A stretch of DNA of 64,000 nt from a virus (lineage: Duplodnaviria; Caudoviricetes): the IMG/VR virus record IMGVR_UViG_3300029913_000001. The stretch is one strand, 5' to 3'. The notes beneath the pieces are model-generated. The model searched no databases, was not told where the DNA came from, and saw nothing but the letters and a program-made list of their open reading frames with translations. How positions within the stretch are numbered: the first letter of the stretch is position 1; each line of letters begins with the position of its first letter. The translations under genes and the position numbers were made by a program. Below, one piece after another: positions 1 through 64,000 of this stretch.

Positions 1-1
1 C

Positions 2-775
2 TTTGGAATTAATACCCGATGGTGTACTGCGGCAAAAGAAAATAATATGTTTGCAGATTATAATAAGCAAGGCCCATTATATATTGTTTTGTTCAAAAAA
101 GAAAATGAAAGATATCAATTTCATTTTGAAACACAACAATTTATGAATGAACGCGATAAAAAAATAAAGCCAAATGAATTAGCCGATAAATACCCAATTT
201 TATGGAAAATATTTACACCAATTGCCGAACACAGCGGTTCAATTATATTAAATGCACATCCAAGTGAAGCAATTCAATTAGTTGCAGTTAAACAATACGG
301 GTATGCAATTCAATATATCAAAAATCCAAGTGAAGCAATTCAATTAGCCGCAGTTAAACAAAATGGAATTGCGATTAAATTTATAAAAAATCCAAGTGAA
401 GCCATGCAATTAGCCGCAGTTAAACAACACGGGTATGAGATTAAATTTATCAAAAATCCAAGTGAAGCAATTCAATTAGTTGCGGTTAAACAAGATGGAA
501 CTTCGATTAAATTTATCAAAAATCCAAGTGAAGCAATTCAATTAGTTGCGGTTAAACAAGATGGAACTTCGATTAAATTTATCAAAAATCCAAGTGAAGC
601 AATTCAATTAGTTGCGGTTAAACAAGATGGTTATGCAATTCAATATATCAAAAATCCAAGTGAAGCAATTCAATTAGTTGCAGTTAAACAATACGGGTAT
701 GCAATTCAATATATCAAAAATCCAAGTGAAGCAATTCAATTAGCCGCAGTTAAACAAATAAAAAGTATGAGGTAG
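2..775 (+). CDS. 5'-truncated protein: PcfJ-like TxWCT domain followed by 22-aa DUF4116-like repeats
   Basis: Frame is open from base 2 (FGINTRWCTAAKENNMFADYNKQGPLYIV). C-terminal half is about 7.5 copies of NPSEAIQLxAVKQxGxxIxxIK. Confidence 0.7.
   Translation, partial: FGINTRWCTAAKENNMFADYNKQGPLYIVLFKKENERYQFHFETQQFMNERDKKIKPNELADKYPILWKIFTPIAEHSGSIILNAHPSEAIQLVAVKQYGYAIQYIKNPSEAIQLAAVKQNGIAIKFIKNPSEAMQLAAVKQHGYEIKFIKNPSEAIQLVAVKQDGTSIKFIKNPSEAIQLVAVKQDGTSIKFIKNPSEAIQLVAVKQDGYAIQYIKNPSEAIQLVAVKQYGYAIQYIKNPSEAIQLAAVKQIKSMR
260..757 (+). repeat. 66-bp coding tandem repeat, about 7.5 units
   Basis: CCAAGTGAAGC recurs at 260, 326, 392, 458, 524, 590, 656 and 722. Confidence 0.95.
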
Positions 776-781
776 AAAAAC

Positions 782-1165
782 GTGCGATTTAAAGAACTTA
801 TATTCGAATCTTATTCTGCATATGTTCTAACTAAAAAGAGCCGATCCTTATTATTAAATAAATTTCCCCCGAAATTTTCAAAAGTCGATGCCGATCATAT
901 AACAGTCAAATTCGGTCTTAATAAGACAGATAGAATACCACATGAGGCTAAAATTCAGGTCGTTGGGTATGCTTCTGATGCAAGTCTCGAATGTTGTGTA
1001 ATAGCAGTTAATGGTAAAACTGTTCGGCCTGACGGTAGCACCTATCATATAACTTTATCGTATGACAGCGGCAGAAAACCAGTTGAATCAAATCATCTTC
1101 TAAAACATGGTTGGACCTCAGTAACTCCGTTAGATATATCTGCGAAACCAACTATTTTAAAATAA
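782..1165 (+). CDS. 2H phosphoesterase-family protein
   Basis: Two HxT motifs (DHITVKFG, TYHITLS) about 50 aa apart; GTG start; leader MRFKELIFES. Confidence 0.7.
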   Translation: MRFKELIFESYSAYVLTKKSRSLLLNKFPPKFSKVDADHITVKFGLNKTDRIPHEAKIQVVGYASDASLECCVIAVNGKTVRPDGSTYHITLSYDSGRKPVESNHLLKHGWTSVTPLDISAKPTILK

Positions 1166-1192
1166 TATGAGAGGATCTGAATAAATATAATT

Positions 1193-1648
1193 ATGAGAGC
1201 ATCTGAATTTTTACGCCAAGCAAAAGCAATGAATCAAGTCTTTACTAAAAAGTTTCCGTTGACCGTGTATCACGGAACCAATGAAAATTATATTACCGCT
1301 ATTAAAGAAAATGGGTTAAAAGCAAGATCTTATGTCGCAACGAGTTTTCACGCCGCGCAATCATACGCTTTCGAAAAAGTTTTCAACGGCCATCACTATA
1401 AAAGAGATAAAGAAGAATTCAAAAATGTAGACATGGCATCTATGCCTAAACTGTTTGTTTTAACAATTATTATACCAGATAATTCATATTTAGATTGGTC
1501 GGGAGCAAATGCGTTTGATGTAACTCAAAAAATTATCTTACCCGAATATTTTGAAAAAATTACAGAAATTGATTATGCTACTGTGTTTAATAACATATAT
1601 AAAATTGCTCCGTGGGATATGAGGGCGAAACCTAAAAAACATAGATAA
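1193..1648 (+). CDS. ADP-ribosyltransferase-fold protein (H-G-T type)
   Basis: VYHGT...I..NGL...YVATSF..A..YA pattern typical of PARP/Tpt1-like ART folds; ATAAATA late promoter at 1181-1187. Confidence 0.55.
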   Translation: MRASEFLRQAKAMNQVFTKKFPLTVYHGTNENYITAIKENGLKARSYVATSFHAAQSYAFEKVFNGHHYKRDKEEFKNVDMASMPKLFVLTIIIPDNSYLDWSGANAFDVTQKIILPEYFEKITEIDYATVFNNIYKIAPWDMRAKPKKHR

Positions 1649-1840
1649 TCCATATTCTCTAGCACATAATAATTATATACTAACTTTTAATAGCCAGCAA
1701 GATAATTAGACCAATATACTTTTGATCCTGCTGCTAAAATAAAGCTATAACTAAAAAATATCATTATATAAGCCAAAGTATAATTACTACTTGCATTACT
1801 TTTGAGAAAGCATTACTACATACTTATAGTGAGGCGATCT

Positions 1841-3589
1841 GTGATAGATATATTACAAAACATTATTAATACAAGACCGTTCTATGCATCCCGAATTATT
1901 GCTAATAATACCGAAATGTGGAAATGGGTAATGCAACATTGCGATCCTTTATGCATTGATGACAAAACTCGAATTTATACCGCAATATCAGGCGAAAAAA
2001 TTCAATGCCCATGCGGCTCCGGAAAACTTAGAAAATTGTCTAAATGGTATTCGGGATTATCTTTTTGTGGAAGAGCAGGAAAGTGTTCTGCTGCAAAAGA
2101 AGCGGTGATTAAAAAATGTACCGCCGCTGCCAAAGGATGGGATAAAAAAGCGGCCGCTGCAAAAAGAAAAACAACGAATCTTAAGAAATATGGCATAACT
2201 AATACCGGCCAGCTTGAAAAATCAAAACTTGCTAGAAAAGCAGTGTACGACGATCCCACTAAAGTCAAAGAAATTCTTCAAAAAATGCAGGCCACTAACC
2301 GGGAACGATATGGTGTTGATAACCCATCTCAAAATCCAGAAATTCATAAACGTCAGACGAATACAATGTATGAGAGGTACGGCGCGGCTAACGCCATTAA
2401 AATTGCAGATTTTAAAAATCAAATGCAGCAAACTAATATCGAAAGATATGGCGTACCATACGCATCACAAAATGCAGATATTGCAAGAAAAATTGGGCTA
2501 ACTAAAAAACAGACCATGTTGGAGGGAACTGGCAGGCCACACGAAACTCAAATTCATATATCTAACGATGCATGGAATATTCTTCATGATAAAGATAAAT
2601 TTACTGAATTGTTAACCTTACTTGGACGCACAGAATTAGCAAAAATGTTAGGAGTATGTGTAAATACTATTTCCGTATATCATTATAATTTTGGGCTAGA
2701 TATATTAAAAAATTCAGAATCGGCTGTGGAAATTGAAATTACGAACTGGCTCACTGGATTAAATATAAGTTCCCATAAAGATCGAACAATATGTGAGGGA
2801 AAAGAATTAGATTTTTATATTCCTTCATATAATCTAGCAATTGAATATAATGGCCTATTTTGGCATTCTGAAGCACGAGGAAAAGATAAAAATTATCATT
2901 ACAATAAAATGTTACAATGTAATAAAAATAACATCCATCTAATTCATATTTTTGAGGATGAGTGGATTAAAAATCCAAACACATGCAAATCAATTATACA
3001 GCAAAATCTTCATCTAGGAAATAGGATTGCTGCACGAAAATGCAAGATTAAAGAAATCCCCAATAACGACATGCGGGAATTCTTAAACAAAAATCATTTA
3101 CAAGGTTGGGTTAACGGAACGCACGCATATGTGCTGACCTATCAAGATGAAATTGTGGCGGCAATGACATTTGGCAAACCTCGATATAACAAGCAAGCCG
3201 ATTGGGAACTTTTACGACTTACATTTAAAAACAACACAGTTATTATGGGTGGCGCTCAAAAATTATGGAAATTCGCCATTAATGAATTACAGGCAACATC
3301 TATTATCTCTTATTGCGATCGGCGATGGTTCACCGGCGCGGTGTACAATAAACTCGGATTCACTCTTAAAACTCCGGGTGCGCCTACATATTGGTACACA
3401 GATTATGTCTCTAGATGGCACCGTAGTAAATTTACAAAGAAAAATTTATTAAAATTAAGCAAAAATATCGATATAAATCCTACCCAAGAAGATTGGTCTA
3501 TATATAGTGAATCCCAAATAACAAAAGATATTCTCGGATTAGATCGAATTTGGGATTGCGGTCAAGATAGTTGGTTTTGGACAAAATAG
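1841..3589 (+). CDS. Hef-like free-standing PD-(D/E)XK homing endonuclease
   Basis: Repeated ERYGVxN segments, ELDFYIPSYNLAIEYNGLFWH nuclease motif, and C-terminal FLNKNHLQG...WELLRL...WDCG domain. GTG at 1841 follows a GAGG RBS, so preferred over the track start at 1802. Confidence 0.75.
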   Translation: MIDILQNIINTRPFYASRIIANNTEMWKWVMQHCDPLCIDDKTRIYTAISGEKIQCPCGSGKLRKLSKWYSGLSFCGRAGKCSAAKEAVIKKCTAAAKGWDKKAAAAKRKTTNLKKYGITNTGQLEKSKLARKAVYDDPTKVKEILQKMQATNRERYGVDNPSQNPEIHKRQTNTMYERYGAANAIKIADFKNQMQQTNIERYGVPYASQNADIARKIGLTKKQTMLEGTGRPHETQIHISNDAWNILHDKDKFTELLTLLGRTELAKMLGVCVNTISVYHYNFGLDILKNSESAVEIEITNWLTGLNISSHKDRTICEGKELDFYIPSYNLAIEYNGLFWHSEARGKDKNYHYNKMLQCNKNNIHLIHIFEDEWIKNPNTCKSIIQQNLHLGNRIAARKCKIKEIPNNDMREFLNKNHLQGWVNGTHAYVLTYQDEIVAAMTFGKPRYNKQADWELLRLTFKNNTVIMGGAQKLWKFAINELQATSIISYCDRRWFTGAVYNKLGFTLKTPGAPTYWYTDYVSRWHRSKFTKKNLLKLSKNIDINPTQEDWSIYSESQITKDILGLDRIWDCGQDSWFWTK

Positions 3590-3590
3590 T

Positions 3591-3620
3591 AAAAAGCCTA
3601 TCTAGATTGATAGGCTTTTT
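3591..3620. terminator. Bidirectional intrinsic terminator
   Basis: AAAAAGCCTATC-TAGATT-GATAGGCTTTTT between convergent genes. Confidence 0.9.
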
Positions 3621-3623
3621 AGT

Positions 3624-5162
3624 TTAAATATGTTTCCAAGTTTTTCTAGAAATAATATAATAGATAATTACATCTGACACTCCAAATTCATTCGCGAATG
3701 ATTTATATGTGGTAACTCCTTTTATATATCTAGATCGAATTTCTAATACTTGAGATTCAGTAAGTTTGGCTTTTGCACAACGTTCACCTTTTGGACCGGT
3801 GCCGGGATGTAACTTGCCTTTTTGCGCAAGACTCATGTTAGCGCGGGCTTCGTCTGATTTTGGTTTATTTTTTAACGCTTCTCTAATTTTTTGTTTTGTT
3901 ACTTCGGATCGGCATCTTCCTCGATTTGGATTATTTTCGCTAGATAAAGCCGTTGATATTTTTTGAATTGTCTCCGGAGATTTATTTTTACCTGGGTTAG
4001 CATCACTTTTCATGCGATTCGATAATCTCTGCCGAGCCTCTGCCGATATATTCGATGAACGACCTTTCATTTTTAGACTCTGTGCTAATTTTTGTTCGGG
4101 TGTTTTGTGTGTTCCAAAATTCGGATTATCTGCGCCGCATCTAGGATTTTTAGCGTGCGCAATACTCATATTTTCTTTTGCTTTTTCTGATTTCGGTACT
4201 CCTTTCTGCGCGGCGCTCATTTTCTTTTTAGTCTCTTCTGATTTGGGTTTACTATTCGCTTTGCGAATTCGTTCTAGCCCACCTGGCCCAGGTGATTTTC
4301 TTCCAGCCGCATTAAGATTAATCCACCTAGAATCGTTAACTACGTGGCATCGGCGTAATACCGATTGTTCCCAATAATCTGCTTGTGGAATTGTATCAAA
4401 AGTTCGTCTTATTTCATATTCAAATGATTCGATTCCATATTCTTTAATTAATTTATTAATTTGCTTGGAACTAGTAGTATAATTAAACATAAAATCTTGC
4501 AACGGAGTTAGACCTAATTTAATATTTTTAGTTCTAACTCCATAATAAACTTGGCCGGTCGGCTTAAATTTAAGTAGATATGTATATGGTCGAATTTCAT
4601 TTATTTCTCTTTGATATTTCGAACTATATTGTCTACGGGTTTTAATCCGATTATCGATTACTTTTTGGATTTTCTCTTGTTTTAGTCGTTCTTTTCCTCT
4701 CTTATATTTTTCCGAGCAAGCTCGTCTAATTAATTCTCGTTCAGTTTTACGACGTTCGAATTCTTCAACTCGTTCTGGGATTTGTGCTGCATTAGTAACG
4801 CCTTCACCATAGGTCTCTTCCATATTTTCCATTCGATGTTCAACCATTTGCTGAACTGCTTCTGGATGAGTTTTCCAAAAATTCGATAAATTTTCTGCCT
4901 GACTTGCAGATTTACATTTTTTCGATCCGCATGTATTCCAATATCCTTTTTCAAATGTATTAAACAATAAATTCTCACCGCAATCACATTTCGATGGCTC
5001 AATATTCCTAGTAATGCAATAAAATTGCTCATTAATATTACGACAATTTCTTGTATTATTCCAATTATCCAAAAATTTTCGAAGTTCCGGCCTCGAATGT
5101 ACTAATCTATGAAAACTTTTTGAATTATATTTTTGTACTAGCTCTTGAATTAATGAAATCAT
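3624..5162 (-). CDS. GIY-YIG (Seg-like) homing endonuclease with NUMOD3 repeats and C-terminal HTH
   Basis: YTYLLKFKPTGQVYYGVR GIY-YIG variant; repeated KSEETKKKMS-type motifs; KLTESQVLEIR HTH; lies just downstream of the capsid gene like T4 segD. Confidence 0.8.
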   Translation of the reverse strand: MISLIQELVQKYNSKSFHRLVHSRPELRKFLDNWNNTRNCRNINEQFYCITRNIEPSKCDCGENLLFNTFEKGYWNTCGSKKCKSASQAENLSNFWKTHPEAVQQMVEHRMENMEETYGEGVTNAAQIPERVEEFERRKTERELIRRACSEKYKRGKERLKQEKIQKVIDNRIKTRRQYSSKYQREINEIRPYTYLLKFKPTGQVYYGVRTKNIKLGLTPLQDFMFNYTTSSKQINKLIKEYGIESFEYEIRRTFDTIPQADYWEQSVLRRCHVVNDSRWINLNAAGRKSPGPGGLERIRKANSKPKSEETKKKMSAAQKGVPKSEKAKENMSIAHAKNPRCGADNPNFGTHKTPEQKLAQSLKMKGRSSNISAEARQRLSNRMKSDANPGKNKSPETIQKISTALSSENNPNRGRCRSEVTKQKIREALKNKPKSDEARANMSLAQKGKLHPGTGPKGERCAKAKLTESQVLEIRSRYIKGVTTYKSFANEFGVSDVIIYYIISRKTWKHI

Positions 5163-5256
5163 ATTTTCTCCTATATAATATATGTGTATTTATTATATTA
5201 TTCATATAATACCATATAAGAGATTAAAATGCAAGATTTATTTGTGTTCGAGCAAG

Positions 5257-5292
5257 AAAATGTCCGATAAATTTAAATTTATCGGACATTTT
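5257..5292. terminator. Perfect 36-bp palindrome, terminator after the major capsid gene
   Basis: AAAATGTCCGATAAATTT|AAATTTATCGGACATTTT. Confidence 0.85.
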
Positions 5293-5318
5293 GTTAGTGT
5301 AACGTTTGAAGCTGGTTA

Positions 5319-6503
5319 CTATGAAAAACTCAAATTTGCAACCGAAATCGAACTCAAATAATCGGCAGCATTACCCAAAGAACTAACGGAATTTGTTAGT
5401 TCAACGTATCCATATCTCGTGAGAAATGAGACCACGGGTTCGAAGGTAACTGGGTCAAGAACAACACCAGAACTCATCAAAGGAATATATGGACAGTAGA
5501 AAGCCGCTGCATCTGACTCACTTGCGCCCTTATAACCAACCAATACTGGAATTGCGTCATTTGCATAGCCGTCAACATAAATCTTCATTGAGCTATTCAA
5601 AGTTCCTACAAATTTAGTGTTAGTTGGCGCCTCAAATGTGCCTTCAGTTGTTCTTGCGAACGCTGAAGTAGTTGCTGACTGAAGAACAGTTAGTGCCGTA
5701 GGACTTACAACTGCCCAGTTACCTGCACCTCTACGTGTTCTCTGAGCAATTAAGTTAGCTGCTCGGTTAATCATAACTGCAAGTGCCGCGTGCTCATCGC
5801 CTACATAAGTAGCAGTACCTGAAACCAATGACTGATCAAAAGTCTGATCTGTGCCACTTAATGCGCGTAATGAACCCAAGATTTCCTGATCAATTTCAGC
5901 GGTGATTTCCTGAGCCAATGCAGCCATAATTTCGGCTTCTACATCAATACCGTGCATTGCCTGAGCGTCCTGAGCCGCTTCAAATGTCCAACGTGCAGAT
6001 AGCTTACGTGACTTAGCTTCAACAGTCTGACGTAGAATCTGAACATTGATCTTGTTACCAGCCTGTCCTTCTAGGTTAGCAGTCCAATCAGCCTGTCCAG
6101 TTGTTGCACTACCAGAGTAAGCAGTTGCAATCTTGAATGGGCTTAGGGCTTCGTCGCCTGCTGTCGTGCCAGTATTCCACGGATAAGGAGCAGTAACATT
6201 TTCAGTCTGAGCATATCGTACACGCAAAGTCTGAATCTGACCTACTGGGCCTGTCATCGGCTGTACACCAACTAACTCGTTAGCGATAACGGTTGGCATA
6301 ACACGTCGAATAACCGGTAGAATTACACGATTTAATGTTGCGATATTACCGGCTGCTGTTGAGCCACTAGTTGCACTCTCAAGCAGTGATTTGCGGGTGT
6401 TCTCGAGGATTGTAGCCATAACTGTCTTACGGTTACCTTGAAGTCCTTCGAGCAGGGCATTTTTTGTGTCAGCCCAACGATTTTCCAATAATGGTGTAGC
6501 CAT
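5319..6503 (-). CDS. gp23: Major capsid protein (T4 gp23 family)
   Basis: VQPMTGPVGQI, VEAKSRKLSARWTFEAAQD, LAQEITAEIDQEI, FYCPYIPL and TRYG motifs; AGGAG RBS. Confidence 0.97.
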   Translation of the reverse strand: MATPLLENRWADTKNALLEGLQGNRKTVMATILENTRKSLLESATSGSTAAGNIATLNRVILPVIRRVMPTVIANELVGVQPMTGPVGQIQTLRVRYAQTENVTAPYPWNTGTTAGDEALSPFKIATAYSGSATTGQADWTANLEGQAGNKINVQILRQTVEAKSRKLSARWTFEAAQDAQAMHGIDVEAEIMAALAQEITAEIDQEILGSLRALSGTDQTFDQSLVSGTATYVGDEHAALAVMINRAANLIAQRTRRGAGNWAVVSPTALTVLQSATTSAFARTTEGTFEAPTNTKFVGTLNSSMKIYVDGYANDAIPVLVGYKGASESDAAAFYCPYIPLMSSGVVLDPVTFEPVVSFLTRYGYVELTNSVSSLGNAADYLSSISVANLSFS

Positions 6504-6514
6504 TGTTCTTCTCC

Positions 6515-7582
6515 TTAAATATTATACCCTGCTAAACGTTTAATTGCCGTGAGGGAATCTTCATCCTGCGGTACTACGGTTTTAACAGCTTTGTCACCAG
6601 TAGATTCACTAATCATCTGTTTTCCAGTAGTAACCTGTTTCTTATTGGTTAATACCGCTGGCAAATATTTGTCGTATGCAGATCGTAATTGCGGAGTCTG
6701 CACAGTTTCTAATAATTGGCTCATTACTGCTTTCTTACTTCTATCTAATGGTGAAAGCAATTCCGAAAGTACGGTTGCCCGCGCCGCTCGGTTATTTAGT
6801 TTAATTAAATTCTGCTCTCTCGACTCAGCTATCTTAGTTGCCTTTGCTAACTTAGTCGTGACTTCATCTAATTTATTCTTAATTTTACGAACTTCTTTAT
6901 TTTCGTTTAAATATGTTCCTGTAAATTCAGTTGCAAAGGCTTCATAGATCTTACGGCCAAAATTATTCTGCCGTGCAATCTTTAGATCACCGTGTAACTG
7001 TGTTAGTTCATGATTTAAAGTTTCGGCAACAATTTTACTTACTGCCTTACTGCTTCTTGCAATGAACTTCTGTTTTAGTGCGGCTAACTGATTCTTTGCT
7101 TCAGAAATTAACTTGACTCTTGTTTCAGCCAAGGTCTTCTTATCTTCTGCAAATTCATTAATCTCTTCTGCTAGTGAACTAAAAACAAACTTTTCTAACT
7201 TTTTCTTATGAGCTTCTGTTAATTTACGCTCTTGCGCAAACTCTGCTAGCTCTTCAGCCAAGGCACGTGTTGCAAATGCATTGAACTTTTTAGCAGCGGA
7301 TTTCATTTCATTAACTGTTTTGAGTTTTAGCTTCGATACCTGATTGCGCTCTTCTTTAACCTGGGATATTTCCTTTGATAAAGTTTCGGCGACCATTTTG
7401 TCAAGTGTCTTGACCATAACTTTTTTATCATGCTCGTAACGCTCGGCGAATTCTTCACGGGTATTAGTCCGAATTTCGGACTTCATCTCCGTTAACTTCG
7501 CCTCCCATGCAGCATTGATGGCAGTTCGAGTCTCTTCATTTATTACTCCACTCTTAAGGAGTGATTCGAGAGCATCCAACAT
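6515..7582 (-). CDS. gp22: Prohead core scaffold protein (gp22-like)
   Basis: Coiled-coil-rich, GRKIYEAFATEF motif, immediately upstream of gp23. Confidence 0.85.
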   Translation of the reverse strand: MLDALESLLKSGVINEETRTAINAAWEAKLTEMKSEIRTNTREEFAERYEHDKKVMVKTLDKMVAETLSKEISQVKEERNQVSKLKLKTVNEMKSAAKKFNAFATRALAEELAEFAQERKLTEAHKKKLEKFVFSSLAEEINEFAEDKKTLAETRVKLISEAKNQLAALKQKFIARSSKAVSKIVAETLNHELTQLHGDLKIARQNNFGRKIYEAFATEFTGTYLNENKEVRKIKNKLDEVTTKLAKATKIAESREQNLIKLNNRAARATVLSELLSPLDRSKKAVMSQLLETVQTPQLRSAYDKYLPAVLTNKKQVTTGKQMISESTGDKAVKTVVPQDEDSLTAIKRLAGYNI

Positions 7583-7655
7583 AATTTAATCTCCTATTGC
7601 TTTTATTTATTACCGGCTTAAAAATATATGTTATTAAGCCGATTTTTCGTGTAAT

Positions 7656-7970
7656 TTACTCGGTATCTTCATCCCCACCTAAGTCTTCTAACTCAGCGAT
7701 TGTATCTTCCATTGTGCATCCAGCTTTTCCCATGTACTCATGCTCATTACTTAAAGCCATTTTAATATTTGCATACCAATATGATTTAGCACGGGAAACA
7801 ATATGATCTCCCCCAGGAATTCGCCGTACTTGATTCAATGCTTGATCAATTCTCTCTACTAGTTCGGACATTTCTTCCCAGCATTCGGATAACTCTGATA
7901 ATGTTTCTCCGCCGTCAAAAGATTCCTTAACCAACTTTTTATATTTTGTTATTTCCTCGATTAAATTCAT
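7656..7970 (-). CDS. Small protein with MNLIEEITKY leader (candidate internal head protein)
   Basis: ATG at 7970 follows a GGAG RBS; leader shared with neighbours. Confidence 0.7.
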   Translation of the reverse strand: MNLIEEITKYKKLVKESFDGGETLSELSECWEEMSELVERIDQALNQVRRIPGGDHIVSRAKSYWYANIKMALSNEHEYMGKAGCTMEDTIAELEDLGGDEDTE

Positions 7971-7972
7971 TA

Positions 7973-8464
7973 TTATCTCCTGTTGCATTCATCAATCTTT
8001 AATTTGCCTTTCTTTGAAAACGGCCCCGGTGTTACTTTTGATTCGTCGATCAATTCCCAATTTTCCTCAAAATTTTGAACTTTGTCCCAATCTTTATTTT
8101 TAACAGCATTGCGATATTCTATTACTTCTTTTTCTGATGGAACTCGAAACTTATCCCCAGAATGACTTGTTATAATTCTTTCGCCACCGTTACCTAAAGG
8201 CATTGATCCTGTAGGTACTGATTCTTTAATCGATCCCCATTTATTTTTCTGTTTTGCACGAATGGCAAATGTAAGTTGATGCTCTTTTTTCTTAAGAACT
8301 TCTGTCTTATTTGGATTTTTCTTGCATTTAGCTAATTCGGCCTTTAACTCAGAAAGAGTATAATTTTTCCATTTACCCTCATCTTTTTTCTTGGTGGCCA
8401 TCTTCTCATTCCAAGACTCGTTTAAAACATTTTGATATTTTGTTATTTCTTCAAGTAAATCCAT
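7973..8464 (-). CDS. Small protein with MDLLEEITKY leader
   Basis: Shared leader ending VLNES; internal IKES site. Confidence 0.7.
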   Translation of the reverse strand: MDLLEEITKYQNVLNESWNEKMATKKKDEGKWKNYTLSELKAELAKCKKNPNKTEVLKKKEHQLTFAIRAKQKNKWGSIKESVPTGSMPLGNGGERIITSHSGDKFRVPSEKEVIEYRNAVKNKDWDKVQNFEENWELIDESKVTPGPFSKKGKLKIDECNRR

Positions 8465-8480
8465 GTTGGCTCCTCAGTTC

Positions 8481-9041
8481 TTAATCATAATACGATGGTG
8501 TATATTTACGTGTCTTCGGTTTTTTAACCTGTCTAACTCCGTGTTTAACTAACCAATCAGCAAATTCTTTAACATTAGTAAATCCAGTAGATTTTAAATT
8601 ATCTTTTCCATTCATAAACCATGCTTCTGGATTATGAGAGGAAATATCTTGTACTACTAATCTAACTGGGCTAAACAAATAAAATTCTAATTCATCTACA
8701 TCTGCCGGGCCAACCTTACTAATCGTTAAATCTGATATAACTCGAAAGACTTGTTTTTCTTTCGGATCTGTAAAATCTTTTGGATATTTCATACGCGTTT
8801 CAAGCGACGATAATTCAGCCATTTCATAATCATATTTGTTATAATAATGATCAACAGTATTTTCATCTTGAGGACCATTAAGAAATTTAATTATAATTTT
8901 TGCATCACGTAGTGGCAATCGAATACCATACTCTTTTCCAATGGAAATCAATTCTTCCGGAGTTTTTCCTGCTAATGGCCTAGGCACCGATGATTCCAAT
9001 ATAACTCGTTTATAATTTTGAATTTCTTCTATTAGATTCAT
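8481..9041 (-). CDS. Small protein with MNLIEEIQNY leader
   Basis: Shared leader ending VILES. Confidence 0.7.
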   Translation of the reverse strand: MNLIEEIQNYKRVILESSVPRPLAGKTPEELISIGKEYGIRLPLRDAKIIIKFLNGPQDENTVDHYYNKYDYEMAELSSLETRMKYPKDFTDPKEKQVFRVISDLTISKVGPADVDELEFYLFSPVRLVVQDISSHNPEAWFMNGKDNLKSTGFTNVKEFADWLVKHGVRQVKKPKTRKYTPSYYD

Positions 9042-9051
9042 AAAAAATTCC

Positions 9052-9456
9052 TTATTTAATATATTCTTTACCTTTATTTAAAATAATATTAAATTTATCT
9101 AAATATTTCTGAGCTCGCTCTGGATTATCAAAATCAAAATAAACAGGTAGATGAGTATTTCCCGTATGAATAATTTCAACTTCATTTGTTAACCGATCAT
9201 ATTTTGTGATAATAAATTCCATTCCGGCGACATCCTTATCAACGCCATTAGAATATCTTGTAAATTCCGAATTGGGTGCAGTTTTACCAGGACCACTGAA
9301 AGCCTTTTCAAATGGGTGCTCTGCAACATTTAATGGAAGATGGGTGGTATGTGTCTTAATATGCTCATTCTCTTCTTTATAGGAACGAGGAGTAAACTCA
9401 TCTTCCGATTCATTTAATATAGATCGATAATTTTGCATTTCTTCTAATAAATTCAT
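9052..9456 (-). CDS. Small protein with MNLLEEMQNY leader
   Basis: ATG at 9456 directly after the upstream stop at 9458-9460; leader ends ILNES. Confidence 0.7.
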   Translation of the reverse strand: MNLLEEMQNYRSILNESEDEFTPRSYKEENEHIKTHTTHLPLNVAEHPFEKAFSGPGKTAPNSEFTRYSNGVDKDVAGMEFIITKYDRLTNEVEIIHTGNTHLPVYFDFDNPERAQKYLDKFNIILNKGKEYIK

Positions 9457-9457
9457 A

Positions 9458-10189
9458 TTACCATGCCTCACGAGAATTTTCATCGTCAAATTGACGAGCT
9501 GCTTCTTGTTTCCAACCACCGGGATCTCTATCAATCGGCTGTTGAGCTATTTCTTTTTCTAATGTAAGTCGAATAGTTTGAAGTGTGTTTATAAACTCGA
9601 TACCCATATCACTAGAAGCATCGATATGATATAGTTTACCATTAACGAACTTTAATAACTCTGGTAAACCACCATCAAGCGGCTCTTCCCAAGCCTCATT
9701 AGCCAAAGATTCTTTAAGCGTGTGTTTTAAAAATTCTTTTGAAAAACTTATTGACTCGTAATATCTATCACCATAAGCTCTCAACTTATCTGATTTTCTG
9801 CCAAATATTCCAATCTTTGCTAATCCATCATATAACTTATTTTTTTCATATGCTGCTAGAATATCACCATTGACCGCTTTTCTAAGTGCGGGAAGAATTT
9901 TTCCTATTCGTTCATATGCTACATCTGGACCATTATCGGTTATAGTTCTATAAACTACCAATTTTTCTAGCTCTAACTGAGGATTTTTAGCATGACTAAT
10001 ATCTCCCCAATAACCATAGCAATCGGGGTCCTGTTCTTTAGAAATTTTAACAGCTTTCGGATATCTTTTTGTACACAAAAATATACTAGGATATTTTTTT
10101 GCTAACTCGATTGGGGTCAAGTGGGCTTTTTTAACTGCCCCTTCTATTAATATTCCTCGATAATTCTGAATTTCTTCTAATAAATTCAT
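9458..10189 (-). CDS. Protein with MNLLEEIQNY leader
   Basis: AGGAG RBS; leader ends ILIEG. Confidence 0.7.
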   Translation of the reverse strand: MNLLEEIQNYRGILIEGAVKKAHLTPIELAKKYPSIFLCTKRYPKAVKISKEQDPDCYGYWGDISHAKNPQLELEKLVVYRTITDNGPDVAYERIGKILPALRKAVNGDILAAYEKNKLYDGLAKIGIFGRKSDKLRAYGDRYYESISFSKEFLKHTLKESLANEAWEEPLDGGLPELLKFVNGKLYHIDASSDMGIEFINTLQTIRLTLEKEIAQQPIDRDPGGWKQEAARQFDDENSREAW

Positions 10190-10197
10190 GATTTCTC

Positions 10198-10848
10198 CTA
10201 ATTTAGTTTCAATTCATTAATGAATCGAGTTAATTCTTCTTTAAGGTAGCGTTGAACTTTTGGGTTCGATTTAACTTCAGCCGCCATTTCAAAAACATCA
10301 TCACCATTTTTACGGAAGTTACGCAGGCCTTCATATACAGGGATGGGGAACGCATTCGGAGCCGATGGCTGGGCGACTACATCAACAGTAACAATTTCAA
10401 AGTCGCTAACGTAACCACTACTCTCATTAACATTACCCGAACCGCGAGAACTAACCCCCAATTTACACCCACTCTCAAGAATAGTCTTAATAATATTACC
10501 CATTGGGGTAGGAATAATCTTTAATTTACCGCAGCCATTTGCACCTTCCATCCACATCGAGGAAATAGAGTGACTAATACGATCTATATTAATATTTAGA
10601 CCAGTTGGATGGTCTCCTTCTCCGAAAATTGGAGCCCCCGATTCAATCAAGGTATTCATCGCCGTAACGGCTCTTTTAATTTCTGTTACCGGATAAATTC
10701 TCTGATTATAGTTTCTAACATCGCCTTGAATGAAGATTCCCTTCATATACAGATCTTTTTGCTTCTGCCCAGACGCATTAACTGATTCTGCCACTTCAGT
10801 TATCATTGTTGCGGGATTTTGATATTCAAACAACGGAATCTTATTCAT
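10198..10848 (-). CDS. gp21: Prohead core protease (gp21 family)
   Basis: GIFIQGDVRNYNQRIYP, GEGDHP, LGVSSRGSG and DVVAQPSAPNA motifs. Confidence 0.95.
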   Translation of the reverse strand: MNKIPLFEYQNPATMITEVAESVNASGQKQKDLYMKGIFIQGDVRNYNQRIYPVTEIKRAVTAMNTLIESGAPIFGEGDHPTGLNINIDRISHSISSMWMEGANGCGKLKIIPTPMGNIIKTILESGCKLGVSSRGSGNVNESSGYVSDFEIVTVDVVAQPSAPNAFPIPVYEGLRNFRKNGDDVFEMAAEVKSNPKVQRYLKEELTRFINELKLN

Positions 10849-10897
10849 AGTATTACCTCTATTATTATTTATAGTATTACCTCTATTATTATTTATA
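10847..10897 (-). promoter_or_regulatory. Tandemly duplicated late promoter plus RBS (24 bp x2) upstream of gp21
   Basis: ATAGTATTACCTCTATTATTATTT occurs at 10847-10870 and 10871-10894; minus strand reads TATAAATA-ATAATAGAGG twice. Confidence 0.8.
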
Positions 10898-10931
10898 CAA
10901 TCTTATTAATTTAACTATCGGCGCAAAAAAT

Positions 10932-10959
10932 AATGGGAAGGTAAAATACCCTTCCCATT
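10932..10959 (-). terminator. Hairpin/terminator after the acidic core protein gene
   Basis: AATGGGAAGG ... CCTTCCCATT inverted repeat next to a T-run on the minus strand. Confidence 0.65.
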
Positions 10960-10983
10960 TAAATTACTCGTTATCAATGTTAT

Positions 10984-11856
10984 TTAAAGAACACTTTTTT
11001 TATTTGTTCCTTCGCTATCTCCGGTTTTCTTGACAGATGGACCGGGCTTTAATCGGGCCTTGCCACCGGGTACATTAACTACATCTGGTGTAAACTTGCC
11101 GGACGTTGGTGTTGGACGCCCCTTTTCAGGACTGCCACCCTGAGCAATATTCTTGGCAGAAATGCCCTTAACAATCTCATTCTTACCAGCAACAGGAGAC
11201 TTTTTCTGTGTACTCGGCTCTTCTGTTGAATTGGCAAGACCTTTGGTTACCTTTTCTACATACTCACGGATAACACTTTCGTCTACCGGCTCTTCATCAT
11301 CTTCATCATCCAAGTCGTCTTCCTCATCTTCAGACTCAGTTTCAGTTTCGTCATCGTTATCGTCAGACTCGGTTTCAGTTTCAGTTTCGGTTTCGGTCTC
11401 ATCTGAGAATTCGTCTTCATCTTCGAAGTCATCGTCGAGATCTTCGGTGTCGTCTAGATCTAGATCTTCTGCTTCGGTATCTAATGAAGCATCTTCAGAC
11501 TCATCGTCACCATCCACCTGTAATTCATCAAATTCTGCCTTAAGAGCATCAAACTCGTTCTCAAGATCGGAAAGACGATCATCGACTTCGGGTGTTAGTT
11601 CTTCGTCTTCTAGATCAGAATCAGCAAGAACGTCAGATTTAAGATCATCCTGCTCGTCTCCGCCAAACTCATCTAACTCGTGGGAAGTTTCGTCTGACTC
11701 AACTTCATCAAAGTTTCTAGAAGTATCGCCGTCTAAATCTAGATCCTCATAAATTTTACGACTCTTGTCAACAACGATGCTATGAAAAAGTCGGCGAGCC
11801 TTTTTCTCATCATTTGCAACTACATATTCGATAAGTTTTTCAAACTTAGATGCCAT
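10984..11856 (-). CDS. Highly acidic prohead core protein (gp67-like position)
   Basis: MASKFEKLIEYVVANDEKKARRLFHSIVVDKSRKIYE then a D/E-rich tract; ATG at 11856 with AGGAG RBS; lies between portal and protease. Confidence 0.7.
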   Translation of the reverse strand: MASKFEKLIEYVVANDEKKARRLFHSIVVDKSRKIYEDLDLDGDTSRNFDEVESDETSHELDEFGGDEQDDLKSDVLADSDLEDEELTPEVDDRLSDLENEFDALKAEFDELQVDGDDESEDASLDTEAEDLDLDDTEDLDDDFEDEDEFSDETETETETETESDDNDDETETESEDEEDDLDDEDDEEPVDESVIREYVEKVTKGLANSTEEPSTQKKSPVAGKNEIVKGISAKNIAQGGSPEKGRPTPTSGKFTPDVVNVPGGKARLKPGPSVKKTGDSEGTNKKSVL

Positions 11857-12022
11857 TGTATTCTCCTTTAATCTAACAAACTTCTTTGATGTATTTACTT
11901 TCACTTAATATTTTTTAGGCTATAAGCGAGCTAATTTAGTATTTTCCTTAAAAAATCTAAATCCACTATAATTGTATTTACCTTCAATTTTATAAATCCA
12001 TTATATAAAAGCAGATTTGTTA

Positions 12023-12883
12023 TTACTTTTCTTTTATTTCTTTCCATTCATTAACTAACGCTTTTATTTTTTCTACATTTCCAAGAGCTCTAAAATATCT
12101 GTTCGATAAATTACCATTAGATTTATAATTTTCTTGATTATCCCAAATACGACTTATAATCTTCTGGTTATTTTCTACGGTTACAAATGGGTGCCAAATA
12201 TGAGATACAGAACTCGGTAATGTTTTATGTGGGCCGTAAAGTGTGTCCATTACCCGCATTGCGGTAACATCTTCCCCTCCCCAACCACGAAATCTTTCAT
12301 CCCAGCCACCGGTAATTTTAAAAGCCTCCCTTGGCATAATTTGAAATAATGCACCATAACGATGCCCATGGACCGACCCAGACAACCCATTAAAATCTTT
12401 AGTTATTAAAATTTCATCGGTTTCGGGCTCATGATATTTATTATTTGAATTTGTTTGTAACAATTTTTTTGATGCAGATTCATTCAATCGAAAAAATTTT
12501 CTATATGGTATAAACCAGAGCGTATGTTTTTTCTTTCTTGCTTTTCTAATCTCCATAGCACATTTTAACACCGAATCGGTTGATATATATCCATCGGCGT
12601 CCGCAATAACAAAAATATCTCCCAATGCTCTTTTAGCAGCATAATTAACCGCACAGGCTTTTGAAAAGGGTTGGTTATTTATATTAACTTTTTCATCGAT
12701 TCCCATAATAATTTCTGCGCCCGGCAAATGAAATTTCCAATATTCATATAACCAGTTCCAATTTAGAGTTCGTTGATTAGCTGAAGGCGAAGAATAAAAT
12801 GGAACCAGAATGCTAATACCATTGCCTTTCAAGCAAAAAAATTTTGCGATAGTAAATTTAATTAGTTGGTAATTAATTTTCAT
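12023..12883 (-). CDS. Glycosyltransferase, GT-A fold (GT2/GT7-like)
   Basis: FVIADAD (DxD) and GGWDERFRGWGGED motifs. Confidence 0.85.
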   Translation of the reverse strand: MKINYQLIKFTIAKFFCLKGNGISILVPFYSSPSANQRTLNWNWLYEYWKFHLPGAEIIMGIDEKVNINNQPFSKACAVNYAAKRALGDIFVIADADGYISTDSVLKCAMEIRKARKKKHTLWFIPYRKFFRLNESASKKLLQTNSNNKYHEPETDEILITKDFNGLSGSVHGHRYGALFQIMPREAFKITGGWDERFRGWGGEDVTAMRVMDTLYGPHKTLPSSVSHIWHPFVTVENNQKIISRIWDNQENYKSNGNLSNRYFRALGNVEKIKALVNEWKEIKEK

Positions 12884-13644
12884 ATAACTTTTCCTAATTC
12901 TCGAAGTGCATCATAAATTGAAAATTTGACTTCTTCGACAAGAACTCTAGATGGTTCAACCATTTTTCCTAACTCAAATGGCGTTCTAATTGACGCGCTA
13001 TAATCTCGAAATTTAAATAAGCCGCCTTCATTCGCCATTTTTTCGCAAAGTTCTACACGCCGTGGAATTCCGCCAAATGAATCAGCCACAATCATTCCAT
13101 GTAAAGAAGACGTAACTATTCTACGACTAGCACCGATTTCACTAATCACCTGTAACGGCGGATCTAAAGGATTAATTACCTTAATAGAAAATTTATTTGG
13201 AATTAATTTTTTAAATCGACTAACTAATTCTGTATCTCGCCAATGAGGGACAATTCCCAAATCCCATTGTTTTTTAATTGGCTCAATTAATTCATTTGCT
13301 AATATACCAGGATCGCCCAATGTAAAATTACCGCTAAACCCTCTAGCAGATAATGGGCCGCGCAAAGCTAAAATTTTTGCAGTTGAACCAAACGAGCCCA
13401 ATCTCGAATTCTCAAATAATTTTCCCGACCCCACAATGTAACCATCCCAGTCAGGAGGAATATATTCTAAAATTGATCCGCAAACCGTAACCAATGATCT
13501 CGAAATGGTATCTCTTTCCACTTGTTTAATATCGGCAAACCGCGAAAGAATCAACGGAGTTAACGCATCCCCAAAATTAGGCATTTTATTCCACCAAAAC
13601 GCTTTAATTGAAGAGTTTGCTCTAAAAAATTTTGAAAGAATCAT
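12880..13644 (-). CDS. Polysaccharide pyruvyl transferase-family protein
   Basis: NFGDALTP, GSIL, ALRGPLS, LGDPG and TSSLHGMIVADSFG motifs. Confidence 0.85.
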   Translation of the reverse strand: MILSKFFRANSSIKAFWWNKMPNFGDALTPLILSRFADIKQVERDTISRSLVTVCGSILEYIPPDWDGYIVGSGKLFENSRLGSFGSTAKILALRGPLSARGFSGNFTLGDPGILANELIEPIKKQWDLGIVPHWRDTELVSRFKKLIPNKFSIKVINPLDPPLQVISEIGASRRIVTSSLHGMIVADSFGGIPRRVELCEKMANEGGLFKFRDYSASIRTPFELGKMVEPSRVLVEEVKFSIYDALRELGKVI

Positions 13645-13688
13645 CGAGTATCCACTTTTAATCTATATTTGGGAATTAGACGTGCGTT

Positions 13689-13913
13689 TTACATTACCCC
13701 GGCGCCGGCGGCTGGAGCTCCATATTGTCGTTGAATATCTTCTAGGTTTTGCTGCATTTCAAATTTACGAACATCATCAATTTTACGCAATTGATTAATA
13801 TGGCCGAGAGTTAAACGTACCTTTCTAAGATCGTTAAGACGAGGAATTTCTTGATCATCCTGCGGATTCTCATAGCCCTTATCATATTCGCCGAACATTT
13901 CATCTAGAATCAT
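13689..13913 (-). CDS. Small hypothetical head-module protein
   Basis: KVRLTLGHINQLRK...QYGAP; intact ORF downstream of the portal gene. Confidence 0.65.
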   Translation of the reverse strand: MILDEMFGEYDKGYENPQDDQEIPRLNDLRKVRLTLGHINQLRKIDDVRKFEMQQNLEDIQRQYGAPAAGAGVM

Positions 13914-13923
13914 AAATTCACCA

Positions 13924-14253
13924 TTAATTATTATCTATTTCTTTTTTAAATCGATCAATTTCATACTGAGCATCAATTAAATTAGTTTCATCTATTATCC
14001 AAGGATTGGAACTCATCGTAGTCCCATCAGATGCACTATTTGCCGCCTCTACTTGTTGAATCGATCCATCTATTGCTTTAAAAATTAATAATGCAGCAGA
14101 GTCTTCATATCCCGACCAATAATCAAAATAAATTATAGAATCTATTAAATCTATATCAGCGTCCGGCCAAATTTCTTTAATAGATTCTATATCGGTTAAT
14201 GAAATATTTTCGGTTATTTTTCGATATTTTTGTATTTCTTCTAATAAATTCAT
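13924..14253 (-). CDS. Small protein with MNLLEEIQKY leader
   Basis: ATG at 14253 after an AGGAAGG RBS; first 20 nt identical to the genes starting at 10189 and 9456. Confidence 0.7.
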   Translation of the reverse strand: MNLLEEIQKYRKITENISLTDIESIKEIWPDADIDLIDSIIYFDYWSGYEDSAALLIFKAIDGSIQQVEAANSASDGTTMSSNPWIIDETNLIDAQYEIDRFKKEIDNN

Positions 14254-14287
14254 AATCCTTCCTAAGTTATTTATCAATTAATTACTA

Positions 14288-16045
14288 TTATGCTCCGGGA
14301 GTTGCTGCGGCTGAAGCTTCGGCTGTACCGGCAGTGGGAACATTCCCTCCTCCACCCATAGCGCCGGCTTCTTCCGATCCTCCGGGCATTTCGCTACTCT
14401 CTTCACCCATACCCATATCTTCTCCTCCACCAAAAGTTTCCATGTCGCCTTCTATACCGCCTGGAGTTATACCTATATTCCTGAAATCAGATGGTTCCGA
14501 CGAATATTGCTCTGGTGAAATATTTTCTTCACGCCACATTTCCTGATTTTCTAATAACTCATCTGGTTTCAATCCTAAGAATCGAGTCATTAACCAGCGT
14601 TTTGAAAAATATGGATATGCTTCTAATTGAGTGAATGTGTTAATTTTAGCCGAATCCAATTCTGCTTGACGATAACTTGCAAAATTTTGAGGAGGAGTAA
14701 ATTCTAATTGAAAAATACTCGAATCAATATTAATTCCACAAAATTTTAAATACGCTTTAAACTCTACATCCAATGGGCCGCAAATAAGTTTTTGTAATCT
14801 CTGGCAATATTGATTAAATCTAAATTCTTGAATTAATGCCGTTCCCACCCTACCATCGTTTAATGTTGCGGAACTTTCCTCTGGACCGGTTGGCAAATAA
14901 CTACTAGGAATACGAAGGCCACGCATCATCTTATTGTTAAAATACAAAAGATCGGAAATTTGGCCCAAGTTTTCTCCGCCTGGAAGAATTTCAACAGAAC
15001 TGCCTCGCCCTGCAGCGGTTTGTGGGAAAAAGAAATCTGCATTCGGAGGAAGACCTTGATAAGAACTATCCATGAAATTTTCGTTACCGGCTCTTCCAGG
15101 AATTCTCCGTTGATGCATCTCATTCTTAACTTTTTCCATAAACTGCATAGCCATGTGGCTAGGCATATCACCAACATCGATTTTGAAAACTCTACGTTCA
15201 GGTGCTCGTTGAACACGATAAATCAAAATTGAATCTTCTAATAGTTCTTTTTGTTTAAAAACTTTGAAAATTAATTCAAGAATACTATTACCAAACGGCC
15301 AATTAGGATCTAATCCCTCGGTTAATGATAAATGAAGAATATTAGTTGCGTCGATACAATTCTCGTTTTGCCCATGTACAAACCGGCTACTAGAACTATT
15401 GGGACTATTCGGCATATTATAACCAGAACCTGATGAAGAATATCCTGGCCCAGATGGGACAACATTATATAGATTATTCGAAGCTACCTGTGTTATTGTT
15501 AAATTTTGAAAATTAGGATTAATATTTCTAATTATATATTGCTCTGGCTTTTTCCCGTCACTTTCATTAACAATAACCTTAATAACCTGATCCATTTCAA
15601 CATAAAATAATTTAAACGTTTCGGGATCCCGAATAAATACTTGGTCGCCGTATTTTAAAACATTTCGAAACAATCTAAATGCCCGTTTATTAAATTCATT
15701 AAGATAATACCAAGACTGAAGTTGTTTATCAATTAATTTAGATTCAGTTTCTGTTGGAGTATCTTTATATTTAATAGTAAAGCACATATGATTTTGCTCG
15801 TCTGCTTGCGTACTAAACTCAGCCAAAATATCTAGCGCTGAATTTACCTCACTATCGCAATCCATTCCTTCCCAGCTTTGGTATCGAGAAATGCGATTTG
15901 GGCAGCCTACGTAGGACTCAGGAATCATATTCGGATATGAATTTGTAGCGATTGCATCTTCGCCTGTATTAGACTTTCGGCGATGAGTCAACGGACTATC
16001 AATACCCGATTCATTTCGTGCTAATTTGAAATATTTTTTCCACAT
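14288..16045 (-). CDS. gp20: Portal vertex protein (gp20 family)
   Basis: IYRVQRAPERRVFKIDVGDMP, DFFFPQ...GRGSSVEILPGG and LRIPSSYL motifs. Confidence 0.96.
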   Translation of the reverse strand: MWKKYFKLARNESGIDSPLTHRRKSNTGEDAIATNSYPNMIPESYVGCPNRISRYQSWEGMDCDSEVNSALDILAEFSTQADEQNHMCFTIKYKDTPTETESKLIDKQLQSWYYLNEFNKRAFRLFRNVLKYGDQVFIRDPETFKLFYVEMDQVIKVIVNESDGKKPEQYIIRNINPNFQNLTITQVASNNLYNVVPSGPGYSSSGSGYNMPNSPNSSSSRFVHGQNENCIDATNILHLSLTEGLDPNWPFGNSILELIFKVFKQKELLEDSILIYRVQRAPERRVFKIDVGDMPSHMAMQFMEKVKNEMHQRRIPGRAGNENFMDSSYQGLPPNADFFFPQTAAGRGSSVEILPGGENLGQISDLLYFNNKMMRGLRIPSSYLPTGPEESSATLNDGRVGTALIQEFRFNQYCQRLQKLICGPLDVEFKAYLKFCGINIDSSIFQLEFTPPQNFASYRQAELDSAKINTFTQLEAYPYFSKRWLMTRFLGLKPDELLENQEMWREENISPEQYSSEPSDFRNIGITPGGIEGDMETFGGGEDMGMGEESSEMPGGSEEAGAMGGGGNVPTAGTAEASAAATPGA

Positions 16046-16151
16046 AATTTTAAATTATTTCCTTAAATTGCCGCGATTTTCGACAACTTCATTAGATTAA
16101 ATTAACTCCAAAATTTTCAGATTTAATCATTTTATCCTTGTATTCTATTTA

Positions 16152-16883
16152 TTAATCCTTCTGCGCGACTAACGTCATATTTTGCTCGACATATGTTCTA
16201 TCTTTGGTCAGTTGCTTCTTTTGCTTCGATAATTTATTATATTGATTCCATAATGCTGTTCTTTTTGGGATGTTTTTAAATTTCATGAACTCTGCCCATA
16301 TTCTTTTTTGTTCAGCTTCTAAAGATTTAAATTTTTTCTCATCGTATTCTACATCTGTATCATATAAATCAGTTTCACCAAATAAATCATGCTTGTCTAG
16401 ACTAATAGCCTCTTTCTTTTTATCATCCCATGCAAAAACTAAAATACCAGGAATCTTTGCTAATTTTTCCCAAATTGTTTTGCCACCTTTTGTCTGGGCA
16501 TCAGTTGACCACAATGTATAATTTTTATTTTTAATAAGATATGCATACACCGTTGTTGCTAAACCAATACCTAGGTAGGGAGTATCAACCGCGGTTTCTA
16601 CAATAGAATATGATTTTCTAAGTTTAATTAATTCAATAAATCCAGCAATTTTTTTATTAACGGTATCAAAAATTTGAATCATTTGAGTTGAATGAATATT
16701 AGAAATGCCTGGCTCTTCTCTAAAATATAAATCGAAACCCGATATATTTCCTAATTTAACTTTAATTTCATTTCCATTATCATCTTCATTAAAATCTGTA
16801 TAATCCCATCGATGCACTAAGGTAGTAAACATAGAGTGTTTTGCTGGCGGCGCGGATGCATATCTCAATTCATTTATTCTCAT
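16152..16883 (-). CDS. GNAT-fold acetyltransferase-like protein with MRINEL leader
   Basis: VDTPYLGIGLATTVY (acetyl-CoA-binding motif A) and STDAQTKGGKTIWEKL. Confidence 0.6.
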   Translation of the reverse strand: MRINELRYASAPPAKHSMFTTLVHRWDYTDFNEDDNGNEIKVKLGNISGFDLYFREEPGISNIHSTQMIQIFDTVNKKIAGFIELIKLRKSYSIVETAVDTPYLGIGLATTVYAYLIKNKNYTLWSTDAQTKGGKTIWEKLAKIPGILVFAWDDKKKEAISLDKHDLFGETDLYDTDVEYDEKKFKSLEAEQKRIWAEFMKFKNIPKRTALWNQYNKLSKQKKQLTKDRTYVEQNMTLVAQKD

Positions 16884-16885
16884 AA

Positions 16886-19171
16886 TTATGCCGTTTGCGA
16901 CGCAATCTGGGTCGTTGCCCGAGAAGTTCTTTCGTTGTGATTATTACCAATTTTAATTTGATCTAAAATATTTGACAATATTTCTGTTTGATCATTACCG
17001 GCTGTTTGTGTTTGATTATTGTCTATGCCAATTTCCTGGGGCTTCGCGCTATTTGATGGCGCTCCCGTGGTTTCAGGCATCATACTTCCAATAGTAGGAG
17101 CCGAAGCTGCTCCTGGCATAGAGGGCATAGCAGGCATGGATGGTTTTGAACCCGGATCCGAAACTCCGGGTAAAAACGAAGACATCTTTTTAGTAATCCA
17201 CCACATAGCTATTGCCAGTCCGGTCAATGCTGCTACTACCGCTATAACAGCAACTACAATTAACCAAAACGGTACGGTTGCTATCATTAATGCCGCAGCT
17301 ATTATACTAGAAGCAACAAAAATAATTCCGGCTATAACTAAAATGGCGGCAAAAATACCGATAATTACCGCAGACAAAATTTTAATTAAGGTTAAATGTT
17401 CAACAACCCAGCTAGCAATTCCCACAATAGCACTAATTACGGTAAACAGTATAGCGAAAAAAACCATTATTGTTACCTTAATTTGCGCCCCATTGGCCAT
17501 AACCCATGCAACAACTTCTCCCAGCGCGGCCGTTATATCCGCCAAAACATGTGTTATCGTATTTTTAAAACCTTCTGTTTGTAATGTTTTAACGATGTCA
17601 TCTATTAATGGAGCGATGACCTTCATTAATGGGTCTAACACTCGTTCAATAAAAACCGCCTCTAATTGCAAAAATTCCGCACTCCAGGAAGCCAATGATG
17701 ATCGCATTTTATCACCGGATTCTTGAGTATCTCTTATTTCCTTCATTTTTTGATCAAACAGAACTTTATTAAAAACTCCATTTTTAATATAAAGATCCTG
17801 GTGTGCGAGTAATTCTCCTTGAATTTTTGCGATCGACCCTGCACTTGCGTCATCTAGCCCAGATGAAACAGCATTTAAAATTTCCTGGAAGCCGGCGCCA
17901 GACTTGATTCCAGATTCCAACATATCTCCAATTCTATTATCAACGTCGGTAGGATCATATTTTCCATTTTTCATTTTATTAGAAATATCATCAAATGACT
18001 TACCGATTCCAGGCACGGTAGCCTGAAGTATTTGCATATCTTTAGTTAATGGCACGATTCCTAGCACATGCATTTTATAAAGTAATGCACTAGTCGGACC
18101 CATTGTAGCATTAACTTCGGCTAATGCCATATTTTGATTTGCCAATTCGGTTGTGCTCATCTGACTCATTTTCAATTTCCAGGCGGCATCTACTTCTAAT
18201 GCCTGTAATTGTTTTGCCTGCTCATCTCTAGACTGGCCTGTTAATTTTGCCATCGCATCAAATTCCGATGTTAATTGCATCGCGCTAGACGCTAATAACT
18301 GATCGCTAGCTCCGTGAGCTTTCATAGATGCGCCAAATAACGAAAGGATACCCGGCAATTCTCTTTGATAGTCGGCTAACGAAATGCCCATATCTGTTAA
18401 CTGGCCGACATATTCTTTCATAGTAATATTAGCGACGCCCGTAAAAACTCTTACGCCGTCCATAACGGTACCAAATTTTGCTAATCCTTGCGCATTGGCT
18501 GTAATAACGGAAGAATAATCTTGCAACGCCATTCCAGCGGATGCGGCACCCACTACCATAGATACCATACTATTATTAAAACTTGCGCCGACCATATTAA
18601 GAGCATACAGCGATTTATTCCAACTATCAATTAGTGTCATTCCGGTACTTAGAATGCTCGTAAGCGTACCTAAAATAGGAATATTCGCTGTGCCATTTGC
18701 AATAGCCGATAAAAAATCACTAAGCGAGGTTTTACCATTTATAAAAGTACCAACTAATAGGCCAGCGGTATTAACAATAGAATGGAAAGCGGAAGTTACA
18801 GTTTCAATTACAGCCATTCCGGCAAATGCTTCAGAAATTCCTGCAACCATCGGGCCAAGAGTATCTAATGCAGCGGTTGTTCCTTCAATTGAATTAACCT
18901 GGCTCTCCGCTGCCTTTTTAACCTTACTGTCATCTGCCTTATTAGTATGAATTCCTAATTTTTCTTTTATTTTATTAAAATATTCATCCATAGATTTAGC
19001 AGGGGGTGTTTTTTCTGAGGATGAGGTTGTACCGGATGGCTTATCATGTAATACATTATCAATAGATTCGAGCCGAGTTAAAATATTTAATAGCGTTTCT
19101 TCCGATGCGATATTCTCGATTTCCGAATCATTAAGAGAATTACCACTTGATTTAATGCGAACTTGCGCCAT
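16886..19171 (-). CDS. Tail tape measure protein
   Basis: 761 aa, Ala/Ser/Met-rich helical composition, LAKLTGQSRDEQ-type segment, hydrophobic C-terminal helices; divergent from baseplate genes. Confidence 0.75.
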   Translation of the reverse strand: MAQVRIKSSGNSLNDSEIENIASEETLLNILTRLESIDNVLHDKPSGTTSSSEKTPPAKSMDEYFNKIKEKLGIHTNKADDSKVKKAAESQVNSIEGTTAALDTLGPMVAGISEAFAGMAVIETVTSAFHSIVNTAGLLVGTFINGKTSLSDFLSAIANGTANIPILGTLTSILSTGMTLIDSWNKSLYALNMVGASFNNSMVSMVVGAASAGMALQDYSSVITANAQGLAKFGTVMDGVRVFTGVANITMKEYVGQLTDMGISLADYQRELPGILSLFGASMKAHGASDQLLASSAMQLTSEFDAMAKLTGQSRDEQAKQLQALEVDAAWKLKMSQMSTTELANQNMALAEVNATMGPTSALLYKMHVLGIVPLTKDMQILQATVPGIGKSFDDISNKMKNGKYDPTDVDNRIGDMLESGIKSGAGFQEILNAVSSGLDDASAGSIAKIQGELLAHQDLYIKNGVFNKVLFDQKMKEIRDTQESGDKMRSSLASWSAEFLQLEAVFIERVLDPLMKVIAPLIDDIVKTLQTEGFKNTITHVLADITAALGEVVAWVMANGAQIKVTIMVFFAILFTVISAIVGIASWVVEHLTLIKILSAVIIGIFAAILVIAGIIFVASSIIAAALMIATVPFWLIVVAVIAVVAALTGLAIAMWWITKKMSSFLPGVSDPGSKPSMPAMPSMPGAASAPTIGSMMPETTGAPSNSAKPQEIGIDNNQTQTAGNDQTEILSNILDQIKIGNNHNERTSRATTQIASQTA

Positions 19172-19185
19172 TTTTTCCTCTATTT

Positions 19186-19215
19186 GTATTTATACAAAAC
19201 TTTTGAAGATAAATA
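19186..19215. promoter_or_regulatory. Back-to-back T4-type late promoters
   Basis: TATAAATA on the minus strand (about 19186-19193) and ATAAATA on the plus strand (19209-19215) ahead of divergent structural genes. Confidence 0.65.
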
Positions 19216-19230
19216 CAAGAGAGGAAACAT

Positions 19231-20187
19231 ATGGCTCAACAAATTAAAAATATTTCTGCAACTCCGCAAATTAATCCATTAGCAGCATTTTTTAGAAAAC
19301 ATAAACTATCATTACATCTGCCTAGTAAAGGTAAATGGTATCCCACGGGTAGTCTAACACTCGATGAGTCGGGAGGGCTTCCTATTTTTGCAATGACAGC
19401 CGAAGATGATATTAAATTTAAAACCGGTGATGTCGCATTGTCCGGCCGTTCAACATATGATCTAATTCGTAGCTGTGCTCCGGGAATAACACAACCCGAG
19501 CTAATACCCACAATAGATGTTGATGCAATTTTACTCGCTATAAGATTTGCAAGTTACGGAGATGATTTTGATATTGAAATTTCAGTACCGAAAACTACGT
19601 TAACTCGGAAGGTTAACGTTTCACTTTTATCATTACTTGATCAGTTACCACAACGAACAGCGACATGGGATGAAGAAATTACAATAGAGGACGAAACTGG
19701 GCAGTCATTAAATCTTGTACTCAACCCAGTGCAATTAAAATATTTGTTTAGTACTTCCAAAAATATTCAAAATCAGAAACGAATTTTGACTAAGAATTTT
19801 GATTCAGAAGAAAATGTTAAGGACGAAGCGGCATTTTCCAATAGCATTACTAACCTAACAGATACTGCCATTGATCTTATTTGCAGTTGTATCAATTCAG
19901 TGAAAATTATCGATGCGCAATCTAAGATACTTCTTGAAATAAATAATTCTTCGCCACAAGATAAAGCACAAATTTCGCAACTAATTAAAAATATGGATGT
20001 TGAATATTTTAATGCTATTAAAAACCATTTAGAAGAGCAAAGAAAGAAATATGCATTTGAAATTCCTATACAAAATAGTACTGCAAATGAATTACGGGCA
20101 GGTGCGCCAAAAGAATGGACCAGTGAATTAACTTTCCAAGGCAGCAATTTCTTTCCCGAGCAGCAAAAAGGCACCGTACTTAAATGA
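19231..20187 (+). CDS. Baseplate hub assembly protein (gp26-like)
   Basis: LHLPSKGKWYP, PIFAMTAEDDI and DAILLAIRFASYG motifs. Confidence 0.8.
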   Translation: MAQQIKNISATPQINPLAAFFRKHKLSLHLPSKGKWYPTGSLTLDESGGLPIFAMTAEDDIKFKTGDVALSGRSTYDLIRSCAPGITQPELIPTIDVDAILLAIRFASYGDDFDIEISVPKTTLTRKVNVSLLSLLDQLPQRTATWDEEITIEDETGQSLNLVLNPVQLKYLFSTSKNIQNQKRILTKNFDSEENVKDEAAFSNSITNLTDTAIDLICSCINSVKIIDAQSKILLEINNSSPQDKAQISQLIKNMDVEYFNAIKNHLEEQRKKYAFEIPIQNSTANELRAGAPKEWTSELTFQGSNFFPEQQKGTVLK

Positions 20188-21200
20188 GACCACCATTTAA
20201 TCAACCAAAACTTTATACCACCCTATTGAGCGAACCGCATGGTACAAACTATGCGGTTTATTCAATGGTTGCGTTAGATGAAATCACCCGTCGAACTCCC
20301 GACGCATTATTAACCGGGGAAGCAACAAAAAAAATAATTACCCATTGCTGCCCAGACATTATCGAACCCGATAATTTATTAAGTTGCGATATTCAGCATC
20401 TATTGGCGACTATACAAATTGCTTCAACCGGCCCTAAGATAGAATTCATTGTCGCGTGCCCTAAATGCGCTAATAAAGATACGTACGAAATTAATTTATC
20501 TTTAATGATAAACTCACTAACTGCAAAATTATGGAATGAATCATTCGAAATTCCATATGAAGACCAGAGTCTCAAAATTTTTATTCATCCGCATTCTTAC
20601 AAAGAATTTAACGAGTTTTCTAAAAATGATTTTCGTTTAAAAAAGCAAATTTATCAAATTACCCAATTAGAATCTATCGACGGGTATGAAGAAATGCTAT
20701 CTTCATTGAGCACAGCCCAAAAGAATAATGTTTTAACCTATCAGTTTAATACGCTCGAAAAAATTGTTATCGACAACAATATTGTCGTTAATGAAAAACA
20801 ATATTTAGAGGAATGGTTTACCCACATTGATAGACAACTTCAAAAAAAGATAACCGATTATATTGTTTCGGCTGAAAAGCAAGCATATTTACCTGATATG
20901 AATATATCATGTCCTGCCTGCGGTAACAACTATTATTTGCCTATTGATTTAGATTTCGGAACACAATTTCGTAATAAGTTAATCGTTATGACCGAAAATG
21001 AGATTATAAGTGAAATAGAGCACATGAGTAAAGACAATAAAAAATTGTCAGATGATCTGCTTAAAATAATCTGGTATATGAGAGGATCAATTTCATATTC
21101 AGAATCCGTCTATTTAACAATAGACGATAGAACAACAATAATGGAAATCATAAAAGAGAATATTGAAACCTCAAAAAAGTGTGGTTTTCCGGTTATCTAA
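20184..21200 (+). CDS. Second gp26-like baseplate hub protein fused to a gp51-like tail
   Basis: YSMVALDEI...PDALLTGEA, CPKC and CPAC zinc motifs, then WYMRGSISYSE...IKENIETSKK. Confidence 0.7.
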   Translation: MRPPFNQPKLYTTLLSEPHGTNYAVYSMVALDEITRRTPDALLTGEATKKIITHCCPDIIEPDNLLSCDIQHLLATIQIASTGPKIEFIVACPKCANKDTYEINLSLMINSLTAKLWNESFEIPYEDQSLKIFIHPHSYKEFNEFSKNDFRLKKQIYQITQLESIDGYEEMLSSLSTAQKNNVLTYQFNTLEKIVIDNNIVVNEKQYLEEWFTHIDRQLQKKITDYIVSAEKQAYLPDMNISCPACGNNYYLPIDLDFGTQFRNKLIVMTENEIISEIEHMSKDNKKLSDDLLKIIWYMRGSISYSESVYLTIDDRTTIMEIIKENIETSKKCGFPVI

Positions 21201-21205
21201 AAATA

Positions 21206-21239
21206 AAAAAGCTAGCATAATTAATTATGCTAGCTTTTT
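21206..21239. terminator. Bidirectional terminator, perfect 34-bp palindrome
   Basis: AAAAAGCTAGCATAATT|AATTATGCTAGCTTTTT between convergent genes. Confidence 0.9.
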
Positions 21240-21263
21240 AAATCTATTTAAACAAGTTCCATA

Positions 21264-21941
21264 TTACTCCGAAACGTTTTTTGGGGTATTTTTTGCCCCC
21301 TTACGTTTAGCGGGCAGAAATGCAGCGGCCTTTTCTTCCAATGATTTTGCTTCTTCAATGAGAAAATTAGCCGTTTCCATTAATTTCTGACTATTGGTAT
21401 GAAGCTCGGCAATGAGATCGGTATTATTAGTCTGAACCAGCGGGCTAACTATTGGTAAACCACTAGCAGCATCGGCGGAAATTTTTAAATCCGACGCCGA
21501 TTCGAGTTCATTCGGTTTCTTTTGTTCTGCCTTTTTATTAATGCCGCGGCCTGCATCAAACTGCTCAAGTTTTTGCGCCGCAGCTCCACCCTCTTCAATC
21601 TTACTCAACATATCATTTAACTCGCTAAGATAGATCTTATTCCGTGAATCGGGCTGAACGAATACCTGCTTAGTCGGACGCTTCTTAAGATGGCCCTCTG
21701 TATGCAACGTTGTGAGCAAATTTCTGCCGTCAGGTAAAACCATCTTAAAAGCCTCATCCATCAAATTTTTTGCAGCCTGGCCCGCTGCACTATTAAGAAC
21801 TCGAGTGAGATGCTGCAAATAAAGTGGCGGCATCTTATCGGGATATACTACAAGGCACATATGCTCCTCGCCTGGAATTTGATGTGTCATTATGATGATG
21901 TTTTTTGCATTATCTAATCCAACATGTTTTGTAAAACTCAT
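21264..21941 (-). CDS. Hypothetical protein
   Basis: KHVG...PGEEHMCLVV...LHTEGHLKKRPT; own sigma70 promoter and AGGAG RBS. Confidence 0.7.
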   Translation of the reverse strand: MSFTKHVGLDNAKNIIIMTHQIPGEEHMCLVVYPDKMPPLYLQHLTRVLNSAAGQAAKNLMDEAFKMVLPDGRNLLTTLHTEGHLKKRPTKQVFVQPDSRNKIYLSELNDMLSKIEEGGAAAQKLEQFDAGRGINKKAEQKKPNELESASDLKISADAASGLPIVSPLVQTNNTDLIAELHTNSQKLMETANFLIEEAKSLEEKAAAFLPAKRKGAKNTPKNVSE

Positions 21942-21987
21942 TTAAATCTCCTAATATTAGTTACTTCTTGTATTCATGAATATATTA

Positions 21988-22016
21988 ATTATATGCGGCT
22001 TGTATCGAAAAGTCAA
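21988..22016 (-). promoter_or_regulatory. sigma70-type promoter
   Basis: TTGACT-17 nt-TATAAT. Confidence 0.85.
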
Positions 22017-22117
22017 GATTTATTTTTGCATTATATCGAATCACGCTGATTTTAACAACGCCACACCCAGCATGATTATTTACACCGAATATCTTAAATA
22101 TTTTGCGAGCCACACAG

Positions 22118-22145
22118 AAAACCCCACCAATATTGGTGGGGTTTT
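22118..22145 (-). terminator. Terminator, perfect 28-bp palindrome
   Basis: AAAACCCCACCAAT|ATTGGTGGGGTTTT. Confidence 0.85.
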
Positions 22146-22158
22146 GTTTGGAAAATTT

Positions 22159-23499
22159 TTACATATTCTTTAAGTCGATATATGCGTATTCACCAAAAGG
22201 TGGAACAATGTTGGGAGTAGAAATTATCCAGGTTACATCAGTGTAAAATTCATCTCCCCAGGTATTATTTGGATAGCCATCAGTGAAAACGATTAGCCTG
22301 GTTGGAACTATTCCTTCTTCCTTAAGATAATCAAAAATACTTTCGAAGGAAGTACCGCCACCACCCATAGGTTGATAGTTGCAAATATCTTCACCATTTT
22401 CGGAGGTAAAAGTTTGCGGATTTAATACCACGGTATCGAAGCAAAAAACTGTGATAGCATATTGAGGAAATTGTTGCATCATTCCATTAACTTCGGAAAG
22501 AAATTGTTGAGCTTCCTTCGAATTAATCGAACCGGACTGATCGATTGCAACAACAACGTTAAGCATTTTTTCAGTGGTAAGTCCGGGAAGAATAGCTTCC
22601 AAACCCCAACCCTTACGGCAAATTCGAGTAAAACTGTAATCAGCCGGAATCATACTATCAATCTGGCATTGCAGAAGTTCTCGCCAATCCATCTTCGGGG
22701 CCGTTAAATTCTGAATTAACCGATTGATACCGGCCGGAAGAGAACCGGCTGCGCAAAGTTTTGCCGCATTGACAATATTGTCGCGCATCTCAGCTTTGAT
22801 CTGATTACGCTCTTCATCGCTTAATTTAGCGGGACCGGATTTTGATGGTTTCCCATCCTGCCCGCCATCACCAGAACCGTCGCCCGTCTGGCTCGGATCT
22901 AAATGCTCATCCAACAACTTATCCAGCATTTCGTCTAGTGACATCTGACCAGATCCGCCACCCTGACCGCTGCCATTGTTTTTTTGCTGATTCTTTTGGA
23001 GGTCTTCGTATACGTCCTCACTCAGCCATCCACGATATTTAATATCGTGCAACCCGACATCCTGTTTAACTTTATGCGTGCGTCCGGTAACCGGGTCCTT
23101 TACTTCAACCTCTTCCGTTGGAAATTTTCCAACATTCGCTAGAATCAAATCGTCATTAACGACATAATCAGCGGCGCAATTATACAATTTCCTATTTCGA
23201 CCTTCATTTCGGCCTAAATGGTCAAAAACCAAATGACTGATTTCGTGAGCGAAAACAAACACGAGCTCATCGTTTGTTAAATTATCGACGAATCGATGGT
23301 TATAATACAAATATTTTCCATCTACCGCCATCGTGGGGCACCACTCGTCAGCAGGTTGCATTTGCAGCCGCATTGCCAACGACCCGAAAAACTTCTGCGT
23401 CCAAAGCATCCCTACGCGAGCTTGAATAATCTTCTCGTGTACACGATCTTCAACCTCTTTCGAGATTGGCTCTTTTGAAATGTTTGCCTTCTTATCCAT
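22159..23499 (-). CDS. vWA-domain protein with N-terminal metallopeptidase-like domain (DUF2201-like)
   Basis: FVFAHEISHL (HExxH), AIDQSGSI (MIDAS), GGGGTSF and VFTDGY motifs; ATG at 23499 lies just downstream of a promoter. Confidence 0.85.
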   Translation of the reverse strand: MDKKANISKEPISKEVEDRVHEKIIQARVGMLWTQKFFGSLAMRLQMQPADEWCPTMAVDGKYLYYNHRFVDNLTNDELVFVFAHEISHLVFDHLGRNEGRNRKLYNCAADYVVNDDLILANVGKFPTEEVEVKDPVTGRTHKVKQDVGLHDIKYRGWLSEDVYEDLQKNQQKNNGSGQGGGSGQMSLDEMLDKLLDEHLDPSQTGDGSGDGGQDGKPSKSGPAKLSDEERNQIKAEMRDNIVNAAKLCAAGSLPAGINRLIQNLTAPKMDWRELLQCQIDSMIPADYSFTRICRKGWGLEAILPGLTTEKMLNVVVAIDQSGSINSKEAQQFLSEVNGMMQQFPQYAITVFCFDTVVLNPQTFTSENGEDICNYQPMGGGGTSFESIFDYLKEEGIVPTRLIVFTDGYPNNTWGDEFYTDVTWIISTPNIVPPFGEYAYIDLKNM

Positions 23500-23505
23500 G
23501 ATTAA

Positions 23506-23534
23506 AGTATATTGCCTTTCCACAAAAAAGTCAA
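23506..23534 (-). promoter_or_regulatory. sigma70-type promoter
   Basis: TTGACT-17 nt-TATACT. Confidence 0.8.
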
Positions 23535-23696
23535 GAAAATTTAAGTCCTTTAAAATCAACAGACCATTAAAATACCGCCCCACGAGCGTTTATGCCATAC
23601 CCAGCCACGTTCAGACCCCTTAAGGGGCGTCGTGGGGCGTTATTTACAAAATTGCCCCTTTAAAATCAACAAGTTGCAAAGCAACTTTTATCGTTC

Positions 23697-23740
23697 AATC
23701 AACGAGCCAAGCAGGTTTAAACCTGCTTGGCTCGTTGATT
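23697..23740. terminator. Perfect 44-bp palindrome after the AAA ATPase gene
   Basis: AATCAACGAGCCAAGCAGGTTT|AAACCTGCTTGGCTCGTTGATT. Confidence 0.75.
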
Positions 23741-23748
23741 ATACCATA

Positions 23749-24960
23749 TTACCGAGTGGTTTGCAGTGCATACTTCGCAAACTTCTCAATAAACTGCGGC
23801 CAGCTCTTAAGGTTTACAAACTGATACTTTGTACCCTTAAGGGAAACGCCAAAATTAAAATTGGAAAATTCCATACGAGCCGCCATCATTCCAATTTCCA
23901 ATTCCACCTGAGTGAGAATGAAGCCGTTAAAATTATCTAGCATCTTCATCCAAGTTTTCACATCGTTGTCGTTATTCCACTTCCGATCAGCAACCTTACG
24001 GTTCGAAACCGAAATGGATGTTCCTGTAGTAACACTATTATTCGTCCAAAATTCATTCATTTCGTACAGCATACCCACAATCAACTGATAGTGAGCAGAA
24101 ATCTCTCGAGTATTAATCGTGGTAACCTTGCCGTTAAGAATATCAGACGGCTTCGGCAATCCCTTACCAACCTTCAGGTATGCCATAAAATCGGTGGCAG
24201 TACCCGCGCCCACAGCAGACGTCATGAATTCACGAATTTCCGTATCACTCAGCTTCTCCTCGTCGGGCTCGGTGGTAATCAACTGGCTCGCAAATTCATA
24301 GCTGCGCGGAGTAGGAAACGACTTGTCGGCGCTAGTTGGATCAAATTCATAGAGCTTATGCCGAAAAGTCGAAAGGAAGGAAACGATATCCGGATGAATC
24401 TTGGCAGGAATAGCCCAATCAAGCCATGAATCAAAATCGGCCTTAATTTCAAAATGAAGGAACCGGTTTGACAACGGCGCCGGCATACGGAAGGTAACAC
24501 CGCGATCTGTTTCGCGATTGCCAGCGGCGAGGACGCAAACATTATCGGGCAACGTATATGTTCCAACCTTACGGTCAAGAACAAGTTGATATGCAGCGGC
24601 TTGCACCGACGGCGGAGCGCTGTTCATCTCGTCAAGGAAAAGAATGACGATTGGAAAACCGTCGCAAAATTCCTTGGTTGGTAATTGCTCGGGAGGAGCC
24701 CAGCACATTACATTACGGCCATTTTCATCCTTTGCAGGATACGGAATGCCCTTAATGTCAGTCGGATCCATCTGGCTCAACCGAATATCAATAACAACTC
24801 CGCCGAGTTCCTTGGCGAGCGCATTGATACCGCAGGACTTTCCGAGGCCAGGGCCACCCCAAACAAACGCGGGACGCTTAACCTTAAGGCACCGCTTGAG
24901 CCGGAGAACCAGATCAGTCATGGTAAGAGCATTAGATGTGTCAGTTCGATTTGAAACCAT
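23749..24960 (-). CDS. MoxR/dynein-related AAA+ ATPase
   Basis: GGPGLGKS Walker A, ILFLDEMN Walker B, AAGNR and PLSNRF motifs. Confidence 0.9.
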   Translation of the reverse strand: MVSNRTDTSNALTMTDLVLRLKRCLKVKRPAFVWGGPGLGKSCGINALAKELGGVVIDIRLSQMDPTDIKGIPYPAKDENGRNVMCWAPPEQLPTKEFCDGFPIVILFLDEMNSAPPSVQAAAYQLVLDRKVGTYTLPDNVCVLAAGNRETDRGVTFRMPAPLSNRFLHFEIKADFDSWLDWAIPAKIHPDIVSFLSTFRHKLYEFDPTSADKSFPTPRSYEFASQLITTEPDEEKLSDTEIREFMTSAVGAGTATDFMAYLKVGKGLPKPSDILNGKVTTINTREISAHYQLIVGMLYEMNEFWTNNSVTTGTSISVSNRKVADRKWNNDNDVKTWMKMLDNFNGFILTQVELEIGMMAARMEFSNFNFGVSLKGTKYQFVNLKSWPQFIEKFAKYALQTTR

Positions 24961-24993
24961 TGTTTTTTAATCCCCTTCTTTTTGACTACTATT

Positions 24994-25022
24994 ATAGTAG
25001 CAAACTTGGGTTGATATGTCAA
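24994..25022 (-). promoter_or_regulatory. sigma70-type promoter
   Basis: TTGACA-17 nt-TACTAT. Confidence 0.75.
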
Positions 25023-25031
25023 CCGGTAATT

Positions 25032-25142
25032 TTAACGGTTTCGCGCAATTCTTTTCAGCGTACGACGAAACTTGATCTGGTGATACGCAATCGGACTCAT
25101 TAAAATGAGTGTAAACCCGAGCGGTAGCAAGTATTGAAGCAT
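25032..25142 (-). CDS. 36-aa membrane-anchored basic peptide (not in the ORF track)
   Basis: MLQYLLPLGFTLILMSPIAYHQIKFRRTLKRIARNR, preceded by AAGGAG and a sigma70 promoter. Confidence 0.55.
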   Translation of the reverse strand: MLQYLLPLGFTLILMSPIAYHQIKFRRTLKRIARNR

Positions 25143-25151
25143 CTTTTGCGT

Positions 25152-25356
25152 TCTCCTTACCAACAAATATAGTATAACGCATTCAGATCAGGATTGCAAG
25201 CATTTTTAAGTCCTTTATTTTCAACAAATAGTGGTAAATCCTTTGTTTTCAGTGTCAAAAATAATTGTTATCTTCTTTGTTTTCAGCACCCGAAAAAATT
25301 TATTTCGGTTGCGTTCGACATCGAAGTACGTTATACTATATTTGTTGGTAAGGAGA
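25152..25356. promoter_or_regulatory. Divergent sigma70 promoter pair sharing an identical 28-bp -10/leader/RBS block
   Basis: CGTTATACTATATTTGTTGGTAAGGAGA at 25329-25356 (+) and 25152-25179 (-); -35 boxes TTGCGT (25309-25314, +) and TTGCAA (25194-25199, -), each 17 nt from TATACT. Confidence 0.9.
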
Positions 25357-25361
25357 GCATA

Positions 25362-25688
25362 ATGACTGATCTCACATCACTAGCCGCTATTCACGCAACC
25401 GCGCTGGTCGCTGCCAAAACCGCTGAAGCCGAATTCCGTTTAAAATACGGAGAACCAGCATATTGCGGATTTGCGTGGGTTCATGTATCAGAAAAAGGTA
25501 GTACCCGACTAGGCAAGGCACTCATTGCTCTTGGCTTTCGTAAAGCCTACGGCGGTGGGTTGAACCTATGGAATCCTGGTGGAAGCGGATCGCAAAGTAT
25601 GGACCTCAAAGAAGAGGGCGCGAACGCGTATGCGGCAGTTTTTCAGCAAGCCGGTATTAAGGCCTACGCAAGTTCCAGAGCCGATTAA
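25362..25688 (+). CDS. Small early phage protein
   Basis: CGFAWV...KEEGANAYA...GIKAYASSRAD; ATG at 25362 after AAGGAG. Confidence 0.8.
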   Translation: MTDLTSLAAIHATALVAAKTAEAEFRLKYGEPAYCGFAWVHVSEKGSTRLGKALIALGFRKAYGGGLNLWNPGGSGSQSMDLKEEGANAYAAVFQQAGIKAYASSRAD

Positions 25689-25720
25689 CCTCAACACCGT
25701 TACTGTAAGGGAGTGATAAA

Positions 25721-25924
25721 ATGCAGATCGAAAAAGGACCGCTATTCGCTGGATCTCGGAGGTACGCTAAAAATATATACCGAATCGAAAACGGCCTTTG
25801 CACCGGATGTGGCTACAGGCCATGCCGCTGTAAACTATCAGCAGGACGAAGGCGCAGCAGAGCGCAATGGAAGTTGCTCACCCCTGTAGAAGCTTTCCGT
25901 GCGCTTTGTAAGAGGCTGTCTTAA
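25721..25924 (+). CDS. Small hypothetical early protein
   Basis: AGGGAG RBS; CxxCxxxxC motif. Confidence 0.55.
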   Translation: MQIEKGPLFAGSRRYAKNIYRIENGLCTGCGYRPCRCKLSAGRRRSRAQWKLLTPVEAFRALCKRLS

Positions 25925-25989
25925 TAATTTAATTGCTAGGCGAGATCCTATTTTCACGCCGGTATAACAAACATTTTCGGAGGAAAGCA

Positions 25990-26163
25990 ATGGCATCGAA
26001 AGCAGCAGAAAAACAACCCGATTTAAATGAGATGGTCAATGAATGGGTCGGCAGACTTTGTATCGCAATTGGCAAGGGCAACTTCCGTGACGAGGTTTCT
26101 CTCATGTTGCAATACGGAATGAACATTGGTTATGATCAGGGCCAACGTCACCCAAAAAAGTAA
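25990..26163 (+). CDS. Small hypothetical early protein
   Basis: GGAGG RBS before ATG at 25990 (MASKAAEKQ). Confidence 0.55.
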   Translation: MASKAAEKQPDLNEMVNEWVGRLCIAIGKGNFRDEVSLMLQYGMNIGYDQGQRHPKK

Positions 26164-26194
26164 TCGGGTTTTCAACCTTTTTTCGGAGAAAAAT

Positions 26195-26353
26195 ATGAAT
26201 TTTTCGGCATGGCTTGTGGTAGCGTCAACGTTGTTTTTTCAGGACCAAAATAAGAAGCCCAGCATTAATTCCGAGCAATATGCGGATGCGCTTCGAAATT
26301 ATTGGGATGGTATTACCGCCGAACATCAATCTCTGTTGTGGAGAAATGCATGA
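26195..26353 (+). CDS. Small hypothetical protein
   Basis: GGAG RBS before MNFSAWLVV; stop overlaps the next start. Confidence 0.4.
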   Translation: MNFSAWLVVASTLFFQDQNKKPSINSEQYADALRNYWDGITAEHQSLLWRNA

Positions 26354-26529
26354 TTGCAAAGCCGAATACTGTTGTTGGTGAGTTAGCCATTTGCTCCAAT
26401 TGTGGGCGTGGATTGCACTGGATAGAAAAATATCGAATCTGGGTTCATCTGAGCAATGATAGCCATTATTGCACTCGGGAACCGTACAATTTTGAACCCG
26501 AAATATCTAGCAGCGAGGAGGCAGAGTGA
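26348..26529 (+). CDS. Small zinc-ribbon-like protein
   Basis: CSNCG...HYC; start about 26350 (MIAKPNTV). Confidence 0.45.
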
Positions 26530-26714
26530 AGGAATTTACAGATACCGAACGGCTTGACTGGGTGATGAACCATACGGGAGCGGAATGGGATTTCACATGG
26601 CAAACTGAAAACCATTGGATTCGATATTTTTCAGAAAGTTATTGGCATGTCGCAGAGGGAAAAAACTATCGAGAATGTATTGATAGTATTTTAAGAGGCG
26701 AAGTAAAAAATTAA
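26526..26714 (+). CDS. Small hypothetical protein
   Basis: GAGGAG RBS, GTGA overlap; DTERLDW...YRECID. Confidence 0.55.
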   Translation: MKEFTDTERLDWVMNHTGAEWDFTWQTENHWIRYFSESYWHVAEGKNYRECIDSILRGEVKN

Positions 26715-26734
26715 ATTTTTAAATATCTTATAGC

Positions 26735-26766
26735 AAAAAGCCCACATTTTAAAATGTGGGCTTTTT
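26735..26766. terminator. Bidirectional terminator, perfect 32-bp palindrome
   Basis: AAAAAGCCCACATTTT|AAAATGTGGGCTTTTT. Confidence 0.9.
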
Positions 26767-26768
26767 CG

Positions 26769-27422
26769 TTATGAATGACTGATTCCAGGAATGCATTGCG
26801 CTTTAAAAAATTCTCGTTCGTCATTAGCTATCGAGCTGTCTTCATACCAAGGAAGATGTTCAATTACATAGGGAAAATCTAACCTTACATGCCCGGCAGG
26901 CGGCCACTTTGCCCAGCCTGGCTCATACATTGCAAATGTAGTGTCTATTGCAGCACGCCAACAATCGCCTTCTTTAGTTCGAGTATCCCAATACTTACCT
27001 TCACTAATTAGCATTTCTTGTTTCTTTGCATAATGCGCAGGAAGATTATCGATTCGAATAGCCGGTCCAACTTTAATAGGAGCATATCTATCGGCAACTT
27101 CGTTCATTTTCCTTACTAAATCTTTCGGACAATTTGCATCGGGGACAACATCGGGATCGGTAACAATATAACGAGAAGTTTGAATCGGAGACAACCCTAA
27201 ATGCCAAAATGCATCTTGACCCAAATTTTTCTTTCGATTCAAAACCAATAAATTACTTTCATCATAATATTTCAATAAGGGTTCCCAGGTCGATGCATTG
27301 TCAATCACTGCAATTTGAGTCATTCCCGCCGAATGCAACCAATCAACCAATTTTCGAAACCCACGTTCTAAATTATTAAAATTTGTAATATAAATAGGAG
27401 TTGCTTTCCAATCAGTTATCAT
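26769..27422 (-). CDS. GT2-like glycosyltransferase
   Basis: VIDNAST, KNLG, YIVTDPD (DxD) and IDTTFAMY motifs. Confidence 0.7.
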   Translation of the reverse strand: MITDWKATPIYITNFNNLERGFRKLVDWLHSAGMTQIAVIDNASTWEPLLKYYDESNLLVLNRKKNLGQDAFWHLGLSPIQTSRYIVTDPDVVPDANCPKDLVRKMNEVADRYAPIKVGPAIRIDNLPAHYAKKQEMLISEGKYWDTRTKEGDCWRAAIDTTFAMYEPGWAKWPPAGHVRLDFPYVIEHLPWYEDSSIANDEREFFKAQCIPGISHS

Positions 27423-27910
27423 TCACTTTCCTCAGTATATTCGAACTCTAAATCAAGCTTTTCTACTACAAAGTCATCTAATTTAATTTTAAAATCAGGT
27501 AACGTTTTAGGAATATCTCCCTCATAATTTTTAGCAACAGAAATATGAGGAATATATTCCGCAAAATCATATGTTGCACCCATATCTTTGGATGCATTAA
27601 AAATAGTTGTCAGCTCCGAATCTTCTAATTTTAGAACTAGCAAATGATCTTTCCCAAAAATTTCCCAACCGATAGGATTAACATTAATAGGAACTTCTGG
27701 ATTAAGATTGGCTAGCTCTGGCACTGGCTTACGAGAATAAACAATAGTTACATGATATTCGCTAGGATCCACCAAATTCTCAAAATTCTTCTCTTTTAAC
27801 CAAGCCGATAATTTATTACGAGACTTATCGGATAATGTCATCTTAGCATAGGTACCCGACGTGGGTTCTTTCTGTTCCTCTTCCATTAAAAAATCACTAA
27901 ACAATTTCAT
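27419..27910 (-). CDS. acb1: Acb1/gp57B-like 2H phosphoesterase (anti-CBASS candidate)
   Basis: GTYA..., YHVTIVYSR, GATYDFAEYIPHISV parallel the T4 Acb1 motifs HSTICYSR and GATHDFDDYTPHITL as I recall them. Confidence 0.8.
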   Translation of the reverse strand: MKLFSDFLMEEEQKEPTSGTYAKMTLSDKSRNKLSAWLKEKNFENLVDPSEYHVTIVYSRKPVPELANLNPEVPINVNPIGWEIFGKDHLLVLKLEDSELTTIFNASKDMGATYDFAEYIPHISVAKNYEGDIPKTLPDFKIKLDDFVVEKLDLEFEYTEESE

Positions 27911-27915
27911 ATTCG

Positions 27916-28284
27916 TTATACGTATCCTCTTGCAAAATTTTCGATATCATCCTGAAATTTAAAAAGCAAAGCAATCTGTTCATCAGCAATATATAAAATC
28001 GAATCTGTTGATTTTCCGTAAAAATAATGAGGGGAAGGCATTCGAGTTAACCCGATAAGAAGAGCGGCGGTCCATGTAATACCTAGCGGTATACTAAATT
28101 CGTAAAAGGAAATTTTGGCTTCGCGAAAACGTTCAAATCCTTTTTCACTTAATCGCATACTACTATTATTTCCAATACGATGCCACCAAAATTTATCTTC
28201 GCCATATGGCAATTCGATGCCAGTACGGCGCAAATATCCACGATATACTTTAGCAGTCCATTCGTCTTTTGTTAATAAACTCAT
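27916..28284 (-). CDS. Hypothetical protein
   Basis: Intact ORF in operon (WW...N...MRLSEKG...MPSPHY). Confidence 0.65.
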   Translation of the reverse strand: MSLLTKDEWTAKVYRGYLRRTGIELPYGEDKFWWHRIGNNSSMRLSEKGFERFREAKISFYEFSIPLGITWTAALLIGLTRMPSPHYFYGKSTDSILYIADEQIALLFKFQDDIENFARGYV

Positions 28285-29312
28285 AGTGATAAAGTTAATC
28301 CTACGTTAGGAGAGTATCCAATATAAGATACTGGTATTCCAAATCTATGCTCTATGTCCCAAATAAAAAATTTAGTTTTATCTGTTAAATCATCAAACCT
28401 TTTTGCATTAATATTCTCACAATCTAAATAATCAACAAAATTAATAGCTAATTTGGTTGGCCGATTAATTTCAATTGCTCTCTTTAATAATTCATAGTCA
28501 AATCGACCGACTCTTCTTAATTTTTTAGTAACCGTTGTATATTCCTTGATTGAATGAGAATACCCACTTTCCTCCTGTAGCGTTTCCCAATCAATTTCAT
28601 TATATAATGGCACAGCCTGCTGACCGGCTACTCTGATTGGAAAGGTTCGAAGTACCATAACTATTTCATTTACCAATAAAGGACTAATTCCGCATTCACT
28701 GATGCATCCCGACGCAGAAGTATCTCTAGAAGTTGCTTTAGGATAAAATCCGCCGTGATAAAGTGAGAGCCCAAATCCTTGGGTGCCTTCTACCAGAATA
28801 TTTTTACCATCATCGATACCTGTATTTATTTCCTTCGATGCATCAACTATAAAAGATTTAATTTCAGGAATATCTTTTGCTAATATAATATCATTACCAC
28901 GAAGAATCTTACGAGATACCGCCGCGCCAACGCCACATAATGTCGAACTAATATTAGTTCGCATATTAAGGTCATTTTCATCTCTAATATCTTGAGGCTG
29001 AATTATCATAGCATTTGCGTCGATACCAACTCGTTCTGGTCCTAATTTTAATAAATTTAATTCGGCTACCAGAACATCGATATCAATTAAACCTCCGGAC
29101 GGAATTAGCAATCTAGAGTTTAACCTAAGAATTCCGCTAGGTATTTGTCGAAGCACATGATTTACTCCATAATTATCGGTAAAACAATGTCCCGAATTTG
29201 GGCCGCCGCACCTAACACATATATCGATATTTTCTTTTTGCGTTATGAAAGAAGAAATTTTACCTTTTCCTTCAGAGCCAAACTGACCGCCAACAACTAC
29301 CCAAACGCCCAT
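28281..29312 (-). CDS. purZ: Short-form adenylosuccinate synthetase-family enzyme with PurZ/PurZ0 signature
   Basis: GGQFGSEGKG (Ser where PurA has Asp), GPNSGH, EGTQGFGLS, RTFPIRVAG, EYTTVTKKLRRVG and NFVDY; ATG at 29312 after AGGAG. Confidence 0.65.
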   Translation of the reverse strand: MGVWVVVGGQFGSEGKGKISSFITQKENIDICVRCGGPNSGHCFTDNYGVNHVLRQIPSGILRLNSRLLIPSGGLIDIDVLVAELNLLKLGPERVGIDANAMIIQPQDIRDENDLNMRTNISSTLCGVGAAVSRKILRGNDIILAKDIPEIKSFIVDASKEINTGIDDGKNILVEGTQGFGLSLYHGGFYPKATSRDTSASGCISECGISPLLVNEIVMVLRTFPIRVAGQQAVPLYNEIDWETLQEESGYSHSIKEYTTVTKKLRRVGRFDYELLKRAIEINRPTKLAINFVDYLDCENINAKRFDDLTDKTKFFIWDIEHRFGIPVSYIGYSPNVGLTLSL

Positions 29313-29313
29313 A

Positions 29314-30306
29314 TTAACTCCTAGGAAAAGCCGTTCCAAGCAACTGAGAAAAATAATTTGCCTGGTCACTAATTTTATTTAACTCATACTTCCCACAGAA
29401 TTTTAAAAAGTGAAATCCTAGCTGAGGGACCGACTTTGGTTCACACGCATCGGCTATTGTTTCAGAAATTACCGTACATATTTCATCCGGTTGTTTAGAC
29501 AAATCAACTAATCCCACATTACGGTTGTAATCATCTAACACTCGATGCTCTAGGCCCTCATGATCTGTCCAACGAGTTAACATAAAAGCATTCCAAGAAA
29601 ATCCCTGTCTATTTCGATCATCAAACGCTTCTTGCATACCCACTTTATTCTTTGATCCTTTTTTACGAGCTCCCGGGTAGGCGGCGAATACATTATCTGT
29701 TACGCAACCACGCACCGCTTTCTCAAATACAGACCAGTGTGGGTCATCTGGCATTTTTGGAGAGCCGGTTTTTTTATCTTTTACAGGATTATTTTTATAA
29801 TCAAAAATACCGTTAAGTGTAATAGTTTGATCCATAATACCATCATACATTGTAACATTGTCGGCGAGTAGCTGAACAAAATCTTTATCCGAACTTACAA
29901 CAATATGGGCATCATCAGGATGGGACTGAATAAATCCAGCTACCAAATCATCGGCTTCTAAAATGGGATTATATAAAACAGTGCAATTGGTACGCTCAGT
30001 TATAAACTTTTGAAAATCGGAAAACGCCGAATAAAAAATAGTGTCTAATTCTTGCTGTGCCGGCGTCGCTAGCGCTCTTTTTTCCGCGCGATTTCTTTTA
30101 TATGGAGCGTAAACCGATTTCCTCCACGATTTTCCATCAAATGCAAAAATTATATGGTCGGCTTTCTGCACTCGCCATAACTTTCCCAAACTTGCGAAAA
30201 TAATATGCAGACACATACCGGCAATTTCGTCAGGTGTTCCTTTAACCGTGTACTTGGACCGGTTAAATAAATGGGATGCGTCAACAATTAAAAATGTATT
30301 CTTCAT
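29314..30306 (-). CDS. rnh: 5'-3' exonuclease / T4 RNase H
   Basis: LIVDAS, FAFDGKSWRK, YKRNR, LEADD, SSDKDFVQL and DNV motifs. Confidence 0.9.
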   Translation of the reverse strand: MKNTFLIVDASHLFNRSKYTVKGTPDEIAGMCLHIIFASLGKLWRVQKADHIIFAFDGKSWRKSVYAPYKRNRAEKRALATPAQQELDTIFYSAFSDFQKFITERTNCTVLYNPILEADDLVAGFIQSHPDDAHIVVSSDKDFVQLLADNVTMYDGIMDQTITLNGIFDYKNNPVKDKKTGSPKMPDDPHWSVFEKAVRGCVTDNVFAAYPGARKKGSKNKVGMQEAFDDRNRQGFSWNAFMLTRWTDHEGLEHRVLDDYNRNVGLVDLSKQPDEICTVISETIADACEPKSVPQLGFHFLKFCGKYELNKISDQANYFSQLLGTAFPRS

Positions 30307-30309
30307 TAG

Positions 30310-30795
30310 TTAGTCCTTATCTTCATAATCACCATAATACTTTTTTGCAAGACGAGCTAAAATAATAAGGGCTTGATCAAATGTGGCCGCGCCGCAATCA
30401 AGACGAATATCATGAATATGCTGCAAACATGGTTTTTCGCGACAGCCTTGCTCCCAACATTCTGCTGTCGTCCATTCCATCGGACCAAATTCTAACCAAC
30501 ATTCAACATTCTTATTAAGAGATTTATCCTTATTAACAACTCGGGAATCATCTACTTTAGTATAATGAATATCGAAATTTTCTTGAATAGAATGATGGAA
30601 AACTCGATCAAATCGTTCCTGATATAATTTCGTGCCATCTGCTTTTTCAAACGCAACATATCTATTATCGCTACGAAGCCCAAGATCCTTGACTCCAATA
30701 AGAACATCCGAACGGTATTCAACCATAAATTTCGGATGTTTGTGAAGAAACCAATATGCATCGTACGAATTTTTAATGATGTGCTTTTTACTCAT
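30310..30795 (-). CDS. Hypothetical protein
   Basis: Intact 161-aa ORF in the operon. Confidence 0.6.
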   Translation of the reverse strand: MSKKHIIKNSYDAYWFLHKHPKFMVEYRSDVLIGVKDLGLRSDNRYVAFEKADGTKLYQERFDRVFHHSIQENFDIHYTKVDDSRVVNKDKSLNKNVECWLEFGPMEWTTAECWEQGCREKPCLQHIHDIRLDCGAATFDQALIILARLAKKYYGDYEDKD

Positions 30796-30826
30796 AAAAT
30801 TATTATATACTTTCTAACTTTAAAAT

Positions 30827-31198
30827 TCAATAATTTTCTGATCTACCATTCTCTATTAATTTCTTTTTTATCATTCGACGTTTATCAGGATCGGCAATTT
30901 CTTGTTCAAATTCATCTGTGAACATGCTGTAACTTATCTGTCGAAACCAAGAATCAACCATTTCTTGATCGTTATGTCCTCGATATCCATATTTAATTAA
31001 TCGAGCGATAAAAATGTCATTCCAATCCAACTCAAAAGACCCCTCAGATAAATTATCCGGGTCTATGTCGAAATGAACAATTCCAACCCAGGGTTCTTTC
31101 GCAGCGGTTGCAGCATTTTTTTCGGCTAATAAATCTTTTGATAATTTCGCAGACCTATGTTTCTTAAATATTTTTCTTAACTTCGCACGTATTGACAT
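30827..31198 (-). CDS. Hypothetical protein
   Basis: EPWV...FELDWND.FI..L...GY.G...VD.WF; intact ORF in operon. Confidence 0.65.
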   Translation of the reverse strand: MSIRAKLRKIFKKHRSAKLSKDLLAEKNAATAAKEPWVGIVHFDIDPDNLSEGSFELDWNDIFIARLIKYGYRGHNDQEMVDSWFRQISYSMFTDEFEQEIADPDKRRMIKKKLIENGRSENY

Positions 31199-31200
31199 TT

Positions 31201-32052
31201 CTAACTACCCCATACATTTTTCCAGAGTTCAACCTGGAGTCTCGGTGAATATCTATACCCATTTGTGATCGCCAATTCAGCAACTCTTTTATTTGTTAAA
31301 TTATACGTTTCGGTGGTTCCCCCGACTGGCATGACATACACCGAACCGGTAAACCCAGCATCTCGATATTCTTTCACCGCTAATTTTGCATCGTCGAAAT
31401 CTTCTTCGGTCCCGACAACAAACTTCAAATATGTTCTACTACCAGGAATCATTGTATATCCTATAACTACCTTAGGTTTAATAGATGACTCCCAGGTTTC
31501 ACCTGAGCAAGGCAATTTTGCGCTAACCGAAAAAGTAGTTTCTAACTTGCTATTATTAAAGTGCCGACAAAGAGCCATTCTTAGTTCACTAGTAATTTCC
31601 ATCGTACCATTCGTTTCAAAAGTGAGATGTGTTAAGCCCATATCGCGTTTAACAAATTCATCTAACAATTCTGGGTATTGTTTTTGCCAGGCCAATAATG
31701 GTTCTCCACCAGTTAAAATTAAATGGCAATCCTGATTAAATTTCCCGTTATGCAATAATAGCTGAATACGATCTGCAATTTGTGATATCGTTTGTTCTGG
31801 ACTAAAATCCTTAAATCGTGGATCCCACGACATATAGGAATCGCAGCCTGTAGAAACCAATGGAGCATCTTCATATTTTGTCAATTGTTCGGGTAAAATT
31901 GTAAAGCGTTCTACACTTTTTTCGCCGCGCGGCATTGAGAAGCCTTCGCACTTTTTATTGCAGCCAAATACCCTTAGAAAAATTGAAGGAACCCCCTGAT
32001 ACATTCCTTCTCCCTGAAGCGATTCGAAAATTTCACCAACCTTAATTGCCAT
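31201..32052 (-). CDS. queE: 7-carboxy-7-deazaguanine synthase (radical SAM)
   Basis: EIFESLQGEG, FLRVFGCNKKC...CDS, LTGGEPLL, FETNGT and SPRLQV motifs. Confidence 0.88.
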   Translation of the reverse strand: MAIKVGEIFESLQGEGMYQGVPSIFLRVFGCNKKCEGFSMPRGEKSVERFTILPEQLTKYEDAPLVSTGCDSYMSWDPRFKDFSPEQTISQIADRIQLLLHNGKFNQDCHLILTGGEPLLAWQKQYPELLDEFVKRDMGLTHLTFETNGTMEITSELRMALCRHFNNSKLETTFSVSAKLPCSGETWESSIKPKVVIGYTMIPGSRTYLKFVVGTEEDFDDAKLAVKEYRDAGFTGSVYVMPVGGTTETYNLTNKRVAELAITNGYRYSPRLQVELWKNVWGS

Positions 32053-32059
32053 AATTCTC

Positions 32060-32590
32060 CTAATTTACATAAATCAACTTAATTTTGGTTTCATCAAACA
32101 TCGAAAGTGAAATTTTAAAATCCTCACCCCATCGAGGATGATCTACGTCTGGGTTAATGCACGAAATTTCTTTAATACCGGCTTGAATAATTGCTCCTGC
32201 ACAACCTTAGCAAGGAAACCAATCTAATGCAATCCCCATTCCTTCTAGCGACGTTCCGAGACGAGCTGCATTATAAATTGCATTCGTTTCGGCATGAACA
32301 GTATATTTGTATTTTAACGGACGCTCATTTCTTTCATCTATTTTCTTAATTGCTTCGAGGCGAACTGCACGCGGAATTGAACAACCCACTTGACGTTCGC
32401 GTTCTTGTAATTTCAAGTCAAATGCCTCTCCTGAATCGTATACTCCTCTAGGAAACCCGTTATATCCAATACTAACGATTGAATTAGTAGTTGGATTGTA
32501 AATTACGGCGCCAACCTTTGAGGATGTATCTTTGCTCCACTTAGCAAAAAATGATGCAGCCTCTACAAATCTTTTATTCCAATTAATCAT
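32060..32590 (-). pseudogene. dCMP deaminase with one in-frame TAA in the PCxxC motif
   Basis: KVGAVI, GYNGFPRG and HAETNAI motifs; WFPC*GCAGAIIQAGI...RWGEDF continues in frame to TAG at 32060-32062. Confidence 0.85.
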
Positions 32591-33645
32591 TATTTAAAAA
32601 ACCTCATCATACCGTGTGAACTAAAAAACTTTGAATATGAATTATCCAAATAATTTTGGGTAGCAGATCGATCATACAATGAAAGAATAAGTCGTATTCG
32701 CTCGACTAAATTCATTCGATTTCTTTCATAAGATTTCCAATTTTCTGTCCACACAGACGGATACAAAAAATCTCGATCATGCTTAAAAATTTCTGAATAA
32801 CTTAATCTATCCGGGGCAATTGGTATTGCACCTAAAATTGGTCCCTCGGATCCCATCGAAATACCCAAGGTTTCCTGCAATGCCGCGGAAAAAACAATTT
32901 TACTCTTTGCCAGCAAAGTATGATACTCATGTTTACTTAGCGGTGTATCTTGGCAAACAATAAATTTCATCTCTGGAATATATTTAGCAAGATCTCGAAA
33001 AATTTCAACTTGCTTTTCTGGTGCGATTCGATGGGGAAATAAAATAATATCTTCTTTTGGAATCGTTTGATATGGTTTTAATACATCAACCATATATTCA
33101 TAAGGATGCCCGCATCGAATAATTCTTAATGGTCCAATATCTTCACCTGTATGCGGATATGCTTTGAGGAATAAATCCTTATGATAATTGGTTGCAAAAT
33201 ATACATGATCATATGCAAAAAACATGCTCTGCTCTGCATACTGAATCCATTTTTTTGGACCAATTAATCTTCCGAGAAAATCTTGAGAGTCATAATTTCC
33301 TGCATGTATCTGGGCATGAAGTGTTACTGGAATACCCAGTAATTCACTCATATATTTTACATTAATTACTGAGGGATTCCAAAAATCAGTAAACAGAAAA
33401 TGATCACCGGCTTTAATAATGCCATCACAAAACATTCTACTAATCTGTTCAAGCTGATTACTTTTCCAGGCATTTGTTCCACCGAAGTTTAAAAATGCTC
33501 CTGGAGTAGTTGCCTCTGGGATGTTAGTTGGGCCAGTTATAACCGTTACATCAAATCCTTTTGATCGAAGTAACTTTGGAATATGAACGCTCCACTGGGA
33601 AGTGTAACGATTTTCCAAACTTTCGAGTTCAACAATATATATCAT
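32590..33645 (-). CDS. GT-B fold glycosyltransferase
   Basis: HFLFTDFWNP, HAGNYD, LFPHRIAPEKQ, QETLGI and PDRLSYSE motifs; TAATG coupling to the deaminase gene. Confidence 0.75.
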   Translation of the reverse strand: MIYIVELESLENRYTSQWSVHIPKLLRSKGFDVTVITGPTNIPEATTPGAFLNFGGTNAWKSNQLEQISRMFCDGIIKAGDHFLFTDFWNPSVINVKYMSELLGIPVTLHAQIHAGNYDSQDFLGRLIGPKKWIQYAEQSMFFAYDHVYFATNYHKDLFLKAYPHTGEDIGPLRIIRCGHPYEYMVDVLKPYQTIPKEDIILFPHRIAPEKQVEIFRDLAKYIPEMKFIVCQDTPLSKHEYHTLLAKSKIVFSAALQETLGISMGSEGPILGAIPIAPDRLSYSEIFKHDRDFLYPSVWTENWKSYERNRMNLVERIRLILSLYDRSATQNYLDNSYSKFFSSHGMMRFFK

Positions 33646-33653
33646 AATTAATC

Positions 33654-34106
33654 CTATTGGATAAATTCCATATGAGCGCCGTTTTCTCCATCTTCGGAAA
33701 TATCAATAATTACATCTCTGCTAGGATATCTTTCCTCAATCTGAATAAACAAATCCTCACACATCATTTCACAGGATCTATAATCCAATTTAAGAATTTT
33801 ATCATCATAAAAACTTTCGAGCCACTGTTTAAAAAGGATAAATTCTATATCTCGATCGTTCGAATTAACAGAAATTTGAACTTTAAAATGGAAAATATGC
33901 CGATGAGGTGAAGCAAGATAAGAAACTTTTTCTAACGCAGGATCGTCTGCTGCGGCAGGATAATAATGAATGCCAGATTTTTGGAATGTAACCCAGATAA
34001 ATTTATTTACATTTGATAATCTAAGAGCTTGATTATTCTTATTTGCTATTTTAATAGCAGATACTATTAATGCTTGTTCCTCTTCAAGAGTGTTTTTATT
34101 TACCAT
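33654..34106 (-). CDS. QueD-like T-fold protein with LxxxHRHxF motif (DpdL-like)
   Basis: YLASPHRHIFHF, RDIEF, SCEM and EDGENGA motifs. Confidence 0.7.
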   Translation of the reverse strand: MVNKNTLEEEQALIVSAIKIANKNNQALRLSNVNKFIWVTFQKSGIHYYPAAADDPALEKVSYLASPHRHIFHFKVQISVNSNDRDIEFILFKQWLESFYDDKILKLDYRSCEMMCEDLFIQIEERYPSRDVIIDISEDGENGAHMEFIQ

Positions 34107-34993
34107 TTAATATATCCTCTTCCATAATTCTTTGGCCTATTTAAGGCATCGCTGAATGCTTTCTGCCATTCACTATTACGATCATAACAGGTAGTCCAGA
34201 ATTTGTCAATGTCTAAATAATTTGATTCAATATAGAGTCTAGCCTTATGCATTGCATCTAGAAAACATGATGCTCTGGGACTAGGGTGAACCACAACAGC
34301 AGAGGCCCAATCCATTTGAGAAGTATCCATCTTTTTACCAACCGCATTAATAATCAAAGCTTCGTTATTCAAAATATTTTCCGAGGAAGTTTCATTGCCA
34401 GCTCGAATATCAATGATTATATCATAGCTATCAGAATGTCGTTCATTAAGAGTTATACCTTCCGATAGCCAAATATCTAAATTACTATGCCCATCAATAT
34501 CAATAACTCCGATATTATTATATAGTTTTAATGTCTGATAGGCAACATATGCAAGAAATCCAGTTCCTAATATTAAAATATTTTTACTATAATAAATCTT
34601 ATCCGGCATTAATGTACACGGAAATAATATCAAATTAATTCCGCACGCAACCGGTTCTAAGATGTATTTCGGCGCAGCTTCTGGAACAAATACATATTCA
34701 TTTGCACGAACGTTATAAAAATCTGAATATGCAGGCTCGCCGCGAGTCGCGACATAATCTCCAACGCTGATATCCTTTATATCCTTACCAACTTTTGTTA
34801 CCTGTCCCAAACCTTCATGTCCGGACATAGTATAAGGTAAGGTAAATTTACCTTGCATCATTGCAATATCACTGCGACATATACCGGTCATTATACTTTT
34901 AACTTCAATTTGATTGCTATCTGGCTCGGGTTTATCCCAAAACATTTCTCGAAACTTATCGTCCCCATCTGTTACTAATAATCGAGTTTTCAT
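34100..34993 (-). CDS. Zn-dependent medium-chain dehydrogenase
   Basis: GICRSD and GHEGLG catalytic Zn ligands, EPVAC, GTGFLA Rossmann loop. Confidence 0.85.
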   Translation of the reverse strand: MKTRLLVTDGDDKFREMFWDKPEPDSNQIEVKSIMTGICRSDIAMMQGKFTLPYTMSGHEGLGQVTKVGKDIKDISVGDYVATRGEPAYSDFYNVRANEYVFVPEAAPKYILEPVACGINLILFPCTLMPDKIYYSKNILILGTGFLAYVAYQTLKLYNNIGVIDIDGHSNLDIWLSEGITLNERHSDSYDIIIDIRAGNETSSENILNNEALIINAVGKKMDTSQMDWASAVVVHPSPRASCFLDAMHKARLYIESNYLDIDKFWTTCYDRNSEWQKAFSDALNRPKNYGRGYIKW

Positions 34994-35037
34994 TTATACC
35001 TTATCTAAAATCACTATTTGATTATTTTCGGCATCAT

Positions 35038-35910
35038 TTATAGCGTATGTAAAAACCTATCAATTTTATATTGGTTATACCAAAAATCTTCATTATCAAA
35101 ATTATGAAGACAATCTAAAATCATTGATTCATATGCTTCTTCTGGACAAAGACCCAATGGAAAGAAATCTTTTCCATTGAAAAAAATACCAATTCGATCT
35201 GGTTCGTTTGTTTTCCACGCGGCATCTAAAATATATGTTTTCCCGCAAATATCGGCTACAATTTTTGCAGTATCGTCCACATCATATACTCCGTTTTCAT
35301 TTACCGGTCCATAATCAGAACCATCGTGCGCAATAGTTTTTAAATCCCAAACCTGACGTTTAATATTCTCAACAACGGTGCAATACTCCCAATTTGCACC
35401 GGCTAGTGCAATCATAATGCTAGCAAGATGTGGAAGAATATCCTTACTAATTCCACCAAGAGATTTTGCTTTTTCAGTAAACCACGAACCCGGGCGAGGA
35501 ACTCTATTCTTAGTTCGCCACTCGATATCTATTATCTCTGTTTTTGCCGCTCGTTCGATTAACGCCGGAATTTCTTTTCGCCACATATTATTTTTAGTCA
35601 TAGTAATTCGAGTGTTAGGATTTAATCCTACCAATCGATTCCATCGTAATTGGCTTTGCACTCCCGGCTTTTCGACGAATACAATATCCGTTTTAGCTGC
35701 AATTTTTTCAGCTATATCTTCATGCAAATAATTAGGAACACAAATATGGGCTATATCAAAATGCATTGTACTTGGAATCTGTTCAACCGAAGTATAATCC
35801 GGAAACTTCAAAACATCGGGATCTACTCTAATAATAGTAGATCCCGCTCGTTCGTAAATTGGCCTATATACAGCATCGCCAAAACCACAACCAACAATTA
35901 ATATATTCAT
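35038..35910 (-). CDS. Gfo/Idh/MocA-family oxidoreductase
   Basis: IVGCGFG, ICVPNYLH, VFVEKPG and GGI..D..PH motifs. Confidence 0.85.
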   Translation of the reverse strand: MNILIVGCGFGDAVYRPIYERAGSTIIRVDPDVLKFPDYTSVEQIPSTMHFDIAHICVPNYLHEDIAEKIAAKTDIVFVEKPGVQSQLRWNRLVGLNPNTRITMTKNNMWRKEIPALIERAAKTEIIDIEWRTKNRVPRPGSWFTEKAKSLGGISKDILPHLASIMIALAGANWEYCTVVENIKRQVWDLKTIAHDGSDYGPVNENGVYDVDDTAKIVADICGKTYILDAAWKTNEPDRIGIFFNGKDFFPLGLCPEEAYESMILDCLHNFDNEDFWYNQYKIDRFLHTL

Positions 35911-35912
35911 TA

Positions 35913-36608
35913 TTAACCTTTCATAGATGCAACAATATGAAAAAATTCATCCTTTTGGGATTGTGATTCCCTGATAGAACCGCGTACAACACTTGTTGTA
36001 AATGCGCTTTCAGCAGCCTGAACGCCGCGCTCTGTAAGACATCCATGAGATGCCTTAATTAGTACGGCTACACCCTTTGCTTCTGTAATACGTTCAATTT
36101 CATCTGCTATCTGAACCGTTAATTCTTCTTGAATAGTTGGACGATTTGAAAACCATTCCGTAATGCGATTAAATTTAGATAATCCAATTACTTTCTTACC
36201 GGGGAAAACACCGATATATGCAACACCGGTAATATTTTGGAAATGGTGGGCACAAACCGAATGAATTGCTATTGGTCCTGCTACTAATAATTGATCATAT
36301 TCTTTTGCGTTCGGAAAACTAGTAACCTTAGGCTCTGGCAAATAACGCCCACTAAGAGTTTCAGTAATATACATCTTAGCCATACGGTGAGCGGTATCTT
36401 TTGTATTATGATCGTTACGAGTATCTATTACTAGACTAGATAATACCGATTCCATTTTCCTTGCTACTTCGTCTTCTAATAAATGTAATTCGGGGGGATT
36501 GATAAATTTACTAATATTATCCGTTGATTTAAAATTTGCATTTGCTCGAGTAATACGTTCTTTAATAACCTCGGAAATACAAACCGTTCCTTCTACAATA
36601 TTCTGCAT
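35913..36608 (-). CDS. folE: GTP cyclohydrolase I
   Basis: TAHRMAKMY, SVCAHH, GLSKFNRI, IQEELT and HGCLTERGV motifs. Confidence 0.93.
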   Translation of the reverse strand: MQNIVEGTVCISEVIKERITRANANFKSTDNISKFINPPELHLLEDEVARKMESVLSSLVIDTRNDHNTKDTAHRMAKMYITETLSGRYLPEPKVTSFPNAKEYDQLLVAGPIAIHSVCAHHFQNITGVAYIGVFPGKKVIGLSKFNRITEWFSNRPTIQEELTVQIADEIERITEAKGVAVLIKASHGCLTERGVQAAESAFTTSVVRGSIRESQSQKDEFFHIVASMKG

Positions 36609-36635
36609 TATTATCCTTTTTATTCGATATAATTA

Positions 36636-36664
36636 ATTATAAACCATAAAATAGTATTTGTCAA
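36636..36664 (-). promoter_or_regulatory. sigma70 consensus promoter for the folE operon
   Basis: TTGACA-17 nt-TATAAT. Confidence 0.9.
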
Positions 36665-36736
36665 ACATGAATAAATAATGTTGGCCACTACGCTAAGAAC
36701 GTATGCCAACTCTAAAGCCCCAAGGAGGCAATCAGC

Positions 36737-37869
36737 ATGGATATTTATTCAGACAAAACTATCAACTTCGTATTATGTTCTATGAAAATTCATCATGGAA
36801 AATATTCTTATCCTCAAACCATATTTCGAATTAACACCGAAAAAGTAATTATAACATGCCCTATACACGGAGATTTTCAGCAAACACCCAAGATGCATCT
36901 TAACGGTACTAACTGCCGATTATGCTCTTATAAAAATAACTCTGAAAAGTATACAAGAACAAAAGAACAATTCATTAATTTAGCCAATAAAAAACATTTG
37001 AACAAATATTCATATGATAAATCAATATATGTAGGCTGCAAAATTCCATTAATAATTACCTGCCCTATACACGGAGATTTTCAGCAACTACCGGCCAATC
37101 ATTTGATAGAAAGTGGTTGTTCCTATTGTTCTCATGGTGCGGTACGGCAAATTTTATTCGAAAGGCAAATATAATTCATAAAAAATTCTATACATATCAA
37201 GATTCGGACTGTAGGGGCAGTGAAATACCATTAACTATTACCTGTCCCATTCATGGAAATTTTAGTCAGAAACCAGTTAATCATCTTCGTGGCAGTGGTT
37301 GTCCTGTATGTGGCCGGGATCGAACTACCTGGAATTTAAATGATTTTCTATTAACAGCTAATAAATTACATAATAAATATTATTCTTATGAAAAAATTAT
37401 TTGGCGCGGTGCACAAGAAAAAATTGAAATTATTTGTCCAAAGCACGGATCTTTTTACCAAAAAGCATACGGTCATATATATGGTGCCGGTTGCCCAAAA
37501 TGCCATCTAAGCCACGGTGAAAGAGTAGTTGAAAAATACCTATCAGAAAATCATATAATATTTTCTGTGCAAATTAAAATTCCAGAATGACGTGACAAAA
37601 AATCGATGCCATTTGATTTCGGTATTTTTAATTCTTCAAATAAATTATTAGGACTTATCGAATATCAAGGAGGTCATCATTATCTTAAAGTTAAATGGAA
37701 TAAAAACATGACAGAACTTGAGGCTGAAAGACGATTAAAGAAAGTTCAACATCATGATAAGCTAAAAATGGAATTTTGCCAGAAAAATAATATTCCATTT
37801 TTAGCTATTCACTATCAAGATAATGTTTCTGCGGTACTTTCAAAATTTATTACTCGTATAAATTATTAA
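36737..37869 (+). pseudogene. Disrupted free-standing endonuclease (repeated CPIHG zinc-finger units plus PD-(D/E)XK domain) inserted antisense between dpdA and folE
   Basis: Four TCPxHGxFxQ units; frameshift near 37150; in-frame TGA at 37588-37590 (KIPE*RDKKSMPFDF); IEYQGGHHY; late promoter ATAAATA at 36671. Confidence 0.8.
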
Positions 37870-39409
37870 AAGATGTTAGGGAATTTTTAGTCTTTTTTCC
37901 GGTATTCCTACTAGGTGTACCGGAAAATTTTTGCCAGTATGCAGTATAGTGATCTATTAATTTCATAGCCTTACCATAATCACTGGTTGAAAAAATATCC
38001 TCGATAATGTCTTTTAAATACAGTCGATCATAGTACATCATTGGTTTATTACCTTTTGCAAGAGTTGATAATGCCGCCGGATAAAGCCCAGAGTCATATT
38101 TCTTATTGCATTCTATTACAGTCATAATATGCATATATACATTATGTGCCATTTGCAAAGCGTAACTAAACGAATCAAACGAAGTCTTTCCGATTTTGCC
38201 TAACTTATTTAGATCCGTTGGCCCGTATGAACAAATATCATGCCCGGTTAATCGAGCACTAATCGGACTGTCGATAAATTCGTCAAATATACCATCTTGT
38301 TCGAGAATATCTTTTAAGGATCGCATGTCGGTTGAATATTTTTTATCATCGATAAACGGCGCAACAAAAAAAGTCCAATCATCTTTAGATGCATCGAATA
38401 ATTTATAATAAATTGTGGCAAACGTCGAAGAAAGGAACGGTGTTGCGCAATCATAACTAAGCGTTATTTTTGGATTATGATATTTGCGCAATGCTTTCTG
38501 CACATCTGTTAATAACAAACTCCATTCTAAATTGCTATTGCCTAAAAAGTGAATCCAATCGTGAATGCCGGGTTCCAAAAGGCCATCAAATCTCTGCTGA
38601 ACCAACATCTTTAGAGCTAGGTGAGGATCCGCAGATGTCTGACTACCATAGGCCCAGCCATTAAACGGAGATTCATATTGTTTCGGATCGCAATATTTCT
38701 TTACTTGCTTATACCAATCTTCTGCTTCGGCGTGTGTATTTCCCTGCAAAATATTAAGAAATTTACACGACCCGTTTCGATTTCGCATAAAATATTCGTT
38801 ATTAATTTGCGTTGCCTTAACTGCGTCTGCATATGTATTAATGCCTGTTAACTTTCGAACTCGATCTTTCTTCACAATAACTGGACTAACATCAAGTGTC
38901 ATCCCGTATTGTGCTTTTAGATTGCAATCCATCCAATTCAAAACTTGTTTACGTTTTGCCCCAGCCCTAGGACAATTAGGATCTTTCCAATCGCCGGACC
39001 ATTTTTCATTTCCGGATAGAATCTGAAACCCGCCACTATCGGCTAGAATAAAATCAGTTTGATCCCGCTCATATACCATCGATTCAGATTGTGCAATTTT
39101 TGTTAAATCCGTGTGCCCGGCTGAATAAAGATTATGACTATAATTAAAATAACCATTCTTTTTATCTAACCAATTTAAACCATCAATTGATCCGTTGAAT
39201 CCGACAGGAATTCTAGACGGATCAACCTCACCACGAAGATGATATTTTTGTCGTCCGATATATCGTATAAAAAATGTGCTAAGTGCAGGCAAATATAATG
39301 AATACTTCGCTAATCCGGTTTTTGGATCAAATAACTCTTTATCAATATTATGCTGTGAAAATTCCACTATGTTGCCACCTGTATCGGTAATACTCGAACT
39401 GTTTGCCAA
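37850..39409 (-). CDS. dpdA: DpdA-like DNA-guanine transglycosylase (TGT fold)
   Basis: LADSGGFQI, MTLD, LNILQG, GWAYG, HFLG and SYDCATPF motifs; clustered with folE and queE. Confidence 0.75.
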   Translation of the reverse strand: MANSSSITDTGGNIVEFSQHNIDKELFDPKTGLAKYSLYLPALSTFFIRYIGRQKYHLRGEVDPSRIPVGFNGSIDGLNWLDKKNGYFNYSHNLYSAGHTDLTKIAQSESMVYERDQTDFILADSGGFQILSGNEKWSGDWKDPNCPRAGAKRKQVLNWMDCNLKAQYGMTLDVSPVIVKKDRVRKLTGINTYADAVKATQINNEYFMRNRNGSCKFLNILQGNTHAEAEDWYKQVKKYCDPKQYESPFNGWAYGSQTSADPHLALKMLVQQRFDGLLEPGIHDWIHFLGNSNLEWSLLLTDVQKALRKYHNPKITLSYDCATPFLSSTFATIYYKLFDASKDDWTFFVAPFIDDKKYSTDMRSLKDILEQDGIFDEFIDSPISARLTGHDICSYGPTDLNKLGKIGKTSFDSFSYALQMAHNVYMHIMTVIECNKKYDSGLYPAALSTLAKGNKPMMYYDRLYLKDIIEDIFSTSDYGKAMKLIDHYTAYWQKFSGTPSRNTGKKTKNSLTSFNNLYE

Positions 39410-39561
39410 AAACCACCGCCGTTATAATATGCTATATATTCTTGCTGAATTTCAACCGGTTCTAGCCAATAAACATATCGTGTTTTGGGATCGGTAATTT
39501 TTAAAAATGCAAATTTAACTTTTGACCGTACGGCTCCGTATTCAACTTCTTTCCAATGCAT
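39367..39561 (-). CDS. Small hypothetical protein
   Basis: ATG after AGGA; overlaps the dpdA 5' end. Confidence 0.45.
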   Translation of the reverse strand: MHWKEVEYGAVRSKVKFAFLKITDPKTRYVYWLEPVEIQQEYIAYYNGGGFWQTVRVLPIQVAT

Positions 39562-39607
39562 ATTTTTCCTTTCTTTTAAAAGAAGGGGGATAAATCCCCC
39601 TTAATCT

Positions 39608-40339
39608 TTATTTCGCTAGCGAAAGTACTGTATATTGATGAACCGCGAGCCCAGTTGTTACCTTAATCTCCATTGCGCCGGCATCCGCAATTGAAAGCAC
39701 CTTATCTCCGGTTAGACTCAAAATTGCTAACACGTTTGACAGCGGCCATTCACGGGGTGTCTTAATGGAGCCAGTAACTCCGGCGGCGAACACAAATTCA
39801 CCAGTATGCGAACTATGATCGCCTAAGACAAGGCAAAGATTTCCATTTGATACAGATGCGGTAAATGTATTTGCGCTGCCTGCGGCCTGAGTCTGAAATT
39901 TCAACCGTTGAATTGCATTATCGGTTGGTACGATTGAAATATTCCAAGCAATTGCCTTACGAGTCTTAGAAGGTAACTGCTCTTCAACTACATCTCGGCT
40001 CATGAATCGATAATCGTTTCGGAAATCTCGAGATGCATTCGCAAATGAAATACCAACGGGAACATCTGTTCCATTAACCGTCTGCTTCGTTACCGTAATG
40101 AATGCGTTTTCCTTATATTCTGGAATATTTAAAATAGTATTAAGACGACCTAAATCGTGCAAACCAAAAACCCCTTCTAATTCAGGAATTGGCTGCACAA
40201 ATTGTGAATTAAGAACAACCGTTTTGTCTGCGGCCATTGCATTAAGCTCGGTAGCAGTATCGGTGCCAGTAACCTTAACTAGATCAAGAAAACCTAGAGC
40301 ATGGGAGTATGCGATTATTTCGCGTAGTGTGTCAATCAT
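39608..40339 (-). CDS. Sliding clamp (gp45-like)
   Basis: MIDTLREIIAYSHALGFLDLVKVTG...FG..DL..L...NDYRFM; next to the polymerase; AAGGA RBS before ATG at 40339. Confidence 0.6.
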   Translation of the reverse strand: MIDTLREIIAYSHALGFLDLVKVTGTDTATELNAMAADKTVVLNSQFVQPIPELEGVFGLHDLGRLNTILNIPEYKENAFITVTKQTVNGTDVPVGISFANASRDFRNDYRFMSRDVVEEQLPSKTRKAIAWNISIVPTDNAIQRLKFQTQAAGSANTFTASVSNGNLCLVLGDHSSHTGEFVFAAGVTGSIKTPREWPLSNVLAILSLTGDKVLSIADAGAMEIKVTTGLAVHQYTVLSLAK

Positions 40340-40373
40340 TTTTTCCTTATGAAAATACAAAAGTTTATAATTT

Positions 40374-40402
40374 ATTATAACGTAAAGTTAGAGTAATGTC
40401 AA
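40374..40402 (-). promoter_or_regulatory. sigma70 consensus promoter
   Basis: TTGACA-17 nt-TATAAT. Confidence 0.9.
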
Positions 40403-40413
40403 GCAATTTCAAC

Positions 40414-41622
40414 TTATTCAAAAAAATCAAAAAAGGTATTAATTTTACGAGTCCCTTCTTCTATTGCTTTCCATATTGGTAACTTTCCCAAGAGATTTTC
40501 TAACTTTTTATCTACCACCGCGGCAATCATTGCATCATTGTCAAATGGTAGTTTAGTAAACCAATCCGGTAGATGGGATTCATCTGTTGGATAAGCAACC
40601 GAAGTCATATTCAGTTGATTCTCTTTTAAAGGGCAAACCACACACTTCTGCCCATCAACGATACGAGTATGAACATTATCGTTATTCATTTTTCTTAATG
40701 AATTCCAATTAATTGCCGCTCTGACGTGTCCAGGAACTCGATTACCTTTTCCTTGTGCAATTTGGTCCGCATAAAATGTTAGCTTGTTGACACGCTTCGG
40801 TGTACCTTGCTCATGTAATGGCAATGCTTTAAACTTATCCTTGAATATATTAATTTTTGCTGTTAAATCATCAACTGTTTTACCTTGTAGTAAATCCATT
40901 AATATTTCACTTAAAAATTTCTGGCAAACTTCCGGGGTATCACTGCGACGCAAATCTAATCCCATTGCTTTTAATTTTAAATGATCGTCACCATAAAACT
41001 TACCATCTTTAAAATAATTAAGAATTGCATATCGTTTTTTAGTAATATATAAACCACGATAACCTACTGATTCGCAAGATGATTTAATTAATTGACCAAA
41101 TTTATCCGGACAATTATACGATCTCTTCATATAATCGGCGTAAGAATCGTTAACTTGCTCTCCAATCTTCAAATATAGCTGAACTGCAATATCTCGATTC
41201 CATTCAACTTGACCTTCATCTATCATATCTTTCATCACTGGCCAAGCCGAAAATTGAGTTGAATCTGTATCCCCATAATGAATTGCTCTTCCTAGATAGT
41301 TATATTCTCCAGTTATACATTCATTAACAAACGAACTCTGATGCCTTACAATTCCCCTACCGGTTAAAGTAACCGATTGCCCTACACGTTTGTCAAAAAA
41401 ACGAGAACTTGGTTGGAGCAGCGTTCCATATGTCGCATTGAGTAGGAGTTTTTTTGCGTGCTGCAATCCATCATAATATTCTACCTGTTTTTTAATTTCC
41501 GATATGTTTTTAGAAAAAATTTTTCCATTTCGGATTTCAAGATTATTATTTGTTATAAATTGTTTAATATCCGAGATATTTCCATTAACAAATAACTCCC
41601 GAAGTTTTTTTACTTCCACCAT
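40414..41622 (-). CDS. gp43: Family B DNA polymerase, C-terminal subunit
   Basis: Motif B KLLLNATYG, motif C YGDTDS, KKRYA and GLDLRRSDTP; own AAGGA RBS. Confidence 0.93.
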   Translation of the reverse strand: MVEVKKLRELFVNGNISDIKQFITNNNLEIRNGKIFSKNISEIKKQVEYYDGLQHAKKLLLNATYGTLLQPSSRFFDKRVGQSVTLTGRGIVRHQSSFVNECITGEYNYLGRAIHYGDTDSTQFSAWPVMKDMIDEGQVEWNRDIAVQLYLKIGEQVNDSYADYMKRSYNCPDKFGQLIKSSCESVGYRGLYITKKRYAILNYFKDGKFYGDDHLKLKAMGLDLRRSDTPEVCQKFLSEILMDLLQGKTVDDLTAKINIFKDKFKALPLHEQGTPKRVNKLTFYADQIAQGKGNRVPGHVRAAINWNSLRKMNNDNVHTRIVDGQKCVVCPLKENQLNMTSVAYPTDESHLPDWFTKLPFDNDAMIAAVVDKKLENLLGKLPIWKAIEEGTRKINTFFDFFE

Positions 41623-42803
41623 ATATGATCCTTATTATAATTATACTCAGATAATGGCATCATTACAACACCTATTTCCTTTAATGTTTTACCACCATAT
41701 ATTTCCGAAAACCTAATTCGTTCAGCAAATTTCCTTTTAGTGGTGCCGGGAATAACAAAATTTAGTATTGATAAATCCCTGGGACTATGATTTTGCAAGG
41801 CACACCGTGATTTCATATACTTTAAAAAATCACCAAGTAAAAAATAATAATTTTCAAAATTAGCAACAATTACTTTTTCCAATGATGTGCCCGCTACTCG
41901 ATAATATGTATTTGAAAAATCTTTCTTCCCGATTAATTTAAATTTTTTATCACGAATATCTAATACTCTTTTATTATTTGGATTATTCGCAGTTGCAAAC
42001 CCTTTATTTTTAAAAATTCTTCCTTCGATAAATCCTTCAGGACGTGGCGCATTTTCATTAATTCTTAAAGTTTCCCCGGTAGTATTATTTGACACCCATC
42101 TTGATTCTGTTATATATGAATAATCGGTGTGTTTTAACCAATCGGGGTATCCCTTAACAAACCCAGGTAAAATTTCATGCATTTGTGCTACTTCTCTCGT
42201 TTTAGGATTATACTGCCATATTTTACCAGTAAAATTCCGGCTGCATAAATCCTTTGACTCTTGGGTACGCACTCTACCTGTTTGAAAAGGCTCCCACTCA
42301 TCTGATTGAGATCCAATCGACATACGTAATAACTCTTTGGTTATTTTATGACGATAAATATTCGTATCCGCAAATAATTTCGACATATAATCACGCTGTT
42401 CTTGTGTTCGCACTTTCCCGGTATTATTTTCAGATATTAGTTTTGCAAATTCTATACGAACGGCCTGATATAACCGGCAGTTAGTAATTCCTCTAGATTT
42501 TGAGACACGGCGCATCTGATTAAATGAGTAAATACAACTGCGATCACGAATTGATTTAAATAATAGATAATGTAGAAGATAATGAGCTTTAGGTTCAACA
42601 ACGATAATATTCCAGGATTCATGCTTATATTCAGGAAATATCGCCACCGGCAAAATATGATGTTTCTCTACTGAACCCAAACCCGATTTGACTAAATCCT
42701 GCGGTAAAAATTTTAGCAATTTAAAATATCGAATAAATTGTCTTTCGTTTTTAACTTTTCCGGTATTGCGAAACATATTTTCCATGTAAAATAAATCGAA
42801 CAT
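41610..42803 (-). CDS. HNH homing endonuclease (Mob-like) between the polymerase halves
   Basis: EKHHILP...N...AHYLLHYLL, NUMOD-like RTQEQRDYMS repeats and GFxxGR motifs. Confidence 0.85.
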   Translation of the reverse strand: MFDLFYMENMFRNTGKVKNERQFIRYFKLLKFLPQDLVKSGLGSVEKHHILPVAIFPEYKHESWNIIVVEPKAHYLLHYLLFKSIRDRSCIYSFNQMRRVSKSRGITNCRLYQAVRIEFAKLISENNTGKVRTQEQRDYMSKLFADTNIYRHKITKELLRMSIGSQSDEWEPFQTGRVRTQESKDLCSRNFTGKIWQYNPKTREVAQMHEILPGFVKGYPDWLKHTDYSYITESRWVSNNTTGETLRINENAPRPEGFIEGRIFKNKGFATANNPNNKRVLDIRDKKFKLIGKKDFSNTYYRVAGTSLEKVIVANFENYYFLLGDFLKYMKSRCALQNHSPRDLSILNFVIPGTTKRKFAERIRFSEIYGGKTLKEIGVVMMPLSEYNYNKDHIWWK

Positions 42804-42835
42804 TTAATAATCCCTATATAATGTTTTTATCATAG

Positions 42836-42900
42836 TGAACTACCGCGATTCAATGCGTTCTAACGCACGTGAAGTACACACGGGCTTGACTCGTAAAGCC
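42836..42900 (-). other. Four abutting hairpins directly after the stop codon of the polymerase N-terminal half
   Basis: Minus strand: GGCUU/AAGCC, CGUG/CACG, UGCGU/ACGCA and UGAAU/GUUCA stems with 0-1 nt spacers. Confidence 0.65.
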
Positions 42901-42901
42901 A

Positions 42902-44557
42902 CTAAGAGGAAAGAGCATCAATTAAATTATCTGGTATCGTTATACCAAATGATAAATCTACAAATTCTTCTTTTTTTGCTTGTAGTTCTTTTCTTTCTGC
43001 ATACCATTTAGCTAATAATCCAGGAATAATCGCTTCTTGATCATAACTAAAAATTGTTCCGTTACCACTTAGCATCCATTTCTGATCGCTATAAAAAATG
43101 ATATCATAAATCTGAGAAGCTGAAAGAGTATCACTTGTACCTGTTGATTCCCAATCAATAATAATATCTACGCCAGGTTTTCGATCAATAACCGCCTGAT
43201 ATTCTAGAGTTGAAAAAACACCCTCCCACGCATGAGAATAAGTCATGCCTTTTTGTGACATTTTTTCAGCAACAAATGCCTCTGTAAGTGTGGGGCGCAA
43301 CTGTCCAATAATAGTTTCTATTCCCATGTTTAATGCACGAATTGTACTAGGATATAGTGAATTAATATCAATTACACCTAGCCATTCGTGAATTCCTACT
43401 TTTGGATCGGCTACATATGCGCCTACTGCGGCTGGCTCGTCATCGTCTTTCTGAGAACTATATTTTGGTTTATTTGGAACAATCATACCCAAATCATGGG
43501 CTCTATTAATAATAGCCTGGTCTGTTTTGGCTACGGTTCCCATACAAGTAGGTAAAAGAGTGGTTGTATCATGGGCGACAACATTAATAAGTTCAATAAA
43601 CTTTAATTTATTGTCTAACTGCTCCAATAGATTAACATCTTGCCTATTATATCTAATAAATAATTCAAAATCATTATTATATAAATCATCTAATGAACCT
43701 TTATATTCAGTCTTACTACTTCCTAATTCATATTCAGCAATAGAATTTAATGAATATGAATGACGTTCTTCATATGTGAATTTTCGGTATAAATCCATCA
43801 TATCGATATGAATCTTGCCAACTAATTCATACGTCTTAAATTCTTTACCATATTTTTCAACTACTTTAGCCTTTGGTTTTTCATTCCAGGATAATTCACA
43901 TAATCTACGAGTATCATCTTTACTCATCACTCGTTGGATTCGATTAACAAGATATGGAATATCGAATCCTTCGCTATTCCATCCTGATATAACATCGCTG
44001 TCTTCTAATATATCGAGAGCGGCATTAAGCATATCAACTTCATTATCGAACACATATGTGTTCTCGAATTTATTTGCTATACTCTGCCCCTCGTCGAAAG
44101 TAATAGTTTTAGGTGGAATTGCTACAGTAATTAGTTTATTACACCAAACTAGATCAATTGTAATTGCGGTTATTTTATTAAAGGGGTCCTCGATGGGCGA
44201 GTATCCCTTATCCTTATCGAAATCAACTTCGATATCGATAAGAGCAACATGAAGATCAGGAGCGGGCTTACCTTTATAATTTTCCGATAAACATTTAAAA
44301 GTAAGATTTAAATCTGACTCCCAAATCTTTTTATCTGTACCTTTAAGGATCGCTAGTTCTTTGTAAAATTCACTAGAAGTTTTAGGGGTAATTTTTGTTA
44401 GAGGCGTATTATAAATTGATTTATAAGACCCATTCGGATCATCGATATAGAAACTATAATCGACAGGATAATTATTGAACACTCTCTTGCCATTGACTCG
44501 TTCGATAACTTCAATACGATCATTCTTACGATCTATTCTAGCTGTAATATATGACAT
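42902..44557 (-). CDS. gp43: Family B DNA polymerase, N-terminal subunit (3'-5' exonuclease and motif A)
   Basis: DIEVD, GWNSEGFDIPY, YNRQDV, DINSLYPS and KWYAERK motifs. Confidence 0.95.
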   Translation of the reverse strand: MSYITARIDRKNDRIEVIERVNGKRVFNNYPVDYSFYIDDPNGSYKSIYNTPLTKITPKTSSEFYKELAILKGTDKKIWESDLNLTFKCLSENYKGKPAPDLHVALIDIEVDFDKDKGYSPIEDPFNKITAITIDLVWCNKLITVAIPPKTITFDEGQSIANKFENTYVFDNEVDMLNAALDILEDSDVISGWNSEGFDIPYLVNRIQRVMSKDDTRRLCELSWNEKPKAKVVEKYGKEFKTYELVGKIHIDMMDLYRKFTYEERHSYSLNSIAEYELGSSKTEYKGSLDDLYNNDFELFIRYNRQDVNLLEQLDNKLKFIELINVVAHDTTTLLPTCMGTVAKTDQAIINRAHDLGMIVPNKPKYSSQKDDDEPAAVGAYVADPKVGIHEWLGVIDINSLYPSTIRALNMGIETIIGQLRPTLTEAFVAEKMSQKGMTYSHAWEGVFSTLEYQAVIDRKPGVDIIIDWESTGTSDTLSASQIYDIIFYSDQKWMLSGNGTIFSYDQEAIIPGLLAKWYAERKELQAKKEEFVDLSFGITIPDNLIDALSS

Positions 44558-44563
44558 ATAACT

Positions 44564-44592
44564 ATTATATAACCGCTATCTATAGTTGTCAA
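44564..44592 (-). promoter_or_regulatory. sigma70 consensus promoter for the polymerase
   Basis: TTGACA-17 nt-TATAAT. Confidence 0.9.
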
Positions 44593-44596
44593 GAAA

Positions 44597-44857
44597 TTAC
44601 TTTCTACCAACACTGTCTAGAATCTTTTCAAGATCATCTAAATCATCTTTCTGGGAAGCAAAATCACCTTTTTGTGCACGAGTAATTGCACTTTTAAGTA
44701 ACTTGGCAGGTATTTCCAACTCCTCTGCAATTGCTTTTACAGTGTCAGATAAACCTTCTTTTAGTGATTGAATCTCATCCTGTGTCCTAACACCGTCTGT
44801 GATCAAATCCTTTAATCTTTGAATTTCTGCTGGGCCAAAACTTGCGGGTAATGCCAT
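44597..44857 (-). CDS. Small DsbA/GapR-like dsDNA-binding protein
   Basis: RLKDLITDG...LKEGLSDTVKAIAEEL; promoter TTCACA-17-TATAAT at 44879-44907; AAGGAG RBS. Confidence 0.55.
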   Translation of the reverse strand: MALPASFGPAEIQRLKDLITDGVRTQDEIQSLKEGLSDTVKAIAEELEIPAKLLKSAITRAQKGDFASQKDDLDDLEKILDSVGRK

Positions 44858-44918
44858 TAGCGTTTCTCCTTATAAGTAATTATACAGCATATACGTATTA
44901 TTGTGAAGATATTAATTA

Positions 44919-45509
44919 TTATATTGTATAGTGGAATTTATTCGGCATATTTTTCTTAATATCAAAATCTAAAAAATTATCTAATTGATTTTTATATTCG
45001 TCGTATGATACGGCTATATAATTTCCATGTATACATATTTCCATTGATTTTTTAAGAGCAATTTTAATATTTGTGTTATTGTATTTCAACGTCGATACAA
45101 ACTCTTCGGGCGACAAATTTTCTAACTCCTGCTTCGATAATTTAAGTTCTTCATGTAAATCAGCATACCGGCAAAAGGAAAAATCAAAACCATTAATGGG
45201 AAAAATAATATAAGGGTTTCCATAATACTCAGTTGAAAAATAGTCACTTGCGCAAAAAATACTATTTGATCGTAATGCCTTAAACCCGGCGGCACGCAAC
45301 TTACTATCAATTAACTCTTGCAAATCAAGAGTAGTATCCATCGGCTTTCTATTAATAGGTGATTGACCGTTAATTATAGATTTCTCCGATTTAATTCCTC
45401 GGAACAAAACCTTATTACATGAACGAAATATTTTTAAAATATTCGAGCAGTCTGATTCGATTATATAAGAAAATTTACTAAGAGACCCATCAAATTCTAG
45501 TAACTTCAT
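44919..45509 (-). CDS. ALRSNSIFC-family ART-like protein, copy 1
   Basis: MKLLEF leader; LFRGI, ALRSNSIFC, YGNPYIIFP and MEICIHG motifs. Confidence 0.7.
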   Translation of the reverse strand: MKLLEFDGSLSKFSYIIESDCSNILKIFRSCNKVLFRGIKSEKSIINGQSPINRKPMDTTLDLQELIDSKLRAAGFKALRSNSIFCASDYFSTEYYGNPYIIFPINGFDFSFCRYADLHEELKLSKQELENLSPEEFVSTLKYNNTNIKIALKKSMEICIHGNYIAVSYDEYKNQLDNFLDFDIKKNMPNKFHYTI

Positions 45510-45519
45510 TTTACCTTCC

Positions 45520-46377
45520 TTACTCGTCATCGTCTTGATCTTCATCACCTTGAAAAATAGGAACTTGCCCTAATAATTCTAATTGATCTGATTTTAACCA
45601 GCAACTCGATTCACAGTCATATCCGTACGTAAATTGTGTTGCTCCATCATAACCAGCATAACTATATGACCCGAAATTATAATGATGAATGCAATCAAAA
45701 TGCTTCTGTAATTCTTGCCAAGGAAAATCTTTTTTAATCAAATCATCCGGAGACCCGTATGATTTTATTCGTTCCCATTCTGCAGGATCTAAATATGCTG
45801 AATTACCACGGCCCAATTTTTCAAAAATTTCATAAATTATTTTTGCATCATCGGTTGAATCTAATTCATAAACTACAGTGTTCGGCTTAACCTTGTATAC
45901 ATAACCTATTTTACTTTGCCTAGATATTCCCAAATCTCCCATTCCATAGGCTTGTATAAATTTATTCCATCCGCTTGTCCACTTACCATTTGGTAATTTC
46001 TTAGCGGTACTTGTCCATAAAATTGCCCCAACTGGTTTATTATTTCCGGGTAATACCGGGGAGCCGCCGGCTATAACAGGAGCGCCCTCGTTTAAATTTC
46101 TAGACTCCATCGCAGTATCAATATAATTTTTCGCCCAATCGGTAAGATTCCCCTCATCGTCGTATGAATATTTTGCCCTATCTTTAAGTAAATAATCTGA
46201 TCTTTCTTTTTTCGTAGTATATGATACTGATTTTCTGGGTATAAAAAGCTGAAGTGTTCCGTTAGGAGCAACCGTAGTGCCATGTTTTTTGTAATATTCT
46301 AGGGATTCTCTAGCAGCTTCTATTGGATCATATATTGCTTCAATTTTTTTCTTTTTTGCAAATTCATCTATTCTCAT
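45520..46377 (-). CDS. Hypothetical protein with MRIDEF leader, possible ART-like C-terminal domain
   Basis: Internal LNEG site; LWTST...YGYDCES. Confidence 0.6.
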   Translation of the reverse strand: MRIDEFAKKKKIEAIYDPIEAARESLEYYKKHGTTVAPNGTLQLFIPRKSVSYTTKKERSDYLLKDRAKYSYDDEGNLTDWAKNYIDTAMESRNLNEGAPVIAGGSPVLPGNNKPVGAILWTSTAKKLPNGKWTSGWNKFIQAYGMGDLGISRQSKIGYVYKVKPNTVVYELDSTDDAKIIYEIFEKLGRGNSAYLDPAEWERIKSYGSPDDLIKKDFPWQELQKHFDCIHHYNFGSYSYAGYDGATQFTYGYDCESSCWLKSDQLELLGQVPIFQGDEDQDDDE

Positions 46378-46389
46378 TAAAATAGCTCC

Positions 46390-46543
46390 ATATCAATGAT
46401 ATATCGCAGGTAAGGCAGCGACATTCTAATAATCTATTACTCCATTAAGCGGCTACAACTCGATGATTACCATCAATTAAATAATCTTTTCTGTTCCATT
46501 ATTTAACAATAATATTGTTCACGTTAAACTCATCAAATCTCAT
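46390..46543 (-). pseudogene. Remnant of a ParB/Srx-like gene with MRFDEF leader
   Basis: One frame reads MRFDEFNVNNIIVK*WNRKDYLIDGNHRVVAA*WSNRLLECRCL, with two in-frame TAA. Confidence 0.65.
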
Positions 46544-46544
46544 T

Positions 46545-47011
46545 TCATACCTCGCCTGGAATAACTAAAATTTTCGGATATGGCTCAACCCCACATATTT
46601 TAGCTGCATTTAACCGAGTGTTCCCTGCCGTTAATACTCGTTGACCATAATGTTCTATTACCATCGCCATAGGAATTGCATCGTTATTTTCAAATCCTCT
46701 TGCAATTCTAAATGGATCTCTAACATAATCAGAATAATACAAACTTATATCTTGCATCATCTGCAAAGAACTACCATTTGTCAATCTAGAAATTGAATTA
46801 AAATTATCGTATGACAGACGTTCAATTTTGCCCCGTAAAACCGCTAGTTTAGCATTTTTCCAGGTAGACCAGCAATTAATATCTGGTAATCCAATTACAT
46901 CAGGATAATCTCTGTCATTTAAATGTTTGAGATCAAATTCTTTCCGCAACTCGGTATCATTAGGCAAACGCCAATTATCATAATGAATTTGTTTAATTTC
47001 AAAAGTCTCAT
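46545..47011 (-). CDS. ParB/Srx-like protein; 5' end frameshifted in a T-run
   Basis: PMAMVI...LTAGNTRL; ATG at 47011 overlaps the upstream TGA; one extra T restores MRLFEIKQIHYDNWRLP in frame. Confidence 0.65.
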
Positions 47012-47583
47012 ATAATTACTCCAAGCCAGTCTTGAAACCAATATGTTGAAAAAGAATTATAACGAACTGCTGCATATTTTCCATGAAGGTAAACTTCTAC
47101 TCCGGTATGCATAGCAAATCCTAAATCAGTATCTTTAAACTCCAAATCTTTAATAAATTTATCTGTTGACATATTTTGAATTTGAGGAACATTATATTCC
47201 ATTTCTTCTGTTAAATCTCGATATTTGCAATATGTATAATCGAATCCGTTAACTGGAAAAATTACATATAAACTTCCGCCATCGGCGTATGCTATAGCAT
47301 CATTCTCCCGACCCGTGCAAAAAATACTATTTGATCGTAATGCCTTAAACCCGGCCGCTTGTAACTTGTCGTCGATGGCAAATGATAAAAATCTAGGAGT
47401 ATCTCTTGGCAAACGATTTACTGGTGACTCGTCAATTAAATACTTCTCGGAACTCGCTATTCCTCGGTATAAAACTTTTCTATTCTCGCGATACAGCACC
47501 AAAATATCAGAACACTTTTCTTTAATGAAAGAAATTATTGCATCATTACCGCTTCCCGAGTTATTGATTTCTGTTAATCTCAT
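47008..47583 (-). CDS. ALRSNSIFC-family ART-like protein, copy 2
   Basis: MRLTEI leader; LYRGI, ALRSNSIFCT and VEVYLHG motifs. Confidence 0.75.
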   Translation of the reverse strand: MRLTEINNSGSGNDAIISFIKEKCSDILVLYRENRKVLYRGIASSEKYLIDESPVNRLPRDTPRFLSFAIDDKLQAAGFKALRSNSIFCTGRENDAIAYADGGSLYVIFPVNGFDYTYCKYRDLTEEMEYNVPQIQNMSTDKFIKDLEFKDTDLGFAMHTGVEVYLHGKYAAVRYNSFSTYWFQDWLGVII

Positions 47584-48587
47584 ATCTTACCATCGCAGGC
47601 CTTAACAATGTTACTTTGACTCTTACGTCCGATCCGATAAAATTCATCGGCGGTTAACCATTTTGTTTCACTAACTTCAAAACCAGGTTTATCAAAATCT
47701 ACGGGATCGGTTACTTCCCCAATAAAAATAGTCATCTCACTGGTTTCTGTATATCCTGTTATTTCACCTTTCCAACCAATCTTAACGGTGTTAGAAATCA
47801 AATTTGAAGGTCTCAACCCGCATTCTTCGTTTGCTTCTCTAAGCCCTGCTTGCATTTCGTTTTCACCAGCATCAACATGCCCCTTTGCAATCATGGGCTT
47901 GTCCCCACCATACGACGGATCGCTGCTAATAACAAATAACATTCGAGCTACGCCGTTATTATCTCGGTAATACGGAATAAATCCGGCTTTTTTAATTTGG
48001 CTACGATCCCAAGCTTCTTCTAAGTTATTGGACATCGTACCTTTTAATTCACATTCAGCACAACAAAATTTCTGGTCAGTCGAATGAATATTTTTAAATG
48101 TTATTCCACAAACTGGACATTTTTTATCAACTGTTTTATCCGCATTTGCAAATTCATTATACGTTAAACTTTCTTGTACAAGATCCCTCTTTTTCATTTT
48201 ACGCATAAAACCATCTGGGCGATGAAGGAAAGACGAAATGAGATCTTCCTTCTTACTTCCAATATTGCCACCCTCAGCAAATGTATTGGCGATTTCTGTA
48301 GCCGCATTAACTATATCATTCATTGTTAATTTACGAGGTTTTTTTCCTCGCAATTCTTCCCACATTAGATACATAAAATCCGAAGGATCATCATATATCT
48401 CAGCTAATACTTTTTTATTAGTCATATTAATTCTCGAACATCCCATAAATTTTGTACTTAAAATTTTTGATTTCTTGGGCTCAGCACCTAAAATAGGGCC
48501 GAGCTCGTCAACTTTATCTTGTGGCCCGAGCCACTGAGAATTTCTATACGATTTATCAGATCCTAAAATTGTTTTTTTCTTTTTCAC
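47580..48587 (-). CDS. Multi-module protein with C-terminal Nudix hydrolase
   Basis: Nudix box GHVDAGENEMQAGLREANEECGL; CPVC...CCAEC zinc finger; modules separated by LAEI, VQES and LEEA. Confidence 0.8.
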   Translation of the reverse strand: MKKKKTILGSDKSYRNSQWLGPQDKVDELGPILGAEPKKSKILSTKFMGCSRINMTNKKVLAEIYDDPSDFMYLMWEELRGKKPRKLTMNDIVNAATEIANTFAEGGNIGSKKEDLISSFLHRPDGFMRKMKKRDLVQESLTYNEFANADKTVDKKCPVCGITFKNIHSTDQKFCCAECELKGTMSNNLEEAWDRSQIKKAGFIPYYRDNNGVARMLFVISSDPSYGGDKPMIAKGHVDAGENEMQAGLREANEECGLRPSNLISNTVKIGWKGEITGYTETSEMTIFIGEVTDPVDFDKPGFEVSETKWLTADEFYRIGRKSQSNIVKACDGKI

Positions 48588-49525
48588 TATTTCACCAAAC
48601 TTAAAAAGTCAAATCGTCGTCTTGCGGCTTCGTAGCAATCGTTATCTATTGCAATGTAAGCCCCATGCACCCAAACATCTTGCCCTTTACTCAACGCCCA
48701 TGCTAAATCAGTATCATAAAATTCATTCACCCGCATATATTCTTCTACTATATCTGGGTTAGTTGGTTCTAAATTAATCTTTTCGGATATTTTATCAGCC
48801 TCTTCTCTAAATTCTTCAAATATAGGATATTTTTGCACCAAAATATAAAACTCTTTTAATATTTTATTTATTTTGCCGCGGATCTGATAAATCGTATGGT
48901 AATTCTGTATAATAGTACCTATAGTGTAGGCATCTTTTAAAAATTTTTTTACTTTTATATCTGAACTAGCTATCGTATTGAATTGTTTTTTATAAAATGC
49001 AGACTCTAGTATCTGGTCTATTATTAACCTATGCACATGCGTTTTTAATTCAACTAAAGGACATATATACTCTCTGGCAGTAGTCCAGGTCCATCTTTTA
49101 CTATACCCAAAAGTAAATCCGTTAATAGGTAATATTAGAAAAACTCGGCCCCAGGATCCGGCATCAGAAATGCTTGAAGTGCAAAAAATACTATTACTAC
49201 GCAATGCAGTAAATCCAGAAGATGACATACAATAATCTGCATACTTAACGGCCTTCGCGATTTCATCGTTAGCCAAACGCTGTTCGATACTTTTTCGTTT
49301 TGCTGGAGGATATCCCATAAAAATGGTTGATCCACCCGAAACGCCTTTTATCCCTCGATATAGATAATTATCAGATTCTTTTGCATCTTTTAAAAATTCA
49401 GAGCAATTTTTAAAAATCCATTTTTCAATTTTGGCTAGCTCAGTCGCGGCCGAGGTATAGTTAATCGAAGAAAATGTATTCGGCTTCAGCATAGCGGGAT
49501 CCGGCATTAACTCATTTATCAACAT
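48587..49525 (-). CDS. ALRSNSIFC-family ART-like protein, copy 3
   Basis: MLINEL leader; LYRGI, ALRSNSIFCTS and QDVWVHG motifs. Confidence 0.75.
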   Translation of the reverse strand: MLINELMPDPAMLKPNTFSSINYTSAATELAKIEKWIFKNCSEFLKDAKESDNYLYRGIKGVSGGSTIFMGYPPAKRKSIEQRLANDEIAKAVKYADYCMSSSGFTALRSNSIFCTSSISDAGSWGRVFLILPINGFTFGYSKRWTWTTAREYICPLVELKTHVHRLIIDQILESAFYKKQFNTIASSDIKVKKFLKDAYTIGTIIQNYHTIYQIRGKINKILKEFYILVQKYPIFEEFREEADKISEKINLEPTNPDIVEEYMRVNEFYDTDLAWALSKGQDVWVHGAYIAIDNDCYEAARRRFDFLSLVK

Positions 49526-49553
49526 GTTTTACTCCTATTCCCTATATCTTGAT

Positions 49554-50192
49554 TTAGTCGAATTCTTCATTTTCTGGGTTATACTTAACCGGTAGACCCT
49601 TAAAATCATCGGCATTAATTTTGGTTTCTTCATGCTTAATAGCAACATAAGCGCCGTGAATCCAAACATCATAATGATTAATTAATGGCCATTGCAAATT
49701 AGTATTGTATAATTCATTGTAATCTAAAAATTCTTCTACATGTTCTGCATTCATCATTCTAGGACGAATATTATATGCGCACGCATTACAATTAGTAAAA
49801 GCCTTACTATATCCAAATGTAAATCCATTAATAGGATATATTTCATATACCTCTCCCCAAGATCTCGCCGCCCCGGTAAAAGAATTACAAAAAATACTAT
49901 TACTTCGTCGAGCCGGCCATCCCGCTAACTTGAGAAGAAAATCAACCTTCTCCGCGGCCTCTGTTGAATAATATTCAACCGTAGGTCGATTTTCCCTAGA
50001 ATAGCCAATAAAAGATTCTCGGGTTTCGTTCTTAATACCGCGATATAATTTATAATCACCCGCAACAGATAAAAATTCGGAGCAATGCTCAACAATCCAG
50101 GATTGCAATTTATCCGATTTATATCTAGCAAGAGATAATTGCTGTCCGGGTTTTAGCAAATCAACTCGATTTAAAATTTCATTTAACCGCAT
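49554..50192 (-). CDS. ALRSNSIFC-family ART-like protein, copy 4
   Basis: MRLNEI leader at 50192; LYRGI, ARRSNSIFC and YDVWIHG motifs. Confidence 0.75.
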   Translation of the reverse strand: MRLNEILNRVDLLKPGQQLSLARYKSDKLQSWIVEHCSEFLSVAGDYKLYRGIKNETRESFIGYSRENRPTVEYYSTEAAEKVDFLLKLAGWPARRSNSIFCNSFTGAARSWGEVYEIYPINGFTFGYSKAFTNCNACAYNIRPRMMNAEHVEEFLDYNELYNTNLQWPLINHYDVWIHGAYVAIKHEETKINADDFKGLPVKYNPENEEFD

Positions 50193-50364
50193 TTTTTCTC
50201 TTCTTCCTATGTCGTTTAATCGGAGAATAAATTGATGAATTAGGGTCACCGCCAAAAAACTGTCCAGCCGGAGGTGTACCCATTGGGCTATTAACAGTTG
50301 ATATAGATCCAGAGCTTGTTCCCCCGCTTGATCCATTTTCTCGAATTATGTCTTTTATCTTCAT
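50179..50364 (-). CDS. Small Gly/Ser-rich protein with MKIKDIIRE leader
   Basis: ATG at 50364 just after an ATAAATA late promoter; basic C-terminus. Confidence 0.6.
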   Translation of the reverse strand: MKIKDIIRENGSSGGTSSGSISTVNSPMGTPPAGQFFGGDPNSSIYSPIKRHRKKRKNAVK

Positions 50365-50372
50365 ATTAATAT

Positions 50373-50804
50373 TTATCGTTTTATTGTTGAACGAAGGAAC
50401 CAAGCAAATTTTTCTTGGGAATCGATTAATCCTTGCACGAAATTTTGTAACCCTAATTGATCGGGTGCCGATGCGTTAACTTCATTAAGAACTTCTATTA
50501 ATTTTTCATTATCAATCAACAATTCTTGAATCATTTCTTGCGCAGGTAAAATACCAGCAAAATCAGATAACACCGATAATCCCATTATTTGTTGAAGACC
50601 GAGGGGAGTAAAAATATCAAGTGCTCGCATCTCTTCTCCAATCCCATCATAGGCAGTATCAACCGATTCATATATGAGTTGTAATAATTTATGCAATTCA
50701 TAAAATCTCGGGCCAGTAATATTAAAGTGTGCAATATGAACCTTAATTGTATAATGTAACACCGTAGCAGTCGCTACCGCCAGCACTTCCTCTAAATTTT
50801 TCAT
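50373..50804 (-). CDS. dps: Dps/ferritin-like protein
   Basis: HFNITGPRFYELHKLL...D.IGEEMRAL...EKFAWFLRS. Confidence 0.88.
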   Translation of the reverse strand: MKNLEEVLAVATATVLHYTIKVHIAHFNITGPRFYELHKLLQLIYESVDTAYDGIGEEMRALDIFTPLGLQQIMGLSVLSDFAGILPAQEMIQELLIDNEKLIEVLNEVNASAPDQLGLQNFVQGLIDSQEKFAWFLRSTIKR

Positions 50805-50889
50805 TTAATCTCCTATTTTGAAAATTGAATCTTCTGCTTTTCATTTAATTTAGAACTAATCTTCCAATGTTTTAATTGTATATTCGGCA

Positions 50890-51153
50890 TCATGCCAGTT
50901 GCCCATCCTTGGCATCCATAATTTTAATAACTCTGGATAATATTTCAGTTTTTATGTCAGAGTTATTCCAATCTTTATCAACAAACAGATAAAATGGTTT
51001 CCACTTATTACCAATTATTTGCATGATTACCGTACCAATTTCCCCAAAACCTTTACAATACCCAGATAATACATACACCGAAATTTTTGAACCGTTAGTT
51101 AATTTTCCAGTCCATTTAATTTTGTTCGAATTGTTAATTTCATTTACTCGCAT
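50890..51153 (-). CDS. Small protein with MRVNEI leader
   Basis: Leader motif; intact ORF in the operon. Confidence 0.5.
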   Translation of the reverse strand: MRVNEINNSNKIKWTGKLTNGSKISVYVLSGYCKGFGEIGTVIMQIIGNKWKPFYLFVDKDWNNSDIKTEILSRVIKIMDAKDGQLA

Positions 51154-51179
51154 AGTTATACTGCTTTTAAAATTTCTGA

Positions 51180-52232
51180 TTATTTCTTTAGACCAAAATA
51201 TTTACATAATAATTTGTCATAATTAATTTCTAGAATATCCTGTCTAATTGCTACATAATGCCCACAAATACATACCTCATTCCTCGTTTTCATTGCTTGA
51301 TCAAGATTATTAGTACGTATGTTATGATATTTTAAAAAATTATTTGATTGTTGCTTACGATCACTTGCCTGCATAATAAGTTTGTACGCGGTTTTTATGT
51401 TGGCGGATGAAATTGAATTCAACTTATATTTTTTAGCAATCTTGCAATAGGTATCTAACGTTGTTTTAATTTTTAATAATTCTTTATTCATGCTAGCTAA
51501 GACATCGGCTGTGTCGTAGGCATCAAAAAATCTAGCATCTGACCAATATTCTTCAATACTTTCTATTATTCTACCGTCCGTTCTTGATAGTTCGGAAAAA
51601 TCTGGAAAGGCTACGGAAAAACTCCTCAATAAAGTTAATAATTTTTTAAATTCTATATTGCTATCAATTATATCATCCACAGATATTTCCCAATCTTCAT
51701 GCTTACTCCAGGTATATGAAAATCCATCACAAGGAAAAATACAAAATATATGCCCATAACCATCTGCACCCAGACTGTTACTTATACAAAAAATACTATT
51801 TGATCGTATTGCCTTACAACCACCAAGCGATAATAATTCATCCACATTTTTTTGAATTTTTTTCGGAGTATCCAATGGACGTCTATTCAATCGTGAAGCA
51901 CCTATAAAATAAACCGTTTTGGGATCTATATCTCGTGATCCGCGATATAATAATGAACTTGATTTTTTCATGTATCTTAAATATTCACTACAATTCTCCT
52001 CTATAAATCGGCAAACTTTTAAAAATCGAAGTTTATCTTTATCCCGCATTGATGCGGGATAAAGATTTAGCAATATTTTCTTGCTAGGCGTTAAATTTGC
52101 ACTAAATAAGTCGCCTTCTACCGTTGATCCCGGTTTTAATTTCTTATAATTTTTCATAGGTAATTTACCCACTCTCTTAATCTTTTTCGTGATTTTAATC
52201 TCAGTTATCTTATTGTATGAATTAATAATCAT
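51180..52232 (-). CDS. ALRSNSIFC-family ART-like protein, copy 5, with helical insertion
   Basis: LLYRGS, AIRSNSIFC, YGHIFCIFP and NEVCICG motifs; start uncertain. Confidence 0.7.
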   Translation of the reverse strand: MIINSYNKITEIKITKKIKRVGKLPMKNYKKLKPGSTVEGDLFSANLTPSKKILLNLYPASMRDKDKLRFLKVCRFIEENCSEYLRYMKKSSSLLYRGSRDIDPKTVYFIGASRLNRRPLDTPKKIQKNVDELLSLGGCKAIRSNSIFCISNSLGADGYGHIFCIFPCDGFSYTWSKHEDWEISVDDIIDSNIEFKKLLTLLRSFSVAFPDFSELSRTDGRIIESIEEYWSDARFFDAYDTADVLASMNKELLKIKTTLDTYCKIAKKYKLNSISSANIKTAYKLIMQASDRKQQSNNFLKYHNIRTNNLDQAMKTRNEVCICGHYVAIRQDILEINYDKLLCKYFGLKK

Positions 52233-53826
52233 TTTTAGCAATTCTCTCATTTTTATTAACAGATTCATTAAAATCATTTGCTGCTCTCTGCCGATAATCA
52301 GTTGGCACATTAATTGTCTTCTTACCATGACAATATACGCATTTTTTCTTCTTGCCATTTATTAATGTAAATCCTTTTCCATCGCATCGAAGGCAAGTTA
52401 GCTGCGCTTCACTTATCTCTAAACCCGGAGTATCATTGGAGTTTATTACTTCATTCATCCCAATTTTAATTATTTTATCGAGTAAGGTTTTATTATTTAA
52501 TGCCACAGCTATATATTTTCCATGAATATAAACCTCAAACATTTTATTCAATGCATCGGTTAAAAAAAGATTAGTAAAACCATATGTTTGTGTGAATTCC
52601 CTGGCCGGCATATTAATCGAATCATTAACAAATGAATTATCACTATAAGTATTGTCTTCATTAAACAAAACGTAGTGTAATCCAAATTTTCCTGTTAAGT
52701 CAAGTGCTCTTCTACACCAGGTATATGAAAATCCATTTAAAGGAAAAATAACATATACTTTTCCGTGATTAGTCTTATCATGATCATTACTATAATTACT
52801 GGCAATCAACTTATCCGACGTACAAAAAATACTATTTGATCGTAATGCAGTAAATCCAACTTTGGATAATGCCGAATCCAATAATTCCGATGCTTTCTCA
52901 TTTGAATCTACCGGCATACGATTTTTAACTTCTTTCCCAAATAAAATAGGTTCGACCGAATGAATACCACGATATAAAAAATCATGATCTTTATAAATTT
53001 GCAAAATATCTGTGCAATTAGTTTTAATAAATCTAACTATTCTATCTTCTTGATTAGGCGTCATACTTTCTTTTAAACTTTTAAAATATTCGACCTCGCC
53101 TTCATGTTTTGCGTCAGCTCTATGACTATCAAAAGTTCCGAGATTCTTACCTTTATGGGAAAGCAATCGATATTTTCCATTCTTTAATTTAACAATATGT
53201 TCGTCTAATTTTGGCGGGGATAATAATACTCGATCGAGTATTACTTTTATTTTATTAACTTTCGTAGATTTAGGGTATAACTCTTGAATGATTTGATATC
53301 TGTCTGTTTCAGAGCCGTTTGCATACATTTCACGAATCTTACTAGCAGAGCTAATATTCTGGCCAAGTATTTTATATTGTATTGCTGGAACAACTACATA
53401 ATAGGCATGCTTATCAAATGTCTGCAATGGAGTAGTAGATGAAACTGGATATGGCTGCATATACGAAAGTTCCCCATTTTTCTTAATAGGAGAACCAAGG
53501 CGATCTCGATCTTTCGATGATAAACCAAAAATTAAAACGGTATTTGCTGAATCATATTTTCCAGTTATTTCGGTAGATTTATACGGACTTACTACTTCAA
53601 CAAATTTATCTTCAGGAACTCCTGCTTGCGCAGCTAAAAATCTCTTCTCTGCAAATGAAAATGGTCGCTCAGACATTTTATTTGAACTAGCCACATATAA
53701 ATCTGCCTTTGGAAATTTATTTTTAAGATAATTATATACTGCGGTATGCCCAGCCGACCATGGGTGAAATCCACCGGGAAATATGCAGAGCTCGTGATAT
53801 CTAGTTTCAAATTCAGAAAGAAGCAT
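52222..53826 (-). CDS. Polyprotein-like fusion: HIGH-type nucleotidyltransferase + small basic domain + ALRSNSIFC ART-like domain (copy 6) + zinc finger
   Basis: IFPGGFHPWSAGH; EHIVKLKNGKYRLLSHKGKNLGT; LYRGI/ALRSNSIFCTS/FEVYIHG; CLRCDGKG...CVYCHG. Confidence 0.75.
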   Translation of the reverse strand: MLLSEFETRYHELCIFPGGFHPWSAGHTAVYNYLKNKFPKADLYVASSNKMSERPFSFAEKRFLAAQAGVPEDKFVEVVSPYKSTEITGKYDSANTVLIFGLSSKDRDRLGSPIKKNGELSYMQPYPVSSTTPLQTFDKHAYYVVVPAIQYKILGQNISSASKIREMYANGSETDRYQIIQELYPKSTKVNKIKVILDRVLLSPPKLDEHIVKLKNGKYRLLSHKGKNLGTFDSHRADAKHEGEVEYFKSLKESMTPNQEDRIVRFIKTNCTDILQIYKDHDFLYRGIHSVEPILFGKEVKNRMPVDSNEKASELLDSALSKVGFTALRSNSIFCTSDKLIASNYSNDHDKTNHGKVYVIFPLNGFSYTWCRRALDLTGKFGLHYVLFNEDNTYSDNSFVNDSINMPAREFTQTYGFTNLFLTDALNKMFEVYIHGKYIAVALNNKTLLDKIIKIGMNEVINSNDTPGLEISEAQLTCLRCDGKGFTLINGKKKKCVYCHGKKTINVPTDYRQRAANDFNESVNKNERIAKNDY

Positions 53827-53836
53827 TTATAAATCC

Positions 53837-54805
53837 TCAGTTATATTTATGAAAGAATGGCCCAAGAATAAGATCCCCTTCCTGTGAATACAATTCTTTA
53901 TTAATTTGTAAAATCCATTCAGGCGCAATGTTCTTTCTTCTATAATTTTTTAAAAATAAATGTGTTTCTATCGGAATATCACCGTAAACCTGCAATACAC
54001 CTAGCATTCGATGTCTACCTTCATGATCTATAACTTTAGCTGCACTTCTAAAATTTAAGTCTTCCCAGTTACTCGGAATTTGGATACTTAAAAATGGGCT
54101 TCCAATAGAATTACCATTTTTAATATATTCTCGCATATTATCTACCGAATCAGAAAAATGTGAGAAAGACGGTGTCAATGACAAAAATGAGCTCGGCTTC
54201 ATTGCTACCCGCAACCCAAAATAATCTATATCTTCATTATTGGGAGTTGCACCGGCACCTCTCTTATTATCTATTTTAACTTCCTCAGATATATTCTTTG
54301 AAAATATTTTTGATAACTTTTTAAATGTATTTTTAACGCCCGAATCTTCGTATAATATTCCGATTCCACCCGCAACATTCCAGGATTTAATATTATCATC
54401 CAAATCGTCGATTAATATATTACTATTCCCAACGTATTCATCTTTATTAAAAGCAAAAATAGCGGGAATACCCCCTAAACCATTCTTTTTTAACCATAAC
54501 TTTTTCCCTGCTATACATTCTTCTGTATTAGGAGGGCCCACGGGACGGCTTAAAAAAATATATGGAATTTTTCTATTGTCGAACCAAGCTAATAATTTTT
54601 TTCCATTTGGCATCCATTCTAAATTTGCAAAGAATTTCTTAATGTCGCCGTTATTAATAACATTGCTCCAATACTTATTGTTCCATCCATAGGATTCAAA
54701 TTCCTCTAGCGTAAGATGATTAAAATCAGCCGCGCCCTTAGCACAATCTGCCAGACACCCATCTAGATCTATAAATACTTTGCGTTCGATTTCAGAAATT
54801 CTCAT
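53837..54805 (-). CDS. Fusion of HAD 5'(3')-deoxyribonucleotidase-like and ParB-like domains
   Basis: FIDLDGCLAD and ILIDD (HAD); linker ISEE; DHEGRHR (ParB-like); late promoter near 54811. Confidence 0.75.
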   Translation of the reverse strand: MRISEIERKVFIDLDGCLADCAKGAADFNHLTLEEFESYGWNNKYWSNVINNGDIKKFFANLEWMPNGKKLLAWFDNRKIPYIFLSRPVGPPNTEECIAGKKLWLKKNGLGGIPAIFAFNKDEYVGNSNILIDDLDDNIKSWNVAGGIGILYEDSGVKNTFKKLSKIFSKNISEEVKIDNKRGAGATPNNEDIDYFGLRVAMKPSSFLSLTPSFSHFSDSVDNMREYIKNGNSIGSPFLSIQIPSNWEDLNFRSAAKVIDHEGRHRMLGVLQVYGDIPIETHLFLKNYRRKNIAPEWILQINKELYSQEGDLILGPFFHKYN

Positions 54806-54841
54806 ATTAATATTTATCCAATAACTCGATTAGCAACAAAT

Positions 54842-54874
54842 AAAAAGCCTATCATGATTCATGATAGGCTTTTT
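54842..54874 (-). terminator. Intrinsic terminator
   Basis: AAAAAGCCTATCATGA-T-TCATGATAGGCTTTTT. Confidence 0.85.
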
Positions 54875-54893
54875 ATACTGTTATTTTTACTTT

Positions 54894-55094
54894 TTATCGA
54901 TCAAAAATTCGAGCTAATGTACAATCAATAGCTTGAAACGCGGAAATTCGATTAATATCATTAGTGTCAGTCGAAGTTACTACATTAATTAAACTTAATG
55001 CCATCTTTTCAGCTCGAGTTAGTTCACTGTCATTTAATGTCCCACTAGTCGGCAATACCTTAATTAACGCATCTTGTAACACGCTTTGTTCCAT
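54894..55094 (-). CDS. Small hypothetical protein
   Basis: AGGAG RBS. Confidence 0.5.
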   Translation of the reverse strand: MEQSVLQDALIKVLPTSGTLNDSELTRAEKMALSLINVVTSTDTNDINRISAFQAIDCTLARIFDR

Positions 55095-55095
55095 A

Positions 55096-55983
55096 TTATT
55101 CTCCTATTTTAATTGGTGTAGCTTTAGTTTCAATGTATTTGGCCAAGGCCACCAAATCTGGCTTAAGAGCAAGCATGGACTCTTCGTCCTTTGTTTCATC
55201 TTGGCGAGACGCGATTCTCGGCGTCAATTGTGGGTTTGCCTCTAGAGAAAGACCCATAGATTTATATAAATTAGTTGGATCTCCCGGGAAAACAAAAGTG
55301 CCGCAATGATTTAGTCGTATAGATGGGTCAGCAAAAATTTCGCCGCCAATTGCTCTGTAACGACAACAGAAAAGCCAATCCTCGGAAAGATATTCTTTTG
55401 TATCAGGGCTAATAGAGCAATCAAATAACGCATAGCAGAATGGATTGAACTTTGGATCTAGTCCGATATTATTAGTAAACTTTGTGTGTGGATAAGATAC
55501 CATCATCTTATTAAAAACTTCCCGTTTAATAAGCATGAACCCCGTACCCAAACGACTGACAGGAATTAATCCATCAACTGATTGTAATTTACCATCCGCG
55601 GCTACATTTTCAGGAGATACATTAACAACAAAATCGGTAGGGAGATTTTTCTTGCTATATAATCCGCCAACAATATCTTTATCGTACAGCAGAAGCTTAA
55701 AAATATATTCTGGCTCAAATCCAATATCTGAATCAATAAAAAGCAGATGGGTTGCTACAGAATTCTCTAAAAACTTCGCAACGAGATGATTACGACCGCG
55801 CGGAATTAGGCTTTCGTTAATCATAGTGTCTAGTGACAACGGTAATCCAATTTTTTGCGCATACATGAAAAATTTAATTAATGATGTCGCGGTTTCTGTG
55901 AACATCATGCCGGCATAGCATGGCAGTGCAATTTGCAAATGCATTTTTCTAAGAGCTTCAGCTTGTTCTTGCGTAATATTCAT
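55096..55983 (-). CDS. GT-A fold glycosyltransferase-like protein
   Basis: IALPCY, ESLIPRGRN, LLFIDSDI, GTGFMLIKR and LSEDWLFC motifs. Confidence 0.75.
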   Translation of the reverse strand: MNITQEQAEALRKMHLQIALPCYAGMMFTETATSLIKFFMYAQKIGLPLSLDTMINESLIPRGRNHLVAKFLENSVATHLLFIDSDIGFEPEYIFKLLLYDKDIVGGLYSKKNLPTDFVVNVSPENVAADGKLQSVDGLIPVSRLGTGFMLIKREVFNKMMVSYPHTKFTNNIGLDPKFNPFCYALFDCSISPDTKEYLSEDWLFCCRYRAIGGEIFADPSIRLNHCGTFVFPGDPTNLYKSMGLSLEANPQLTPRIASRQDETKDEESMLALKPDLVALAKYIETKATPIKIGE

Positions 55984-56048
55984 TCTAATCCTTTGTAAAT
56001 CTAGAATTTGTTCTTAATCGCGATTTAAACCCCAGTCATATCTTTCAT

Positions 56049-56312
56049 TTAAAATTTTCTTAGCTTCGGCCCATTTTCTCTCTCAGCATCAGGAACTCCC
56101 GAAATAGAATGCCAGCTAGCGTTCCATCTAGTTGCTGTATCATACGCCGATAAACAATCCAATAGATAATTAGCCAGAATAAAATCAGGAGTGTTAGTTG
56201 AGTTATCAATTGAAAATGTATTAAGAAGATCGGTTAGAGATCGAATTAACGAGGTTTCATTCGATTTTTCGCAGAACCCACTTGCGCAGGTATCTTTATT
56301 ACAATCACACAT
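56049..56312 (-). CDS. Small hypothetical protein
   Basis: SIDNSTNTPDFILANYL; AGGA RBS. Confidence 0.55.
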   Translation of the reverse strand: MCDCNKDTCASGFCEKSNETSLIRSLTDLLNTFSIDNSTNTPDFILANYLLDCLSAYDTATRWNASWHSISGVPDAERENGPKLRKF

Positions 56313-56321
56313 ATAATTTTC

Positions 56322-56747
56322 CTAATAAGATAATTTTATTGACGATAGAATGCCGTCGGAAATATTTGAAACATTTGCGCGTAGCCAGGCATATTGGCCA
56401 GTAATTGTGTAAAAGGTATTTGTATTATTTGAAATAAAATTCGGTGTGCCAACAACTGATAAATTGTTATAAAATACTAGTTGCTCGTCTGAATCACCGG
56501 TAATTGTATTTGTCAAAGGAATACTTACCCAGGGACCGGAAGAAGAATCCCTGGATAAACTTGCTTCAATTACAATGTTCCCGGTAAAATTAGTAGTCTG
56601 AATTTGCATAGTTTGAAAACCACCGGCTTTTAGAGAAAGGCCAGCAGCTTTAACGGGTTCAGATATATGAGTTGGTTTTTTACTTTCATTACCAACGCCG
56701 CCGCGAAAATCTAATCCCGAAACCATTACAATTCCAAAATCTGTCAT
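56322..56747 (-). CDS. Hypothetical beta-rich protein
   Basis: Intact ORF; FTGNIVIEASL...WLRA. Confidence 0.6.
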   Translation of the reverse strand: MTDFGIVMVSGLDFRGGVGNESKKPTHISEPVKAAGLSLKAGGFQTMQIQTTNFTGNIVIEASLSRDSSSGPWVSIPLTNTITGDSDEQLVFYNNLSVVGTPNFISNNTNTFYTITGQYAWLRANVSNISDGILSSIKLSY

Positions 56748-56911
56748 CGACTAACTTCTACCAATATAGTTGCATCTTCTAATAGTCCCTCTACCGCGGC
56801 CTGCAATGTTTCGATCTGATCATCCGAAATCATTTCGTGAGGATCGTTATCATTATCACGAAGTATGGTCGATAAAGTAATTGTAATGTTTTCATCTAAA
56901 ATTTTTGCCAT
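56744..56911 (-). CDS. Small hypothetical protein
   Basis: MAKILDENITITLS after AGGAG. Confidence 0.55.
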   Translation of the reverse strand: MAKILDENITITLSTILRDNDNDPHEMISDDQIETLQAAVEGLLEDATILVEVSR

Positions 56912-56912
56912 G

Positions 56913-59174
56913 TTATTTCTCCTGTACCGGTTTCTTAATGGAAATAGGAAAAGTATTAATTGCTGTTCCAATTACAAGATTATTACCCACCCAATCTAAA
57001 TTAACAGTCGCTCCGTTTGGAATGATTCCGTTTAATAGTTTAACGCTAAGTGGATATCTAATTAAAGAATCAATAATACCAGAAATCTTTCTTGCCCCAT
57101 ATTCATTACTCTTATTTAGCTCGAGCACATGGCTGATAAGATTTTCAGTCGCAATAATAGTTAAATTTTTATCGGTAAGCGCAGCGATTTCTGCAATTTT
57201 TGTTTGTGCGATTTTACGATAACTAAGATCGTCCAAACTATTATATTCAATCATAGCTGTAATGCGTCCTCGGATTTCAGTGAGGAAAACATTATTAATA
57301 GCCTTTGTAACTGCACTCATGCCATTTGAGTCCGGAATAAAACCTAAATTAATCTTACTCTTTTCTCGACTGCCTACATTACTACTCATAATAATAATTG
57401 TATTTTTGCAATCGGCTGTTTTTCCACTGGCACTTGAAATAGTACCTTCATCCATCATCTGAAGAAGCAAGGTGTATAAATTTGGATTTGCTTTTTCGAT
57501 TTCGTCGAAAAGAATAACCGAATTTGGATGCTTCATTAAATCGTTGATAAGTTTGCCTTCTCCTGCATCCCCATCCCCATATCCTTTATATCCAGGGGGC
57601 GCACCGATTAATGTCGCCATTGCGTGATCTGCCTGATATTCACTCATATCGTAACGAAGTAAATGCATATTCATATACGATGCAAGTTGCTTTGCGGTGT
57701 AAGATTTACCTACGCCGCTAGGGCCGGTTAGTAAAAAACTACCAATGGGTTTAGATGGATCTCGCAACCCGGCTTGTGAAATAATTAGGGACTCGGCAAT
57801 TTTATCAATTGCATGTGTCTGATGGAAAATTTTTGAATTTAGGGTCTCTCGAATATTAAGAATATCGGCCGCGTTATTCTGATCAGTCGTCTTAACCAAA
57901 ATGCCGGTACTAGTTTCGATCTCTCGAATAATATCCAATTTTGTAATACGCTTATTCTTATCTTTAGCAACCGTTTTACGGGCGCAAGCAGAATCGATCA
58001 GATCAATTGCTTTATCTGGAAGCTGCCGATCTGGCTGATAACGAACGGATAATTCGACTGCGGCTTCGATTGCATCGTCCTGAATACGGCATTTATGGAA
58101 TTTATTAAAACTGTTCTTAACTCCTTGAAGAATTAAAATAGTTTCTGCTTTACTCGGTTCCTTTAGAGCAAGCAATCGAAACCTACGCATAAGAGCGGTA
58201 TCTTTCTTAAATGTCTGGGTATATCCATCCCATGTAGTTGCTGCAATAACTTTAATATTACCGCGACTAAGTTCAGGTTTCAACATTGCTGAAAAGGCAA
58301 CACCGGAATCATTTGAGCCGCCTCCGGAATTAATCTGTTGAGCCTCATCTATAAAAAGAATGGCATTTTTTTCATTAACTAATGCGGCTAAGACATTCTT
58401 AATCTTTTCCTCAAAATCTCCTCGGAAATGGCAACCGGCTAAAACCGATCCAACATCTAGACTATAAATAATCTTATCTTTTAAAGTACTGGGTACAATA
58501 CCCGCATTAATATTACGAGCTAATCCTTCAATTAATTCCGATTTACCTACTCCAGGTTCCCCAACCACAAGTACATTATTCTTTTTCTTCTTCGACAGTG
58601 CATGTGCAATGTCAAACAATTCAATTTCCCGGCCAATTAGCACATCGGTAGTACCTTTAACTTTTTCATTTAAATTCACACAAAATTCAGCTAATGCGGT
58701 AGTTGACTGTGTATCAGACGTTGTTAATTGATCTAGTCCGTCAATAATTTTGGAAGTAATGCCGTATTTCTCTAGAAAATAACTAGCATACGACTCCTTT
58801 TCGTTATATAACTTACGAAAAATATCACCAAAAGTTACTTCTCTGCCATATTTTGTGGCTTCGGAGTAAGCCGAAACTAAAACTTTTTGCACCGAGGCTG
58901 TAATTTGCCCAGTCATAATATTCGGCTCGTTACTGGCAATTTTATTTTGAAGTCTAGGAGTTTGTGCTTCGATAAACTTTTTGATGGCCTCAGCCATCAA
59001 ACTAACCGAAACTCCCTGATTTTCGAGATACTTCCGGACAGATGAATACGACAAACTTGCATAAAGAATATGTTCGAGAGTAATAGTTGTTTGATCTAAA
59101 TTAATAGCAAGCTGAAAACTAATATCAATAAGATTCTTAATTAACGGCGATCCGTTCGAAGTAGCAGTTGGCAT
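56913..59174 (-). CDS. clpA: ClpA/ClpB-type AAA+ chaperone
   Basis: Clp N domain (LEHILYA), GEPGVGKS, FIDE, LPDKAIDLID, GPSGVGKS, GAPPGY and LFDEIEKA motifs. Confidence 0.92.
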   Translation of the reverse strand: MPTATSNGSPLIKNLIDISFQLAINLDQTTITLEHILYASLSYSSVRKYLENQGVSVSLMAEAIKKFIEAQTPRLQNKIASNEPNIMTGQITASVQKVLVSAYSEATKYGREVTFGDIFRKLYNEKESYASYFLEKYGITSKIIDGLDQLTTSDTQSTTALAEFCVNLNEKVKGTTDVLIGREIELFDIAHALSKKKKNNVLVVGEPGVGKSELIEGLARNINAGIVPSTLKDKIIYSLDVGSVLAGCHFRGDFEEKIKNVLAALVNEKNAILFIDEAQQINSGGGSNDSGVAFSAMLKPELSRGNIKVIAATTWDGYTQTFKKDTALMRRFRLLALKEPSKAETILILQGVKNSFNKFHKCRIQDDAIEAAVELSVRYQPDRQLPDKAIDLIDSACARKTVAKDKNKRITKLDIIREIETSTGILVKTTDQNNAADILNIRETLNSKIFHQTHAIDKIAESLIISQAGLRDPSKPIGSFLLTGPSGVGKSYTAKQLASYMNMHLLRYDMSEYQADHAMATLIGAPPGYKGYGDGDAGEGKLINDLMKHPNSVILFDEIEKANPNLYTLLLQMMDEGTISSASGKTADCKNTIIIMSSNVGSREKSKINLGFIPDSNGMSAVTKAINNVFLTEIRGRITAMIEYNSLDDLSYRKIAQTKIAEIAALTDKNLTIIATENLISHVLELNKSNEYGARKISGIIDSLIRYPLSVKLLNGIIPNGATVNLDWVGNNLVIGTAINTFPISIKKPVQEK

Positions 59175-59219
59175 AATGTCCCTTTCATTTATAAGTATAA
59201 AACATTATTCATACGTAAG

Positions 59220-59810
59220 TCAAGAGAAAAACGAAACTAACTGAATAAAAAGATCTCCTCGCAGTTTTGTTTTTCGATTGAATAAACCAGCATCGGGTAT
59301 TCGATAAATTGTTTTTGATTTACATCTTTTCGGTATCGAAATTCGGAATCGTACGCCATCGGGTCCAATTATTGTTATTTCCCCGCCTACTATACTCTTC
59401 CAAAAAGATACTCGAATTTTTTGAATTAATTTATCGGCTATTACAATAAAATCATTGGGCATTTCTACCTTAATTTTTGCTTGCAAAATAGAAAATCGAT
59501 CTTCCTCTAGCTGAATATTTCGAAAACATAACGATTCTCCAGTTTTAATACCGGCAGGTATTGATAATCGAAAGGTTCGATTACCATCATTGGACATAAA
59601 ATATCGTTCACATCCTAATATAGAATCTTGTAAAGATATCGCAATTTTAATCTGAAAAATTGTATTAAGACATTTGTTATATTCAAGATTCAGCAAATTA
59701 AATTTTTCTGCGGCTAGCGGATCAGTTGGATGTAAATCTGGATGGCATTCTTTTGCCAATTTTCGATAATTAGAGTGAATTTGATTGAAAAAGATAGAAG
59801 AGTTAGGCAT
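59220..59810 (-). CDS. DnaJ/CbpA-like co-chaperone
   Basis: YRKLAKECHPD J-domain; C-terminal IPAGI...GDLFI. Confidence 0.85.
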   Translation of the reverse strand: MPNSSIFFNQIHSNYRKLAKECHPDLHPTDPLAAEKFNLLNLEYNKCLNTIFQIKIAISLQDSILGCERYFMSNDGNRTFRLSIPAGIKTGESLCFRNIQLEEDRFSILQAKIKVEMPNDFIVIADKLIQKIRVSFWKSIVGGEITIIGPDGVRFRISIPKRCKSKTIYRIPDAGLFNRKTKLRGDLFIQLVSFFS

Positions 59811-59833
59811 TATTCACCCCGTGCTAATTAGAT

Positions 59834-60286
59834 TTAAATTCGATATTGTAATTCCTTCTCAGTTTCTTGCTTAACTATAAATTTAATAGGTGGGCATAAT
59901 CCATTCCAAAATTCTGGTGTGCCATCTGGCATTTTTTTTCTTAGTGCATCATTTGTTACAATTAATTCTACTTCTCTCCAAGCCAAGCTCGATCTCGATT
60001 CATGCAGGGATAAAATTTCAAATCGAAATTTGTCTTTTCCTCTTAAGGTAATTTCTTCATTTAATGTCTTACAACTACCGGTATATTTTTTCCAATTCGA
60101 TTCATTTATTACTTTTTTTCTATTTGTTCTGTTTTTAATTTTTTTTCGGGTTGTCATAAAAAAGAATTTCTTGCCGATATATTTGCGATTGGTATCTATA
60201 CATGTAATTTTATACACAAAGCCAATCCATTCAGTTGGATCAAAATTAAATGGAAATTCCCAATGTCCTATGTCTATTTTTTCCAT
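59834..60286 (-). CDS. Stand-alone GIY-YIG nuclease-domain protein
   Basis: GFVYKIT...RKYIGKK...WKKYTGS...EVEL. Confidence 0.8.
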   Translation of the reverse strand: MEKIDIGHWEFPFNFDPTEWIGFVYKITCIDTNRKYIGKKFFFMTTRKKIKNRTNRKKVINESNWKKYTGSCKTLNEEITLRGKDKFRFEILSLHESRSSLAWREVELIVTNDALRKKMPDGTPEFWNGLCPPIKFIVKQETEKELQYRI

Positions 60287-60341
60287 ATCAATATTTAGCT
60301 GAACATACCGAAATAAGAAAATAGTTAACTATTTTATCGAA

Positions 60342-60857
60342 TTATTTACCGATTATTAAATTTTTCGCAGCTAATTTTTTATTGGAAAATATTTTCTTTT
60401 GTCTATTACGTGATTTGTAATAAGCGGCGTCTTTTAAAATTCGTTGTCGAAAAATCCATTCGTTGTCTTTTAAAAGAATAGCAATTGAAATCGTATTTGG
60501 ATTTAACTGAAATAATAGATCAGTGTCATTAAAAAAATCAATTATGTCATCTCGTAAAATTCCTATACGAAAATTTTCGGTTTTGCTATAAGAAATTATT
60601 CCCTTTTCTTTTAAACTATAATATTGTTCTATAATTGACATAAAAATATAATTGGGAATATCTTGCCAATCGCAATACAGTTTAATTTCATTAATTGTAT
60701 CAATCCAAAAATTTTTATCTATTTCATTAATTGAATTGTCGAAGTCAATTATCATATTCCAAAAATTCATTGATATATCAAAAAATATTAAAAATAATTG
60801 TTTTTGCAATTCATTTAATTTAATAATTTCATCTTGATAATATGATACATATTTCAT
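60342..60857 (-). CDS. Hypothetical protein
   Basis: ATG at 60857 after AAGGA; the upstream extension in the track runs through the cruciform. Confidence 0.5.
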   Translation of the reverse strand: MKYVSYYQDEIIKLNELQKQLFLIFFDISMNFWNMIIDFDNSINEIDKNFWIDTINEIKLYCDWQDIPNYIFMSIIEQYYSLKEKGIISYSKTENFRIGILRDDIIDFFNDTDLLFQLNPNTISIAILLKDNEWIFRQRILKDAAYYKSRNRQKKIFSNKKLAAKNLIIGK

Positions 60858-60906
60858 AAATATATTTCCTTGTTTTGCTTTTCCGAGTGGTGGATGACAA
60901 CACCAA

Positions 60907-61010
60907 GCGAAAGCGATATGCGAAGCCAGTGAACGACAGTGAAACATCTCATCAAATATTATTAAAATTTTTCACTGTCGTTCACTGGCTTCGCTTACTG
61001 GCGCTTTCGC
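60907..61010. repeat. Large GC-rich inverted repeat with AT-rich loop (origin candidate)
   Basis: Perfect 25-bp arms at 60920-60944 and 60970-60994, outer 9-bp arms GCGAAAGCG/CGCTTTCGC, 25-nt AT-rich loop. Confidence 0.9.
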
Positions 61011-61087
61011 TATGTGCTCTCCACAAGTCCGAAAAGCGAAAATTTTAAATATTTTTGATGAATTAAAAATAAAATTATGGTTATTTT

Positions 61088-61536
61088 AAAGACAAAGACG
61101 CTTGGGGCGCCTCCCGTCTCTTTGGAACAACTTCCAAACTAAACTCCAATCCTTCCTATCCCGCTATATCATTAAGATCCGGCTCTTCATTTTGGGCTTC
61201 CGGGGCTTCATAGGAATTTCAGCGGTTATGCTGTACTGAAATAAGACCGTGCGGTCTATGATTGATCTGAAAAACACAACGCAATTATTTCAAATGAGTT
61301 TAGCAATTTGAAATAACTATATCAGGATTAGGAGCATTACGCTCTCGCCTTTACCTGTCTGTCTTTGTCACTTTTCTCAAGCCATGATAGCTATATTGAT
61401 GGGGGGACCCTCCAGGTAGTACTCTACCAACGACATTGGACACTAGGAGTTGCTGGGTGTTTAAGGCCAATAACCTTTGATCTAAATTGTAGGTATTGCT
61501 CCATATTTGCTACTCCATAAGTATTTTCCATGATTA
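61088..61536 (-). ncRNA. Candidate large structured non-coding RNA (about 450 nt)
   Basis: Own sigma70 promoter; no long ORF; several hairpins plus a long-range helix (61361-61369 with 61091-61099). Confidence 0.5.
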
Positions 61537-61542
61537 ATATAC

Positions 61543-61571
61543 AATATAACATTGATACGTTAACTTGTCAA
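61543..61571 (-). promoter_or_regulatory. sigma70-type promoter pointing into the non-coding region
   Basis: TTGACA-17 nt-TATATT. Confidence 0.8.
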
Positions 61572-61584
61572 GACATTTTTTATT

Positions 61585-62886
61585 TTATTTGAAAAAATAA
61601 TTTGCTTCTTCTATCTGTTCAACTGTAGCATTGGGAAAAAATAAATTTCTCATATTTTGAGCCATAGCCTTAGTTGGTAGATATACAATATTGTTATTAT
61701 ATGCTCCGGTTCTTAAGGAACTACGTAAAAGACCTTGATATGAGTGAGATAGCGTATGATGCATTAAAATTTCGTCAGCATCGAATCCGAGATCTACCAT
61801 TTTTTTCTGGTACGCGGGTGGCCACCTATAAGCACCAGATTCTCCGTAATTATGTGTACCAACATAGGTGTTTAATCCCTTAACTTCAAACGGCATAAAA
61901 ATAGGATTTTTAATATGGGTAAATTTATTACCTTTATTATTCTGTAACAAAATTTCGTTATCACCAATTGAATTTCCAACTAATAGATCGAATAATTCGA
62001 AATTGGTAAGAGTTGGTTCTATAAGATTTTTTGAGTTGTAGTAATTTTTACTCCATAGACTAATTTTTTCGGTCATCCATTTGATAGTAATAGGTTGATC
62101 GTGCTTATCAAATCTTTTAGGAATTACAAACTCTTCAATTGCAATGCCTTTTAACTTAAAATAGGCTATGATTTTACTACGTTGAATTTCTGCGCCCATT
62201 AAATAAATGTTTTCAAAACCTTCAAATATGTTGGTATTTAATTCAGCCCACATTTCGGCTTCGTAATTACCAAATTTAAAAGCTGTCAATGATGCAGTAT
62301 CCGCATATATTTTCATATTGGGATTCAATATCAATTGAATAAATTTTTGGAATGGCGGGTAAATAAAATCGTCGCGAAAGCAAAGAGTTTTTAAAAATCG
62401 CTGATCTTCTTTTGAGAGACGTTTTCGCTTAATAGACGTGTACCCACCGGCATTTATTTTGCAGGTACTAATTTTTTCAATATCTGCCATTAGGTCATTA
62501 CCGAATTCATAACTTGATGCATCGTCCGAATCAAAAGTAATGAAGTCAGTTGGTTCTATTTCTTCATCAACAAAAACAGTCCAATTTTTTTTATTCGGAA
62601 AATTCAAAATATTCTTAAATGCCGCATGTGTAATAATAAGGACTTCGCATCGTAATGGTATTGTTAGATATGCATTGATTGCCTTAGTAACACCCATACT
62701 GTCATTTTCCATATAATTGATAATTTTATATGGGGTATTTCCCAATCGTTTAGCAATTTCGTATTGCAAATCGGTTGAGGGGGTTACGAAAAGCACTCGT
62801 TTTTTGTTATTAACGAGTTCTTTAGATAAGTTAACAGCAAAATATGTTTTGCCGGCCCCGCACAACGAATTAATATATCTTATCAT
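61585..62886 (-). CDS. SF2 helicase-like, origin-binding-type protein
   Basis: SLCGAGKT Walker A, VTPS, IITH, VFVDE and YQGLLRSSLR motifs. Confidence 0.7.
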   Translation of the reverse strand: MIRYINSLCGAGKTYFAVNLSKELVNNKKRVLFVTPSTDLQYEIAKRLGNTPYKIINYMENDSMGVTKAINAYLTIPLRCEVLIITHAAFKNILNFPNKKNWTVFVDEEIEPTDFITFDSDDASSYEFGNDLMADIEKISTCKINAGGYTSIKRKRLSKEDQRFLKTLCFRDDFIYPPFQKFIQLILNPNMKIYADTASLTAFKFGNYEAEMWAELNTNIFEGFENIYLMGAEIQRSKIIAYFKLKGIAIEEFVIPKRFDKHDQPITIKWMTEKISLWSKNYYNSKNLIEPTLTNFELFDLLVGNSIGDNEILLQNNKGNKFTHIKNPIFMPFEVKGLNTYVGTHNYGESGAYRWPPAYQKKMVDLGFDADEILMHHTLSHSYQGLLRSSLRTGAYNNNIVYLPTKAMAQNMRNLFFPNATVEQIEEANYFFK

Positions 62887-62892
62887 CGTTTG

Positions 62893-62921
62893 ATTATAAT
62901 TGATTTTATGCCGAATGTCAA
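62893..62921 (-). promoter_or_regulatory. sigma70 consensus promoter for the helicase gene
   Basis: TTGACA-17 nt-TATAAT. Confidence 0.9.
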
Positions 62922-63481
62922 GCTATTAATTCCTTGATAAGTGCATTGAATTTTTCTTCCGCCAAGAACATACATTTTCCAGTAATTAGTATTTCATTAC
63001 CTGATGTAGTTGCCTTTAACAAATTATCCTGCCTAAATGAATATAACGAAGTAAACTCGTTGGGATCCATGTCTATAATTTTAGGTGCGTATTTTGAATA
63101 TTTGCCCTGATCATAATTCGTATATAAATCTTGCATCGTTTCTGACCATGTGAACTCGAAGTTATTGAATGGGAAGGTTATGAAAATTTTTCCATATCTA
63201 TTTGCCACAGATCTTTTATTTGTGCAGAAAATACTATTCGATCGTAGAGCCTTAAATCCTGCTGCTGATAATTTTTCATCAAATATTTTTTGTTGTTTAA
63301 TAGAAAATGACATTGGGTGCCTATCGGCAACCTTAGAAATAATAAACATATTTTCTAATCGGTGTGATCCGTGATAAAGAAATTCACCCGAAGATTTGTA
63401 GAAATCAACAATTTGAGAGCAAGATTTGCTGATAAATTTTTTAATATTATTGAGGTCTGGAGTAATTTCAAATTCTCTCAT
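62918..63481 (-). CDS. ALRSNSIFC-family ART-like protein, copy 7
   Basis: LYHGS, ALRSNSIFCT, YGKIFITFP and NEILITG motifs; TAATG coupling to the tail fibre gene. Confidence 0.72.
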   Translation of the reverse strand: MREFEITPDLNNIKKFISKSCSQIVDFYKSSGEFLYHGSHRLENMFIISKVADRHPMSFSIKQQKIFDEKLSAAGFKALRSNSIFCTNKRSVANRYGKIFITFPFNNFEFTWSETMQDLYTNYDQGKYSKYAPKIIDMDPNEFTSLYSFRQDNLLKATTSGNEILITGKCMFLAEEKFNALIKELIA

Positions 63482-64000
63482 TAATATCCTATTGCTATCC
63501 AGAACGCAGTTTCCCCACTACCACCGCAAATTATATTAAAATGATCGGAATCTGTTGGCGCTGCCGCCATTGGTTGGGGTACTCCTAGTGTTACACGCGG
63601 CCCGTTATCGGTAGCAACCATTCCAAAACAAGCATGGGTAAATGGGGTAGTAAAGGGAAAATTTTGTGTAGTATTATCCACAAGTGACGGAGTCGTACCC
63701 CATTGCAAGATTAGGCCACCCGGAAAATATTGATATCCATTGCCGCTAAGAGCATGAGTTAAAAATGAATTAAGATTGTAGTTACCCCATGCTGCTAATG
63801 CCGAGCCTGCATTTATAAGCGGAGATCCTACAGAAGGTGGCGCTGCCGTAGGTAATGATATTTGGCCCGCACCTCCTTGATTAATTACCGTAGTTCCTTG
63901 AATGTGTAAATCACTTTGCGCAGTAACTAGTGCGTCTAGAGTTGAAACACCATCTACTGAAAGTTGATTTTGTACCGTAAGAGTGCCATTAACAGTGGTG
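63481..64000 (-). CDS. Tail fibre protein, C-terminal part (gp53-like tip domain), runs off the window
   Basis: Frame open to the window end; NGYQYFPGGLILQWG...FPFTTPFTHAC motif. Confidence 0.8.
   Translation of the reverse strand, partial: TTVNGTLTVQNQLSVDGVSTLDALVTAQSDLHIQGTTVINQGGAGQISLPTAAPPSVGSPLINAGSALAAWGNYNLNSFLTHALSGNGYQYFPGGLILQWGTTPSLVDNTTQNFPFTTPFTHACFGMVATDNGPRVTLGVPQPMAAAPTDSDHFNIICGGSGETAFWIAIGY

Follow-up and report, generated by a model that had tools for sequence, protein, structure and literature searches.

A probable stand-alone gene for a large, pseudoknotted non-coding RNA in a clade of uncultured giant phages

The region between positions 61088 and 61571 of the window (the whole 64,000-nucleotide stretch of phage DNA analysed here) is best explained as a free-standing gene, equipped with its own promoter and terminator, whose product is a structured non-coding RNA of ~450 nt, a reading to which we assign a probability of roughly 55%. 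We are highly confident that the locus specifies a real, conserved, structured RNA, and we put at about even odds the narrower proposal that this RNA is an independent, trans-acting molecule with a job other than priming replication. It is the founding member of a new RNA family, without a match in Rfam 15 and well defined in sequence and fold. A large phage ncRNA had been proposed here in an earlier note made from the DNA letters, and this proposal is upheld by the promoter, the terminator, the lack of coding signal and compensatory changes in five lineages.

Searches by blastn, nhmmer and a covariance model recovered five distinct versions of the RNA: those of the window (W), L012, the L004-type and L008/L009, together with that of L127, which is partial and lies at a contig end. 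Peat, bog and freshwater are the habitats of the four further lineages of uncultured phages that carry relatives of W's RNA, and all copies found by these searches sit downstream of the same helicase-like gene, whose metagenome relatives show 53-62% identity at the protein level. In the relatives' contigs the helicase-like gene is separated from that for SegE by a gene-free gap of 0.7-1.3 kb, across which blastn aligns W and L004 at 83% over 65 nt, L004 and L008 at 79% over 361 nt, and W and L012 at 72% over 174 nt. Comparison of syntenic regions from related phages, suggested in the earlier note, thus recovers both the element and its compensatory changes.

Beyond these lineages the RNA was not recovered. 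A sixth lineage, the L003-type, has no RNA copy within 11 kb according to nhmmer and the covariance model, and the covariance model detects neither a second copy elsewhere in the window nor any copy in Atu_ph07 or Morganella phage Rgz1. The 1-kb 'gap' that follows the Atu_ph07 homologue was considered as an RNA locus, and holds unannotated ORFs instead. No match was found by blastn of the region against 50,697 cultured-phage records, and exact-motif scans of IMG/VR and metagenome contigs, filtered by nhmmer, returned chance matches and the L004-type only. No copy was seen in GTDB, sampled as one genome per species, either by exact-motif scan with nhmmer or by a helicase-based scan, and helicase-based scans of viral contigs and a search of protein representatives gave no new RNA copy. 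Only one of the four relatives' lineages (the L004-type) is present in IMG/VR. The RNA is rare and so far confined to one clade of uncultured giant phages.

A sigma-70 promoter (61571-61543, minus strand; TTGACA-17-TATATT preceded by TG) matches the consensus at 11 of 12 positions, and is present just as it had first been read. Sites with at least 11/12 sigma-70 matches number nine in the 64-kb window, and all nine have a spacer of 17 and lie on the minus (coding) strand. This uniformity of spacer and strand marks them as real early promoters of the phage, and the site at 61571-61543 is hence no chance match. TTGACA-17-TAnnnT promoters with TG also precede the RNA copies of L012 and L127, and weaker candidates are found in L004 and L008. 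We infer a transcript start near 61536-61534. Repeats related to YATGG...GTAAAC occur 5' of the RNA core in L004, L008 and L127, and downstream of the palindromes in L012. Proposals that the YAUGG repeats represent CsrA sites, halves of a tetraloop-receptor contact, or mini-ORF decoys of the RegA or bar type were dropped, as judged from the sequences alone the relevant features are inconsistent across lineages.

At the other end of the gene, each full RNA copy closes with a small GC-rich stem-loop ahead of a run rich in U, and the stems are unlike in sequence between lineages. The energy of the terminator hairpin is -15.7 kcal/mol in W (z -3.5), -9.7 kcal/mol in L004 (z -3.0) and -8.3 kcal/mol in L012; that of L008 is weak. 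The GC content is 0.39-0.445 over 61000-61499 compared to 0.20-0.26 in the flanks, in agreement with the elevated GC originally reported for the region. Contigs from peat metatranscriptomes (two runs, two studies) match 61113-61263 with one difference, and 61386-61536 and 61179-61382 with no differences, which establishes presence in RNA libraries only, as these shallow Logan contigs also lie over the downstream genes and could reflect DNA carry-over. One metatranscriptome contig ends at 61536, a weak hint of the transcript start. No RNA-library contig lies over 61680-64000, a gap in cover that carries no evidential weight.

Table 1. Features of the RNA locus and its immediate surroundings. 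Positions are those of the window; within the RNA, helix strands are given in the 5' to 3' direction of the transcript.
Feature	Positions	Strand	Description
Promoter	61543..61571	-	-35 TTGACA 61571-61566, spacer 17, TG-extended -10 TATATT 61548-61543
5' leader	61490..61536	-	three YATGG motifs, starting at 61532, 61519 and 61505
Composite 5' hairpin	61435..61471	-	H1' (61471-61467/61439-61435) encloses H2 (61460-61457/61443-61440)
H3	61415..61428	-	5-6 bp, AGNA tetraloop; 6 pairs, 4 doubly changed, 96.7% of cells paired, 5 sequences
H4	61400..61414	-	stem UGG/CCA in W, AGG/CCU elsewhere; conserved GGGUCC-type loop
H5	61380..61392	-	loop UAUCAUG, the RNA's most conserved; 5 pairs, 100% paired in 5 sequences
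Joiner J5/6	61358..61379	-	conserved, single-stranded, UUGAG-AAAGUGACA...; contains 61361-61369
H6	61323..61357	-	closing stem of 4-5 bp around inner hairpin 61344-61332; 5 pairs, 3 doubly changed
H7	61284..61317	-	12 bp in W, including 11 perfect bp at 61285-61316
Pseudoknot domain	61223..61283	-	H8 61283-61275/61230-61223; H9 61257-61244; H10 61241-61236/61222-61217
H11	61153..61216	-	61216-61210/61159-61153; closes 3' domain that varies between lineages
3' end	61088..61138	-	hairpin 61138-61132/61127-61121; GC-rich terminator hairpin 61111-61097; U tract 61096-61088
Nested imperfect palindrome	60858..61056	.	~200 bp; ~30 nt past the RNA's U tract, outside the transcript model

When the 471-nt sequence is folded by itself, the minimum free energy is -114.2 kcal/mol compared to -109.3 kcal/mol for dinucleotide shuffles (z -0.93). 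Hence W's hairpins taken alone are no better than chance, and significance derives from the homologue comparison only. The four full copies share one architecture with near-identical spacing and at least 10 helices, including an H-type pseudoknot, and the partial L127 copy contains the 5' helices through H5. The elements follow one another as H1' around H2, H3, H4, H5, the 22-nt joiner, H6, H7, the H8/H9/H10 pseudoknot, H11, the terminal hairpin and the terminator.

In a core alignment of five sequences and 33 pairs, 95.1% of cells pair, double changes affect 14 of the 33 pairs and covariation scores 0.394, values that lean towards their own structure as the alignment was fitted to that of the covariance model. 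Controls with partners slid by 1-3 columns gave 32-50% paired cells, 1-3 doubly changed pairs and scores of 0.04-0.10, and none of 500 column shuffles attained the observed values. Furthermore, RNAalifold recovered the same helices from structure-blind MAFFT alignments, with compensatory changes in H3, H5, H6, H8 and H9. When 5' strands are combined with 3' strands taken from other lineages, 61% of the pairs are standard, compared to 100% within a lineage. With five distinct sequences, one of them partial, formal statistics of the R-scape type would have little power. Some 21 of the paired cells in the core alignment are G-U; these would be A-C mismatches on the opposite strand, placing the RNA on the promoter's strand.

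The hairpins pointed out in the earlier note at 61415-61428, 61332-61344, 61285-61316, 61245-61256 and 61216-61242 are all present, and correspond to H3, the inner hairpin of H6, H7, H9 and H10, respectively. At the 5' end, three of the five H1' pairs are doubly changed and none is broken, and H2 shows three double changes between L004 and L008; a first H1 candidate (AAGG/CCTT) was replaced by the better-supported H1'. Support for H4 is weak, amounting to one compensatory change, and two pairs of H5 are doubly changed (A-U to G-C and G-C to C-G). In each of the four full homologues the position of H7 is occupied by a hairpin (4-12 bp), of unrelated sequence that MAFFT is unable to align across the four; L004 and L008 do share H7, with one double change. 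In the H-type pseudoknot, H8 places its 3' strand within the H10 loop, with H9 in between. All eight pairs of H8 are 100% paired, three of them doubly changed, and four of the five H10 pairs are doubly changed with none broken. H11 carries two double changes between W and L012, and reads TTCAAA/TTTGAA in L004 versus GGTAAA/TTTACC in L008.

A long-range pairing of 9 bp between 61361-61369 and 61091-61099 had also been described, and is exact in W; however, it shows no covariation, being strong only in W and L012 and weak or shifted in register in L004 and L008. The energy of pairing between J5/6 and the 3' tail is -13.8 kcal/mol in W and -13.6 kcal/mol in L012, and marginal in L004 and L008. 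In W the 9-bp pairing is in competition with a local lengthening of the terminator stem. We treat it as a possible interaction.

Between the promoter and 61088 none of the six frames stays open, each being interrupted by TAA, TAG and TGA stops of mixed type, confirming the initial observation that the region lacks a long ORF. Recoding to open a frame is ruled out by the occurrence of all three kinds of stop in every frame. No ORF is common to the homologues when these are compared, and mismatches per codon phase (34/31/35 and 45/55/40) reveal no three-base periodicity. It could nevertheless be argued that no functional RNA is made, and that the region is decayed coding sequence, a spacer with chance hairpins or a source of small peptides. 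The single-sequence z of -0.93 agrees with this, as do a 35-codon ORF that begins 11 nt past the -10 element (leaderless early genes do occur in this phage) and several mini-ORFs of 2-4 codons within the repeats. We nonetheless consider this explanation highly improbable given that conservation through compensatory changes is far above controls, that codon periodicity and a shared ORF are lacking, and that L012 is without the region matching the 5' 35-codon ORF. In addition, tblastn with the 477-aa protein of the L003-type finds no remnant of a VapE-like pseudogene in the region.

A search of the whole window with Rfam 15 (4227 covariance models) gave no match at gathering thresholds. For the 1-kb region, only miRNA-like matches were obtained at E up to 10, and these fall on the palindrome; for the homologues L012, L004 and L008, no match lies in the RNA at E up to 5. 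That no known RNA family could be recognised by eye is therefore matched by a negative Rfam search of the window and three homologues. ARAGORN detects no tRNA or tmRNA in the window.

Rfam models can miss divergent members, and the pseudoknot, the many helices and the nearby gene for a homing endonuclease (SegE) would fit an outlying group I intron, tmRNA or RNase P RNA. A divergent member of such a class is very unlikely, as no Rfam match to the RNA appears even at E up to 10, nor any in the three homologues. As for tmRNA, ARAGORN is negative, and in place of a tRNA-like end the 3' terminus consists of the terminator hairpin and U tract. As for a group I intron, no gene is interrupted: set against six relatives, the helicase-like ORF upstream is complete and colinear, and the element has its own promoter. 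The strand order H8a, H9, H10a, H8b, H10b lacks group I P4-P6 and P8, and a P3-P7 core was rejected on finding one small hairpin inside the pseudoknot, none between H8b and H10b, and no match to the Rfam intron model.

Three further assignments were considered and rejected. An RNA I of the ColE1 type is not indicated, with no plus-strand promoter-like site of at least 9/12 within 61088-61571. A type III toxin-antitoxin (ToxI-like) system, which would combine tandem RNA repeats and a terminator with a ToxN/AbiQ-family toxin gene, is disfavoured by the restriction of the 36-nt array to the L004-type, by the lack of a family for the product of ORF171, a downstream gene, and by retention of the RNA in lineages without ORF171. 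A retron ncRNA was discarded as no reverse-transcriptase domain is present in the scanned or Pfam-annotated neighbour genes of the window and its relatives.

The window is AT-rich, and its genes are also found on a contig of 292,778 bp. The gene upstream of the RNA encodes a 433-aa helicase-like protein with a ResIII P-loop, and has a leaderless early promoter. Identification of this protein as UvsW was rejected: it has no PDB relative, its PHROG is of unknown function, and its cultured T4-like relatives (~22% identity) are annotated as hypothetical. Downstream of the RNA follow the ~200-bp palindrome, ORF171 (171 aa, with no Pfam or PHROG family and no homologues), and genes for a SegE-type GIY-YIG endonuclease, a DnaJ-like protein and a ClpA-like ATPase.

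The palindrome is the largest inverted repeat in the window; together with an AT-rich spacer it lies ~450 nt downstream of the promoter, past the terminator. Long palindromes of unrelated sequence are located at the same place in L003, L004, L008 and L012, and the RNA gene is always followed by such palindromes within ~30-60 nt. Direct repeats of 22-36 nt with a common TATGG core are also found near the RNA, their copy number varying between strains. In L004 a 36-nt unit is present in 3.2 copies 5' of the RNA core, with one copy fewer in the L005/L006 strain; in L012 a 22-nt unit is present in 2.8 copies on the far side of the palindromes; and in L127 one repeat is placed between the -35 and -10 elements of the promoter. 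In the L003-type, a 477-aa VapE-like (SF3 helicase) gene occupies the RNA's place, followed by a palindrome and its own direct repeats. As judged by eye, GCTTCGC/GCGAAGC recurs in the palindromic regions of the relatives; within the window GCGAAGC is not enriched (4 found versus 4.8 expected).

The constant adjacency of palindromes and repeats, together with the VapE-like gene swap, makes a role at a replication origin possible. The RNA would then be the initiator, pre-primer or regulator of an origin formed by the direct repeats, AT-rich spacer and palindromes, its fold being needed for an RNA-DNA hybrid or for recruiting replication proteins, as with ColE1 RNA II and unlike T4 oriF/oriG. We regard such a link to an origin as a serious but minority possibility. 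The location of the palindromes ~30-60 nt past the RNA gene in every case argues for it, as do the flanking repeats of variable copy number, the insertion of an L127 repeat within the promoter itself, the retention of the palindrome where the L003-type has exchanged the RNA for a helicase gene with its own repeats, and an early promoter directed at the palindrome. On the other hand, a terminator-like hairpin and U tract separate the RNA body from the palindrome, and within the window neither GC skew nor gene orientation shows an origin-like inflection or strand switch at the locus. Nor does 61088-61571 hold an antisense promoter for a copy-control RNA, the helicase-like neighbour is without an assigned function, and the repeats of L012, lying beyond the palindromes, show that repeat position relative to the RNA is not fixed. 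A more specific version, in which the RNA is a fold-dependent initiator of the phage origin and its cassette has been swapped with a VapE-like protein cassette at the palindrome site, is rather unlikely.

Consideration of known origins sharpens this assessment. ColE1 RNA II is a pre-primer transcript that passes through the origin, where its persistent hybrid is cut by RNase H under regulation by antisense RNA I. Both there and here, a promoter ~0.45-0.55 kb upstream of origin-like DNA drives a structured, untranslated RNA aimed at that DNA, and the 3' part of the W/L012 RNA type is G-rich, adding to the likeness. In contrast to RNA II, however, the present RNA has a terminator before the palindrome and no antisense RNA I-like promoter, and an origin role of the neighbouring DNA is only inferred. 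In T4, the R-loops at oriF and oriG derive from a promoter with an A+T-rich unwinding element directly after it and place no demand on the sequence or fold of the RNA, whereas oriE carries iterons (PMC3016281). The present locus is similar in placing a promoter-derived transcript beside an AT-rich or repeat-rich element, with direct repeats as at oriE (PMC3016281), and this too favours a connection to an origin. In contrast to the MotA-dependent middle promoters of oriF/oriG, the promoter here belongs to the early sigma-70 class, and selection acts strongly on the fold of the RNA. The idea of a replication-primer transcript put forward in the earlier note is a possible reading only: palindromes, repeats and the VapE-like swap are in its favour, whereas the terminator before the palindrome and the sequence-indifference of T4 R-loops are against it.

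The RNA could alternatively be a cis-acting leader, i.e. the 5' UTR of ORF171 and the SegE, DnaJ-like and ClpA-like genes, with the 3' hairpin and U tract serving as a regulated attenuator of the riboswitch or thermosensor kind. It has the same orientation as these genes, and no other strong sigma-70-type promoter occurs in the window from 61543 to the ClpA-like gene; the RNA-library contigs extend over the downstream genes too, and pairing of the U tract either locally or with J5/6 would allow two alternative structures. A leader role is nevertheless improbable. Palindromes and repeats take up 200-800 nt before the next gene, which is not constant across lineages (ORF171 in W, a 263-aa ORF in L008, SegE in L004 and L012). 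A T4-late-type TATAAATA or CATAAATA box is placed just upstream of SegE in L004, L012 and L003, and at ~400 nt with a pseudoknot the RNA is far above the size of known attenuator leaders.

For the favoured stand-alone RNA, a simple course of events can be proposed. Host RNA polymerase would transcribe the RNA at the start of infection, and the transcript would be released at its own terminator. The folded RNA would then act in trans, most likely binding a phage or host protein for which it serves as scaffold or decoy. Contacts might be made at the invariant UAUCAUG loop of H5, the J5/6 joiner, and the UUGCG and AUACAG segments. Separately, the fixed palindrome and repeat neighbourhood hints that the RNA may depend on an adjacent DNA element.

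The closest parallels are the large structured RNAs GOLLD and ROOL, frequent in phages and prophages, whose phage-borne forms to our knowledge are still unexplained. Like the RNA described here, they are multi-helix, pseudoknotted phage RNAs with their own promoter and terminator and no known partner, recognised only by covariation. In contrast, the present RNA does not match their Rfam models, is smaller (~450 nt), occurs in five lineages of one clade and is tied to a fixed place beside palindromes. The pRNA of phi29 offers a functional analogy only, as a phage-encoded, early, structured RNA within a protein machine; the two are alike in neither sequence nor structure, the phages belong to separate groups, and nothing ties the present RNA to packaging. 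A published screen that made use of IMG/VR predicted 10,006 structured RNA candidates across viruses and phages (PMC10690425). IMG/VR holds L004-type contigs, and the motif may already be among the unnamed candidates of that work; its text, compared by wording, says nothing of a motif located at an origin, next to a helicase gene or in jumbo phages.

Few large RNAs combine a pseudoknot with many conserved helices, and once solved such RNAs have usually proved to be ribozymes or the cores of protein machines. The RNA is practical to study, being compact (~450 nt) with a clear promoter and terminator, and given the host-type early promoter it could be transcribed in vitro or in E. coli without phage culture. 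Furthermore, the palindrome and repeat setting and the helicase-gene swap in a sister phage provide a testable hypothesis on how replication starts in giant T4-like phages. Should the origin-initiator proposal prove true, T4-related phages would have their first example of a structure-dependent origin RNA.

Two types of the RNA can be distinguished, W/L012 and L004/L008, which have the 5' two-thirds in common and differ in the 3' domain. At the DNA level, L004 and L008 are 76% identical in the RNA compared to 65-68% in genes, and W and L012 are 64% identical in the RNA compared to 57-66% in genes. Within a type, conservation of the RNA thus roughly equals or exceeds that of the flanking genes at the DNA level, the excess being clear for L004/L008. 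For its helicase-like gene W has its nearest relative in L004 (67%), whereas the RNAs of W and L004 share just 49% identity. The RNA types therefore cut across the helicase-like gene tree, which indicates that phages exchange the RNA gene as a cassette.

Nine near-perfect sigma-70 promoters were located in the window, each with a spacer of 17 nt and each on the coding strand. Together they provide a ready map of the early transcription units of this phage. For two early genes, the helicase-like gene upstream of the structured RNA gene and an ORF ending at 42902, a consensus -10 hexamer lies 6 nt ahead of the start codon, and these genes are probably translated from leaderless mRNAs.

Features of the RNA locus, its counterparts in related phages and the early promoters. 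L004, L008 and L012, contigs of uncultured relatives with an RNA copy; L003, sister-lineage contig; SegE, GIY-YIG endonuclease gene.
Feature	Location	Remarks
Near-perfect sigma-70 promoters (nine)	window 62921, 61571, 44907, 44592, 40402, 36664, 34209, 22016, 8918	minus strand
-10 hexamer to ATG, exactly 6 nt	window 62886-62921, 44557-44592	two early genes
Nested imperfect palindrome, ~200 bp	window 60858-61056	largest palindrome of the window
171-aa ORF	window 60342-60857	between palindrome and SegE
374-aa protein gene	L008:6375-7499	inserted between helicase-like gene and RNA; one lineage
VapE-like/DUF5906 (SF3 helicase) gene, 477 aa	L003:5444-6877	at the place of the RNA
Tandem direct repeats, 36 nt x 3.2	L004:6368-6483	TATGG core
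Tandem direct repeats, 22 nt x 2.8	L012:5288-5348	TATGG core
T4-late-promoter-like box, TATAAATA or CATAAATA	L004:7385-7403; L012:5868-5886; L003:7562-7579	
Annotated 'gap' past distant helicase-like homologue	L177 (Agrobacterium phage Atu_ph07) 7281-8269	cultured 490-kb phage

The arms of the palindrome beside the RNA gene contain GCGAAGC and GCGAAAGC, with no enrichment of GCGAAGC across the whole window. At the corresponding position, L003, L004, L008 and L012 have long palindromes of unrelated sequence together with GCTTCGC motifs. The sister lineage of L003 lacks the RNA; its VapE-like gene is followed by a ~190-bp palindrome and four AT-rich direct repeats. The same VapE-like gene arrangement is seen in L001, L002, L129, L130 and L133.

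The 171-aa ORF is missing from all relatives; it has no homologue beyond the phage itself and belongs to neither a Pfam nor a PHROG family. The 374-aa protein combines repeated treble-clef zinc fingers (DUF4379) with a DUF2726-like C-terminus, and its gene is probably a mobile nuclease gene. No RNA homologue was found in the Atu_ph07 'gap', which holds at least two unannotated ORFs, membrane-protein-like in appearance, as well as a palindrome.

The tandem repeats of L004 and L012 share their core motif, and the L005/L006 strain differs from L004 in having exactly one 36-nt unit less. In all three relatives listed, the start codon of SegE is directly preceded by the T4-late-promoter-like box.
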